This document shows positions 1-64,000 of a stretch of 64,000 bases of DNA, in pieces. Every line of letters starts with the position of its first letter. The stretch's first letter is position 1. A program made the position numbers and the translations under genes. The DNA is taken from positions 124,001 to 188,000 of the forward strand of contig NW_018408917.1 of the NCBI RefSeq assembly GCF_002113885.1, given 5' to 3'. The stretch is from Mizuhopecten yessoensis (Eukaryota). Under the pieces are notes generated by a model, which was not told where the DNA came from, did not search any database, and was given only the letters and a program-made list of their open reading frames with translations.

Positions 1-2269
1 GCACTGTATAGGTAGAATAATAAACTACATTAATTCATGGGCTATATCTCCTCTGCCTAACAGGAGCTGTTTAAATATGTGTCTATAACCGTAATCTTAA
101 ACAACGCTAGAAATGAATCATATTTTATGCCATTTTGTATGCAATATCCATTCCAATCAAACATCTTTTAATTTTAAATCGTGTTTAATTTCTGTGAAGA
201 GAATCAGACAATTGAACATAATGCCGACATGAAAAAATAATATGGCAAAATTGGTGCAACCGATGATACCGGAATGGACAAAATTAGCATATGGTGTAGT
301 AAATGTTAACTGTGTTTGGCTTTGGACAGAGTTATCAATTTCTTAATAGGTGCTTCCTTTTTATGTATTTGTAGCGATCATCTTTGAAACGCAATCGCTA
401 ACGACAAAGCGAAGATGAATTGTATTAAAGTGTTTTTTTTTTATCTTTGCAAATGATAATTTTGCGTTAATAACAAATATCTTGCAAATACGGAAATTAC
501 GTTAAAGCTTGTTATTGTCCATTTTGCAAAATATCTATGCAATCACTTTTATGCTTTGCGTTTAATCCTTCGAGACACAAAGTTGTTTTACTAAGTTGTT
601 TGATTCCTTCATCCAAGAGTTTTACACGCAACATTGACAACCTCAATTATATGATTTGATCATATGTCGTAAATGGTTCATAAAATAAACTGATTATCAT
701 TTTGAAATTAACAAGAAGAATTATTTAGAATACTAATCAATTATAATCGTTATACAAAGGATCAGTCATACGTGACAAAGGATAAGTCATAAGTGACAAA
801 GAAAAACTGAAGAAATGTATTTTGGTACTTAGTATAGATACATACTACTTAACCTATCAATTCTTTTTCAGCATGGAAAAGAATTGACCAATATATGATC
901 AAGGATGTTTGTTTTTCAATGTCATATATAGTGATATCATAAACATAACCTCTATACAATTACTCTTTTCCTTCGGAAAAGCAGCATTAGATAAGAAACT
1001 TTTTTTTTATTATTTGGACATTTCAGTCATTCGTTTTCAATTGGACAATGATGATAATATAACATTAAATGCTATATAAAAGTTAAACTGCCCGGCAAAT
1101 GAATTCAATATAATGGTTTGTTAAATGGTTGTTGTACGAATTAGTATTACATAGTTATTTATAGAATTGATATTTTTACAATCCCATTGAGAAGCCCTCA
1201 AAGAAATCTACTAAGCCAAATGTGTTGTTATGTACAAGTACCAGTAACACGTGGATGTTTTTGATATGGTACATTGTAACAGCAACGACTGGCTTACCCG
1301 TTGACAGTTAAAAATGTTACCGAGTGGAATAGTGTGCTTTGTATTGTATTTCAGTGACGTAAAGTCATATTCGCGCTATCGTAAGAAAGCAAATATATTA
1401 GCATACTTCGTCTGCATACATACACTCATTTACGCATGCATAGCACGTGGGTAGGGTATTTCTTTAATGAACTAAGCTGTTAATAGGTTTAAACTCTATA
1501 CAACCAACCAACCAACAAATCGGAAAAACTGTTCGGCATTTTCCGTTATGTTATGCTAATTGGATAGCAATGATGACATCACGTAAAATCCAAAACGAAT
1601 AAAAATTCCTGATTGTTTTTCATTTGACGTTTGTCGCCTTACGGACCTGATAGACAAAGAAAACCTTATCTTTCTCCCGCGAAAACGGTTGTTACATTAT
1701 TTGATAAAAACTGATTATAATATATCATTAAACAGCTCGGTTACTCTTAATTGACTTTCCTGTGATCTGTTGATAAATCTGTTTGACTTTGACATAACAG
1801 CACTCAGAATCACTTACTTTTACTGGAATCATGCATGTTTGTTTCACTTGTTCTGATATTTCTTGTGTATGTTTGATTATATACTCATAAATGGCTTTGC
1901 ACTACTGGTTACCTGTCTAGTTATTTTCAATCGAACAAAACATGTCCAAAACTGCACAAAATATGTATGAAGGTGTCTGAAAGAACAGACATAAGGACAT
2001 TTTAAATATTTATATAATTCTATTTCGGAATGATATACCTCAGTGGGTGTTGAAATAAGTTCAAAATGAACTTTTTCGTAATATGTTGGACTTCAATCGT
2101 GGTGATTCATCGGGTAAGATAAACTCACTTGTGAAGTTAAGATAAAAGAGTTTAAAACTATGAGACTTGCTTAACATCTATGTAGATATGGTAATTTTAT
2201 AACGTTTTACAAGCTGGATGGATGATTGACAACATTTCTGGGTACCTAAGTATTTTATTAACCAAATTC

Positions 2270-2812
2270 TTTGTTTGTTTGTTTGTTTGTTTGATTTTGT
2301 TTAACGTCCTATCAACAGCTAAGGTCATTTAAGGACGTCCTCCCCTGTGTGCAAGATGCATGCGTGCAGTGTATGTGTGTGTATCTTGGGAGGCTGCGAT
2401 ATGTTCGTGTTTGTCTCCTTGTGATAGCGCGGAACTGATGCCGACTTTATAGGGCTACCTCGCTGAAACGTACTGCCGAAGACACCCAGCAGGACGCCCC
2501 ACCCGGTCACATTATACTGACAACGGGCGAACCAGTCGTTCCACTCCTAATTTGCTGAGCGTTAAGCAGGAGTAGAAACTTCCATTTTTAAAGACTTTGG
2601 TATGTCTCGGCCAGGGGACAGAACCCAAAGCCTTCCTCACAAGGGCGAACGCTCAACAAATGGCCAAAAGTGAGGCATTGTCAAGGTAGACATTAGGAAG
2701 AAGAAAGTTATTTAGAAAGGAGAGAAGAGATAAGGTCCCAAATTTAGTCGCCTCTTACGATCATGCAATTGGGGGCAGCAGGTACAATTCTTACGCCCTA
2801 CCTGCAAGGACA
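2270..2812 (-). mobile_element. Full-length Meta-domain-type SINE with degenerate tRNA head and an extra ~150-nt 5' extension
   Basis: 11-bp TSD TAACCAAATTC (2259-2269, 2813-2823); (AAAC)n tail at ~2270-2295 after GATAGGACGTTAAAC; Meta-like core ATACCAAAGTCTTT...AACGCTCAGCA...GTCAGTATAATGTGACCGGG; decayed B box GGTTCTGTCCC near 2615-2625. Confidence 0.85.
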
Positions 2813-3331
2813 TAACCAAATTCAAAAGGCAAATCTACGCCATCGTCATCTATGAATAAAATTATACTATACACTTTACGAACTGCACGAAATGTTTCCT
2901 TGGTGAGCATAAACATTGGAAAAAGTACAAATGCACAAACAATTTGTATATTTTAATATCTAACTTTATGAACTCTTTTTTTACATGTCCCTTTCTTCTT
3001 TGACTGTACATGTATTTCGGAACATTTTATAAATGTATTTGTACTTTAAACCTATCTATGAGTCCTTCATAGATAAATGAGTTTCAATGTTAACCATGTT
3101 TGGTTATCTACAACGGTATCTGAGATTTTTAAATATTTACTTCCTAACTTTAAATTTGCAGATTATTTCAGTATCTACGCCACAACGTAGTTGACTCTTC
3201 AGGTAAACTTTCTGTCGTAGATGTTCTTGTTAAACTTATAGCAGAACTTTAACGTGTCAGGGTTTATAAAAAAACATTTTAAAAACATATTTCTGTTCGT
3301 TTTAAAATTTTGCAACTAATGAATAGTTGTA

Positions 3332-3517
3332 TTCCGTCTTTGCGTATTGCAGAGTTATCTTCTCTTGTGACCAGGTATTGATCGTTACGTCATTGGTTTG
3401 TGAGAGGATCGTCATCAATTTTTGAGAAAACGACGTAATTTTCTCACACAAACCAATGACGTAACAATCAATACCTGCTCCCAAGAGAAGATAAATCTGC
3501 AATACGCAAAGACGGAA
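3332..3517. mobile_element. Hairpin MITE, family A copy 1
   Basis: ~80-bp TIRs TTCCGTCTTTGCGTATTGCAGAG.../...CTGCAATACGCAAAGACGGAA; closely similar second copy at 58259-58444. Confidence 0.85.
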
Positions 3518-6479
3518 AAAGCATCTCACCTGTTTTACACGTTTCGGAATACTTTAGAAATAGATTTCATTATTTTGACATTGAGTACAACTGATGAGTC
3601 TTAAATGGACAACTTGGACCTGTGGTGAGCATTACATTATTTGATTTTGCTTTAATGTCGACTTACGTGAGATTTGATTGTGTTTCTTTCCTTCGTAATT
3701 AAGTCATAATATTCTGATAGTCTCTTTGCTGGATTTATATTTTTATCACTAAGCTTGTCGTCAATGCAATAATTTTTAAGAAATGATGTATCAAGTTCAT
3801 CATAGATTTACACATATCGCTGATAATCTGAGGTATACCATTTGGTCGTTTCCATTGTTTCGTAAATAATGTTTTCCCCAATAACATTCTAGTACCACTA
3901 AGCATGTGACCGTTAATTATTTGAAAAATAACCTGATATTATATTTCCGATATTAACAAAGAGGTTTCTTATTCTATAAATATCAAACTTGTCTCTTCGT
4001 AGGTCGAGTGTTTATACTACCCAGACATTTTCAGTAATCATAACCAATTTTCTTAAAAATGCATGTGATTTTTACATGAATGCAACCAATCGAGGCGACA
4101 ACCAGATAGTATGTGTTGCTGTGACAGTCCTGTATTATTTACATTGTAGTCTTTACCTTTCTTTAAAAACAGCTTACTTATTCAAACCAATGTAGTTTCC
4201 AATATCAGGAAACGGGCTAAGCATGACTGGTAACGAACCAATACCTGCTTGTTTGTGTATAATAAACTGGAAATCCCAATGCTTGTAGGGTTTTATAGTT
4301 CTTTGAAATGTCACATTTTTTAGAAGGGAAATATTGACATTTTGTGTTTACATAAATCAATTAAAAGAGGATACCTGATACATATTTTAAGATATGTTAT
4401 CGATTAATTACAACGAGTTTGCTTAATGCTGCATTGTCATTTACGTGCGTATATCAAAGTTGCAATTTAAAACTAAGTAATCATAAAATCCTTGTTTTCG
4501 TATTGCCACGCTGTATATAATATGATATTATTGTCCAATATATACTTAAATGTACATTTGAAATTTAGTGCAATAAACAGTCATAACAAAATTGCGTATT
4601 GTTATAACATTATTTTTGTAAGCTGCAGTTGAAACACGTGCAATAAAGATTCGGTGAAATGTCTATATACTACAATATAGTACTTAGTACTTACCGACAC
4701 TGCTCAGTCATACTCTACCAAACACCATCTCACCACTTGGCTTGTGTTGATATGATTTGCCGCGGAAACATTGTACCCTGCACATCTCTGCTCCAATTAC
4801 CACAGTCGGCGTATAGCAGCACACGCTATGACTACAAGTCGCTGATCATTACATTCATTCACCGACGACACGAAAGATGCATGTCCTAACAAGGTGTAAG
4901 TCATATACCAGGTCACGTGACAGCCAGTAGACTGGAAACGATTGAAATGCCAAATTTTGATATTTTTAACGTGGAGATAAAGAAAGTACACAGTGTCATA
5001 TTAGGGTCGATATAGCTACGATACGCTTCCAACGACGTCTACACTCATCGCGGAACAATAATAAAGTACTGTAAGTTGGGCTGTGTAGAACGTGATCGCA
5101 CAGTGACGAGTGAATGCGACGCCTCGCTAGCAAAGATTGTGGAAAGGTACATAGAAGGCGGCAGCAGGCATGCCAAGACAATATGGACAGAGGCTAATTT
5201 CTGATTGAACACACTAATCAATTAACTCACTTCCGTATATGTGTAATACCAGGCACAGATCGAAAGCAATACATTTCGTCCAATATTGTGCCGCTCCAAT
5301 TCATTCTAAAGCTTTATATTCGATGTAAAGGTGACACACCCTACAAACTAACGTATGAAGGACTAGGATGTAGTTGGCGATAGGATAAGGTTTATTGAGA
5401 GTAAGATTCAGCAGATATTTGTATTAAAAGGTATGTCACAGGTTTTCACATAGGGATGAGATAATAACAATTCGGAACGCTGCCGGCACTTGGCAGGGCA
5501 GATGTTTCAATTAGTCTTGCTCCTTTGTGATAATCCTACAGACAATTTAACTCATAGATAATATAATTACGTTTGTGTGCACACATTGTAATTTGTTTTA
5601 ATTGTATATTAATGGCATATAGCACATACGGACAAAACTTGGGTAAGAACATTTTTTCTGATAACCCTATATGTGTAGTATTATTTTTGCTGATTCTGAT
5701 GCACCGCTTTTGAAACATAAGTAACATGATAAAGACCATCATGAAAAGTGATCCAAAAGGGAAAAATGCGATCGTTCAGAAACATCAAAGCAGACATCGG
5801 TCAACGTGGTATATTTTGATTGATACGAAAGTGACAATGCTCTCAGCACTATCGCCGTCCAGATGCATATATTTATACGTACATGTATCATAGATGTAAT
5901 TATCTGATATATTTGCCCAGCTTTCTAAATATCTGTAATGTTCTGTATGTTTTTTTTTTTAAATATCACAACTTCTTAACGCATGTAACATGGAAGCATT
6001 AAGATTTTAAACCTTAATTGCCTTATGTTATGGTCTACTTATTGATTGGCTTTGTTCATTAAACTCGTCAGCAAATCCTTTTGAAACATGATTCGGTTTA
6101 TGCCATAAACTGCGCACAGATAGTGTAGTATCAAAATTACATAATTCATAAGAAAATGTTTTATATTATTAGAGCTAAATGTAGGTTTTTACGTTTTGCT
6201 GGTCTAACTCTTATTGCTGATCAACAGCTAATGGAAACACTTGCAACAGGTGTTTTCGAGAGATGCAGGCTGATAAAGACTGAGTAAGTTTGCCATCATG
6301 ATGTCATGGGGACATCTGTTTTTGCCTTAGGCAATGTAGAGATCGATATTGTGTTAGCATGCTCATTAGAGTGACATGTAGCTTCTTTACCCCTAAACCG
6401 GTTCTCTTGGATCTGACCTAAATTTAAATACCAAGTGTCGTCGATAAAGCAGACGACGCTTATCCTTCCGGAACATCTG

Positions 6480-6515
6480 GGCCCGTATTCATGAAACAGT
6501 TCTCATGTTCATACT
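6480..6515. mobile_element. MITE family B, isolated terminus
   Basis: CTG|GGCCCGTATTCATGAAACAGTTCTCATG matches the TIR of the copy at 11644-11907. Confidence 0.6.
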
Positions 6516-8336
6516 TCTGTGGTCAGACCCAATTTATTGTAGTAATATATCACTTATATCATTTGAGACAGCCAAAAAGTCAAAGGTCACCACTGAGAAT
6601 AGAAATCTACATAAAGTCTCTCTGAAATTCAAAAACGTCATGAAAAAAATGTGATGTGTAATAGATTTATAAGCAAAACAGGAAAACGGACGTGAGGCAC
6701 AACGTTTATTAAAAAGAGATTGGCTAAAAAGAGGGGTATATATACATGTAAAGGTTGTCACTTTATTTCTACATGTAAAGGTTGTCGCTTTATTTCCCTA
6801 CCACATTCAGATGGCATTCATATGAGCTATGAATGTCATTTCCCAATCGTTGACGTCTTCCTAATTGTGTGACGTCATATTTGGGATCAAAATACTTCAA
6901 ATCGGTTAATATAATGTTTTCAGTTGATATTCATACAATGTTGTCAAGAAGAATGCCTACTGGAAATTGCACATGAATGCAAACTGGAAGCATTTCAGTG
7001 CTTAACATATGTCATTCAAGGTTCTGCGTACGAACCAACATATACAATAAACGCGATATCCCAAATATACTTAAATCGCCTTCGCGTATACCACACGTCA
7101 ACGATTCTTCTGTTCACCTGTTCTGCTCCAAGCTGATCCTGGCTAAGTGTAAGCGCTGAGACGTCCTACTGCAGTGCTTGTTGTAGTTATAGCTGCTACT
7201 GAGCCGCTGTTCCTTTCCCATCACAGGGGACTTCCTGCTTTATCGTTAAACGTCATGCCAACGTCTGCGTGCCTCCTAGACGTTACACAGACTAAATCGT
7301 TTCACATATTTGAATTAAATTTAACACGTTTATTTCTTGAATAGTTGCTGTTTCATTAGATGCGCCTTAGGAGTTGTATATGATTATTTTAGGTGTGTTT
7401 TGTATTATAATGATTTAGTATTACGATGTAACCATGTGGCCGTACTTCATAATACTCACACTTTACTTAGTATTGATATTAACATTAACCACTACTCCTT
7501 TCGTTTTGGGAATCCTTAAAATTAAGAGTTTTTATGCACTCGACTTTTGTTTCAACACTAATTTAGCATAACTTTGGATTTTCAAAATGATTTACATTAC
7601 AACATACAGCTATTCCGTCGTCCTTCTGGACTCCTAGTAGTTTTAATTAAGAAACATGGATATTTTTGCACTCGACAACGAGGAAATGATTTATGTGGCG
7701 GCAGTACATTGAAGCTGGAACCTGTGATACCATTGTCATTGATATAGCTAGGCGCCACCCTAGCCTTTCTGAACATGACATAAGGTATACGGAGGTACAG
7801 AAGCAGCACGCCGACTGACCGAGACAGTCTTCATTTAGTCATCTAATCTTATGAACTGGTCTACTTACGTCACTGGTCGTTAACGCATCGAATCATATCA
7901 CGACACAGACAATATGACATGCACCAATCTAGTGTTAAAGGGAACTATACATCGATACGTGTTTATCAGTACAGATGGCAACAACAGTAAGAATACGGTA
8001 GACTCGATATGAAATGTAGTAACATATTAAATGATATATCAATAGAAAAGACAATATTTAAAGTATGGAGTTTGGATTGGTCTCTACGGTATTTCTGTTG
8101 GCTACATGATTTATTTGTTAAATACAACGCATTAAGGCAGTGGCTTATTTTATTCGGGGTCAATAGTTGAACATCGTTCGGAGAACATCCCATAAGGAAC
8201 CTTGTCCCACTGCACTGTGTTTTTTCCTATAAACAGTAGCCCCCTTCCCTTAACTTTTGATATCACTATAAACAGTTAGCTAACTCCTCCGTTGACGAGG
8301 TAGCTATGTCGGTTAGAGCAATAACATAACAATCTG

Positions 8337-8590
8337 GAGCCGATTTAAGAAACCGTTCTCCTGCTCAAACTCAGATTCCGTGTTCAAGTCTAATTTCTTG
8401 TCTGAGTAATAAATTCGTAAAAAATCACAAATTCTCGTCAATGATTTTAAAGACTTTTCAAGCTAAATACCATTTTTGTTATTTACACTGACTTTCTGAC
8501 CGTGCCAGATGATTTCAGTGAGTAATAAGAAAGTTGGTTTGAGCACTGAATCCAGGCTTGAGCACGAGAACGGTTTCAGAAATACGGACC
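8337..8590. mobile_element. MITE family B (PIF/Harbinger-like)
   Basis: Diverged ~60-bp TIRs (GAAACCGTTCTCCTGCTCAA / TTGAGCACGAGAACGGTTTC); flanking triplets CTG and CAG. Confidence 0.75.
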
Positions 8591-9007
8591 CAGGTTTTAA
8601 AATCTCATAAAGTCTTACACTCAGAACATTATTGTTGATTATATTTTGTTTATAACATCTTCATTTATTTAAAAAAAAAACCGCAAGGTATGGGTTTTTT
8701 CAGACATGATTTAGTAAGTCTATAGTCAGGTCCGATAAAACAGTTTCCAACATCTAACCTACAGTTTCTGGCAGTCGTACGGGATACCTTAAAATATTAA
8801 AGATTTCTTCTATCTACAGGTTAGATTGTTGGTTTGCAAATCAATCTTATATCCTTTAAACACAGTGTATAAACTTGTCTTTTAGATGGAACAAAATACT
8901 TTTCAGTGCTAAACATATCTGCCTATCTAGACAATGAACTTGTTCTCAAATCCGAATATAATTCGTTAACAGATCGCCATAAAATAATATAATTTTCGTA
9001 GTCAGTA

Positions 9008-9795
9008 CACACGCTAAGTGAAATGCTACATGGCGTTGAACGTCATATAATACACACGCTAAGTGAAATGCTACATGGCGTTGTACATAAGATAATCTAC
9101 ACGCTAAGTGAAATGTTACATGGCGTTGTACATTAGATAATCTACACGCTAAGTGAGATGTTACATGGCGTTGAACATTAGATAATCCGCACGCTAAGTG
9201 AAATATTACATGAAGTTCTACATTAGATAATCCACACGCTAAGTGAAATGTTACATGAAGTTCTACATTAGATAATCTACACGCTAAGTGAAATGTTACA
9301 TGGCGTTGTACATTAGATAATCCACACGCTAAATGAAATATTACATGGCGTTGTACATTAGATAATCCACACGCTAAGTGAAATGTTACATGGCGATGTA
9401 CATTAGATAATCCAAACGCTAAGTGAAATGTTACATGGCGTTGTACATTAGATAATCCTCACGCTAAATGAAATGTTACATGAAGTTCTACATTAGATAA
9501 TCCACACGCTAAGTGAAATGTTACATGAAGTTCTACATTAGACAATTTACACGCTAAGTGAAATTCTACATGAAATTCTACATTAGACAATCTACACGCT
9601 AAGTGAAATGTTGCATGGCGTTGTACATTAGATAATCCACACGCTAAGTGAAATGTTACATGAAGTTCTACATTAGACAATCTACACGCTAAGTGAAATG
9701 TTACATGGCGTTGTGCATAAGATAATCCATACGCTAAGTGAAATGCGATATGAGGTTCTACATTAGATAATCCACACACTAAGTGAAACGTTATA
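9008..9795. repeat. 45-bp minisatellite, ~17 copies
   Basis: Unit ACACGCTAAGTGAAATGTTACATGGCGTTGTACATTAGATAATCY; variant units have GAAGTTCT in place of GGCGTTGT. Confidence 0.95.
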
Positions 9796-11240
9796 TTAAA
9801 TGTTCAACACGGTAAATGAAGCTTTCCATGTTGTTTAAGTGAAGTTCTTTATTAAAGAGCAAAAATACTAAATGAAGTACTATATTAATAATTTACATGC
9901 TTAATTCAGTGCAACACTAATGAATACGATAAATGAAGTGCTACGTTAAATACTCAACACGCCAAGCGAAGGGCTGTATTAAATCCACACGTTAAGTGAA
10001 ACGCTACAGTAAATGATCCGCACCCCATGTGAAGTACCGAACTGTGTAGCTTCATAGAGAAATCCAGTCTTGATATGGTGTTACGTGAAACAATCCATAT
10101 TCCGTGTAAGGCTAAAGAATATGTTACTAATCTCTGCACTGTAAGAAATGTGTAAGAGACCTGGAGATAAAATGTATTTGATGCGCATCTGCACCCAGCA
10201 TCGTGATTGATATATTTTCTGTATAATTTGATATTTTCACGATTTCTGAAGTAGTTAACGTTGTATCAACGGAAATATTATCGAAGATATAAGTAAAGCT
10301 TGCTTATAAGAATTCCAAAATAATATGTTTATAAATTTATTTACGTTAAATTCCATACGTAGGATAGTCACAATTGAAGTGTATCATTGTCTAAAAACAA
10401 CTTTAGTATATATGATTAATGTATACCTTAAGGCCCTAATTAACCAAAAAAATAAGAAGTTTTGTGTGATTTTGTGTGGGGTGTATGTTACTCTTTCATT
10501 CCTTTCAATCATGTTTGTTTTGAAAAGAAAAGTCGAAATGATAGGATTGCGGCACAGAAAAGATAATTCAATTTAAAGATAGAACTATGGAAATCGACTT
10601 GAGAAAAATAAAACAGCGACCATGCTAATCTAATATAGCATCGGTGTTTGATAGTTAGACCGACACAGCTATGATGTACTTTGACCCCACTTGACCTTTG
10701 TGTTTTTCAGGAATGGTAAGGACCCCCAGACAATTGTTTTGTCAATTATCTGCCTATAAATGATCATTAAGACGAAGAGGCATGCGATCATTATCTTACT
10801 AACATTGTCTTTAGAACTAAGACCGGAACAAACCTCCGCCTCCTACGAGTTAGTCGCTACCATGCAAAGAGCAATTCTCCTCAGAGAATATCAGGACATG
10901 TCTAACAGTTTACATGACATTTGCTAATATGTCACGAACTCAGTAATAGTCACGTGATGCGCCTACCTTTGTGTATACCGTCAGAGGTACAGTGTAGGTG
11001 TCTCATGGATCAAATTCAACGAAACGAGTTTTGACGGGAAAATGCTGTAGATATAAATACAAAAGTCAAGAAAACGTTATTTCACCTAGGGATTATTTAT
11101 TTCCTGCATTTTCATTTACCTTTGTATAATGTTTTTCCGTTGTGAAGATGATGTTATTGATCGATATTAGGTATGTTTATAAATAGTCAACACAGGGGAC
11201 AGATTAAAAGAATAGTGCGCAAGTGTCGGAAAATAATGTG

Positions 11241-11498
11241 TGTAGCGGAACTCGACTGGGTCGATCTTCGACGACCATTAGCTCAGTTGGTAGCGCGTTC
11301 GCTAAGCGTTCCGAAGGTTCCAGGTGGGAATCCCGGTCAGGCCGTTAGATTGCTCTTTCTCCTATCAAACAATTGGCGAGCTTGCCAACCATTGTTTCAA
11401 GCACAGGGAGAGTTCTTGACAAGGGGATACCCGAATATGGGTCGTAAAATAGCTGTGTCTTCGGTGAAGAAGACGTTTAAAAAAGCGAAGGAAGGATG
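11241..11498 (+). mobile_element. Partial tRNA-LTR mini-retrotransposon (one LTR, PBS, internal region, PPT)
   Basis: TGTAGCGGAACT...AAACA (11241-11371) resembles the LTRs at 56096-56477; then TGGCGAGCTTGCCA (PBS-like), similar internal region, purine tract AAAAAAGCGAAGGAAGGA and TG. Confidence 0.7.
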
Positions 11499-11952
11499 AA
11501 ATACCATGCTGAATGCACCAAGCAAAGCATTCCGCCGGTCACATTATATTGACAACGGGTGAACCAGTTGTGGCCATTACTCCAAACGCTGGACGTTATG
11601 CAGAGAATACCAACTACCATTTAAATGACTTTGGTATGTCCTGGGCCCGTATTCATGAAGCCATTCTCATGCTCAAGCATGGATTTTGTGCTCAAGCCTA
11701 ATTTCTTGTTCTGGTTATAACTCAATAAATAAATCTTATCTTGTCAATGGTTTGGAAACATTTTGTAGAGGTTTATAGCCAAATACTTTTTTCAATGTTT
11801 ACATTTGACTTTTTGATCGTTTCACATGATCTAAGCGAGTTACCAGAAAGTTGGTTTGAGCACAGATTCCATGCTTGAGCATGAGAACGGTTTCATGAAT
11901 ACGGGCACTCGCCTGGGGACAGAACTCATGGCCTTCTTCATCTGGGCGAACA
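11499..11952 (-). mobile_element. Meta-type SINE fragment interrupted by a MITE
   Basis: Aligns to ~2465-2650 (CCGGTCACATTATA.TGACAACGGG.GAACCAGT; GACTTTGGTATGTC; GGGGACAGAAC) on both sides of the MITE. Confidence 0.75.
11644..11907. mobile_element. MITE family B (PIF/Harbinger-like)
   Basis: TIRs GGCCCGTATTCATGAAGCCATTCTCATGCTCAAGCATGGA / TCCATGCTTGAGCATGAGAACGGTTTCATGAATACGGGCA; 3-bp flanks CTG/CTC. Confidence 0.85.
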
Positions 11953-12293
11953 ATAAAGATATATTACAGATATTGGATTGTGTTTGAATCAAAAGTATTT
12001 TGTGAAGATATCATTTTATCACATGATCGGCCTGTTATCCAGTGAATTCGCCCGTGTTATATTTTTACATATGTCACTAGTGTAATATACCCCGGAGCGT
12101 TTTTCATCGGCTGTGCCAGTCAGAAATCGATTGTGACGTCATAATATGGACAATGACGTGACGTCATAAATTGTGAATGGCGCAACAAAATGGCTGTCCC
12201 GTTTGATTACTCCTCTACATTTTGGCTTTAAAACCTGTCAAAATGTAAGTTTTCTGAGTTATGTGATCAAAAGTATCTCAAATTTGTTTTCAT

Positions 12294-12326
<33 letters not shown>

Positions 12327-13300
12327 GTAATATGCAACATTTATATAGCGCCCTATATAATTTGTTTTACAACATATGGATAATAGTAATGGTTATAATT
12401 GTGAAAACAAAAAACAAAGGCCTACAATCACTTTTATACATTTAAGCAAGCAATGTGCACATAATTGAACAAATAAAAGGGTGGTATTTACATAACGTCT
12501 TTGCAAAGATTCTAAAATGCAGAAATGAAGAGGTGAGTTTTGATGTCCCTCTTGAACAGCTAGGGTATTTGACTTTCTAATTGCAGATGGTAAGCTATTC
12601 CACAACGTAGCCGAAACCCTCCCAAAGCATCTGTTTCCGTAGGTCACATTACGACATTTTGGGACACACAACAAAGATTCTGACTCCGACCGCAGTGATC
12701 GTGACGGCTGATACAGGGCAACAAGCTTATGTAGGTACTGAGGAGCTGTTCCATTCAGTGCCGATTATGTGTACACCAGAATTTTGTACTGCGACCTGTA
12801 TCGTACATGTAACCAGTGCAACGAATAAAGCACAGGTGTGATGTGCTCTCTCTTTCGAGTACGACTAACTAGCCGTGCTGCAGTGTTCTGGACCCTCTGC
12901 TGACGACTAGTTAGTTTGTCAGATATACCACAAAGCAGGGTGTTACCATAATCCAACCGAAAGGTAACAAGTGAATGCACCAAAATCTTGCATGCATCTG
13001 CAGTTAAAAACTGCCTAAGACAGCCGATGTTCCTGATCTGGTAGTAACAGGATTTGGCAATAGCGTTCACTGGTTTCTCCATGTTCAGTGAACTATCAAA
13101 GTATACCCCTAGGTTTTTAACAGCTGGAACAGTCTCAATAGTTCTGGCACCGACCTTGAGCTGGAGAGCCATTGTTTGCTGACACTTTGGTGAAAAGACG
13201 ATTAGTTCCGTCTTCTCCTGATTAAGCTTAAGCATGTTGGCTTTCATCCAGATACTGATATCTGTCAGACAAGCTTCCAGACTTTCTGAGACGGTTTTCC
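12294..13300 (-). mobile_element. 5'-truncated L2/CR1-group LINE (C-terminal ORF2 remnant, 3' UTR, (TTA)n tail)
   Basis: ORFs 12765-13247 and 12393-12674 carry WMxxNMLKLNxEKTE, VKNLGVYFD, RLDYGN.LL.G, QRVQNTAARLV, HITPVLxxLHWL, LWNSLP; disrupted frame; GGCGCTATATAAAT then (TTA)n tail at 12294-12331. Confidence 0.92.
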
Positions 13301-13734
13301 AAAAATTTAAACTTCGAGACGAGTTTCATAAAAGCTCATATGAAATGAAAACTCATTTAAGATACTATTTGTAAATAAAAGTAAAACAATTTATTAAAAC
13401 AGTGTCAGCACATTAAGAGAAAATGACATTTCGAATTGGATCAGGAGAATTGAATGAATATAAGTAGGAGACTTGTATTTCACTGCTGAGAAAAGGAAAG
13501 TGTTCTAGCTACAGTTGTCACAGAGAGTGTAAGTGTGCTTAACAATTATTTCAATGTTAAAAAGACTGTTTTAAGGTGAATATTGGTGCAAAGGTAAATA
13601 TCATGTTCACAAAGAAGAGTCTATGGTGTCTACAATTTCAAATTATTGGGAGAAAAACAGGGAAAGAGCTTCGGTTGTCTGTTTGAAATAAAGGTGTTCA
13701 CATTATATACCTAGTCTATAGTTAGATCGTGAAA

Positions 13735-14040
13735 CACGATCACGATTGTCCGTTTTAGAAAGATGTAAGGGATATAATAATCATGATCATCCCTCCTTAG
13801 ATTTTAGGGATATAATAATCATGATTATCCCTCCTTAGATTTTAGGGATATAATAATCATGATTATATCCCTACTTAGATTTTAGGGCCTACAATAATCA
13901 CGATTAACCCTTCTTAGATGTAATGACATGTGGAAATTATGATTATCCGTTCTCAGACAGATTTTAGGGAGTTCAATAATCATGATTATCCCTTATACGA
14001 CAGATTTTGTGCCTGGTATAATCACGATTATCCGGTCTAG
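13735..14040. repeat. Degenerate ~38-bp minisatellite
   Basis: Unit ATTTTAGGGATATAATAATCATGATTATCCCTCCTTAG, ~7 copies, internal palindrome ATAATCATGATTAT. Confidence 0.85.
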
Positions 14041-14232
14041 AAAAGTGATGGAAGACATGACATAGTTATATTGTCTGTTCTCAGTCCGTTTTGTATATTG
14101 CATTCCCTCTGAAGAGATAGGAGAACTCAAGTTTGCTGGTTTGATGGTGTATCACAGGTTTACAGGAACATTGGTACAATCTTCTACTATCGATTTCAGG
14201 GAACATATAAAGTAAAGATATACATACATATA

Positions 14233-14242
14233 TGTGTGTGTA

Positions 14243-14285
<43 letters not shown>
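14233..14285. repeat. (TG)n microsatellite
   Basis: Directly visible. Confidence 0.95.
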
Positions 14286-14287
<2 letters not shown>

Positions 14288-15586
14288 ATGCTGTGGAAAC
14301 CTGGCCTCAGCTGAACGTTGACATCATCCTTCAAGGAAGTAGATACGAGGAAGATGAAGTTCTGACAGATTCTCATGCACATACCATGTATGGTTCATCA
14401 CAAAGAGATTGTGATCCATAGAAATAAGAGTCGATTCGCAAAAAAAGCGTGTATTCGGCATCAGAGTCTCCATAACATATATCTAAGTTGAGGGGCTTAC
14501 AACACTGATGTGTGAAATGCAGCAGATAAAATTCATTTAGCTCTGGGATGTTTAAATCATATAAAGGATGCCGCCATTTTTTTTTAATAATTTAATCAAA
14601 TGATATGCAGATCCATTTAAAATTTCCTTTGGTCTCAGATGATACACCTATAAAATGTAGCGCAGACACCGTATCAAGATGACTATTTTATGTTTGGTTT
14701 TATTATTGGCTATAACTGGTGATCAGGAGAACTGCTGTCTAGGGAAAATGGTTATCGCTGATTTGTGGAAACTGTTATCTCTCATCCACTGTACAATATT
14801 TTCGAATCGTGAAATAATGGGACAGCTATCCAATTTGGTTTGTATGCATACACCCAATATATTCGATCGGTAATTTAGCCGAATATCACTGAAATACTTC
14901 ACAGCTAGTAATATTCGCAGTGGATTTTATTTCGCTAAATTCGCGGTCACCAAAGATAACGCGAAGTTATAAATCTAGCGAATAGTATGTAATAACATGG
15001 ACATAACCTCCATGCATATAAGTATGTACATACACACATACAACAATCTGTTAACATATGTTTACTGCTGAATAATGAAGTTAAATCAGCAATGAAATAT
15101 CGTACTTTATTTACACAAAACATATGTAAAATAACTCTCATCACCTCAGAACAACATCACACTCGTGAATGCGATATTTTTCACGGCCATGAAATTCAAT
15201 CTCTACGAACTAGTTTTGATAGGGACAACCGCGAAATATTAGCCCCGAATTCAAACAAATCTATAGTACTACATAACTATATAATGCATGTTGTATGGAA
15301 TATATATATTCAGTGTTTTTGTACATTTAGCAAGTTTTAAGACATATTTAACGCCTTGATCTTTAGCAAGTTTATATATATAGCTAAAAATATAAAGTTT
15401 TTTTTATATATAAAAAAACCTTTAATTTATTTTTGTTTCCCTTTTTTAGTGAAGCCAATACATTTTGATTAAGACTTTAAAGTTCTTTAGTTCATGAGGA
15501 CAACATTGGTGTACACAGTTATATTTAGTTTACTTAAGAAAGGCTTAAATTCTTAATTTCTTTATAAAACCGTACTTACATAAGTG

Positions 15587-15944
15587 CATCCTCGATATCC
15601 ACGGGATACGGTCACTTTCACTCTCTACACCCCTAGAATATGTCATAGCAAAATTGAAGGCACGAAGATAGCTGTTTGGTCGGTCTCGGGTAAATAAACC
15701 TGACCAATCGCTAGGCTGATACATGTCCTTTGAAGATTACAAAGGAGAGACGCCCGACTTCACAGCCTGTCAGTTTGTTCCGTTACGTGACCGCGAGATT
15801 CTGTTGATGTATATCAAAGGATCGAACTAGTCTTCTTGTCTCATCAACGAGGTGGCGCACACCGAGCCTTCAATTTTGCTATGACATATTTATTCCAGGG
15901 GTGTAGAGAGCAAAAGTGAACGTAACCCCTGGATATCGAGGATG
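15587..15944. mobile_element. MITE with ~75-bp TIRs and 9-bp TSD (Mutator-like)
   Basis: CATCCTCGATATCCA...GCAAAATTGAAGGC / GCCTTCAATTTTGC...TGGATATCGAGGATG; flanks ACATAAGTG (15578-15586) and ACATAAGTA (15945-15953). Confidence 0.88.
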
Positions 15945-18900
15945 ACATAAGTATAACGTGATTAGTAAAACAAATTTCAAGTCATTGTATTATTTGATAA
16001 TTATGGAGAAAATTGCTCACACTTACACTGAAATAAATATAAAAATAATATTTCAACGTCAAACTTTTAAACATCTTTACTTAAGGTCTTAGACTTAAGG
16101 CCATGTCACAAACGATATGGATTTCGTGAGAAATTATTTTAAATCATTTATTTTCGCAAGAAATACATGTTCGCGATTTGCCTAAAGGAGAATTATTCAC
16201 TTATTAAAGCATCCCGTTTATAACAATGCCATTGGTACATAATATCAATGTTGTTAATGTACCTTCTTGTTGGCGAGTAATTGTATACAGTTAACCTACC
16301 GATAATGTTTGCGAATTAAGTACACCCAAAAATAAGGTTATTTACAGTAAACCCCAAATACACCACCCAATGTGTAAGTAAATTTAAGGTTACAGAGCAG
16401 GGGTAATGTATTTACTGGTGATGTATCAACGTAACTAGGTCAGGGTTTTCCCCGACCGCTACAATTGACACCACCAAACATTAGGCTACCTTAACATTCA
16501 TGTTTTCCCAAGTTTGTATTGTCCTTAAGGAATTTACATATTACTTTTCCGCCACCGTATGAAAGGATCGATGATAACGACCTCGAATGAATACTAGTGA
16601 GAATAGGAAAAATATAGCAGCTTTCCAAAGGACATATATTCTCTTGACTTCCGTGTCGATTGTAAACGTTTTAGCGGAGTTTCAGTGACAATTGAGGATT
16701 TGTAATAACGTAGGAGGTTTACGCACCCTACACATATATGAAGTTTTCTTATAATTCCTTTAAAGCGAATGACACATTCTATTAATACGTAAAATATGAC
16801 ATTGGTTAACATTAGAAATAAGTGTGATTAATTGTTTTGCGGTGAACATAAACTTATGTGTACTGCAAAAGAAGAGATTCAATTTTTAAAAAAGTCGTGA
16901 ACTATCAATTGTTATTATGCTTAGAATTTATTCTGGTTGACTATTGCCCTATTTTGATACCTGATTGTATATATGGTAGGCAAACGTCAACGCAAGGATA
17001 TTTGTACAAATATAATATTTTCTCAATCCATTTAGAAAAAGCATTCTGATACCATTTGCCTGTAATCTTGTCTTTACTGTCTCCTGAGACATGTGCTGAA
17101 CTGTAGCATGGCTATACGTGACTGCTGTTGTGTCTAACGCTGTCTAAAACTATGTCTGCTCTGTGCTGAGAGTACCAACCAGTGGTGAAGCTGTGTGTGT
17201 ATAGGAGAGTCGTGAAGCTCCTGATAGACACACAATAGATATACTTCTCTCGAGATCAATGACTACCCTCACACAGCGATGCTAGCAGTTATGTTATAAT
17301 ATGTATTGAGAAACCTTTTAAAGGATTCTGTAACAATGAAATATAGTTTCAGTTTTACTCACAAGATTTGTTTTCGTATGTTAGCAGAGAATGTATGTAT
17401 GCATGTGATGTGTCAATACACAGTATACTGTGTAACATGTTATATGGTATATTATATTATTTCATAAACGCTTTTTTCTAATAATTGCTTTATGTTTCTT
17501 ATATGACTTTCTCAATTTTAAGTAGAAGCTTAATCACTTAGTATTTATATCTAGCAATTAACGCCGCAGGGTTTATGTCCCCGATATTGTCTTTACAATG
17601 TAACTTTGCAGACGGACCTTGTTCTGGCATTGTTTACACGTGATACTGATTGAACATAAAGTTATAGTGTCTGTCTTACCTAAAAGTTGTTGATTTGTAA
17701 CCTTATATGAAACTTTCCTATTTTACTTTATTTTTACAAATATTCTGGAACACTTAAGACTTACATTGGCCTATTTTTTTTCTTTCGTACCTCTGATAAG
17801 CCCTAAATGAACGATTTGACCCTATGGTGGTCATTACTTTTCTCTGCCTTACTAAACGTACTAAACTTTCAAATATGCATTCTCCTATAGTTTGCAATTT
17901 TCGTATTATAATTTCTACGTAACGGTTAATATGTACTATAACGTCATACTTTGTGACGTCATATTTGCATCATGACATCAAGATATTCTTTTTCGCAGTC
18001 GAAAATGTCATTTTGTACAGAAAACAAAAATGGATTTGAGATAAGCAAGATATTTAACATTCATTATAGCACAAACAGGTATCGTATATCAAGATTTCAT
18101 TTTGTAATATACTCGGTGTAGCTCATTAGTCACGTATGTAAACTTTGGAACATTATTGATAATTTCATTTAATGTTTATTCATTTATCATCTAAACTGTT
18201 TATCATCTATATACTGCTTCCTTACATAATTCTCCTTTCCAAAAAGCAGTTAAATTGCATATCTTTCATCCGACTTTTAGGCCAAATGATCATCAAGATT
18301 CGGAGACAAACGTAAACAAATACGCGAAGGAATACCATGGACACCTTTAAATTGTGTGGAAAGATGTTCCTGAATTTTAACTTTGTTCAATGGGGCACAG
18401 CAGATGATAACTTCTATGTAGAGGAAGGGAGCGGACATCATGTTTCTGATTGTGTGTTGTCGTTTCGGTTTTTTTGACGGTCTTTCCCTACTCTATCTTT
18501 ACTATAAAAGTTTTATGATTATACACAGTTTGGGTGACAGGATTCTTTAGATTTTTCAATTATGTGTACAACCCATTGTTTAAAACACGTATAATGTCAA
18601 TCAAACGCACATTCAATCCAAGGGAGACAATCTAATTACATGTGGATTCTCAAATTCTATGACAAAGTCAATTCATAACGATTTTTCCTCAAATCAGTAT
18701 TCTATCTAGTGATTCGTGATTCTTAAATCAATTAAATCGTATGTAGGTGCATCGGTAAGTTGTTTGATCGGCAAGTAGATTCTTAACTTGTAATTCAAAG
18801 AGGTTAAATGAAATAGCTATAGTTCATAATGTTATTTGAAGGTCATGACACAATGGGGTAAGTGGCACCTGTTTAAACAAACATGAAACGACCCGAAAAA

Positions 18901-19813
18901 GTAAAAAGACCTCATCTTAATAGAACATACAAAAATGAAAGAAAAATCAATTTGAAAATTCCACTAATTATATGGTTCAGGCGTTCTATCATAATGTAAA
19001 TGGTTGTTGATCATCCAATATTCATACAGCTATAGCTGTTATTGATGACGTGTAACACGCTTGCCTGAATTATTGGTAATTTTAATTTGCATGACTGACA
19101 CATCATTTAAATTGTAATTTGGTTTAAGTACATAAATGATATTGAAATGTGCAAAGCGTGCGCGATTGGTGTAATTAAACACGATTACGTCACATTTCCT
19201 TTGCGTTGGTGTGACGCTCAGACTATCCTGAAATTTCCACGGTGTTTTATTAATATCAAACACCTTCACTAAGATAAGGAAGGTGTTATGATGATGTTTT
19301 AAGGATATGATCATAAAGAAATTGATCAAAACAACAACACGTAGGACAGGATTAAAAAAAATCCAAGAAAACTAATCGAAATGTAGTGATTTATAAAAGT
19401 TAAGATGAGACACGTTTAGGATGAATTATGGACTTGGAACACATGCGGGGTCGTCACACTTTCATTATTGCTCTGTGCTCGTAAAATACGACGTCAAGTT
19501 TTAAAGATAACCTTGCCTAGTGAGGACCGGTTTTAGTTCGTCAGCATGTCTATGACACTCGTAATGTTCTATTGTCTCACGGTGACATCGTGAGTGGCTC
19601 TACGCTACACCTACACTGCCCTTTTTAATGACAGTCGTAACATACATTGTTTCATGATGTCTTCCTAAGGAGTTGTAGGCATGGCGACCAAAATTTGTTT
19701 TCGTGCTTTGTTTCAAACCATGAACACTATTGCTGTTACTTAATTACCACATTAATAATAAAGTACACCGGAGGTCAAAATAATTACAATACTTTATAAA
19801 CTTATTTGATGGC

Positions 19814-19833
19814 GGGGGGGGGGGGGGGGGGGG
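19814..19833. repeat. Poly-G tract (20 nt)
   Basis: Directly visible. Confidence 0.9.
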
Positions 19834-20504
19834 TATTTCACAGAAGATTCGCTTTCCTGAACAGAAGAATAGTCATCAAAGTGATTATGATTTCAGTTGT
19901 TATAGAGTTTTTACATTAACTATATTTTCGTTTCCAATGGGCGGTTTTTTTCTATTAGATTAAAAACAAAAAGCATGTATTAATGACTACACCACTCTGT
20001 CCTAGATTATCGGCAGTTTCCTCCCAGTAAGTACCATACAACAACATGTTTCAATTGTATGAAATAAGGCATCTACTTAAAGCCGTTCTGATAATTTTGC
20101 AAGGACGCTTATACTAGGATTGAAATTCATTTCTGGCATATTATCTCTACCCACGTAATTTTACAGCTAATTGACTGTCATCGTGTGTATTACTGATAAA
20201 GGAAGATATCTTATAATATAGCTCTGGGTCAGACAATTACAATGGAAACGGCGGCTATAATCAAACTCTGAAACGTACATTGTGAAATACAGTCATCATG
20301 CTATGTTTGTAATTTATCACCGTAGACTGTTTTGATGGATGATGAATTTAAAATCAAGAATACAACTTAAGGATCCCCGTACAACTGCCAAAAACTGTGC
20401 TATGCACTGGAAACCGATTTTACCGGGACTGGTATGACAAATAAAAGATGAGATAAAAAAACAAGTCTCATCAACAAAAGTGTTCTGAGTGTAAAAACGT
20501 CAAC

Positions 20505-20575
20505 AGGGACCGGGATTCGGACCAAAGATTTCAGATTGTTATACCAACGATCTAACCAACTGAGCTAACTGTCCT
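20505..20575 (-). mobile_element. Degenerate tRNA-derived head (SINE or tRNA-LTR remnant)
   Basis: Minus strand TAGCTCAGTTGGTTAGA (A box) and GGTCCGAATCCCGG (B box). Confidence 0.5.
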
Positions 20576-22721
20576 ACGTCGCGTTCTGGTGCAACTTTTC
20601 AGCTTCCATATCCAAATCGAAATTATGGGGAGGTTACTGTAAATACGATAAATTAAAGTGCAGTGATCTTCAACACGATCACACATACATTATATATTAG
20701 GTTGTGCTACATATTAAGCTTTTGAAATTACATGAGCCTTTCAGCATGTGACAGCATAATACCTCAAACCTAGGCAAACAACATGATATTGATAAACATG
20801 TTTTATGGTAAGTGTAATCCGAGTTCGCCCTGGTGCATGTTATTTTTGTGTTTCACCTAAACAACAACGTTCGTTAGTTGCATAAGACGCGGCACGTATG
20901 CGTCCTATATACTCGCGATACCTGATAAAATGACAGGAGAGAGACTGACAAATAACGGCTAGTACAGAAGGGCAACGTCCACAGAAACTGTACTAACCCG
21001 ACAGGTTCAGGTGAAGATTAGGCCTACCGTACTCAACCGCATGTTAGCGTCAGAGGTGATTATATGCGTCCCTTGAGATTTGCGGGGGGTGGGGGGCAGT
21101 GACGTCTGTGTAAGGGACACTTAACAAGCTAACATTGATATGATATCCCTATTCCAACACTAAGGATTGATATCTTCTCTTTATTCTCGCTTCCCACTTT
21201 CTTTTTCTATGTTGTGAGAAGAAGGAATAACATATCTACAGAATGTTTTAAGCCTTTCGACAAAAAGCCTGCCAAATTCTTTTATTATGATATTTAATCA
21301 ACAAGAGTCAAATACAATGCAGCTCACTTATGATTAATATACAGAATACAATATTTGTAGACTTATGTCTTGAAATGATATCATTTCTAACGACAATAAT
21401 TCAGTTGTATGATTATCGAAGGTAAAACTGAACCCCAGTATGAAGGTCATATACAATGTAGTAAGTCAATCGTGAGGAAGACAAACTGTCTATGGACTGT
21501 ATAATCGGATATGCTAATTGAACGGCCAACACTTCCACACTGTTGTTAACTTGGTACGCTTTGTAGCTTGTATGCTACATACTCGTACAGCATACACAAA
21601 GCAGGGGTCTTACTCGGGCAAAGTGCCTTAAAATATGTCAGATGTCACTTCATGCATAAATCTGTTTAAATCAGTTAGGTTATCTGTTAGGATAAATGCT
21701 TGAGTATCGTATTAATGTGCATAGATAAAACAAGATATATAATGTGGTGGCTTGGAATGACTCCATACACAATGATGTAACACGTATTAAAGTAGCCCAG
21801 TAAACATGGGCGTGTCTTACTCGTTATAACAATTTTGTTTTGTTTTATACTGTAACTCATCTTATTTCGCGAGACATCATTTTTTGCATTATTTCACGCA
21901 AAGACTTGCTCACGAATTGAAATTTTCTATGACAAATTCTGTGAAAATTCAATGCCATTGATAATTACTATCATCTTTGATATATCGCCATCTTAATAGC
22001 AAATTGTACCATTCGCAGATAACGTCTACAGGAATGATTCGCGAAAAAGTACACACAACGAGTAATTTAAAGTTATAACGACTCTTAATTCAGACATAGA
22101 TCTTATCCGCTAAAAATCGTTTATTTTGATATTACCACAGATGCATTTTCAATGAAGACTTCCATACCACATGTGTACATATCGTTCTCGCATATCTAAC
22201 ACTCAATGAGTTCACTATAAGGCTATTATTAGTCTGTCTCCATCATACACAACCACCAGCTATCACCTCTGATTTTACCCATTTTCCGAGTAAATGCAAG
22301 TGTCAAGCGTCTGCAGTTTGAAAAGCATACAATGGTTGCGAATTTAACATATTTTCTATAAAAGTAGAATTAAAACTTTTACATATGCAATATATTGTAT
22401 TAGTCATTTTGTTTCTATAGGTATTAATTAATAACATCTTAAAGATGATCATATTCCTATTTTTATCGATTTCTTTTGGTACATTGTTCCTTTATTTGTA
22501 CTCTGTACCTTTATTTTAAAAGACGACGAATAATATAACATAAAGCACGGCAGCATTAAATAAATCATTATTGGAGCTACGAAACAAAATTCACAATGAG
22601 ACATGTACTTGCAGGTTGATATAAAATGTACTTGATATTCACAATCGAAAAACTATCTATAAAAATAAATATAGTAATAACACCTTAAAGAGTCAATATA
22701 TACACATATATATATATATAT

Positions 22722-24238
22722 TCAACAGACGGGTGCACTTTCAAATAAGGTCAAAACGTTCACTAATACATAGCTAAGAACAGCACCGATAAGCGAGCCT
22801 ATCTGAGTTACTGCTCCACACCATATCAGGGCCCGCTTTCCTTCCTGTCTAAGGATTGAGGCGATGGACAACTTAGAAAACGTCATTAAGGATCCCATAA
22901 TCACCCAGGCCGATATCTGATAAAAACAATAATTTCATAATTGTAATTTGACTGAAAGAAAAAGTCATATTTAGTTTCTGATGTTTTAATGAAAAAATAT
23001 TTGTAAAAATGCTGAATCGTAATTCAAATATAATTACTACACGGTATACACTGAATGAATCAATGCTAATTGTTTCCTTTTTTGCGTAAGCATTTCCGAT
23101 ATTTATAGAAATATACGAGTAGAACACTTACCATTAGTGGTGGACCGGCCGCATCGTCGTACAACCAAGGAGTTGGACTTTGACTAGCCATCAATATGAT
23201 GTAAGCCGATATCCCTGTTGCTATTGTAACATAGATTGTTATAACTATGGTTGATGCGACCGGAAGAAGAAAGGCCACAAAACACGTGACCGGATTAGCA
23301 ATTTTGGAGAGCGTTACTGTCAGGTGGTAGGCGTCGTTTCCGTACGGTATACAAGAGTAAGACTGGACTCCTGCTAGGACACCGTTAGTTAAACTGTTTA
23401 TCACTGTTATGAGAAACAGATAGAATGCAAAGTTTGCAGGGTTGATGCTTTTGGAAGCCTCCTTCACTGACGATTCATTTTGTTCACTGAGATCATACAT
23501 TTCTTTAGCAGTTGTAAATTTGTGCGTGACGTGTTCCTTTTTACAATAAGGAAGATAGTTAAGTAAGGTAAATGCCACACCGCACACAAACATCATACCA
23601 CACAGAAAGAAACAAAAGTACTCGAATGGAAATGAAGGCTCTTGGTAGACAGGTTTTATGTGAAAATAGGAAACGTTTGTTGTTTGGTTAACATCAGATA
23701 TATTTTGACAAGTCATCTTGCCCACTCCTTGTCCAAGGGCTACTAAACTAGGCAAAAGTCCACTGAGTCCTTCCCCGATGTACAACGCTGTCATGTACTT
23801 AACATGAAATAATGCCATGAATGGCAGAAATAACACAGACGATGTACAGTCAACAAATGAAAGGAAAAAGTCAAGGACAAATAAAGCCACACTATGCTCC
23901 TCACCGAATAATGTTGATGTTTGATCCCAGAAAAAAGCCATCAGCACACATGCTACAGCTCCGATTATCAGAATGCCATAAACAATGACTTTCTCATTCA
24001 GTTTGTTCTTGCAACACAGATATGCCAACATAACAAGGAGTGGACCGATGTTCGCCAGTTGGATGATTACTGTCAGATACGATGGAAGTTTCCACCCTTC
24101 TGGTAAACTTGGGACCATGATGGGTAATTCTACCCAAACACCATTGACCGCTACCCATGACCCCACGCCGAATAAGATAACAACGAGATACACGAAGAAA
24201 TTAACGTCGCCATTACGACATCCATTACAACTCTTCAT
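22722..24238 (-). CDS. SLC52A3: SLC52 family riboflavin transporter (SLC52A3-like), ~433 aa, 2 coding exons
   Basis: Exons 24238-23132 and 22916-22722 (phase 0, GT-AG). Motifs FGVGSWVAVNGVWVELP, LPEGWKLPSYL, ANIGPL, VDCTSSVLFLPFM, GEGLSGLLPSLVALGQG, NSLTNGVL..VQSYSCIPYG, WCGAVTQIGSLIGA. Acceptor at 24266-24267 favours ATG 24238 over 24307. Confidence 0.95.
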
Positions 24239-25130
24239 CTTAGAAAGTCGTTTCGTTGGTTGTTTCTGTAAATACACAATGTGATGATACGTTACTGGAT
24301 ACATCATTTTTTAAAATCTATATGTATATTTTATAACGATAATATAGAACACTATATTTTTAAATGATAAAACCACACATTATGAGCTGTATCATACAGT
24401 GTAGCAATGTAACTTTTTCTACTTTTTTTGCTATGGATTTTATTTTATATTCAGCATTTAAATAGACATGATAAAAATGATGATCTGTCGATATTATTTC
24501 ATAAAAAAGGAAGGGCTACACCCATCTTTGTGGATGGTCACTTTATAATACAACTTACAATATATTAAAATACAAACAAAAAACACAATGCTTTTATTTA
24601 TTTCTCATAACACATTTTTGAATTTTGTTTAATTCAAACTAAATGAATATTTCTTAAAAGTGATAATAGCATCTGGTTTTAAACCAATATGTGTCTTGGT
24701 CACTGCTATGCTATCTTAAACATCACTTTGGGATATGTTCACCTCATAAAGAGAAACTCAAAGAGGTTCCTATTACTTTTGATAATTGTGAAGCGAGATT
24801 CCCCGAGGTTGATTAAACTGTGATGGAATGTGAACGAGAAAGCATTACAACTGCTTATATTCTTTGTACATATTTTTGGCAACAAAATATTGACCGAGAC
24901 GAAGTGATATTGACCTTGACTTCGCCCGGTCTATATCACATTTTCAGATCCATATAACCACATTTTCACCTCAACTAAAGTTAATTATTGATAAATATAA
25001 TGAATCAGATCTCGGAAGTTGTCATTGTGCCCATCCTTATATTACTTTCATTAGGTAATAGCAAACACAATACTGATACATATATAAGTGACACAATGAT
25101 ATCAACACAAAATTAAAACTATCAACTTAC

Positions 25131-25350
25131 GCTTTTATCAAAATCCTGTGTCTGAGAAATAAGATCGTCCAATCCTCTTCATATTTTCTGTTTCCACATT
25201 CTCATTGTATAGAGTAGATCCGGCTATCGTCGTCTCTGGTTATCATCATTTCTATATGTGTATGGGAATGCCTAGTGTTGTAGTTATTTGTTTAGTATCG
25301 CTTATCTGTCGCTGTGTAAATAACGTCATGAAGATAACGTTATGTAAAAC
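25131..25350 (-). other. Probable non-coding first exon / promoter region of the SLC52 gene
   Basis: Strong minus-strand donor GC|GTAAGT at 25131/25130 upstream of the acceptor at 24265; upstream boundary is a guess. Confidence 0.5.
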
Positions 25351-26637
25351 AACCGGAACAGGTAGTCGTTAAAGTGCATGTCTGCTGATAACACGGTATC
25401 TGCGTGAGTCGATTTCCAACTTATTCATCGCAATTGATATGTGATTTGTTTGGTAAAGTTTATGGGTTTCACATGTTGTTACCTAGTTGTGTAATCATGT
25501 TTATATAATGATGCATACTTGGTTTTCTGAAACTGAACTAGGTAATTCGAATATTTGTATTAATTACAATATCAGTGTTATTTCTTTAATAACAATAGGA
25601 TTGTATACCACGAGCGATCTAAACTATTCTCACAAATGTTACAGGTACATCAAATATGATTTTGATATGTTAATATTATTACATTGTATCACTATCATTA
25701 TTAGTGTTTTCTCTAAACTTTAATCTAACTAAGGAGTTTAAAAACTTATTCAGAAATAGAAAGGCATGCAGTCAAAACGAAGTTCTGGTTCAAATTCATC
25801 TATATACACTATGGGTATATATAATGCATCGCATGAACAATGACGTCATCATAACATATTTTATGAAGAAATCAACTAGTTTATATCACAGAATGTTGTT
25901 GCATTATAAATATTTAACCCTCTTACTGATTAAGTTGGTGACTATATTCACATATTGGTTATTTTTCTGTATGAGATACATAAGTTGATGAGTTATAACA
26001 TTCAATCAGTTGATCAACTTGGTTTCAATGTTTCATAAATAATTTACCTGTAATCACATACAGGAGTTTATATAAAATACAAGGTGAAAAGTATATGTTT
26101 TCTTTCAACGTATAGATTGTATGAATAATAATTATGATGTATGTATTTGGAAAAATATTGTTTCATATCCACCTATACTTACATGTAATAATGTTATTTT
26201 GTGTATCGATATGAACGATACATCACGTATGCTGCCAGTTGAATTATAATATCCCTGTGCAATTAATTATTTAAAAGAAGAGGAAGTAAGCTAAGCTGTG
26301 TCTAATTCCTTTGCCTATGCTATTAATCAAATAAAGTTCGGAAAGTTGTATGAACATATAGAATGAGCTTTAACAAAATATTGTTAAATCCCATATTTGA
26401 CAAGTAAAATGTAGCATAATGAGGGGCGCATAAAGGAATTGAAAGGGAAGGTGGTTATTGGAAATGCTGGCGGTTAGCGAGATGGTAAATGAATCGACGA
26501 GTACTTTATTATTTTTACTGTAGACATAAACGAGGAGCGTCACACTAAGGATATAATGTGAATATTAATGAGAGGATATAAATATATGTTGCAATGTATA
26601 CGATTTTCATTTCTATTTTGACCAATTTCAAATCCAT

Positions 26638-29600
26638 TTACGATAATTGTTTTTCTCCATAGAAAATCATCCATGAATCCCCACTTTTAAGCTTATTAAC
26701 TATCTTTCTCCTAACTGTAAGTGTGTCTGCACATTCAGCATCAGATTGTTCCTGGAAAACAAATAGAACCTTTATCAAATAAAATCAATTATTGTTTATT
26801 CCATCAAAAATCTATAACATATAAATCTTTTCATATCTGCACCTTTACCTATTAAAATATCAACACCCGTGTCTTTTCGAAGATATTTTTTAGATATTTC
26901 CTTAACGGGTCATTTTCCTTTATATTTGTAAATGCTACCTATTATGACATTTCCTACATGTAATAATATATGTATAACCTGTTGTCATGAATAACGTTGA
27001 AATGATTCCACATATTTAACATGTTGCACTAAAACATTGATGTATATTGGAAAATATTAACCGATTGGTTGATTGGTTCATAGCATAAAATAATCGAATA
27101 AAAGTTGATATTTTATAATTCATCGGATCTATTGAGCGGAAAACGTTAAAAATAAAAAACGAATTTTGGCCGCCAAAAGTTTCCGTTATACAGTATTTGG
27201 AATACAGTCACACATTAATGGCACAATGGTTACCTTAACAAGAAGCAATTCCCGTTCAAGTGCCCGCAGTATATCGTCCGTTTTATCTATCGCTGATACT
27301 TTAATGAATCCTGCTTCTTTCATCATGTCAATTAATGCCCCTGTCGATAGTACCTGTACAAGTTTTTGTCATTAGCATTAAATTATACATCAAAATTGCC
27401 AGTTATATATGACACTCATTCTTTTCCAGCGTGTGTCAAATTGCACCTTGTTCGTTTCACATTTCAAGCGCATTGTTCTGAATCACATGTACTTGCATAT
27501 AAACACTTTAAATACTTATATTAACAGTATACATTGTCATTTACTTAGTTCCTGTTAACTGCAGTTATCGGCTCAAGTTGGTACCATAGAACGTGACATG
27601 TTTCCATGACACCGACATCAATACATATGGTTGGCGTTATGCAAATCTTCCCCGAACGTTTGGTTTGAAAATGAAAAACATGTATCCGCTATCAGACTAA
27701 TGTGTAAAACAATTGTGGAGCAATAACGGGGAAAACACTGTAAATATAAGATAAAAAACAATATTCCATTTTGATCAGATTATGAGGTGATTACCCCACA
27801 AACGGATTGGTCGTCTATTTATACGTGCGCAACTGGAGCTATTCCTTCTATCACCAAAATAGAACAGTGTTCCTTAAATTGTAATATAAAACATATAATT
27901 GGATCGTAATGGGGCCATGGATTTCGAACCAAATCAGGTAGTCATAATCACTGAAGACCGAGTGTATGATCATGAAACAATGCTAGTAGCATTATTTGAA
28001 ACACAAATATCTGCAATCGCCATCGTATCAAAACGAAGAGTAGAGCAGGGGAAGAAAAATACATGCTTGTCACGTTAGTAATCAGTAAGCTGTGTAAACG
28101 TCAAAACACAAGAACATTATGGTGTAGACAAAATACTGTTAAAGCCAAGTCAGACAGCCAGATAGCTTGATAGAGCCATACACAGTTATTAATGACACCT
28201 GGTGAAAGATGATCGTGAAACAGTGTTACTGTTAATAACAATATCGAGTGGCATTGTTTGAAAGACGAATTATTGCAATTGCAACTGTATCTTACTGATT
28301 ACCTTGTTCGGCACGTTACTGTTATGGTCCAGTTCCTCGTCAAACACATCGTTATCTAAGTCTAGATCTTCCATATCGTCGTCTATACAGTATTCCGACA
28401 TCAACAGCCGGCCTCCAGCCTTCATGGATTCCTAGTTAATAAGAAATCATATCTAATATACTGTCATCTTAAATAGTCTAGCGGTATTCTGATTTGAAAT
28501 CTTTTAACATTTAAAATGGCACTGATTTATGATTGCACTGATTTAAGTTTCTGAATATAGATATACATTGTGAGTGCGCCATTTTACCAATGCTCTACTC
28601 TTTTCAAAATCGATGGTGTGCTTAAATGTACGCCCGTTTAAAGTATAACTGCAGTACATCAGCTTACATACAATCGTCGAAGTACAGTCAGTACATTCTT
28701 GTTTTCTCCGATGACGTCACGGCTGTATATGACGTCAAATGTGTCCGGGTTGTGTATCCTTCTTGTTATGGATGCAACCTCAAATTGTACATCCTAAAAG
28801 TAAAGTAGATAAAGTTTTCGTTATCGGCGTGAAGGAGTGTGGATTGCACAAACACCAAAGTTATTATCAAAACCAATCTATCGATGAAACTAACAGATTG
28901 ACAAATACGCTAAATACAAGGTTGATAATGTTCGCACAGTGAAATTTTGACAAGTGCGTCATATTTCAACCTCGGATAAATAAGTATTGCATACATCATT
29001 GTACAATGTATTTATTTACTCAATACACAATACCAACGCAAAATATAAAGGAAGGGTACTTAGTTCTGCCCTTTCCACATTTCAAACTCAACTGATGTTT
29101 TACGGCACTAAACATTTAGTCAATAATTGCCGGCCATTACACCACTACACCATCGGTTCCTCTCCGAAAAGGAGAGTTTACGTATATGTAGAGCTCAATG
29201 TACTATTTACAATACTGCGTGCCACCTATTGCCTATGCATTACGTCACTTTATGTCTGTGACGTAATGTATACATATTGTGTGATTTCATGAGCTTCACA
29301 TCATATTAAATCTTTTGAAAGTTTATGAGTATTCTTATTTCGAAGTAAAAGGTACTGCACGAATTTACAGGTATAATACTAACCTGCGCCATGCCAGCCT
29401 CCTTTGCTCTTTCCCGTCCAATGTGTACTAATGTCGACGATGAATCACTGGCCACAACAGCCACACCATACGTCTGATTCAGGACAAAATTGAGATAATA
29501 ATTAGCAAAAATGTTCTAAATACCAAAAGATTTTTCACCAGAAAAGCTGAACAATGAGGTTGATTCGGTGTTATACACTAAACAGTATATAGTGTTTACA

Positions 29601-32600
29601 CTGATGACACTTTATTGTATCATTGTCTAATTGCAAAAACAAAAACTCTGTTTCTGTTATGGTACTAAAAGTGTCCATGGCTATACGTCTTTTATTACTG
29701 TGGAAAGTACACTGAACATGCTTAAAGTACTAATATATTTATGGGAAATATATATCTCAATGAAGTTTCAAACGTATGTCATTCCCTGCAAGTTTCCGTG
29801 TTTATTATTCATTTAGTTTAAATAGGTCGGAGCAACCGTAACAAGAACAGAACAAGCGAAATATAAATCAGCTTCAGTATCTTATATAACGCCTTTGCTG
29901 ACCTACGAGTGACTGCATTTTAATTAATTTTGTTCGTCACTTTTTATTTCTTTATGCTTTACTTGGGTAGCTGCGCCTGCCAAGATATTAACAACATTGA
30001 TTCCACCCTAGTAGACTAAGCGTAAATTGACGTTAACCCTCACCTTTGCGATATATATACCAAAACCTCCGGTTTCACAACTAAAGTCTAGTACCCGCTG
30101 ACCTGGCTGAAGATTGAGCATTTCTGCTTTCATCTGTAACAAGTGGAATCGATATTACGTTCAAACATCATTATTGGATTGCAACACTAATTGTACAACA
30201 AATACCGTATTTATTTTTTGTCAGAATTAACTCTTTGTGTCACATATAAATAGTGACAGATATGGTTTATAAGACGGTTATAGATGTATAACCTTCCATC
30301 ACCTCGAACACAATACCATATGATACTACTTTTATTATTGAACAAAACTGATAATTAAAACCAAACAAATATGTTCTTATGATATAGTTATAATATGATT
30401 AAAATGTGTATCGGTTCAAACCTTGGCTATTTCAAGTCCTCCTGTTTTCACAAATCCTCTTCCGACCAGCTCCTCTCGGCGTAAAATGTGACAAGTTTCT
30501 AATTTTCTTTGTTCCTTGAGTTGCGGGAGGATGGCAAAATCCTTACTGGTATCATATTCCCGTCTCACCTTCTGTATCAACCATACTAGTTGATTATCAT
30601 TGTTTTTCACCTGCCAAGAAATCAGATATGTAAAGGTGTGTTTTTTTAAATGCGGTATTTATGTACAATATAGTTGAGACAAATAAATAACGCAATTAGG
30701 AATGTTCCATATAATCTGTCGTATATATCTGTTGCGGAATGAATTTCTTAATTGCGATTGTGTTTCTTAAGTATATACATTACCAATTAGATTTCTTTAA
30801 AGCGACTTCAAATCTATTTAGACGAAATGTTCCTTTCTTAGAATGCATATGATCGTAGTATCGAAGATTCACATATCAATGGAGTAGCTTAGTATTATCA
30901 ATTACCTTGATATACGTATCGACAGATTTAGAAAAGACCTTTTCAAAGCCGTAAAATGCTCGCCCGTCTTCCGTGGGGATGGTCACACTAGCGAACAAAG
31001 ATTCGTACACCAGAGGATCTCTGTAGTACGTAGGGTTGATGGTTCGCACTTTGCTGCCTTGAAATGGTAATTTTATCATTAAGGATGTGCATAATATGTT
31101 CATGGTATGCACCGTCTATATCTTCAAAATGAGTAAATCGCATGAAAATGAAATTGATATTGAATTGTTATTGAATTAAAAGTCTTTCATATACATCGGT
31201 ACACGTTTTACAAAACATATCAATCTTAATAAAGAAATACTGCCTACTTACGGAAATACAAGGGGAGATGACTCTAAGACAACATTTTTGGTAAATACGG
31301 CTACGTTGTGAAAACGTTGTTTATAATTACGTTTTTCGGTAGTCAGGCTAGTGTGAATACGTTAAAAAAATACACAGTGCAATCTGCATGAAATTCGTTA
31401 TATGAAAATAAAACTAAAAGCGTTAAGAATCCCTACAGAAAAAATACTGGAGAACTCAACTGCGTGTTTCCATTTTGGATTTGAAAACGCTTTAACTGGC
31501 AATCGGGCCATGAGACTCCCGTTGACCAGGTAGCCTAATAGGTTTGAGCGACAGTATCAAAATGTGTTGTCAATGGTTCGAATGCTGAGTCCTTATTCAT
31601 GAAACTGCTCTTATGCTCAAGTATGGATTTTGTGCTCGAACCAACATTCTTGCAACTCGCTTGCATCATGTGACACATCCGAAAGGTTTAATGTAAATAT
31701 TGAAAGCGGTTCTTCCAAATCGTTAGAAAATTTGGATTTTTATCAAATAATCACCAGAACAAGAATTTGGACTTGAACACAGCATCTGAGTTTGAGCATG
31801 AGAACGGTTTCATGAATACGGACCCTTGTCTAGCCAGGCTGATCTGTTAAAATCAACTCACAACTGTTGATTTTGTTTTAAGTCCCGCAAGATATAGTTT
31901 TCTTTTCAGAAACGATTAATTAAAGCTATAGTCATACCGAAAAAAAATTAGTTGCTAATGCATAGTTACATTTTCTTACAGTTGTGCCGGTATCTTTTAA
32001 ACCAAACACTGCTCGTGGACTGTACAAAAACATGCAATCATGTCGCATGGTAAACAAAACAGAGTAAAACATTAAGGAATGATCTATGACAATTCAATTT
32101 GCATAAAGTAGTATCCTAAATAAAACGTACCAGACTGTTGTAGGCAGGACTCCCTACAGAACATATATCCGTCCGTCCGTAGCCAGGACAGCGAATTTCG
32201 TAAGAAGTGAGTGAGTTCGTCATTATCAAGATACATGTAGAGCCAATTAGAAAACACAAGATCCCATTCGTCAGCGTTTAATTCCATATCCATCACATCC
32301 GCAGCGAGGTAATCTATGTTTGTCAAATTCTTGTTGATTTCCCGATTCTTTTCGATAAAATTCTCCATAAAATCTACAGCCAGTACCTTCCCCGCCTTCT
32401 GTGCCAGGTGAGTCGTGAATCGACTGTAAACGTAAACAAAATCGCCAGTAAGCTGTGGTGTGGTCAACATGTGTTAATATTTAATGATATGATCTCAATT
32501 TGAGATTTGAGAAAAAAATATCTTGCTAGCTTTTAATACGTTGATTAATTAAATCAAGGACCTCAAAACTATCTGGGGCCATATACCATAGTCCTATGAA

Positions 32601-33151
32601 AAATGACAAAAACTATGTAAACAGTCAATACCAGATACACAAGTAATTATCGGGAGATATGGTGGATGGCCTGTGTCCAAAAACTATACGTAATCATTTT
32701 ATTATTGTACTTGTACTTGACGAACACTAGCGAAAAGTAATTATGGTAAACATGAATGATATAAGCTATAACATTATTATACATATTGGTGCTTAAATTA
32801 CTAGTATCTCGTTTAACTATGAGTTGTGAAAACGATTAGTATGGTTTATACACTATTGCATCGAGTTAATCAACTCGACAAATTATGTTGTTGTTGTTTT
32901 GTAAATCTTTTAAAGTCATCAGTGTTCACTGAACTTAATGGACAAAAACGCAGTTATTTCCAGAAGTATTTACCCTATGCCTGCTCCAAGTTCAACAACA
33001 TCTAAGTTATCATATTTGGGTAGATATGATAGTATCTCGGGCAGCTCATCTTTGCTGAGTTCCTCTGCGTCGTTGTCAAGCATCATTTCTTGCATGGATG
33101 CATCCTTGGAATGTTCATCCCAGTACTCTTTCATAGACGTTTTCGTTCCAT
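26638..33151 (-). CDS. PMT: Phosphoethanolamine N-methyltransferase-like protein (two-domain PMT, ~487 aa from ATG 33134), second domain degenerate
   Basis: Ten phase-consistent exons: 33151-32974, 32423-32131, 31057-30906, 30610-30422, 30133-30044, 29473-29384, 28793-28668, 28431-28303, 27353-27234, 26751-26638 (TAA). Motifs YWDEHS, EMMLD, ELPEILSYLP, VVELGAGIGRFT, VDFM, DLVFSNWLYMYL, RESC, NPTYYR, GFVKTGG, FDVIYSRD, AGF. Confidence 0.93.
31525..31840 (+). mobile_element. tRNA-like head split by MITE family B (MITE 31588-31824)
   Basis: GTAGCCTAATAGG (A box)...GGTTCGAATGCTG|MITE|CTTGTCTAGCC; right TIR TTGAGCATGAGAACGGTTTCATGAATACGGACC. Confidence 0.7.
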
Positions 33152-33702
33152 CTACAACAAGAAATTCAAAGACATTTAAGCAACTTGGTATAAAAAAAAT
33201 TCGGAAACAAACTTAATACTGCAAATTGTGAATTGCAAAGTTAAAGATAATTTATTCAAAAAAGACAGAGTTGACTTTACACGTAGTGACCTCATTTCAT
33301 AAGTCACTGTCGTACTCTATTGCTGTATTTTACAGAAATCTTTTTGAAACTAGAAATATGTTAACAACGACCTTGACTTTTGATCTATATTTGTCCGAGA
33401 GTCGTTATATTAATATATTTGAGTAAACACACATAAAATGGGATAATTACTGAACAGACTTTATTGTCATGTCTTTCCTTTGCTAAATATTAACCTTGAC
33501 CGCCGACCCTATGTTTTTTTCCAAAGGGTTACCATTTTGATCAAGATATATATAATCAAACATTTACCATAATTACTGATGATTGTCAGCAGTGAAATGT
33601 GGTCCCTATGTGTTAAATGTTTCATCATAGAGGGAAAATGTAAAGTTGCAGCGAAGCTAAACGTGCAATTATGAATATTTTAACAATAACCTGAGTGTGT
33701 AC

Positions 33703-34690
33703 CTGTATTGATTTTCTCTGTATCTACAGTAAGTGATGGGTCTTTTAACAATTCTGCAGTCTCTGATACATCGGTAGTTTTTACTGAACCATTTCTACAA
33801 AAAGAAAATTGTATTGCTGACTAAAGTAGAAAATCTAGGAAATGTCTGTTAGACATGAATGTCTCCTCTTCCATTCAAAGTACTGCCAATGTTTGATTAA
33901 TATCTATAAATAATAACGGTTGCCTTGGTTATGACATTGTGGTCCTGAAATAGGGTCTCAATCGAGCTTTGCATGAAGTTTAATCGAAGTTGTTTAAAAA
34001 TGAACTTGCTAGAATGATGTAACTGAATTGGTTGATATATTTTTATAAATAATAACAGTGACATTTCCCTTAACGTTAGAACCCTGAAATACAAATGAAT
34101 TCGAGATATTCCCATACTTCACCTTTGTATAAAGTTTGATCAAAATCCGTTAAAAAATGAGGTCACTAGATCGATGACTTTGAATCGGCACGCGATGGGA
34201 CAGGACGGGACGGAAATGGGTCATACAATGTGTCCCTCCATAAAAAGGCAGGAGGCATTTACTCTAATTTATATTATAATGTATATGTACGTTCATAATG
34301 TAACGTCATGTGAAGAAATATACGAAATGCACACGAGATATAGCTGTCAAAACATTTAATATGTCTAACGTAAACAAACTATAACGTCTCAAATGCATAC
34401 ATATCGAAATCAATTTTTTTCAGAATTGATAGAATCGGATAATTGTATAGCTATTATTACAAAATAATATATTGCATTTGGTGCTTTCCATTCTGTAGAG
34501 TGAGATAATAAAATGCATAAATATACTTTATATAATAGCTCACATGTAACACACCCCGTTTGTATCTGTAAGTGCGGATCTGTCCCGTACACCAGCAACT
34601 CTCTGACCTCGGTCAAATCCTCCTTATCTTCAGTGCCATGTTGTGGTGTATACCCTGTGCCGCTTACAGCGTCCACAACATTGCCCTGGT
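33703..34690 (-). CDS. Candidate upstream exons of the PMT gene (34690-34555 and 33794-33703)
   Basis: Both have pyrimidine-rich AG acceptors and open frames splicing in phase into exon 33151 (..QTG|NGSVK..KINT|DGTKTSM). Start codon not identified; further donors at 35791 and 36741. Confidence 0.5.
34080..34260. mobile_element. Remnant of a pearl/CvA (Helentron-like) non-autonomous element
   Basis: AAAGTTTGATCAAAATCC, GGACGGGACGG stretch and terminal hairpin CCCTCC...GGAGG; similar remnants near 39660-39810 and 57850-57960. Confidence 0.4.
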
Positions 34691-36740
34691 CTGTGAAAAT
34701 AGTAATCTTACATAAAAATAATTTGAATAGTTATACATATGCAATGTAAGAAACGGAACATCACCCGAAAATAGTAGCATAGAGATGAACAATTTTAAAG
34801 TGAATAAGAAAACAACATATGCTGTTCCTATACGAACAGACCAAAAACAAACGCAGAATCAATGAGACTCCGATAGTTTAAGAAAGAATAAATGGGAACT
34901 CGACAACAAAAAGAGAAACTAGCGCTCAATAGAAATCGGTTCTTACTCTACACAAATGTACATACATAACCTCTATGGTCTCTCACAGAATATGTGGAAA
35001 CTTCAAACTTAAAATTAAATATTCAAAAATGCTTTTAGTTTTACATAGATATCACCATATATTAAAACATTAACAATTAACTTTTCGAAAACAAAACGTC
35101 TGGAATCAAGAAGAATTGGGTCGCTTATTAATGCAATTATGCACGCATGATGTGATACTGCATCACTAATATTAATCACGTGCGAGTGTGAATATCTGTC
35201 AAAAAGCATGTTGATAATATTGCGTTTCAAACTGAGTTATTTATCCTAAAATTAATTTTGAAAAAATATATACAATTACATAATGAGCACATTATTTAAA
35301 CATACGAATTACACAACAATGTTTAAAGCATTTTCTTGTACAATACAGTAGAAATCCACGAACTGGTATCATCAAGAATGGATTTTTGTTATAACGCTGG
35401 ATATACTGTAAACGTTAATTATTTCACAGCACCCAAATTTTAGCAAATTATCGAATCTTATCAGATGAAAACGTTGATGATTTGGTGCATCAGAACCCAA
35501 TTTAGAACATCCATGGTTTGACGAAGTGTTTCAAGCGCAATACACTAAACTCGGTACGTTTACAGTACCGTTGCTAAGTGAAATATCAATTTTGACTGAA
35601 CAAACAAAAGTAAAAGACAATGACTATGTAATAAAGTATAGAATATACACAAGAAAAAAGTCTAAACAAATGACAACTTCTAACCATAAAAGGACAACTA
35701 CACAAACAAAACAAGAAAATAGGACAAATAAAAATAACTCCCACTTAAAAATATTCTGAATGCTATGTCGACGGATGTTGTCACACTCACCTAGATACAA
35801 TATTACAAAACAACCTGGTAGTTGTAATGGTGCATGCCATGTTCTCCACCATAATTATCATGTAGAAATTGATAACAGCAATACGTGCATTGCATGCCAT
35901 CGACCAAACTTATACACATGGTAATGTGTAAAACGTATACACATAATAAAAATTATGCGCTGTGTCTGTGGTCCTGTGGTGATTACAATAACACTAAAAG
36001 GTACGCCCGAATGTTTACAATTTTAAAGTGGGTGATATATATACCATAATAATGTTGTACATTTATTACTTTATGACTGAAACATCGTTTCAGAGGAGTG
36101 TCAATGGGAAAATATGATATACACCATAAGCTTATAAGTAAGTAGTTTTAATACAAGATGAACATTTAAGAACAGGAAATAGGTAATTGAATGAGCATAT
36201 AAGTGTTTTGGTATAGATTACGAGTACACATTATGAATTATATTATTATTGTTGTTATAAGTATGCGTCACTTGTATCGGAGCTTTCCATCAAATCTGGA
36301 AAATGAAATTTCAAAATCAGGAAATATATATATTAGGTGTTTCTTTCGTAGTCCCTCTGAGATTATGAATGGAACCCTGACAACAAAGTTAAGCATGGCT
36401 GATCTCAGACTGCATATGGTAGACAACGTCTGGTATTACCTGATATGTATTGCATCATAGATATCGACATAATTTATGAAAATATGATATTTGTTATGAC
36501 GTCCTTGTCAATTTTAAACCTATTAAAGTTTGCAGTGGAAAATAATGTATTTATTAATAATTATATTGCTCTTGTTTAATAGATATATCTTAGTTTATTT
36601 AATAATTATTTCAATACAATCATTTCAGTTAGCTAGATCAAGTTTCTCAATTGCTAAACAGACACATCGTTGTGATTATTGCATGACAGTCTAATATATA
36701 TTTATCTTTCTTATTGTTGTTTGTACATTAAGATACTTAC

Positions 36741-36950
36741 CTTTGTATCTTTTGCTGAGAGTCAAATGTATCTTAAATCTCTTTACAGGCTATGTATGTC
36801 ATATAATCACAATGTAGTGTTGTGTTGTGTCAGTTTCTGTGTTGTCCTGAATGTCTACTGGGGCCTACATACACATAGACAGTAGTGTTTGATGAAGGAA
36901 ACTGTACATCCGGTTGTGTGGGTGAGTGTCCGGAAGTCTGCCATTGAGTA
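36741..36950 (-). other. Probable non-coding first exon of the PMT gene
   Basis: Consensus donor AAG|GTAAGT at 36741/36740; no usable ATG found; upstream boundary approximate. Confidence 0.4.
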
Positions 36951-38276
36951 TTGTAACACACAACAGTGTAGGATGAACTAATTTTATCACATATTGTATA
37001 GCTAATTTCAACGTCTGCTGTCGTTCATTGTGCAGTGTTCAGACTAGCATAATGCTGATATGTATGTACCAGTTGCATGATAGTTTCAACTTTCTTTAAT
37101 GCTGCTATAAAATTATTTTTTTACAGCCAAAGTCAAACATGTTGTATTAGCTTGTATTAATCATTCTTGTTGGCCCAGATGGCAGCGCGAATGGGATCTT
37201 AATGGTGAATGAATCCGGGTAACTCAGGGGAAATCCGATATGAATAACTGGTAAACGATTCCATTTCAACAAATTTTATTGACAATCGGAAAGTACAATG
37301 CTTAAAAGAAAGTTGCCTACATAAAGAATTTATAAGTCCTCTCCCTTGGTGGCTGACGGACATTATGTATAGATTTTACATTGAACTGATAAAGATATGG
37401 CTTACTTTCAATATTTGAACACGTGACACAGGTGTCAAAGTTTGTTTTATAACCTTTATTTAGACAAAGCAACCATAAGAAATGTAGACCTCGTTGAACT
37501 GATGTAGATTAGGAATACTATATTAACTGATGTAAACGTTTAAAATAGGTTGTAAAGTTGGGATGATACTGTGTGAATTATGATATACAGTCATCACTTT
37601 TTCTCATTATAAAGCTTTTATTTTCCTGTCCTCCTCTACGTTTTGAAGTTAATAAAATTAAGCGGTTTATGCACCTCCCCTTCTGTTTCAAATATGTGTC
37701 AAACGTTTATCTTTAAAATTTTACCTAATCTTAAAGGTGCATCAGAAGTGCCCTTCCCATTTTCCATTAACTCTATGGAAAGTCAGCCTGCAGTTACTGG
37801 AGAGTAACTGCAGTCTGCATTATCTGGTCACATGACCATTGTTTCCGTGACGTCAGTGTTAGCAACCACTCCCATCGATGCGATAGCCGCCATCTTGTTG
37901 TCGTTTGGTTCATACAAGTTGCATTTAACAGGTTTTGCAGACAATGAAGACATCCGGATAGGAAGGTGAGCTCTTACTTTTGAATAAGAATGCTCTGCAC
38001 ATATAATCAGATAATTAAACAGTTGTCGCCTGGATACATTTTTTAATGGCGACCGTTGTTTGGAAGTTTTCGGTCCGATAATGGCCGTCTGCTCAAAGAA
38101 TTGGACCAGTGAGGTTTTTGCGGCAGCAGGAAATATAAATTAAGCTCATCCGACTAAATAATAAAACACAGGTCGTATGAGGAAATGTAAATATAACGAT
38201 TGAATGTCTGTCAGATTGCAGTAACAGCCAATATGAATGCACTCTGGGTGACAGATAAATAAAATGACGTTCATTA

Positions 38277-38631
38277 GGAGGCACGGCAGTCCAGTGGTAG
38301 GACGCCTGGCTTGTGACCGAAGGGTTGCGGGTTCACCCAACGGCACGGCAATGTGTTGTATCTTTGAACAAGATACTTTACTCCGCTTGTTCCAGTGTAC
38401 TCAGCTGTAAATGAGTACGTGGTTGGGCAGTGCTTGAATTGTTGAATGCTAGCTGTTAGCGCCGAAATGGCAGCACTGGCTGTATGCTCCCCATGAAGTT
38501 GAGAAATGTATTGGCCGGCTGGAAAGGCCCTATAACCACGGATAATAATTTGTGAACCGCTTTGAGACGACCTACGAACTAGGTTGTGATAAAGCGGTAT
38601 ATAAGAACCTCGAATTATCATTATTATTATT
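38277..38631 (+). mobile_element. tRNA-headed CORE-type SINE with L2-like 3' tail
   Basis: Head GCACGGCAGTCCAGTGGTAGGACG...GGGTTC; core TTGTATCTTTGAACAAGATACTTTACTCC...CAGCTGTAAATGAGTAC; tail AAGCGGTATATAAGAA...(ATT)n; other copies at 59057-59367 and 63465-63560. Confidence 0.85.
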
Positions 38632-38763
38632 GAATGTGTTACGTTCATCTTTAAAGACCTGACAACACATAGTTTACATTTCTTAGAAAAAATCAACTAC
38701 TTAATCCCTAATGACTTTCCCAAATAGTCTGACAATGTCTGAAAGGTCTACAGAAAGTGTACA

Positions 38764-41700
38764 TTACTTGATATCTATTGTGTAACACTGACCTCGAACA
38801 CGCCCAGGCAAGGTAAACTGGATCTTCTCCGCACTGCGACAAACCTTCCGACAGTTCCTGTAGACAATTCACATGAACGATTATCACCAGGATGTACATC
38901 ATACAAATGTCTTACAGTTAGAAGGAACATTATGGATGCTTTTCTGTGCAACAGCATGACTTGTCAGTATTGTGTGGTCATTTCACACATATGGCAAGAA
39001 GTGCAGCATTGCCCAATAAAGCTGAAGGTTGCCCTATTTTATTTCGCAAAATTGTTCTGAGGCGCTTTACAATATATGAATTATGGTCGCTCTGGGATAT
39101 CAGAAGCACATAGACATAAATATCTGAGGCGTAAAAACATTTTTATTTACACCTAGCAATTAACATGCAATCAATTTTAAAAGCCAATGCAATGGTTAAA
39201 GAATGTTTAAGTAGCCTACAATACTTCCCTAACTACTTCTTATATAACCTGTCAACATTCACAGACTGGTATTTATTCTTCACACATATATGAATACTTA
39301 CAACGCTCCCTCCCTTTCTATGTGGTACGGCTCCGAACATCCCAAGAGAAGGACATGATAGGCATTGTTGACATTAGAGAGCGAGTCAAACTGAACTGTA
39401 AGATAATTAATAACATAATCAGTAATAAAAAAAAAATAGTTTTAATTGTAACGAGAACAATTACACAAGACCCTGAACTGTCTCTTTTTGCAAATGATGG
39501 ATTCGAAAGAGTGTGCACCATCATTATACACTAACATACTAAGTTTGAACACAATCAGACACACAGAGTGTCGGTTAGCTTCACCCTGGCGTCCACCTAC
39601 ACATATTTCAGTCAATCGGAGGCAACGATCGAAAACAAAACGCGTAACTAAAAGAATCTGCACTTGTCAACCAATGTCTCTGTGAAGTTTCATAAATATC
39701 AAGCAAGTGGTTTCTGAGAAACCAGTTTGGCAGAAGAAAAATAAGAAAGATTAATAAGCAGAAGAAACGCAGCGATAAAAACCACAACTTCGTTTTGAGA
39801 CTTAATAATCATCAAGTTACATGATTCTGGAATACACATTCTCAAATGGGGCGAAAGAGTGGCACTTTGTTAAACGGTTGGTGAGCCAGGAAAGAAGAGA
39901 GTAAGCATAGCAGGAAAATGGCAGAAAGATTAGAGAGCCATGTCTTATTAAAATTTGATCTTCGGTCCAATACAAATCAGTAAACGGGAACAATGCGAAG
40001 ATCTTATTTTAACGTGGCATACCAGTTAACGGGAGCGACATTAATCAGAAATAACTTCAATGCAAAATGTGTATATTTATTCTCACCAATGTAAGAATCG
40101 TTGACTGGCAACTTGTGATCTGAGCATTGATACTGGTCATCCTGGAACATACAGGCAGTAACAAATATATCATTAACAGTAACAAATATATTAGTAACAA
40201 ATATATCAGTAAAAAATATATCAGTAACAGTACCAAATGTATCAGTAACAGTAACAAAAATATCAGTAACAAATATATTAGTAACAGTAACAAATATATC
40301 AGTAATAGTAACAAATATATCAGTAACAGTAACAAATATATCAGTTACAGTAATAAATATATCAGTAACAGTAATAAATATATCAGTAACAGTAACAAAT
40401 ATATCAGTAACAGAAATAAATATATCAGTAACAGTAACTAATATATCAATAACAATGCATATCAGTAACAGTAACAAATATAACAGTAACGAAAACAAAT
40501 ATATCAACAACAGTAACAAATGTATCAATAACAGTAACAAATGTATCAATAACGGTAACAAGTATATCAGTAACAGTAACAAATATATCAGTAACAGTAA
40601 CAAATATATTAGTAACAGTAACAAATATATCAGTAACAGGTAAAAAATATATCAATAACAGTAACAAATATATCAATAACAGTAACAAATATATCAGTAA
40701 CGATAACAAATATATCAATAACGGTAACAAGTATATCAGTAACAGTTACAAATATAACAGTAACAACAAATGTATCAGTAACAGTAACAAGTATATCATT
40801 AACAAATATATCAGTTACAGTAATAAATATATCATTAACGATAACAAATAATCAGTAACAGTAACTAATATATCAATAACAGTAACAAATGTATCAATAA
40901 CAGTAACAAATATATCAGTAACGATAACAAATAATCAGTAACAGTAACAAATGTATAAATAACAGTAACAAATGTATCAGTAACAGTAACTAATATATCA
41001 ACAACAGTAACAAGTATATCAGTAACAAATATATCAGTAACAGTAACAAATATATCAACAACAGTAACAAATGTATCAGTAACAGTAACAAATGTATCAA
41101 TAACAGTAACAAATGTATCAGTAACAGTAACAAGTATATCAATTCCAAATATATCAGTAACAGTTACAAATATAACAGTAACGATAACAAATATATCAAC
41201 AACAGTAACAAATGTATCAGTAACAGTAACAAATATATCAGTAACAGTAACAAATGTATCAATAACAGTAACAAATATATCAGTAACGATAACAAATATA
41301 TCAATTACAAATATATCAGTAACAGTTACAAATATAACAGTAACGATAACAAATATATCAGTAACAGTAACAAATGTATCAATAACAGTAACAAATATAT
41401 CAGTAACAGTAACAAATATATCAGTAACAGTAACAAATATATCAGTAACAGTAACAAATATATCAGTAACAGTAACAAATATATCAGTAACAGTAACAAA
41501 TATATCAGTAACAGTAACAAATATATCAGTAACAGTAACAAATATATCAGTAACAGTAACAAATATATCAGTAACAGTAACAAATATATCAGTAACAGTA
41601 ACAAATATATCAGTAACAGTAACAAATATATCAGTAACAGTAACAAATATATCAGTAACAGTAACAAATATATCAGTAACAGTAACAAATATATCAGTAA

Positions 41701-44306
41701 CAGTAACAAATATATCAGTAACAGTAACAAATATATCAGTAACAGTAACAAATATATCAGTAACAGTAACAAATATATCAGTAACAGTAACAAATATATC
41801 AGTAACAGTAACAAATATATCAGTAACTGTAACAAATATATCAGTAACAGTAACAAATATATCAGTAACAGTAACAAATATATCAGTAACAGTAACAAAT
41901 ATATCAGTAACAGTAACAAATATATCAGTAACAGTAACAAATATATCAGTAACAGTAACAAATATATCAGTAACAGTAACAAATATATCAGTAACAGTAA
42001 CAAATATATCAGTAACAGTAACAAATATATCAGTAACAGTAACAAATATATCAGTAACAGTAACAAATATATCAGTAACAGTAACAAATATATCAGTAAC
42101 AGTAACAAATATATCAGTAACAGTAACAAATATATCAGTAACAGTAACAAATATATCAGTAACAGTAACAAATGTATCAATAACAGTAACAAATATATCA
42201 GTAACAGTAACAAATATATCAATAACAGTAACAAATATATCAGTAACGATAACAAATATATCAATAACAGTAACAAATATATCAGTAACAGTAACTAATA
42301 TATCAACAACAGTAACAAATATATCAGTAACAGTAACAAATATATCAGTAACAGTAACAAATGTATCAGTAACAGTAACAAATGTATCAATAACAGTAAT
42401 GAATATATCAGTAACAAATGTATCAGTAACAGTAACAAATATATCAGTAACAGTAACAAATGTATCAGTAACAGTAACAAATGTATCAATAACAGTAACA
42501 AATATATCAGTAACAGTAACAAATGTATCAAAAACAGTAACTTATATATCAACAACAGTAACAAATGTATCAATAATAGTAACAAATGTATCAGTAACAG
42601 TAACAAATGTATCAATAACAGTAACAAATATATCAGTAACAAATACAAATATATCAGTAACAGTAACAAATATATCAGTAACAGTAACAAATATATCAGT
42701 AACAAATGTATCAATAACAGTAATAAATGTATCAGTAACAAATGTATCAGTAACAGTAACTAATATATCAACAACAGTAACAAATATATCAGTAACAGTA
42801 ACAAATGTATCAGTAACAGTAACAAATGTATCAGAACGTAACAGTAAAAAATATATCAGTAACGATAACAAATATATCAGTAACGATAACAAATATATCA
42901 GAAACAGTAACAAATATATCAGTAATAGTAACAAAAAGATTAGTAAAAGCAACTTATATATCAACAACAGTAACAAATATATCAGTAATAGTAACAAATA
43001 TAACAGTAACAGTAACAAATGTATCAGTAACGGTAACAAATACATCAACTATATAAGTCGGATTGATTATCAATGTTACAATGTGAAAAATAGGTATTTT
43101 ACTTGACAGGTAAATCAAAACATTTATATATTTTACATTGTAGCAGATGTTGATATAACATCTTTAGCTCCGTAGTCATCGGTCGCCACATATTCAATTA
43201 AATGCATAGCATCGTTTATATATTTCTTATCAAGAAACACCAACAATTTTGAAACCATTCTATTTAATCGTATCTGTGGTGACCGATGACGCGTTGCACA
43301 CGATAAATGAAGTTAAAATTATTTGATTCGCAAATAACATTATAAAGTAACTGACACATATTGTAAGTGTATTAAACGTAATTTAACAATACTGTATGGT
43401 TATTTCATGGAATATATCAGACCACGACAGTGCAATGAACGTGTGGGAATATCGCATACAACTGAAATATATATAGTGCTCCTGTATAGTATCGCTATTT
43501 GATTTGATAAACAGTTCATTCAAAATGTGCTATGATTCAAATGAGAAAAAATAACGATATAGGTATTGTTTTTGTTGTTTTGAACGTAAATATTAAGATT
43601 AAACTTCATCTTTTAAAGAATAATTATGGTATACAACACAGTTCCGTGCAAACATATTCTCCCTAATAGAAGACAATTTCTGCGAAATTAATCATTTTCG
43701 TTGGGCTTTATAATTTCGTTGACTTCACTGTTAATCTTCATCCTCGAATTCATATCTCTACATCGTAATTATAGTTCGATATAAAGCTTTTTTCCCGTTT
43801 AAGTGGGTACTCGTATTCCAAGAATCCATGTACCTACACAACCACGAAAGTTTGGCCCCATGAATATATCTTATATCACAGTAGTGTGTGTATGTGTGTT
43901 TGTACAGTTGTTCTATAAATAGATAACGTAATAAGTGTCTAGTTATCTTTTGACATTTGTACGTAGATTGTTTTATCAGTTCGACAGACTATACCTACAA
44001 TACACAAGTCTTTGTTAGAGTGTATGTCGTTATAGAAACTATACTGAAGGTAATCCGACCGTACACACAAGAGTTTTTTAATGCTAAACAATAATGAGTA
44101 AAGCTATATATATATTCACATAAGAAAGTGATATTGATTTCCTGGTATCAATATCTTAGACACATACGTACCTTGTTGAAGTAAACATCTCTTATCCTTC
44201 CGTCCGCCTCTGAATCTACTTTAGAGGTAAACAATTCGTCAGATGAAACTAAAATCACCAGGCACGCAACGACTATTATTGACATGATGCTAGTTACAGC
44301 TGACAT
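38764..44306 (-). CDS. Short secreted protein resembling the start of peptidylglycine alpha-hydroxylating monooxygenase (Cu2_monooxygen N domain), ~125 aa; possibly a pseudogene
   Basis: Exons 44306-44172, 40141-40087, 39395-39302, 38857-38764 splice in phase: MSAVTSIMSIIVVACLVILVSS (signal) DELF...FNK|DDQYQCSDHKLPVNDSYI|VQFDSLSNVNNAYHVLLLGCSEP...GA|LNCRKVCRSAEKIQF...*; matches PHM pattern D.Y.C...YIV.F...HHMLL.GC..P...W.C...C. Confidence 0.65.
40156..43050. repeat. 21-bp satellite array (~2.9 kb)
   Basis: Unit CAGTAACAGTAACAAATATAT; near-perfect core ~41390-42170, degenerate flanks with 15-bp variants. Confidence 0.98.
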
Positions 44307-45189
44307 GGTCGAGTCCTTTTGTAAAAGTGTTACACTACTATATTGATTCTAGTTGATGATTTAAACCATGATTACTTATAGCAGCGTCATATAATTAAAA
44401 ACACAATGTTTCTCTAGTCTCTTGTTAGGTAATACAGGTGATAAGTATATATCCGAAAAGCATCAATAAATAAACACGTCACATACATGTAGATATGGGA
44501 AAACCAAACTCTGTCAGTGCTGATATGCGAGTTCAATATCATTAAGGTCCCAAGAAACTATCAATATATTTTCGATAGAGAAGTAATGACGAGCCACTCA
44601 TTATATAGGACGTTATCGCTATATTTAGACTTGGTAGTATATCCTAAAAACCATCCGGAACACCTCGGTATTTTCTCGCAGATAAACACGGAAAGGCCTG
44701 GTGGTGTTTTCGGGAGCTTAAATAGTATACATTTAACAAATGACATGTAATTCCTCTTTGTCCTCGACTGTGAGTATCCGTTGGAATTCGGTGTCGCATT
44801 GGACATAAAATTGACTTATTGAGAGCAACAAAAGTTATTAGGATACTTATCACTTCTATACTGTATGCTAGCTGGTTGTACTTTATTATTTATTATTCAA
44901 ATCGAACTGCATCAACACTAAAGTCAATTCTAAAAATCGATCGACACAGACACATAATCGAAACACTGAAAAAACACGCGAGCATGAACCCAGTGGGCAC
45001 GTAAAAAAGGCGACAAATACAACGCAAGAAACTACAGATCCATATCACTCACACGCATCTCATGCAAAAAGGTTGAAAAATAATCAATATAGCGCAAGCA
45101 GAAAATATCTATATAACCTGCAGCAAAGCGTTCACCCCTCATGATCTTCTGCATTCAAACAAGACATCGCACCAAAAACATAACATACT

Positions 45190-45680
45190 AACAGACTTCA
45201 TCTTAAAAGACTTTGCAAAAGCTTTTGAGAAAGTCCCACACAAATGGTTACAGTTTACCAATCGAAAGACCGGGAACATACTTGATCATATCACCAAAAG
45301 AGTTATACTTGAAAGTAGATACTCAAGCAAAATACATGTAGCGTCTGAAGTGTTTCGAAGTTCCTTTTTGAACCCAGCCCCCTTCCAGATTATCCTAAAC
45401 AACTTCCAAAATACATTTAACACAGTACACTTAGGCTATTCGACGGCGACATCATTCTATTCTTCCACAAATAACCATAACAACACATAAAACGAGCATA
45501 ACTGGGATTCAGCTAGAAAATGAGAAAATTACTTGTTCATGCAGTTTCATCCAATAAATGTCCATACTCATAATAAAACTGAAACGCATGAAAATACGCT
45601 CCACGACCAACCATTAGAATTGCTAAACTGAAGTAATATCTGGGACTGACAAATCCGTCACCTTTCCACTGTCGATCCCA
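45190..45680 (+). mobile_element. Old, heavily decayed CR1-group LINE reverse transcriptase fragment
   Basis: Ordered degenerate motifs DFAKAFEKVPH (~45210), VASEVFRSSFLNP (VTSGVPQGSVLGP), LRLFDGD (RLFADD), MQFHP, YLGL. Confidence 0.75.
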
Positions 45681-45901
45681 CATGAATAGTTAACCCATGT
45701 TGCTCTCCAGAAATTTCATTCCCGGTAAAAGCTGCAATAACTTTTATAGGAACGGGTAGGTACACTATGTACATTTGTAAGTAGATGTTAAGTATGCGTA
45801 GTAATGTCCCTTCCTTTCACAGTGGAAACCACATACTTGTTAGATCTACATGACACGTGTTGTCGGTGAACAGAAGACGTTTTACCCCTCCGACACTCCT
45901 G

Positions 45902-46170
45902 GGCGAATCAATATTCATTAAACCGTTCCCATGTTCAAGCATGGGTTCTGTGCTCAAAGCAACTTTCTTGCAACTAACTTAAATAATGTAAAACGAACAA
46001 AAGGTAAAATGTAAACATTGAAAACAGCTTTCTGCATTAAGTATCTTCAATTTGTTTCCAAAGCATTGATAAAATAATATTTTGTTTTTTATTTATCTAT
46101 AACCGGAACAAGAAATTGGGTTTGAGAACAAAATCCATGCTTAAGCATGAGTGTGTCATGACTACGGGCG
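45902..46170. mobile_element. MITE family B (PIF/Harbinger-like)
   Basis: Diverged TIRs; perfect CTG TSD (45899-45901, 46171-46173). Confidence 0.75.
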
Positions 46171-46749
46171 CTGGTCTTGATCTCCTTGTACTTTTTCACG
46201 GGTCTCCAATAAATTCGTCCCTTGTTCATATTGTGTCATAGTTTTACCGATATTGTGCTCGAATTATGGTTTAGCTGACACTTCGGTATTCTATTTTTTC
46301 AATATTTTGTATATATTCAAAAGACAAAAGGAAAACCTAACTTTAATCTTAACTAAACTTTATTCAAATTGATAAATGAACTTACGAATATTTGATTACC
46401 TAAATAAATAATGTACATAGGTCAAATTAAGATTTTTAAAAAGTAGAAAATAAATCATACAATAAGTAATGGAAATTGTGTACATTTTTGTTGTATTACC
46501 CGTAGATAATCCCACAACCTCAAAATGTTATAATGAACCAAGAAACCGGAATGGTTACCAATAGGAAACTGTCCGGGACTGTTGTCAAACTGTAGGAATA
46601 ATAGGGATAGCTCGTAACGTGATGTAAAATTCATACTTTGATGTAAATTCCCGTATGATTTCCGCATTATATTAGTCCTCTTACAGAAATGGTAACCATG
46701 GCAAACAAGACGTATAACTGCAACACCGACTGCTTCACACATTCTTAAA

Positions 46750-47130
46750 TACAACAAGTAATTTAGATTGAAACGGGTGTAGTTGAAATAATAGCAGGTA
46801 ATTAAAATTGTGTTTGGTACAATGTTATCGAAACTGTAACTGGTACATGTAGCTGAAATTGAAACCAAACATGAAACGGCAACAAGTAATTTAAATTATA
46901 TCAAGTTACTAAGTTGCAGGAGGTAACTGAAATTGCAACAAATAATTGAAATCGTACCAAGCAATCGAAATTGTAACATGTAATCGAGATAGTTACTGGT
47001 AATTGAAAGTGAAACAAGTAAATGAAATGGCAGCAGTTAATTTAAACTGTAACAGGTAATCGATTTTTACAGTTAATTGCAATAAAAACAGGTATACAAT
47101 TTAAATTGTAACAGGTTAATGAAATTAAAT
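46750..47130. repeat. Highly degenerate ~21-bp tandem repeat
   Basis: Recurring AACA(A/G)GTAATT(G/T)AAA(T/C)TG. Confidence 0.55.
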
Positions 47131-48367
47131 AATGAACTAATATATAGTAATTACAACACATATTTCAAATATTTCCTTCAGTTTCTTGAATTGTAAATGA
47201 TATAATGTGAATTGAGATTCTTTATAACATTTTGATCACATGACATAAAACATGTACCTTAATAGAATTCCCCAATGCCAGATTTCCGTCAGTGTCTATG
47301 GTCCTATGAACACTTACAATGCAATTTTGTTTCAGCCCTTCATTATTGAGAAACATCTATAGCTAGAATTACATTTCACTTGTTGATATACATGTATGTA
47401 TGTATGTTGCTTTCTAGTTTATGTTTGTAACTTTCTAAAAATCGCTCAAGATGTTTTCCCATCGATCAAGACCAAAAGTGGAAGTAAGCCGAGTTCACTT
47501 AGGGTAAAAATGGAATACAGAAAGGTGTTTGGAAAAATGAAATTCGAAGTGAAAACACTTTATAAAACTTTTAAATATTATCATACGTCATTTAATATAT
47601 ATAGTTCCCTATTTCATGAGAATATTGTATGTGTAGAATACCAAAGCATACTTAAGGAAGGAGTCAATTTCACTTTTGAGCTTTTGATTTTTGCTGTAGC
47701 AGTCTTCTCCATGAACCTAAAAAATTCAAGGTTTGCAAGCTAGGAAGACAAAGGATATATATAATCATTTTAATCTGTATAAAAAGGCAAGAAATGGCCT
47801 AATATATACAACAGGTCAGTCTACTTGTTGCAAATTTATGTTTATTACTAATTCAAGGTAAAGGTTACCACTTCATTTAGTTAAAGTCGCGAAAAAGAGT
47901 TCCACTTGGAGTTTTTTAATTGAAGTCTCCCTTCTTATATAAGATGAAGTAAACCTAAAGGATTAGAGTAACCTCCCCTGTCAAGATTTTTATAAAATTT
48001 GCCTATGACTTGAACTCATTTTGATGCTATTCAATTAAAATTCCTAGATGATAACATTGATAAAGCAAAAACCTTGTGATGTAAAGATCCCAAATTCGAC
48101 CCCTGCTGTTTTTGTAACTTATTTTTTAATCTATTTTTCGTCAAATGTCGGGGGGAAAAATCTGTAAAATGCATCTCATCATATGAACAGTTAAGGAAAG
48201 GCTTAAGATTTACTTCACAACAGTGACAATGGTAATATTATAGTTTAACACTTAATGAAATTCAAATGTAAAACGAAATTTTCCTAAAGCAAACACATTA
48301 CTTTCTATCCTGATAAGGGTTTGTTACTTTTAGCACATGGTGTTCATTATGGCACTAAGAATGATAG

Positions 48368-48745
48368 AGGATATTCAATGGTTTCCTTTTGAATATAATG
48401 GAATAGAATACATATTCAATGGTTTTCTCCATTAATATAACATATTTAATCAATGATGTCCTCCTGAATATAACATATATTTACTTGTTTCCTTTCGAAT
48501 AAAACATGCTTGCACTGCCTTCCTGTTGAACAGGACACTAGTTCCAAGGTTTCCACTTGGATATATTCAATGGTTTCTTTTTGAATATAATGGAATATGA
48601 TACATATTCAATGGTTTTCCTCATTAATATCAATGATGTCTTCCTGACTAAAACATATATTCAATATTGTTTCCTTTTGAATAGATCAGGTTTTTAATGG
48701 CTTCCTGTTGAATATATTGACACTTATTCCAAGATTTCCTCTTTG
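48368..48745. repeat. Degenerate tandem repeat (~31-bp subunits in a ~190-bp dimer)
   Basis: GGATA(TA)TTCAATGGTTTC.TTTTGAATATAATGGAATA recurs at ~48369 and ~48559. Confidence 0.7.
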
Positions 48746-51381
48746 ATCAGAAAATGCATATACATATGAAGTACTGTATACAAAACAGTATGCACTCTGC
48801 AAAAAAATGACATGGGACACCAATGGTTATCCAGTCTATCTATTGGAGGTAGAATGTGTTTCATTCACGCTGCATAACCTATGCTATAAATCAAGGTTTG
48901 TTAAACAATTTCTATGTGGCTTAGACAATGTACCGCTGTACATGAATTCACAGCAGGTGATGTAACAGTTACGAGTATGTATAGTAGGTAACTATACATC
49001 AAACGATAGGATAAGTAGAAGTAACCAAACTACAGAAATGACGCTCTGGAGAGAGCCTCCACAGTAGAGTTGTAGACAATAGTTATATAAACACTTACAC
49101 AGTACACCCTAATTAAATATATATACCAGTGTATACAACTGAGTACAGGCGCTTAATAAGAGACATATAAATGTAAAAAATATGTAAATTTATCATGACA
49201 AATTTAGCACATAATATACTCTACATGTAAATTCTATGGTAAGGGCACACCTAACATGCGGTCAATATGGAATTCAATAGTGACGGGAAAATATTTACTG
49301 GACAAAACAATTCAAATACAGAGTATAACATAATATAAAAGTTTTCATTTTCTCCCATTGAACAAAATACAAAACATGTAATCTTGAAAACATACACCGA
49401 TAATAGCACATATTGAAGTACTTGTGTATAAGTGTATTCCATATGATGATTCTTTATTGAATGATTTTATTTAATCAAAAAGAAATTTTCTATTTTCAAA
49501 ATATGATGCCATTTAATTGAAAATGCACTGAATTTTAAATGCATGTCATGTTATCAAAAATTGCTACTAAATGAACCTTCTTTGTTCAAAGATACCTTTT
49601 CTACAAATATATATGCCCAACCATACTTCATTCACTTGTGTGATATTGACTACAAACATACATGCCACCAGATCAATTATTATAAAATGGTACGACAACT
49701 GAAAATAGAAACTTAACAGGTGGAGTTTGACAACTTTATTCTATGCTCTTTTTTTCCTTCAAAAGGATTTCCACTGATTTCCTTGGGTCTAATTCAATCT
49801 GACATTTTTGGCAATTTGATAATTTTGGCAATCAATTTGGTAAGTATATTAAGTGTATAATTATAGACTCTATTATACATAATTGTACAATAATGAGTTA
49901 TTACTTTTAAGAGGTAGACATTACAAGTAATTTCAGTCAAACATTCTTAAAAGTCTGCCTCTATTACCAGTAAATGACCACCCATACTTACTCTTTTGTA
50001 AGTCCTTAACTGTTGGTCCACATTGTAGTGTTTTCATTATTATCTTAGCAGCAGAAAGACACCACTTTATAGTTCTATCAAAGTGTGGCTACTTAACACA
50101 AGTTTTACTTTACAAGGGTTTTTGAATAGATGCATCCAAATTCTTTCTTGGGTGACAATGAACTTATGTTTAGCATTAAGTGTAGCCTAGGTCAAATGTA
50201 ACCTGTATAACACAATCTCAGTCTACTTAAAATACTTTTACATATCGTGGATTCATACATGTACATATGAGAATTTCTTTTGTTACTGCTGGTCAATGTT
50301 CACCCATATTATTTATGCCTACTGAATTTATGTTAAGAAGACCATGAAAACACAATAATGACCTACAACAGTATGCAACAAAATATCCAGGTGATGCTGA
50401 TGTTAACTTAATGCCTTTGTGAAAAATTGAAAACAAATCATCCTTATGAAGGTACATGTATATATTATACTGAAAACATACTCCTTGATTTGTTCTATAT
50501 TTTGGTCATATTAAACCATAGTAACAAACAAATACATCAAAATCTCTTTCAATACAAATGACATTTTTAAAGAATTGTTTATACAAATACTTCTGTGTCA
50601 TTACCAATTTATACAAGCTGAATGAAAAAACATCTGAGTTAGGCAATCTACTCAACAAATTACCACTAAACAAAAATATTCAGCCAGTTGCAGCACCGAA
50701 CAACACTGCAGCTCTATGACTAACTTCCATTATACCTTACACCATACACACAACGTTTTCAAATATGTTCTGATGAGTTTTCAAATACATGTTACTGGAA
50801 AAAATGTGATTCAATCCATGACATACATCCAGAATATGCTTTACTTTAGCTTACAAAATTAAAATGATCTTCCATCAACAAAATACAGTGAAACTATGGA
50901 CAGGAAAAAAAAAATCTTCTGGTCTGCGGATGAGGTAGAACATGTCCTAACCAGCAGTATCGCAGTAAAGAATTTCCGATAGATATACAGAATTGATCAT
51001 GCATGAACCTCCATCCAAGAATCTACCAAGCACATCCTGTAAAATCATACTTGATATTTGAGCCTGAGTGGGGTTTTATCGTTAACGTACTCTTTAAGAT
51101 TTTTTTTAAACTTTAAATTTGATATCTTCCATCTCGGACGTACACTTATCATCAACCTTTATAAACGCTTTTTCTCATTTTGTTCATTACATTTCCTTTA
51201 ATATATCGCCAAACACCAAATTTGGGCAAGAAAAAAGGTGGTAGTATCACAAGGTTGGAATGTATACACAATGTCAATGAATTTGTTGAAAAATCAATCA
51301 GAAATACAAATTTTAAACATTACATAGCTAAATGATACACCTATCTTCCATGCCCTGTACTTAAAGATGCCCTCAATGTCT

Positions 51382-54300
51382 TCACTCCTTGGTGACACTG
51401 TCCGGTATTTCTGTCTTAATGACAATCTGCTCTGCTTCATCGCTAAGGTGATCATACAGAGGAAACTCACAGCAGCACAGACACTTCAAAGCCCTTGGGA
51501 GGGCTCCATAACAGCCCGTGGGGAGAGGGATAAGGGGACTTGTCCTGTTCTTGAATATCAAATAGCCTTCATCCCTGTAAAATGCATATATAACTAATAA
51601 ACCTTATGTGTAAAACATTTGTATCGAAAAAGTTTTTTCATCAACTGATAAATATTCATTACCATGCTTTTTGATAAGGATATGCAGCAAATGTGTATTA
51701 GATAAACATGTGTAACAACTGAAAAATGATTAAAATATCAGGACCATGTATTGAAATCTTACTAAGAACCTGAACAAGAAAACTTGAAAACTAAAGAAGA
51801 TAAACACAAACACATCTTTATTGAATGTTTGGTCTAATATCAATAAATCTTACTGTCTGAAACGTTCATCTGCCTTTTTCTCGAGAAGAGGGATACCACT
51901 GAGGAACAATAGGATTGCCATGGTGAAAAGTGGACTTAGGACGGCTGACCACTGTCCATCCCACAGGATACTGGTACTGATAATGAAGATCCCTAACCAC
52001 AATGTAATCTCTCCGAAATAGTTAGGATGTCGGCTAACACTCCATAGACCTGTCAATTCAAACGTAGAGTTATCTCCCTGAAATAGTTAGGATGTCAGCT
52101 AACAATCCATAGACCTGTCAATTCAAACATGTAGAGTTATCTCCCTGAAAATATCATATTCGTTTTTATGTAAGTTCAACTCTTAAAACATTTTTACTTA
52201 AATGTTTCTAAAACTAGGCACCTCAACCCTGGCATTCCTCCAAAAAAATGCTTAGGTCATTTTATGTACCTTAAATAAAATATACAAGTTATCTTTGTAT
52301 GTACGTTAATTTTGTTAGTGCATGGTGAAATAAATTCCTTTATAAGAAGAGCAAAACATAAAGTTTCTAGCACATCATAAAATATTAATTAAATCTGCAT
52401 TTTCAGAATTCTGATTGGCCAAGATACATGGATGGTCATGTGTGAGACACTGTTTCAGTATATTAACTTGATGTTACTTAACTTTTTTTAGAAACAACAG
52501 ATTGATAATGCTTTATGACGACTCTTTTATTGTGCTTTCTTGCCAAATGCAGTACTTTTCTCTTGACAATTTAATTTTTCCACTTTCTTTGATGATAACA
52601 ATCAGCATAATTTCATATTTGATAAAACAGTAAATTACTTAAGTTTCCACGATTAAGTATTATTTACCCCCAACTTTATCACGGTTAAAATATTTTTCTC
52701 ATGTCCATATAACAACAGAGTTCACCTCAACTTAAGTCCATAATTGTTAAATATACCAAATAAAATCCTAACATACTCACCAACATCACACCATTTTCCT
52801 TTATTAGCTGGATTATTTCTGAAGTTAAATTTCTCAATGTCACCAATTGTCTCTGATAGTAGACCAACAACGAAAAAAAATGCACCAACTATATCCTGAG
52901 GTGTCCAGTCATTATCAGGGTTCAACTTGACTGAACTGGACGGAGCATTTACAAAAATGACTGGCAAGCTGACAGTGAACACCCAAACTGCCTACAAAAA
53001 AAATAAAAAAATGATAGTTAATGCCTACGCAGGATGTTGTTACGAAACCAGTGTTAATACGAAGGGGTTGTTGGTTGGTTTTATGGAGTTTAATGACCTA
53101 TAAAGAGTAATGTAATTTTGGATGTGCCTCCATGGGTGTAATGTAGGCATGCATGTTTGTGCGCTGGTGGTCAGGTATGTGAGTGTGATAACCTCCTTAC
53201 GAAAGTGTGGATCTAATGCTGACTTTATAGTGCTACCTCACTGTAATACCATGCTGAAGGCACCCGGTACGGTTTTCAGCCCCCTCACAATGGGTGAAAC
53301 AATTATTGCCATTTTTCTAATTGCTTTTAACATGAATAACAATTGCCATTTTTAAAGACTTTGGTTTACCCGGGTATGGGGACAGAACCCATTGCCTTCC
53401 TCCCCTGGGCGAGTTTTCAACATTAAAGCCAAAAGTGAGGTAGTGTCAGGTATTATACACTAGGTAACCAAGGCAGTTTATAGATGTAAAGCGAAATACG
53501 AAGACTTTAAATATTGCAATGGGTGCAGCAGATATATTTTGATTGCTGTTCTGTATATCCCCAGACACAAATGCAAATCCCATTTTTCTGCAGGGGGTTG
53601 AATGCAGATGGGAGACATGCATTATGCCTTCTTTATGAGTTGATCATTTTATAATGGAATACAGTAGATTTTGCTTAATATCACTTCGCATTTGTCAGAG
53701 GAAAACATGATATTAACCGGAACGTGACATTATGAGGAAACATGTTATTCTGACCATACAGGTAAATGGGGTCGATCTATTTTTCGGCAGTCAGTTATGT
53801 GTGAAAAAGGCACCGTTAGGTCGTGACATTGTTTACATAGCGCATCCAGTTGTGACACAAGATCCCTGGGGCATAAATCATTGATTCTTATTATCATTTA
53901 CCTATGATTTGCTTTGTGGCAGTGGCCAAAATAAAGTGATACTAAGTGAAATTGACATAAAAACAAGTGATATTATTAAATAAAAGAATCGCATTCCATA
54001 GATTATATAGCAGGAAAAATGGTGCATGAAGAAAACATAACAATAACTGAAAAGTGATATTAAGCAACGTGATATTATGTGAAATGTACTGTAATTACAT
54101 TAAGTTTCCAGTTGCTTAACCAGTAGCATAATCAACTCTTATATTAGACTGAGGGGAAGGCTGCTTTCTGAGGTTTTTACCAAAGCTGGCTGGAACAGTG
54201 CTATTGATAGTCAAACAGCGTTCTTGTGAATTTGTTTCATGATATTTTGTTGGGTCTCGCAAGCTGACAGGAAAAGCAAATTTACTAGGGTTAATTAATT

Positions 54301-55529
54301 ATATAAGGTGCTCATCATGAACTCAGTTATAAACGAGTTTTAACAAAGAAGCTACCAGTGAATTTAAACAAAACCTGATTTAATCAATCTTTGAAGACTC
54401 GTCTGAAACAAGTGATTGGCCATAAATTTACTCAATCAATCAATAAAATATTTTATTATAGTGTCACATGTTAATTACATATACATAAAACAGATACATT
54501 TTACACAATCAGGTAAAACCATATTAACACCCAGCCATAACTGACTTATGAGACACTTAAAACAATTTAACATTAGTCATCACACTTGCTTCATACCTGA
54601 AATATCCAGAAACCTGCAAAAGCTAGACAATTTTCTCGTTTGTCATCAAATCTTTTGTCTTCTCCAATTTTGATGATTCTGTACAGAAGGTATCCGGACA
54701 GCCTTATCCCCCAGGCACACACAAATACAGTCACACATATCTGTCTCCAATTGTATGTCTGAAGTCGGAAAAGAAGGACTTTAATTCACATTTCAATTGT
54801 ATTTATTCAGTTTTAATGGTGAGACACAACTCAAGAGCGTTGTAGGATATACATTATAGAGGATTTCACTGAGCTTACTCAGTCTTGAATGAACTTAAAA
54901 GAATATGATGATTCCATAAACTAATTTTTATAAGACATAGAGTCCCACTACTTTCTTCTATATTATATATTTAGGCCTGGAGGAAATTATCTTCCTGTTA
55001 AACTAATGTTGCCTCTTATAAAAAAAACCATAAATGATAATGTACAAGCCTTTTTCCACAAGTTAGGACATTTAATATGCCGAGTTACATTGTGTGTGCA
55101 AACAAATAAAAATTGCCAACAAATTAGAACTCATTTATGTTGGAAGATATACAATAGAGAGTTTATTTATTGAGTTCTTAACGGCCTATCAACACAGAGG
55201 AGGTCTTTAAAGGGCCAATACAAGGTGGTAGATCTATATAATACAGAGTGACACCGCTCTGCTTTAATCAAACTAACATTGCATGTTTCTTATCTTATTT
55301 CAACTTTATGGTTTTACTCAATGATATTTTTAATTTTTTTCCCAAAACTTACCTGTGCTAATAAAAAGGTGAGTAAGGCTAAAACAACGAAGTTTGTACC
55401 CCCAGCAAAGTCTGTAACTTTGTCAAATTTACAGCTACACGCCACCAGAAAAAAGGTGAACTGCATAGCAATTGTAACTATGGCACAAATTGCCAAGTTG
55501 TTTTCATCGGCATCAAACACTAGAACCAT
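51382..55529 (-). CDS. DUF1295 family (steroid 5-alpha-reductase/ICMT-like) multi-pass membrane protein, ~312 aa
   Basis: Exons 55529-55353, 54758-54597, 52991-52781, 52049-51854, 51574-51382 in phase; motifs [61 protein letters not shown]. Confidence 0.93.
53065..53450 (-). mobile_element. Diverged copy of the Meta-type SINE (intronic)
   Basis: Colinear with ~2275-2685 (GACTTTATAG.GCTACCTC.CTG; AAAGACTTTGGT; GGGGACAGAACCC; GCCAAAAGTGAGG); lacks the 5' structured extension. Confidence 0.75.
53662..54091. mobile_element. Tc1/mariner-pogo-like MITE
   Basis: TA|CAGTAGATTTTGCTTAATATCAC ... GTGATATTATGTGAAATGTACTG|TA with repeated GTGATATTA subterminal motifs. Confidence 0.65.
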
Positions 55530-55733
55530 GTTGATGATTGATGGTTTCTCTGAAAAAAAAGGAAAAGAGTTGTTTCACATATATATCAGTTTTTTAATTC
55601 AAGCAACACTGTATTAAAATACAAAAGACTTAACTGTTTTCAGCAGAGATATCAGCAGATAATCATTACAATGTATACTTCATTCCAGTTACATGTCTGT
55701 TAACTTCTATACAATTGTAGGTAATATATGTAT

Positions 55734-55854
55734 TAGCCCAAGTTTCCTCTGGCCCTGACACTAGACTTAGATATTTTGACAGATAGATGTCACAACAGAC
55801 ATCTATCTGTCAAAATGTCTAAGTCTAGTGTCAGGGCCAGAGAAACTTAGGCTA
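55734..55854. mobile_element. Near-perfect 121-bp palindrome (hairpin MITE, TAG...CTA termini)
   Basis: ~57-bp arms with 6-nt loop ACAACA; flanks GTAT/GTAA. Confidence 0.8.
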
Positions 55855-56095
55855 GTAATTATAATTGACTGAAATAATATGATACAAGTATATTTTGTTC
55901 AGGTCTATGATACCATGCCAACGTCAATTGCACTACATTTACCGACAGTCAGTATATACGTAGTATATACCGTGCATGGCAGTCAAATACTGTATTTTGT
56001 TTCACAGTGACAGTGGTGAACTGTCTGGTAGTCAATTGTTACTGACTTGGATGTAGAGGGATCATAGACGGATCGTATTGCCCTTTAGATTGATT

Positions 56096-56477
56096 TGTAA
56101 CAGGAGAGGAAAAATGAAAGGCCAGACTGGGGTTCGAACCCTGGACCCTCCGAACTCTAGATGGACACTCTACCAATTGAGCTATCTGGTCGCAGACGAT
56201 CGACCCAGTCCAGTTCCACTACATTCCTCCCTCCTTTAACAAAGTCTTCGACCCCGAAGACACAACTTTTTACAACCCAGGTTCAGATATCCTGTGTCAA
56301 GCATACACCAAATGCTTGAAAGAAGGGTTGGTCACAGGTACCACTGCAACAGGAGAGGAAAAATGCACGGCCAGACTAGGGTTCGAACCCGGGACCCTCC
56401 TAACTTTAGACGGACGCTCCATCAATTGAGCTATCTGGTCGCCGACGATCAAATTAACCCAGTGCAGTTCCGCTACA
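56096..56477 (-). mobile_element. Complete non-autonomous mini LTR retrotransposon (TRIM, Ajax-like) with tRNA-derived LTRs
   Basis: Direct repeats 56096-56223 and 56345-56477, both TG...CA; 4-bp TSD GATT; PBS-like TGGTACCTGTGACC (56343-56330); PPT AAAGGAGGGAGGAA (56237-56224); A and B boxes in each LTR. Confidence 0.88.
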
Positions 56478-56683
56478 GATTAGTTGATTAGTAAAATACT
56501 GGAAAATATACAATAGTCTTCAATACAGTAGGGTAAACCATTTTATATTTTTACAAATTTACAAACCATATGAAGGTAACTGTGACATACGTGTATGTTG
56601 ACCCAGTTTTAGCGGACTAGATCAACTCCCAACAGCTTTCTAACATTTGCATTTTTACCAACAAACATCCAGTATTTACTTAC

Positions 56684-56860
56684 ATCAGTCAGTCTTCTGA
56701 AATACTGCAATCCTCTGTGATTTTTCGTGCGGACAAACCTCGTTACTTACAGATAACACATTCAATATTATAAAGTTATATAACCCCTTTATCAAGTGTG
56801 CACGTGCTCTTCAGCGTGACAGCGACTTGTTTACAATTTCCTGTCATTTGTCGCTTAGGC
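56684..56860 (-). other. Probable non-coding first exon of the DUF1295 gene
   Basis: Minus-strand GTAAGT donors at 56683 and 56750; acceptor at 55550-55551; upstream boundary approximate. Confidence 0.5.
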
Positions 56861-57019
56861 TCTGAACAATAACATCGCTTAAATATCTACAAAATAATCA
56901 ATTTAAACATAATATTCACCATGTTTCGACTTTAAGATGTATTCATTATCATAATAAAATATTTGTTATCCAAAGTTTAGCACTGTTATAGTCAAAAAGA
57001 ACTTTTTATTTGCAATATT

Positions 57020-57100
57020 CATACCGGAAATAACCCTTAGTCAAATAAAAAGGGGGCGTGGCCTAAACGTTTCATAACAGAAAATTTAGTGCATGCGCAC
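57020..57100. promoter_or_regulatory. Housekeeping-type promoter motif cluster upstream of the DUF1295 gene
   Basis: ACCGGAAAT (ETS-like, ~57023), GGGGGCGTGGC (Sp/KLF GC box, ~57052) and TGCATGCGCA (NRF1-like, ~57090) within 80 bp of AT-rich DNA. Confidence 0.55.
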
Positions 57101-57258
57101 TAGGACTAACAGCAACTTGAGAAGAGGGTACATGTATGATCATGCCTCACAATCACATGCCCAGCGTCTTAGTACAGGTTTTTAGTAAACTCATGACTGC
57201 ATGACCCTCTAGATGTATATGTTGTAGTAGAGTAAGTATTATACTCTATGTATAGTAC

Positions 57259-57285
57259 CACGGAAATTTGTTATCTAAGTCCGTG
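57259..57285. mobile_element. 27-bp micro-element with 7-bp TSD
   Basis: ATAGTAC|CACGGA...TCCGTG|ATAGTAC. Confidence 0.7.
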
Positions 57286-58258
57286 ATAGTACCCATGTAT
57301 CTGGAGGAATTTAAACGAAAATTATTTGAATTTCACAAAACTACTTATAACGTGATTTAAAATAAGTATGTGACAAAATGTCTGCGGAAGAATTCAAATG
57401 TTACAATTTAATCTGCATTAAAGGAATGTAAAAAAAATGTACAAATTTTGAAATAGCAGATATTTTAATATATTTTTATATTATGGGTTGATATTTGTAA
57501 ATGCACGGGGGTTGGGGTGGGACGGACTGTTTTCTGAAAATTTACCATCAGATCTTCTTCTTCTTCTCGATCATGAGAAGTTTTCAAACTTGAAGTTATA
57601 ATGTCACACGTTGGTTAAAATGGTGTAACAGGACTTCTTTTTTAAATGTCATGAATTAAACATGTACATGTATACGCGTGTACGTACAGATAGAGTTTAC
57701 AGCAAGGTTTTGAGAGTGCTAACTACTGGGAGGACCGATAGAAATTCATCCACAGTATTGGCTGAAGCAATAGAGGCAGGTATAGATAATTCCATTAGAT
57801 AATAGATTCTTGACAATATGGCTAAATATCAAGCTGATTAAACACAAGATAACTTAATTCCGTCAGACTGTTTTCACTGCAGGTATGTAAAATATTCCTA
57901 GACTGACAGACGGTTACGACCGATGATTCCAGTAAACCCCATAATTTCGTTGCCGGGTTGGGGTAGAGGGTGGGGTGGGAAGTGGTTATGTAAAAATACC
58001 ATGAACAATAAAAAAAAATGTATTATCTTTGTTTAGCCAAAGATTTGAACAGAATTAGACCGGTTGATTCCCTCCCCAAAATATCGAGAAATCTGTATGT
58101 AGGTACACTTAATACATATAGATATAAGTTTAACTTCATTGATAGGTTATATTTATGCCGTTAAAATACATGTATATTATATTTAGCAAGGACAGTTCGT
58201 GTTTCTGCATATTGAAAAGTCAAATACGTGTACATATGTAGATAATGAAAGTGATATA

Positions 58259-58444
58259 TTCCGTCTTTGCATATTGCAGAGTTATCTTCTCTTGATAACA
58301 GGTATTGATTGTTATGTCACTTGTTTAAGAGAGTAACGTCATCAATTTTTGAGAAAACGACGTGATTTTCTCACACAAACCAATGACGTAACAATCAATA
58401 CCTGCTCCCAAGAGAAGATAACTCTGCAATACGCAAAGACGGAA
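58259..58444. mobile_element. Hairpin MITE, family A copy 2
   Basis: Similar to 3332-3517; inserted in TA-repeat context. Confidence 0.85.
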
Positions 58445-58465
58445 TATATATATGTATAAAATATC

Positions 58466-58597
58466 AAAAGAAAAAATCTCAACAACGAGAACTTCTAACA
58501 CGTCAAGGAGATTCGTCAGACTGTTTATTTGAAGTCTGAAAAAATCTCCTGGAAGAGATGAAAGTACTTAAGACTCGTTGTTGAGATTTTTTCTTTT
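58466..58597. repeat. Imperfect hairpin / small MITE
   Basis: 24-bp inverted repeat AAAAGAAAAAATCTCAACAACGAG / CTCGTTGTTGAGATTTTTTCTTTT plus inner pairing (GGAGATT/AATCTCC, TCAGACT/AGTCTGA). Confidence 0.65.
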
Positions 58598-59056
58598 AAT
58601 GTTATTTCTTAGTCCGTAAGGATCATTTTTCTACTTTTATACTATATAAGTCCAGATTCGTTATAAACGCAAGGAAAACTAGGTGGTAAAATAATAAGCA
58701 ACAGTATACAGTATGGCTGAGCCTCGAGCAAACATAGATAGGCCTAACAATAAACCCCAACAAATAACGGAGTAATGTAATAAAGTAAATAACATATGCG
58801 CTTTGTGTAAATATTAATTACATAAAATTGCCATTAGCAGTAAATGTCATGGCATTTTGTTACACTACGAACCACTGCATTCTGAGTGACCGTTACGCTA
58901 TACAAAACAATATTACGATAACTGTCATACTACACGAGCCACTGCATTCTGACTGACCGTTACGCTATACACACAAAAAGCTGCGCGTGAACGACTGTCT
59001 TACTACAATGAAACGAAAGAACATTTACGATAATGTTCTGGCATGGCTGACTGAAT

Positions 59057-59367
59057 TTCTCATATACCGCTTTATCACAACCTAGTTAGTAGGTCATCTC
59101 AAAGCGGTTCACAGATTGGTATCCGTAGTTATAGGGCCTTTGCAAACAGCCAATATATTTCTCAACTCCCTGAGGAGCATACAGCCAGTGCTGCCATTTC
59201 GGCGCTCACAACTAGCATTCAACAATTCTAGCACTGCCCAACAACGTACTCAAGCGGAGTAAAGTATCTTGCTCAAGGATACAACACAGTGCCGTGGCGT
59301 GACTCGAACCCGCAACCCTTCGGTCACGAGCCCGGCTTCCTACCACTAGACTACCGGCCGTGTCTCC
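59057..59367 (-). mobile_element. CORE-type SINE, second copy
   Basis: Reverse complement of 38277-38631 with a short internal deletion; intact B box GGTTCGAGTC. Confidence 0.85.
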
Positions 59368-59712
59368 GTGTTATAAAGATATGTAAATGCTGAAATCTAG
59401 TTATCCGTTGAATTGTTTAACTGATGTACGCCGGTAACAAAATACCAATCATCGTGTCACTATAATAACTAATGATAAATGGAAACCATCATCGTACATG
59501 AATTGTACAAATACGATAGAATACGTAATTATAAATGAATTCGAACATTTATATGGCACTCGTCAAATAAGTCTTACACGTTTTCATTTTTAGCCAGTCT
59601 CTGCCAACTTAGGGACGAGTATCATAAATTCTATAGGAAGCGGAAACGAATCAAACATTCTTTGTTATAATATTATATACAATTATTTGCGAGAGAAAAA
59701 AAACTGTTTCTC

Positions 59713-59746
59713 CACGGACTTAGATAGCATCTAATCTAATTCCGTG
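59713..59746. mobile_element. 34-bp micro-element with 7-bp TSD
   Basis: GTTTCTC|CACGGA...TCCGTG|GTTTCTC. Confidence 0.7.
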
Positions 59747-60261
59747 GTTTCTCTGACCATCATCAAACCCTCAATGCCACATGTATCACCTTCACTGCTA
59801 CGTCACAATGTCGTGACGTCCTGTCCATAATTCTCATGATGACTTCACAATGGTAAATTGCCTTACGATAGTCAAGTGATTTTAATAGAAATGCTGTCAA
59901 TACGGCCAATAATGTCAAATATGTGGTGATACTGAAATCCCGAACGTAAGAGCGATCGTATACAACATATACATAGTTTCATGTCAATAATTTTACATCA
60001 TTTTAAAATATTTCTTAAAATACCGCAAAACTTCCATAATTTTTTTCTAAAAAAAAGAGTTTTGCTTAGCTTTCTAACGGGTAAATTCTTATTTCGCTAT
60101 AACTCTATGTGCTTCTAGTAAGAAGCAAATTACATGTATTACCTGTTCAGTCTAAAATACATTTGGAATAATTATCAATGTAACCAAAGCTTACATTTAT
60201 ACAAAATCATTTAATATTATTTTTACAACTTATACTAATTACTTTTGATGGTCCGAATGTT

Positions 60262-60402
60262 AGCGCGCGAGTGATCTTACTGTGGGAGGAAACCGGAGTA
60301 CCCGGATAAAACCCACGTAGTCGGGAACATCCGATAGGGGAATCGAACCCCGACCGCCTTGGTGGAAAGGCAAGTGCGCTATCCACTGCGTCAGCCGACC
60401 AT
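60262..60402 (-). mobile_element. V-domain-type SINE fragment
   Basis: Minus strand A box GGCTGACGCAGTGG, B box GGTTCGATTCCC, then GGGTTTTATCCGGGTACTCCGGTTTCCTCCCAC. Confidence 0.75.
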
Positions 60403-61810
60403 CCATTTCTTTTAATTAATGGTATTGAAGTATGGTAAAAAGAATGTGTGACACTAATAAATATTCATTCATTTAATTACGCTTGGATAGTACCAGTGCT
60501 GCGGCAATGAACGCACATTGGCTTAGCGTCTTTCAGTCATTTTGAGACAACCACAGAAGACTTAATTTCTCTGATGCGTTGATGCAATTTTGATTTTGCA
60601 AATAATGCGTGTACGATACTTTGTACCAAAACTTGATTGCACTAATATAAGTATGTTTATAATGTTTTGTTGTATATTTGTAAATGTTGATTTTTTCATA
60701 TATCCAGTTCCGATGAAATTTATATACATTACTTTAAATTTTGTATTACTTACTATAAAATGCGATGTATATTCATCACATTGATAATTCATCTATAATG
60801 ACGACATATTTTGCTGGTATCATTTTCTGTAGTGTGCCTGAGGCGTTATGATGAGTAAATGGGTTTTTTGTAAGGATTACATGTATATAACACATGTAAC
60901 ACCCCGTATTTCACTAAACTAAATCTATGTAAACGAAGTTTTTTGTGTTATGGCTGTCTGGCACTGACAAGTCGTGTTCCTACACCCAGCCTCAAGCCAT
61001 AATACGTAAGAGTATAACTACTACTTCTGGGGGCCATGCTAGTTTACATGAGATAATTATTTTTTCTGACGATGTAGTTTGTGTCATCAGTTTGCTATAA
61101 GATTATACTTTTTATTCGCTGTGTTAGAGCAGGCTAGTTTTATCGAAATATATTTTTTGTATCTTCACTATCGCTATATAATTAAATAATATTTATTTCA
61201 ACGCAAATATTTATGAACAATACATATATTTATTTTGTATGTTAGATATTTAACTATACCACAAAACTTCGTTTGTAATTGTTTCGTTTCCATTTTGCCA
61301 ACAACTTTTTTTGACTGGGCGATTCGTTTTTATAGGGAGACAAATTGAAAGCTATTTTAAGTATATTGTTTTTAATTATAACTTACTGAAGGAATGCATC
61401 AGTGAATTTTGGAGTGTTTTGAAAAGCTAGGTAGTACAAATTATTGTCACTGTAATTTTGTTAGTTTATTAAGAAATACTGTTTCAACGCTTGCTTTGTC
61501 TCTATACACACCAAATCATCATTGAGTAAAATCAATAGATAAACATAAATATTCCAGCTGACTACATTATACTCTTCCATTGATAATGCAAATTACTCAG
61601 GATATACATTTAAGCTTTACAATACATACACAAAAAGTTAATAACGTTGATCAGAACACACTATATGCATTTGATGCGCGGTCAGTTAATACTACCGTCT
61701 GCGCATGACAGCACAAAATCAATTGTCCTTGTGATCCACAAAACATAAGTGACTGTAATCTTTATCTATGTAGTCATTATACTGACACAAAGAGATCGCC
61801 ACTGTTAACC

Positions 61811-62900
61811 ATGGGCACACTGACCATACTGACCATACTGACCACACTACGGTTCCTCGTGCCAATGTTGATATCCTGTGTTAACAGCTCGTCGACTCCA
61901 AGAAGGCCAGCAAGACTCGGAACAGCCGCTTGTGCACAGTTCAGGGAGCACCACGTTTTTAGTTATGACCTACGATCACGTTTAGGTAAACTTTTAATGT
62001 ATTCTTTGAATGCTTGAAATTTCTCAAATGGACTAATTGACAGTTAAAACTATGTGCAGTGTTACTGATTGAGTAAACGCTAAATTAGCGAAAATCTCAA
62101 GACCGCAAAAATATGTATGGTATATTTTCACATTGATTTATTTATTGCAAGATACACCTTCATATGTGTCGAACTTTTGCAAGCAGCTTTAATGGAATAT
62201 GGAACCCATAATATTGTAGCTATATGGACCATTGTGAAAATGTTTATAACTTCTTTTTTCAGTATAAGTAGTATCAAACCTCTGGAACAATGCTACTGCT
62301 TCAAAGCTTTACTAAAATATGCTAATTTATGGTTGGTGTTACTACTGTTTCGTGATGAAAATCGTGCTTTAGATATTAATTGTTATAACTTAGACACGTA
62401 AATACATTTTAACATTTCTGTTACGATTTGAAATAGACTGCATTTGAACACATCTGTTATTGAAATATTATTTTTAGGTGCAATAACCTGTACCAATTCC
62501 TTTCTACTTTCTACGAAGAATAAACTGATTGATATCAAAATATATTTAAATTCTCAAATATTTCAATGTGATTTATTTTAGATATAATGTATTCAGTGTA
62601 AAATGCTGCATTAATTCTAAGTTGGTCATATCTAACCCTATTTATATAATACAGAATTGACTTTATAATTACACGAACTGGATATACCTCAGAAAATATA
62701 AGTACTTACTGATCTGTTTCGGCCAACAGCCCCTGGTCAATGGTCGAGGTGTTATAAAGAGTGTAATGGACCTCACCAGAGTCCGATCGACATCAGACTG
62801 AACTCTGTCCAGTGTATGGAATCAGGAGAGGAGGAATCCCCCATATATGTCTGGTATAGGCGTCACCATGGATACGCTAGAGGAAGCTTCCTCAACAATG
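61811..62900 (+). CDS. Secreted alpha-carbonic anhydrase (nacrein-like N terminus), exons 1-2 only; continues beyond the window
   Basis: Exons 61811-61985 and 62730-62900 (phase 1): signal peptide MGTLTILTILTTLRFLVPMLISCVNS, then VFSYD...L|APGQWSRCYKECNGPHQSPIDI...GSFLNN|G; QSPIDI and NNG(H) are alpha-CA signatures. Confidence 0.88.
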
Positions 62901-62999
62901 GTAAACCTTACATCAGATGTACATATTGATATGTGTCCAATGCTCTGTTGTGATTGCTGTGATGATATTATTACATTTTGCAACACGTCTGTGATTTAA

Positions 63000-63205
63000 A
63001 GGGCCGCGGTGGCCTAGTGCTAGCCCTCCATCACTGGGTCGCGGGTTCGAGGCCTAGCTACTTGGGGCAGTCGCCAGGTACTGGCCGTAGGTCGATGGTT
63101 TTTCTCCGGAAACTCCGGCTTTTCTCTACCACCAAAACCTGGCATGACCTTAAATGTCCATAGCTTAATTAATAGGACGTAAAACACAACCAAACCAAAC
63201 CAAAA
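63000..63205 (+). mobile_element. V-domain-type SINE with TSD (intron of the CA gene)
   Basis: 12-bp TSD TCTGTGATTTAA (62988-62999, 63206-63217); GGTGGCCTAGTG, GGGTTCGAG, GGTTTTTCTCCGG.AACTCCGG, (AAACC)n tail. Confidence 0.88.
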
Positions 63206-63464
63206 TCTGTGATTTAACGGTCGTTTTCTCGGTCAAATACCATGCCTTACTAAAGATTTTATGCATATGGAATCATAACAAACGGTTACCCGGTTCAATT
63301 GTAGGGACGACTTATTCTTGTGTCTAAGATTAGCGTTTTGTGATGCATTATCCTACTGCCACTGCTAAATAATGTTACCACATATTGGAACCCCTTTTCC
63401 TTGACACGGCTATAGTATAGATAAATTATTGCTGGAAAACGTACATTCTGGAGCTTTTATGAAT

Positions 63465-63560
63465 AATAATTAATAATAATTCAAGGTTCTTATATACCGC
63501 TTTATCACAACCTAGTTCGTGGGTCGTCTCAAAGCGGTTTACAAATTATTATCCGTGGTT
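63465..63560 (-). mobile_element. 3' fragment of the CORE-type SINE
   Basis: Nearly the reverse complement of 38535-38631. Confidence 0.85.
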
Positions 63561-64000
63561 TTTTCCTGCAACATACAGCTGCTTATTCCTGCATCATACA
63601 GCTGTGTTTTCCTGCATCATACAGCTGCGTTTTCCTGCATCATACAGCTGCTAATTCCTGCATCATACTGCTGTTTTTTCCTGCATCATACATCTGTTTT
63701 TTCCTGCATCATACAACTGTTTTTTCCTGCATCATACAACTGTTTTTTCCTGCATCATACAGCTGTTTGTTCCTGCATCATACAGCCGGATTTTCCTGCA
63801 TCATACAGCTGCTTTTTCCTGCATCATACAGCTGTTTTTATCTGCATCATACAACTCTTTTTTCCTGCATCATACAGCTGTTTTTTACTGCATCATACAG
63901 CTGCTTTTTCCTGCATCATACAGCTGTTTTTTCCTGCATCATACAGCTGTTTTTTCCTGCATCATACAGCTGTTTTTTCCTGCATCATACAGCTTTTTTT
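63560..64000. repeat. 22-bp minisatellite running off the window end
   Basis: Unit TTTTTCCTGCATCATACAGCTG, ~20 copies. Confidence 0.95.

Follow-up and report, generated by a model that had tools for sequence, protein, structure and literature searches.

The LP-SINE Copy at the Locus

In a 64,000-nucleotide stretch of the scallop Mizuhopecten yessoensis genome (contig NW_018408917.1, positions 124,001 to 188,000; hereafter the window), we identified a retroposon whose first 78 nt are the structured module studied here. The parts of this 543-nt SINE copy follow one another as a LINE-derived head, a CT-rich spacer, a tRNA-like region, the body, and a (CAAA)n tail. The features of the locus, together with an older relative elsewhere in the window, are as follows.

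2813–2823, minus strand: 5′ target-site duplication (TSD) GAATTTGGTTA, 11 bp, read directly and identical to 2259–2269
2270–2812, minus strand: whole retroposon, scallop MESC-type LP-SINE copy, 543 nt, from its TSD, its copies, and the published architecture
2735–2812, minus strand: LINE-derived 5′ head (LP module), 78 nt, the structured RNA studied, from a covariance-model match
2677–2734, minus strand: pyrimidine-rich (CT-rich) spacer, read directly
2606–2676, minus strand: tRNA-derived region with B-box-like GGTTCTGTCCC at 2615–2625 and a single T4 run at 2666–2669, read directly
2259–2269, minus strand: 3′ TSD GAATTTGGTTA, 11 bp, read directly
53068–53599, minus strand: older, approximately 67%-identical relative (family B), truncated, beginning at the second, degenerate head unit

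A sequence-only reading of this locus had described a TSD-defined insert that begins with a ribozyme-like RNA. The 78-nt string that it quoted was found unchanged at 2812–2735 on the minus strand, and the insert itself was borne out, with the 11-bp duplication on both flanks and (CAAA)n at its end. A search of the M. yessoensis assembly (988 Mb in 82,659 contigs) returned approximately 2,560 first-look candidates for further copies, and the 40 that were scored are 94–100% identical, most of them 97–98%. The reading had also proposed checking whether the 5′ ends of the copies stack at one nucleotide, and they do, at N-GTCCC in about 34 copies, among which the duplications differ and the first base (the N of N-GTCCC) is T, A, C, or G. 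As the ends are stacked in copies that each have their own TSDs, the insert was correctly observed to be TSD-defined and sharply ended. A conserved 18-nt block within the head, searched as the string ATCGTANNAGGCGACTAA, has 2,565 exact matches in the genome, compared with none for the reversed control.

The element belongs to the scallop MESC “LP-SINE” family, and its first 78 nt are the LINE-derived head. SINEs with the MESC domain, approximately 520 bp long, were described from scallops (pectinoids), including a contig of M. yessoensis (Matetovici et al., 2016, PMC4758252). Over their 5′-most 68 bp they match the initial 68 bp of the Nimb-17_LMi LINE 5′ UTR, with matches to I-3_DR and RTE-9_CPB as well; an 88-bp CT-rich region comes next, ahead of a tRNA-derived head and the MESC domain, and a microsatellite forms the tail (PMC4758252). 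The name LP-SINE stands for “LINE promoter”; the authors suggested transcription by Pol II and cited the Pr77 promoter/ribozyme of L1Tc as an analogy only (PMC4758252). They also reported that LP heads take the place of tRNA heads in SINEs, and that heads of this type occur in insects and vertebrates as well (PMC4758252).

The window copy agrees with the published elements (Cfa_MESC and Mye_MESC; PMC4758252) in its size of approximately 520–540 bp, in belonging to a family with variable TSDs, and in its (CAAA)n-type tail; it is a short non-autonomous element with an 11-bp TSD and a (CAAA)n microsatellite at the 3′ end. It likewise agrees in the succession of a first stretch of about 70 bp in common with the starts of LINE 5′ UTRs, a CT-rich stretch, a tRNA-derived region, and a conserved body. 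Homology to a LINE 5′ UTR over the expected 68–70 bp was found through the occurrence of the module upstream of an APE/RT frame (contig L199, described below), and the CT-rich stretch at 2734–2677 leads into the tRNA-derived region with its B-box-like sequence. The family assignment was made by match to the published architecture, in which the MESC central domain of approximately 95 bp is known by description. The element itself does not differ from the published one, for which a putative promoter is given and no RNA structure (PMC4758252). A full-text literature search with LP-SINE terms returned only Matetovici et al. (2016), and one for the string of the 18-nt block returned no match. The fusion of a LINE 5′ UTR fragment upstream of a tRNA head is already known (PMC4758252), and what the present analysis adds beyond it are covarying helices and a corrected fold of the head.

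Relatives of the Head in the Scallop Genome and in Metagenomes

Family B, represented in the window by the truncated copy at 53068–53599, has approximately 2,500 first-look candidates in the same genome. Its consensus begins CACCCCTGCAGG, and the copies start at position 1 in 27 of 64 cases and within the first 7 nt in about 40, with a 5′ start that reads CA-CCCC (the hyphen marking the boundary). The family carries two tandem head units, of which unit 1 is a full homolog of the window head and unit 2 has an expanded loop and is devoid of the 18-nt block. Three or four of some 24 truncated family B copies start at the second unit, too few to interpret. A profile search of scallop loci yielded further variants, one of which (L081) consists of three tandem units, a CT-rich stretch, and a tail, with no tRNA part, and has an internal unit in which the helix termed S2 below is broken. 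The 18-nt block is retained in three scallop variants (A, B1, AAAA type) with differing flanks.

Beyond the scallop, the pattern of the 18-nt block matches at least 120 metagenome contigs (the count exceeds 120 among the matches listed), most of which are AT-rich, repeat-like host DNA and a few of which look like chance bacterial matches. We take the contig prefixes to denote projects on the symbionts of marine gutless worms, and “worm-type” is used here as a convenience label for the metagenome heads. Because these homologs were retrieved with the block pattern, the invariance of the block among them is by construction; the three scallop variants keep it independently of that retrieval. The motif AGAAU is conserved in both the scallop and the metagenome families, though it lies outside the search pattern. 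In 37 worm-type insertions belonging to several families, homology starts abruptly one base before CCCC (G-CCCC); this base, at position −1, is G in 81% of the insertions, and the information content rises at the boundary from approximately 0.1 bit to the 2 bits seen from position 0 onward.

A covariance model (R1), with three nested helices, was built from 27 worm-type heads (alignment A2), that is, from metagenome homologs only. It recognized 102 modules in the first 100 metagenome contigs, and a second search returned 69 matches, including the window at 2735–2814 on the minus strand over the full length of the model (30.3 bits, E = 3.3e-4). By this full-length match, the scallop head is homologous to the worm-type heads in sequence and structure.

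In one of the metagenome contigs, L199, the module is truncated by the end of the contig, and an open frame of 1133 amino acids lies directly downstream, with its first in-frame ATG at approximately 321. The frame contains Exo_endo_phos and RVT_1 domains plus a PHD finger. The position of the module ahead of this frame indicates that the head is also the 5′ end of an autonomous LINE, as was reported in other species (PMC4758252). Overall, many SINE families, and at least one LINE encoding an endonuclease and reverse transcriptase, have the module at their 5′ terminus.

Covarying Helices and a Corrected Fold of the Head

The structural features of the head, all on the minus strand, are as follows, with the evidence for each in parentheses.

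2807–2809, minus strand: tentative 5′ strand of S1, CCU here and CCC in the family consensus (complementarity)
2799–2805, minus strand: 5′ strand of S2, GCAGGUA, pairing with 2778–2784 (covariation)
2796–2798, minus strand: tentative 3′ strand of S1, GGG (complementarity)
2785–2795, minus strand: loop L3 with conserved AAGAAU at 2787–2792 (conservation)
2778–2784, minus strand: 3′ strand of S2, UACCUGC (covariation)
2769–2773, minus strand: 5′ strand of helix c, CCCAA, pairing with UUGGG (covariation)
2744–2761, minus strand: 18-nt block AUCGUAAGAGGCGACUAA inside helix c (exact matches, scallop variants)
2758–2760 with 2748–2750, minus strand: mini-hairpin UCG/CGA, 3 bp with a 7-nt loop
2737–2741, minus strand: 3′ strand of helix c, UUGGG (covariation)

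S2 and helix c (CCCAA/UUGGG), the latter closing the loop that holds the 18-nt block AUCGUANNAGGCGACUAA, covary over more than 150 homologs. In S2, double changes occur at all five modeled pairs, one of which is CG in 38, UA in 17, and UG in 14 sequences of alignment A3. The middle pair of helix c is UA in 55, AU in 25, and CG in 5 sequences of A3, and a further alignment, A4, gave helix c counts such as CG 16, AU 14, and UA 14. Pairs were counted over S1, S2, helix c, and the mini-hairpin together and compared with 500 shuffles. In A3, 84.6% of the cells are paired (shuffled 78.7 ± 0.5%), 91 cells carry double changes (shuffled 35 ± 5), and the covariation score is 0.175 vs. 0.101. The corresponding values in A4 are 81.7% vs. 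69.6% paired, 158 vs. 62 double-change cells, and a score of 0.256 vs. 0.117; in neither alignment did any of the 500 shuffles reach the observed level. Sliding the partner columns of A3 by one to three positions reduces pairing to 27–51%.

As S2, helix c, and the mini-hairpin are part of the model to which both alignments were fitted, the pair counts are biased towards these helices. For this reason two unfitted checks were added, which are weaker. When 17 diverse heads were aligned with plain MAFFT and passed to RNAalifold, S2 was recovered, with double changes at three of four pairs, as was the mini-hairpin. An alignment-free stem test, in which the strands of each sequence were compared with strands taken from other sequences in 2000 permutations, gave 0/2000 for helix c and 9/2000 for S2. 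The frequent G-U pairs in the helices favor the minus strand being read as RNA. The sequences are mostly dead copies, and the counts are of sequences and not of independent master lineages. The single-sequence fold of the head is no more stable than shuffles (z = −0.57). The top pair of S2 in family B has G, U, or C opposite a constant C and is uncompensated; it was not used as evidence. Loop L3 takes insertions of 40–60 nt in some worm-type families.

The evidence for S1 is of another kind. Its strands are complementary in every family (CCC/GGG in family A, that of the window copy; CCCC/GGGG in family B; CCCCG/CGGGG in the worm-type heads), and 73–85% of its cells are paired, yet this does not exceed shuffles or one-column slides, because both strands are homopolymer-like. 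S1 was not part of the model. Single cases that appear compensatory are CCUG/CAGG, CCAG/CUGG, and UCCCG/CGGGA. The order of the strands is that of an H-type pseudoknot: the S1 5′ strand, 1 nt, the S2 5′ strand, 0–3 nt, the S1 3′ strand, an A-rich loop of 11–17 nt, and the S2 3′ strand. S1 would probably turn S2 into such a pseudoknot, which is sterically ordinary and consistent in every family; like S1, the pseudoknot rests on complementarity.

This fold replaces the one drawn in the sequence-only reading, which comprised an outer helix GUCCU/GGGAC, a 7-bp helix, a pseudoknot of GGGCG with UGCCC, the mini-hairpin, and a CUAA likened to HDV J4/2. All of its pairings can be drawn on the single window sequence, and two of them are real: the 7-bp helix GCAGGUA/UACCUGC is S2 and covaries among homologs, and the mini-hairpin UCG/CGA exists, although it is invariant and hence uninformative for covariation. 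The covariation check proposed for its helices went against the other two. The outer helix and the loop pseudoknot are paired in 41.8% (A3) and 41.7% (A4) of cells, compared with 42.0 and 43.9% in shuffles, and show no covariation. Both are broken in scallop family B, where the two outer pairs become A-A and C-A, and the GGG assigned to the outer helix (2741–2739) instead covaries and pairs with CCC 2773–2771 in helix c. The proposed pseudoknot would have zero-length linkers on both sides of the 7-bp stem, which appears sterically implausible. A better explanation of the GGGCG given to UGCCC is that it supplies the S1 3′ strand; GGG 2798–2796 is complementary to the 5′ CCC. We therefore regard the fold as originally drawn as hardly credible.

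Comparison with Known Ribozymes and Other RNAs

Four permissive Rfam scans, covering the window region, two scallop loci, and eight metagenome contigs, placed nothing over the module at E ≤ 10; no described family matched in the Rfam search that the sequence-only reading had proposed. Permissive cmscan searches of the scallop and metagenome versions likewise gave no module match to the hammerhead, hatchet, pistol, twister-sister, hairpin, or VS ribozymes, and the HDV, CPEB3, and drz models of Rfam did not match the module at E ≤ 10.

Rfam models of the HDV type miss divergent members, and the fold was also compared directly. An HDV-like fold consists of P1, P2, P3/L3, P1.1, and P4, with a catalytic C in J4/2. 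Three threadings were tried, with S1 as P1, with S2 as P1, and with helix c as P2 and the mini-hairpin as P4, and all fail, since P3/L3 is either absent or has no room. The S2 5′ strand is separated from the S1 3′ strand by only 0–3 nt, in the place that P3/L3 would have to occupy, and the nested double pseudoknot of HDV is not formed. With helix c as P2, 8 nt are left for P3, L3, the P1 3′ strand, and J1/4, and the suggested likeness of the hairpin and CUAA to the P4-J4/2-P2 junction founders on the same 8 nt. A twister or T-variant fold was also rejected: the L4 sequence GUCCCAAGC, L2 GUAAA, L1 GAGGG, and the twister helices are absent from the module, and there was no Rfam twister match.

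The situation of the module nevertheless resembles that of the ribozymes at LINE 5′ ends. Pr77 of L1Tc/NARTc, which contains L1TcRz, is likewise a module of approximately 77 nt at the exact 5′ end, is common to autonomous and non-autonomous elements, and is conserved over that stretch only (PMC3185411, PMC3383444). It provides a precedent for dual promoter and ribozyme activity. Pr77 differs in folding as an HDV-like nested double pseudoknot, whereas the scallop head is without P3/L3, P4, and an Rfam HDV match. The twister T-variants of Perere-3, an RTE-clade LINE of Schistosoma mansoni, are pseudoknotted RNAs at a LINE 5′ end whose 5′ edge is abutted by TSDs, with a device-like release of the 5′ end (PMC8501958), but they carry the signature loops and helices that the scallop head lacks. 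R2 also has a conserved 5′ pseudoknot, in the form of an HDV-like ribozyme and a protein-binding pseudoknot that serve processing and protein binding; R2 differs in being site-specific, in being co-transcribed with rRNA, and in its fold.

The tRNA-Like Region and Pol III

The tRNA-like part of the SINE lies approximately 135 nt downstream of the 5′ end, and the claim of a structured non-tRNA module at the exact 5′ end with the tRNA-like part internal is upheld. An internal tRNA-type promoter cannot place the module at the 5′ end of the SINE. ARAGORN called no tRNA in 2200–2900, nor did Rfam. A reading of the 78 nt as a tRNA-derived Pol III head was rejected, as ARAGORN finds no cloverleaf of the kind expected, with A and B boxes at about +8 and +52, and the covarying helices do not form one; a tRNA-like or RNase P-substrate reading was also rejected, as the T-arm-like hairpin lies 8 nt from the closing strand and the closing helix is not real.

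The sequence-only reading attributed the B-box variant to damage of the Pol III promoter. The variant GGTTCTGTCCC (2625–2615) is indeed identical in the copy near 53,400, and it also stands in the family B consensus, which makes it a family-wide state and not the decay of single copies. As this is the ancestral state of the family, sequence does not allow a decay of the promoter to be judged. The T4 run at 2669–2666, approximately 145 nt from the 5′ end (about +145), would argue against Pol III reading the whole SINE from its start. As the architecture of the element was already published (PMC4758252), the idea that the head took over from Pol III initiation is not new.

Possible Functions of the Head

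We consider it quite probable that the identity of the element, the RNA-level structure of its head, and a role of the head in defining the 5′ end hold jointly; this estimate does not extend to any single biochemical activity. From the covarying helices we infer that the head acts as RNA and not as DNA alone: a structure under selection implies a role at the RNA level, which a promoter alone does not predict. The head may thus be a portable module that defines the 5′ end of a retroposon and through which a non-coding element obtains, without Pol III, full-length RNA that starts at a fixed point. Most likely, the approximately 80 bp would serve as an internal promoter, presumably one for Pol II, in line with the published proposal (PMC4758252), and the folded leader would contribute to RNA stability or recognition by the LINE protein. 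As the main alternative, the fold would excise the RNA from read-through transcripts.

Irrespective of loop length, the 5′ ends follow the base of S1 (N-GTCCC in family A, CA-CCCC in family B, and G-CCCC in the worm-type heads), and the distance from the 5′ end to AGAAU or the block varies by family (+21, +25, +27, and approximately +45 and more). A DPE-like promoter element at a fixed offset was rejected on account of these variable distances. An RNA that produces or fixes its own 5′ end (through self-cleavage or an exonuclease block) agrees with these observations about as well as a promoter whose leader has a second job. The tandem units are compatible with both readings, as they are like LINE promoter monomers, yet only the 5′-most unit of family B is complete.

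The readings in which the head has a single function can be weighed on the same evidence. That it is a DNA-level internal “LINE promoter,” as proposed in 2016, with a fold that has no RNA function, seems unlikely. The head does lie at +1 to approximately +80, there is the analogy with the internal promoters of I, jockey, and L1Tc Pr77, the tandem units of family B and L081 recall the promoter monomers of LINE 5′ UTRs, and the frequent G at −1 of worm-type insertions could be a copied cap. Such a promoter does not predict compensatory changes and G-U pairs in two helices, however; the spacing between start and block varies by more than 20 nt, and by 40–60 nt in the families with loop insertions, and no Inr or DPE-like element was found at a fixed offset. 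A 5′ RNA element that binds the LINE reverse transcriptase, in the manner of the R2 5′ protein-binding motif, or that blocks a 5′–3′ exonuclease, would account for the placement of a stable pseudoknot, A-rich in its loop, right at the 5′ end, for an invariant loop block typical of a protein site, and for its being common to LINEs and the SINEs that depend on them. Protein binding or protection alone would leave the replacement of the promoter head in SINEs unexplained, there is no Rfam similarity to known exonuclease-resistant RNAs, and S1, on which the pseudoknot depends, is tentative; we view this reading as rather doubtful.

A self-cleaving ribozyme of an undescribed class, cutting at or just 5′ of the base of S1 and freeing the element from read-through or host transcripts, would with one function explain the covarying fold, the conservation of approximately 25 unpaired nucleotides in AGAAU and the 18-nt block, the exact 5′-terminal position in SINEs and the LINE, and the replacement of tRNA heads. 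That the 5′ end follows S1 despite the variable distances to AGAAU and the block fits poorly with a positional DNA promoter element, and the retention of the 18-nt block by only the 5′-most of the two family B units, like the broken S2 of the internal L081 unit, speaks for the ribozyme as well. There are precedents in HDV-like ribozymes that release R2, RTE, and L1Tc, and in twister variants that release Perere-3 (PMC3185411, PMC3774820, PMC8501958). On the other side stand the permissive scans, which gave no Rfam ribozyme match at E ≤ 10, a topology without the P3/L3 and P4 of HDV or the signature loops of twister, and the 3 nt that precede S1 in scallop family A. To our knowledge, new natural self-cleaving classes are rare, which we counted against this reading. 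We hold self-cleavage to be possible, though not the likelier outcome. With similar reserve, we suggest that the LP head might be a new class of self-cleaving or otherwise 5′-end-generating RNA, built as a pseudoknot and a helix around an invariant 18-nt loop.

How a SINE can run on the 5′ fragment of a LINE in place of a Pol III head was not settled in the 2016 account of LP-SINEs. Helices that covary across distant hosts, together with 5′ ends that track the base of the fold, move this question to the RNA level. If the suggested class is real, the module would be shared by LINEs of several clades and would have been captured repeatedly by SINEs of molluscs, annelid-type hosts, insects, and vertebrates, which would explain the spread of LP-SINEs without a Pol III promoter. 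Should the RNA cleave itself, it would add a eukaryotic, transposon-borne class of ribozymes; should it not, the head would still be a widespread cis-acting RNA of non-LTR elements, one that is annotated only as “LINE-like” in repeat libraries.

Head Units in Other Elements

The head, the LINE-derived 5' module of the scallop MESC LP-SINE (family A), is found in other arrangements, beginning with these elements:

L081:2055-2480, scallop locus: head unit present as three tandem copies, plus CT-rich stretch and short A-rich tail
L155:62-189, minus strand, metagenome contig Ga0081606_1044330: head and tRNA-like start

The tRNA-like part is absent from the L081 element, which is an LP-only SINE existing beside the MESC type. 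The loops of its units 2 and 3 are expanded into long hairpins, in which pairing is kept and sequences vary between elements. In L155, the tRNA-like start (GGGGTGCGCGGTAGTCTAGTGG...) directly follows the head, and the CT-rich spacer is absent; the junction looks like a head-tRNA fusion distinct from that of the scallop. Two heads near-identical to those of scallop family A (…GAATTGTACCTGCTGCCCCCATTGC…ATTTGGGATCTTATC) were identified in NSIT01000753.1 (L151), which is listed among the metagenome contigs and presumably originates from a related bivalve.

Loop Insertions and Inverted Repeats

In several metagenome families, here called worm-type for convenience, an (AAGT)n microsatellite of ~40-60 nt is inserted in the A-rich loop between S1, the tentative CCC/GGG stem, and the 3' strand of S2, the 7-bp helix (contigs L141, L098, L143, L115, L167, and L207). 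These heads retain their 5' end and the helices on either side of the insertion.

Two regions score below threshold against miRNA precursor models:

window 3365-3484: long inverted repeat
L134:974-1174, metagenome contig: ~200-nt hairpin, ~25 nt downstream of a head

Several miRNA precursor models, from plants and animals, gave sub-threshold matches on both strands of the former (best score 33.8 bits; cut-off 53), which is probably a MITE-like palindrome rather than a miRNA. The L134 hairpin scored 101.7 bits against MIR6457, below the cut-off of 140, and most likely represents a long inverted repeat within the body of that contig's SINE.

Internal Head Units and Satellite-Like Arrays

Among ~24 5'-truncated copies of family B, the older scallop SINE family with two tandem head units (window 53599-53068, minus strand; scallop loci L040 and L081), 3-4 have their 5' end right at the start of the second unit (consensus 78-85), vs. 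~1 expected by chance. These few copies may hint that an internal head unit could also set a 5' end.

The AAAA-type form (TATCGTAAAAGGCGACTAA) of the block, the 18-nt conserved stretch inside helix c, forms tandem arrays in the genome searched for it, located by match positions only:

G000:C657:684149-684370: tandem array
G000:C5073:66941-67463: tandem array

Judged from these positions, the tandem periods are ~39-43 nt and ~84 nt. Small satellites have therefore arisen by amplification of parts of the head.
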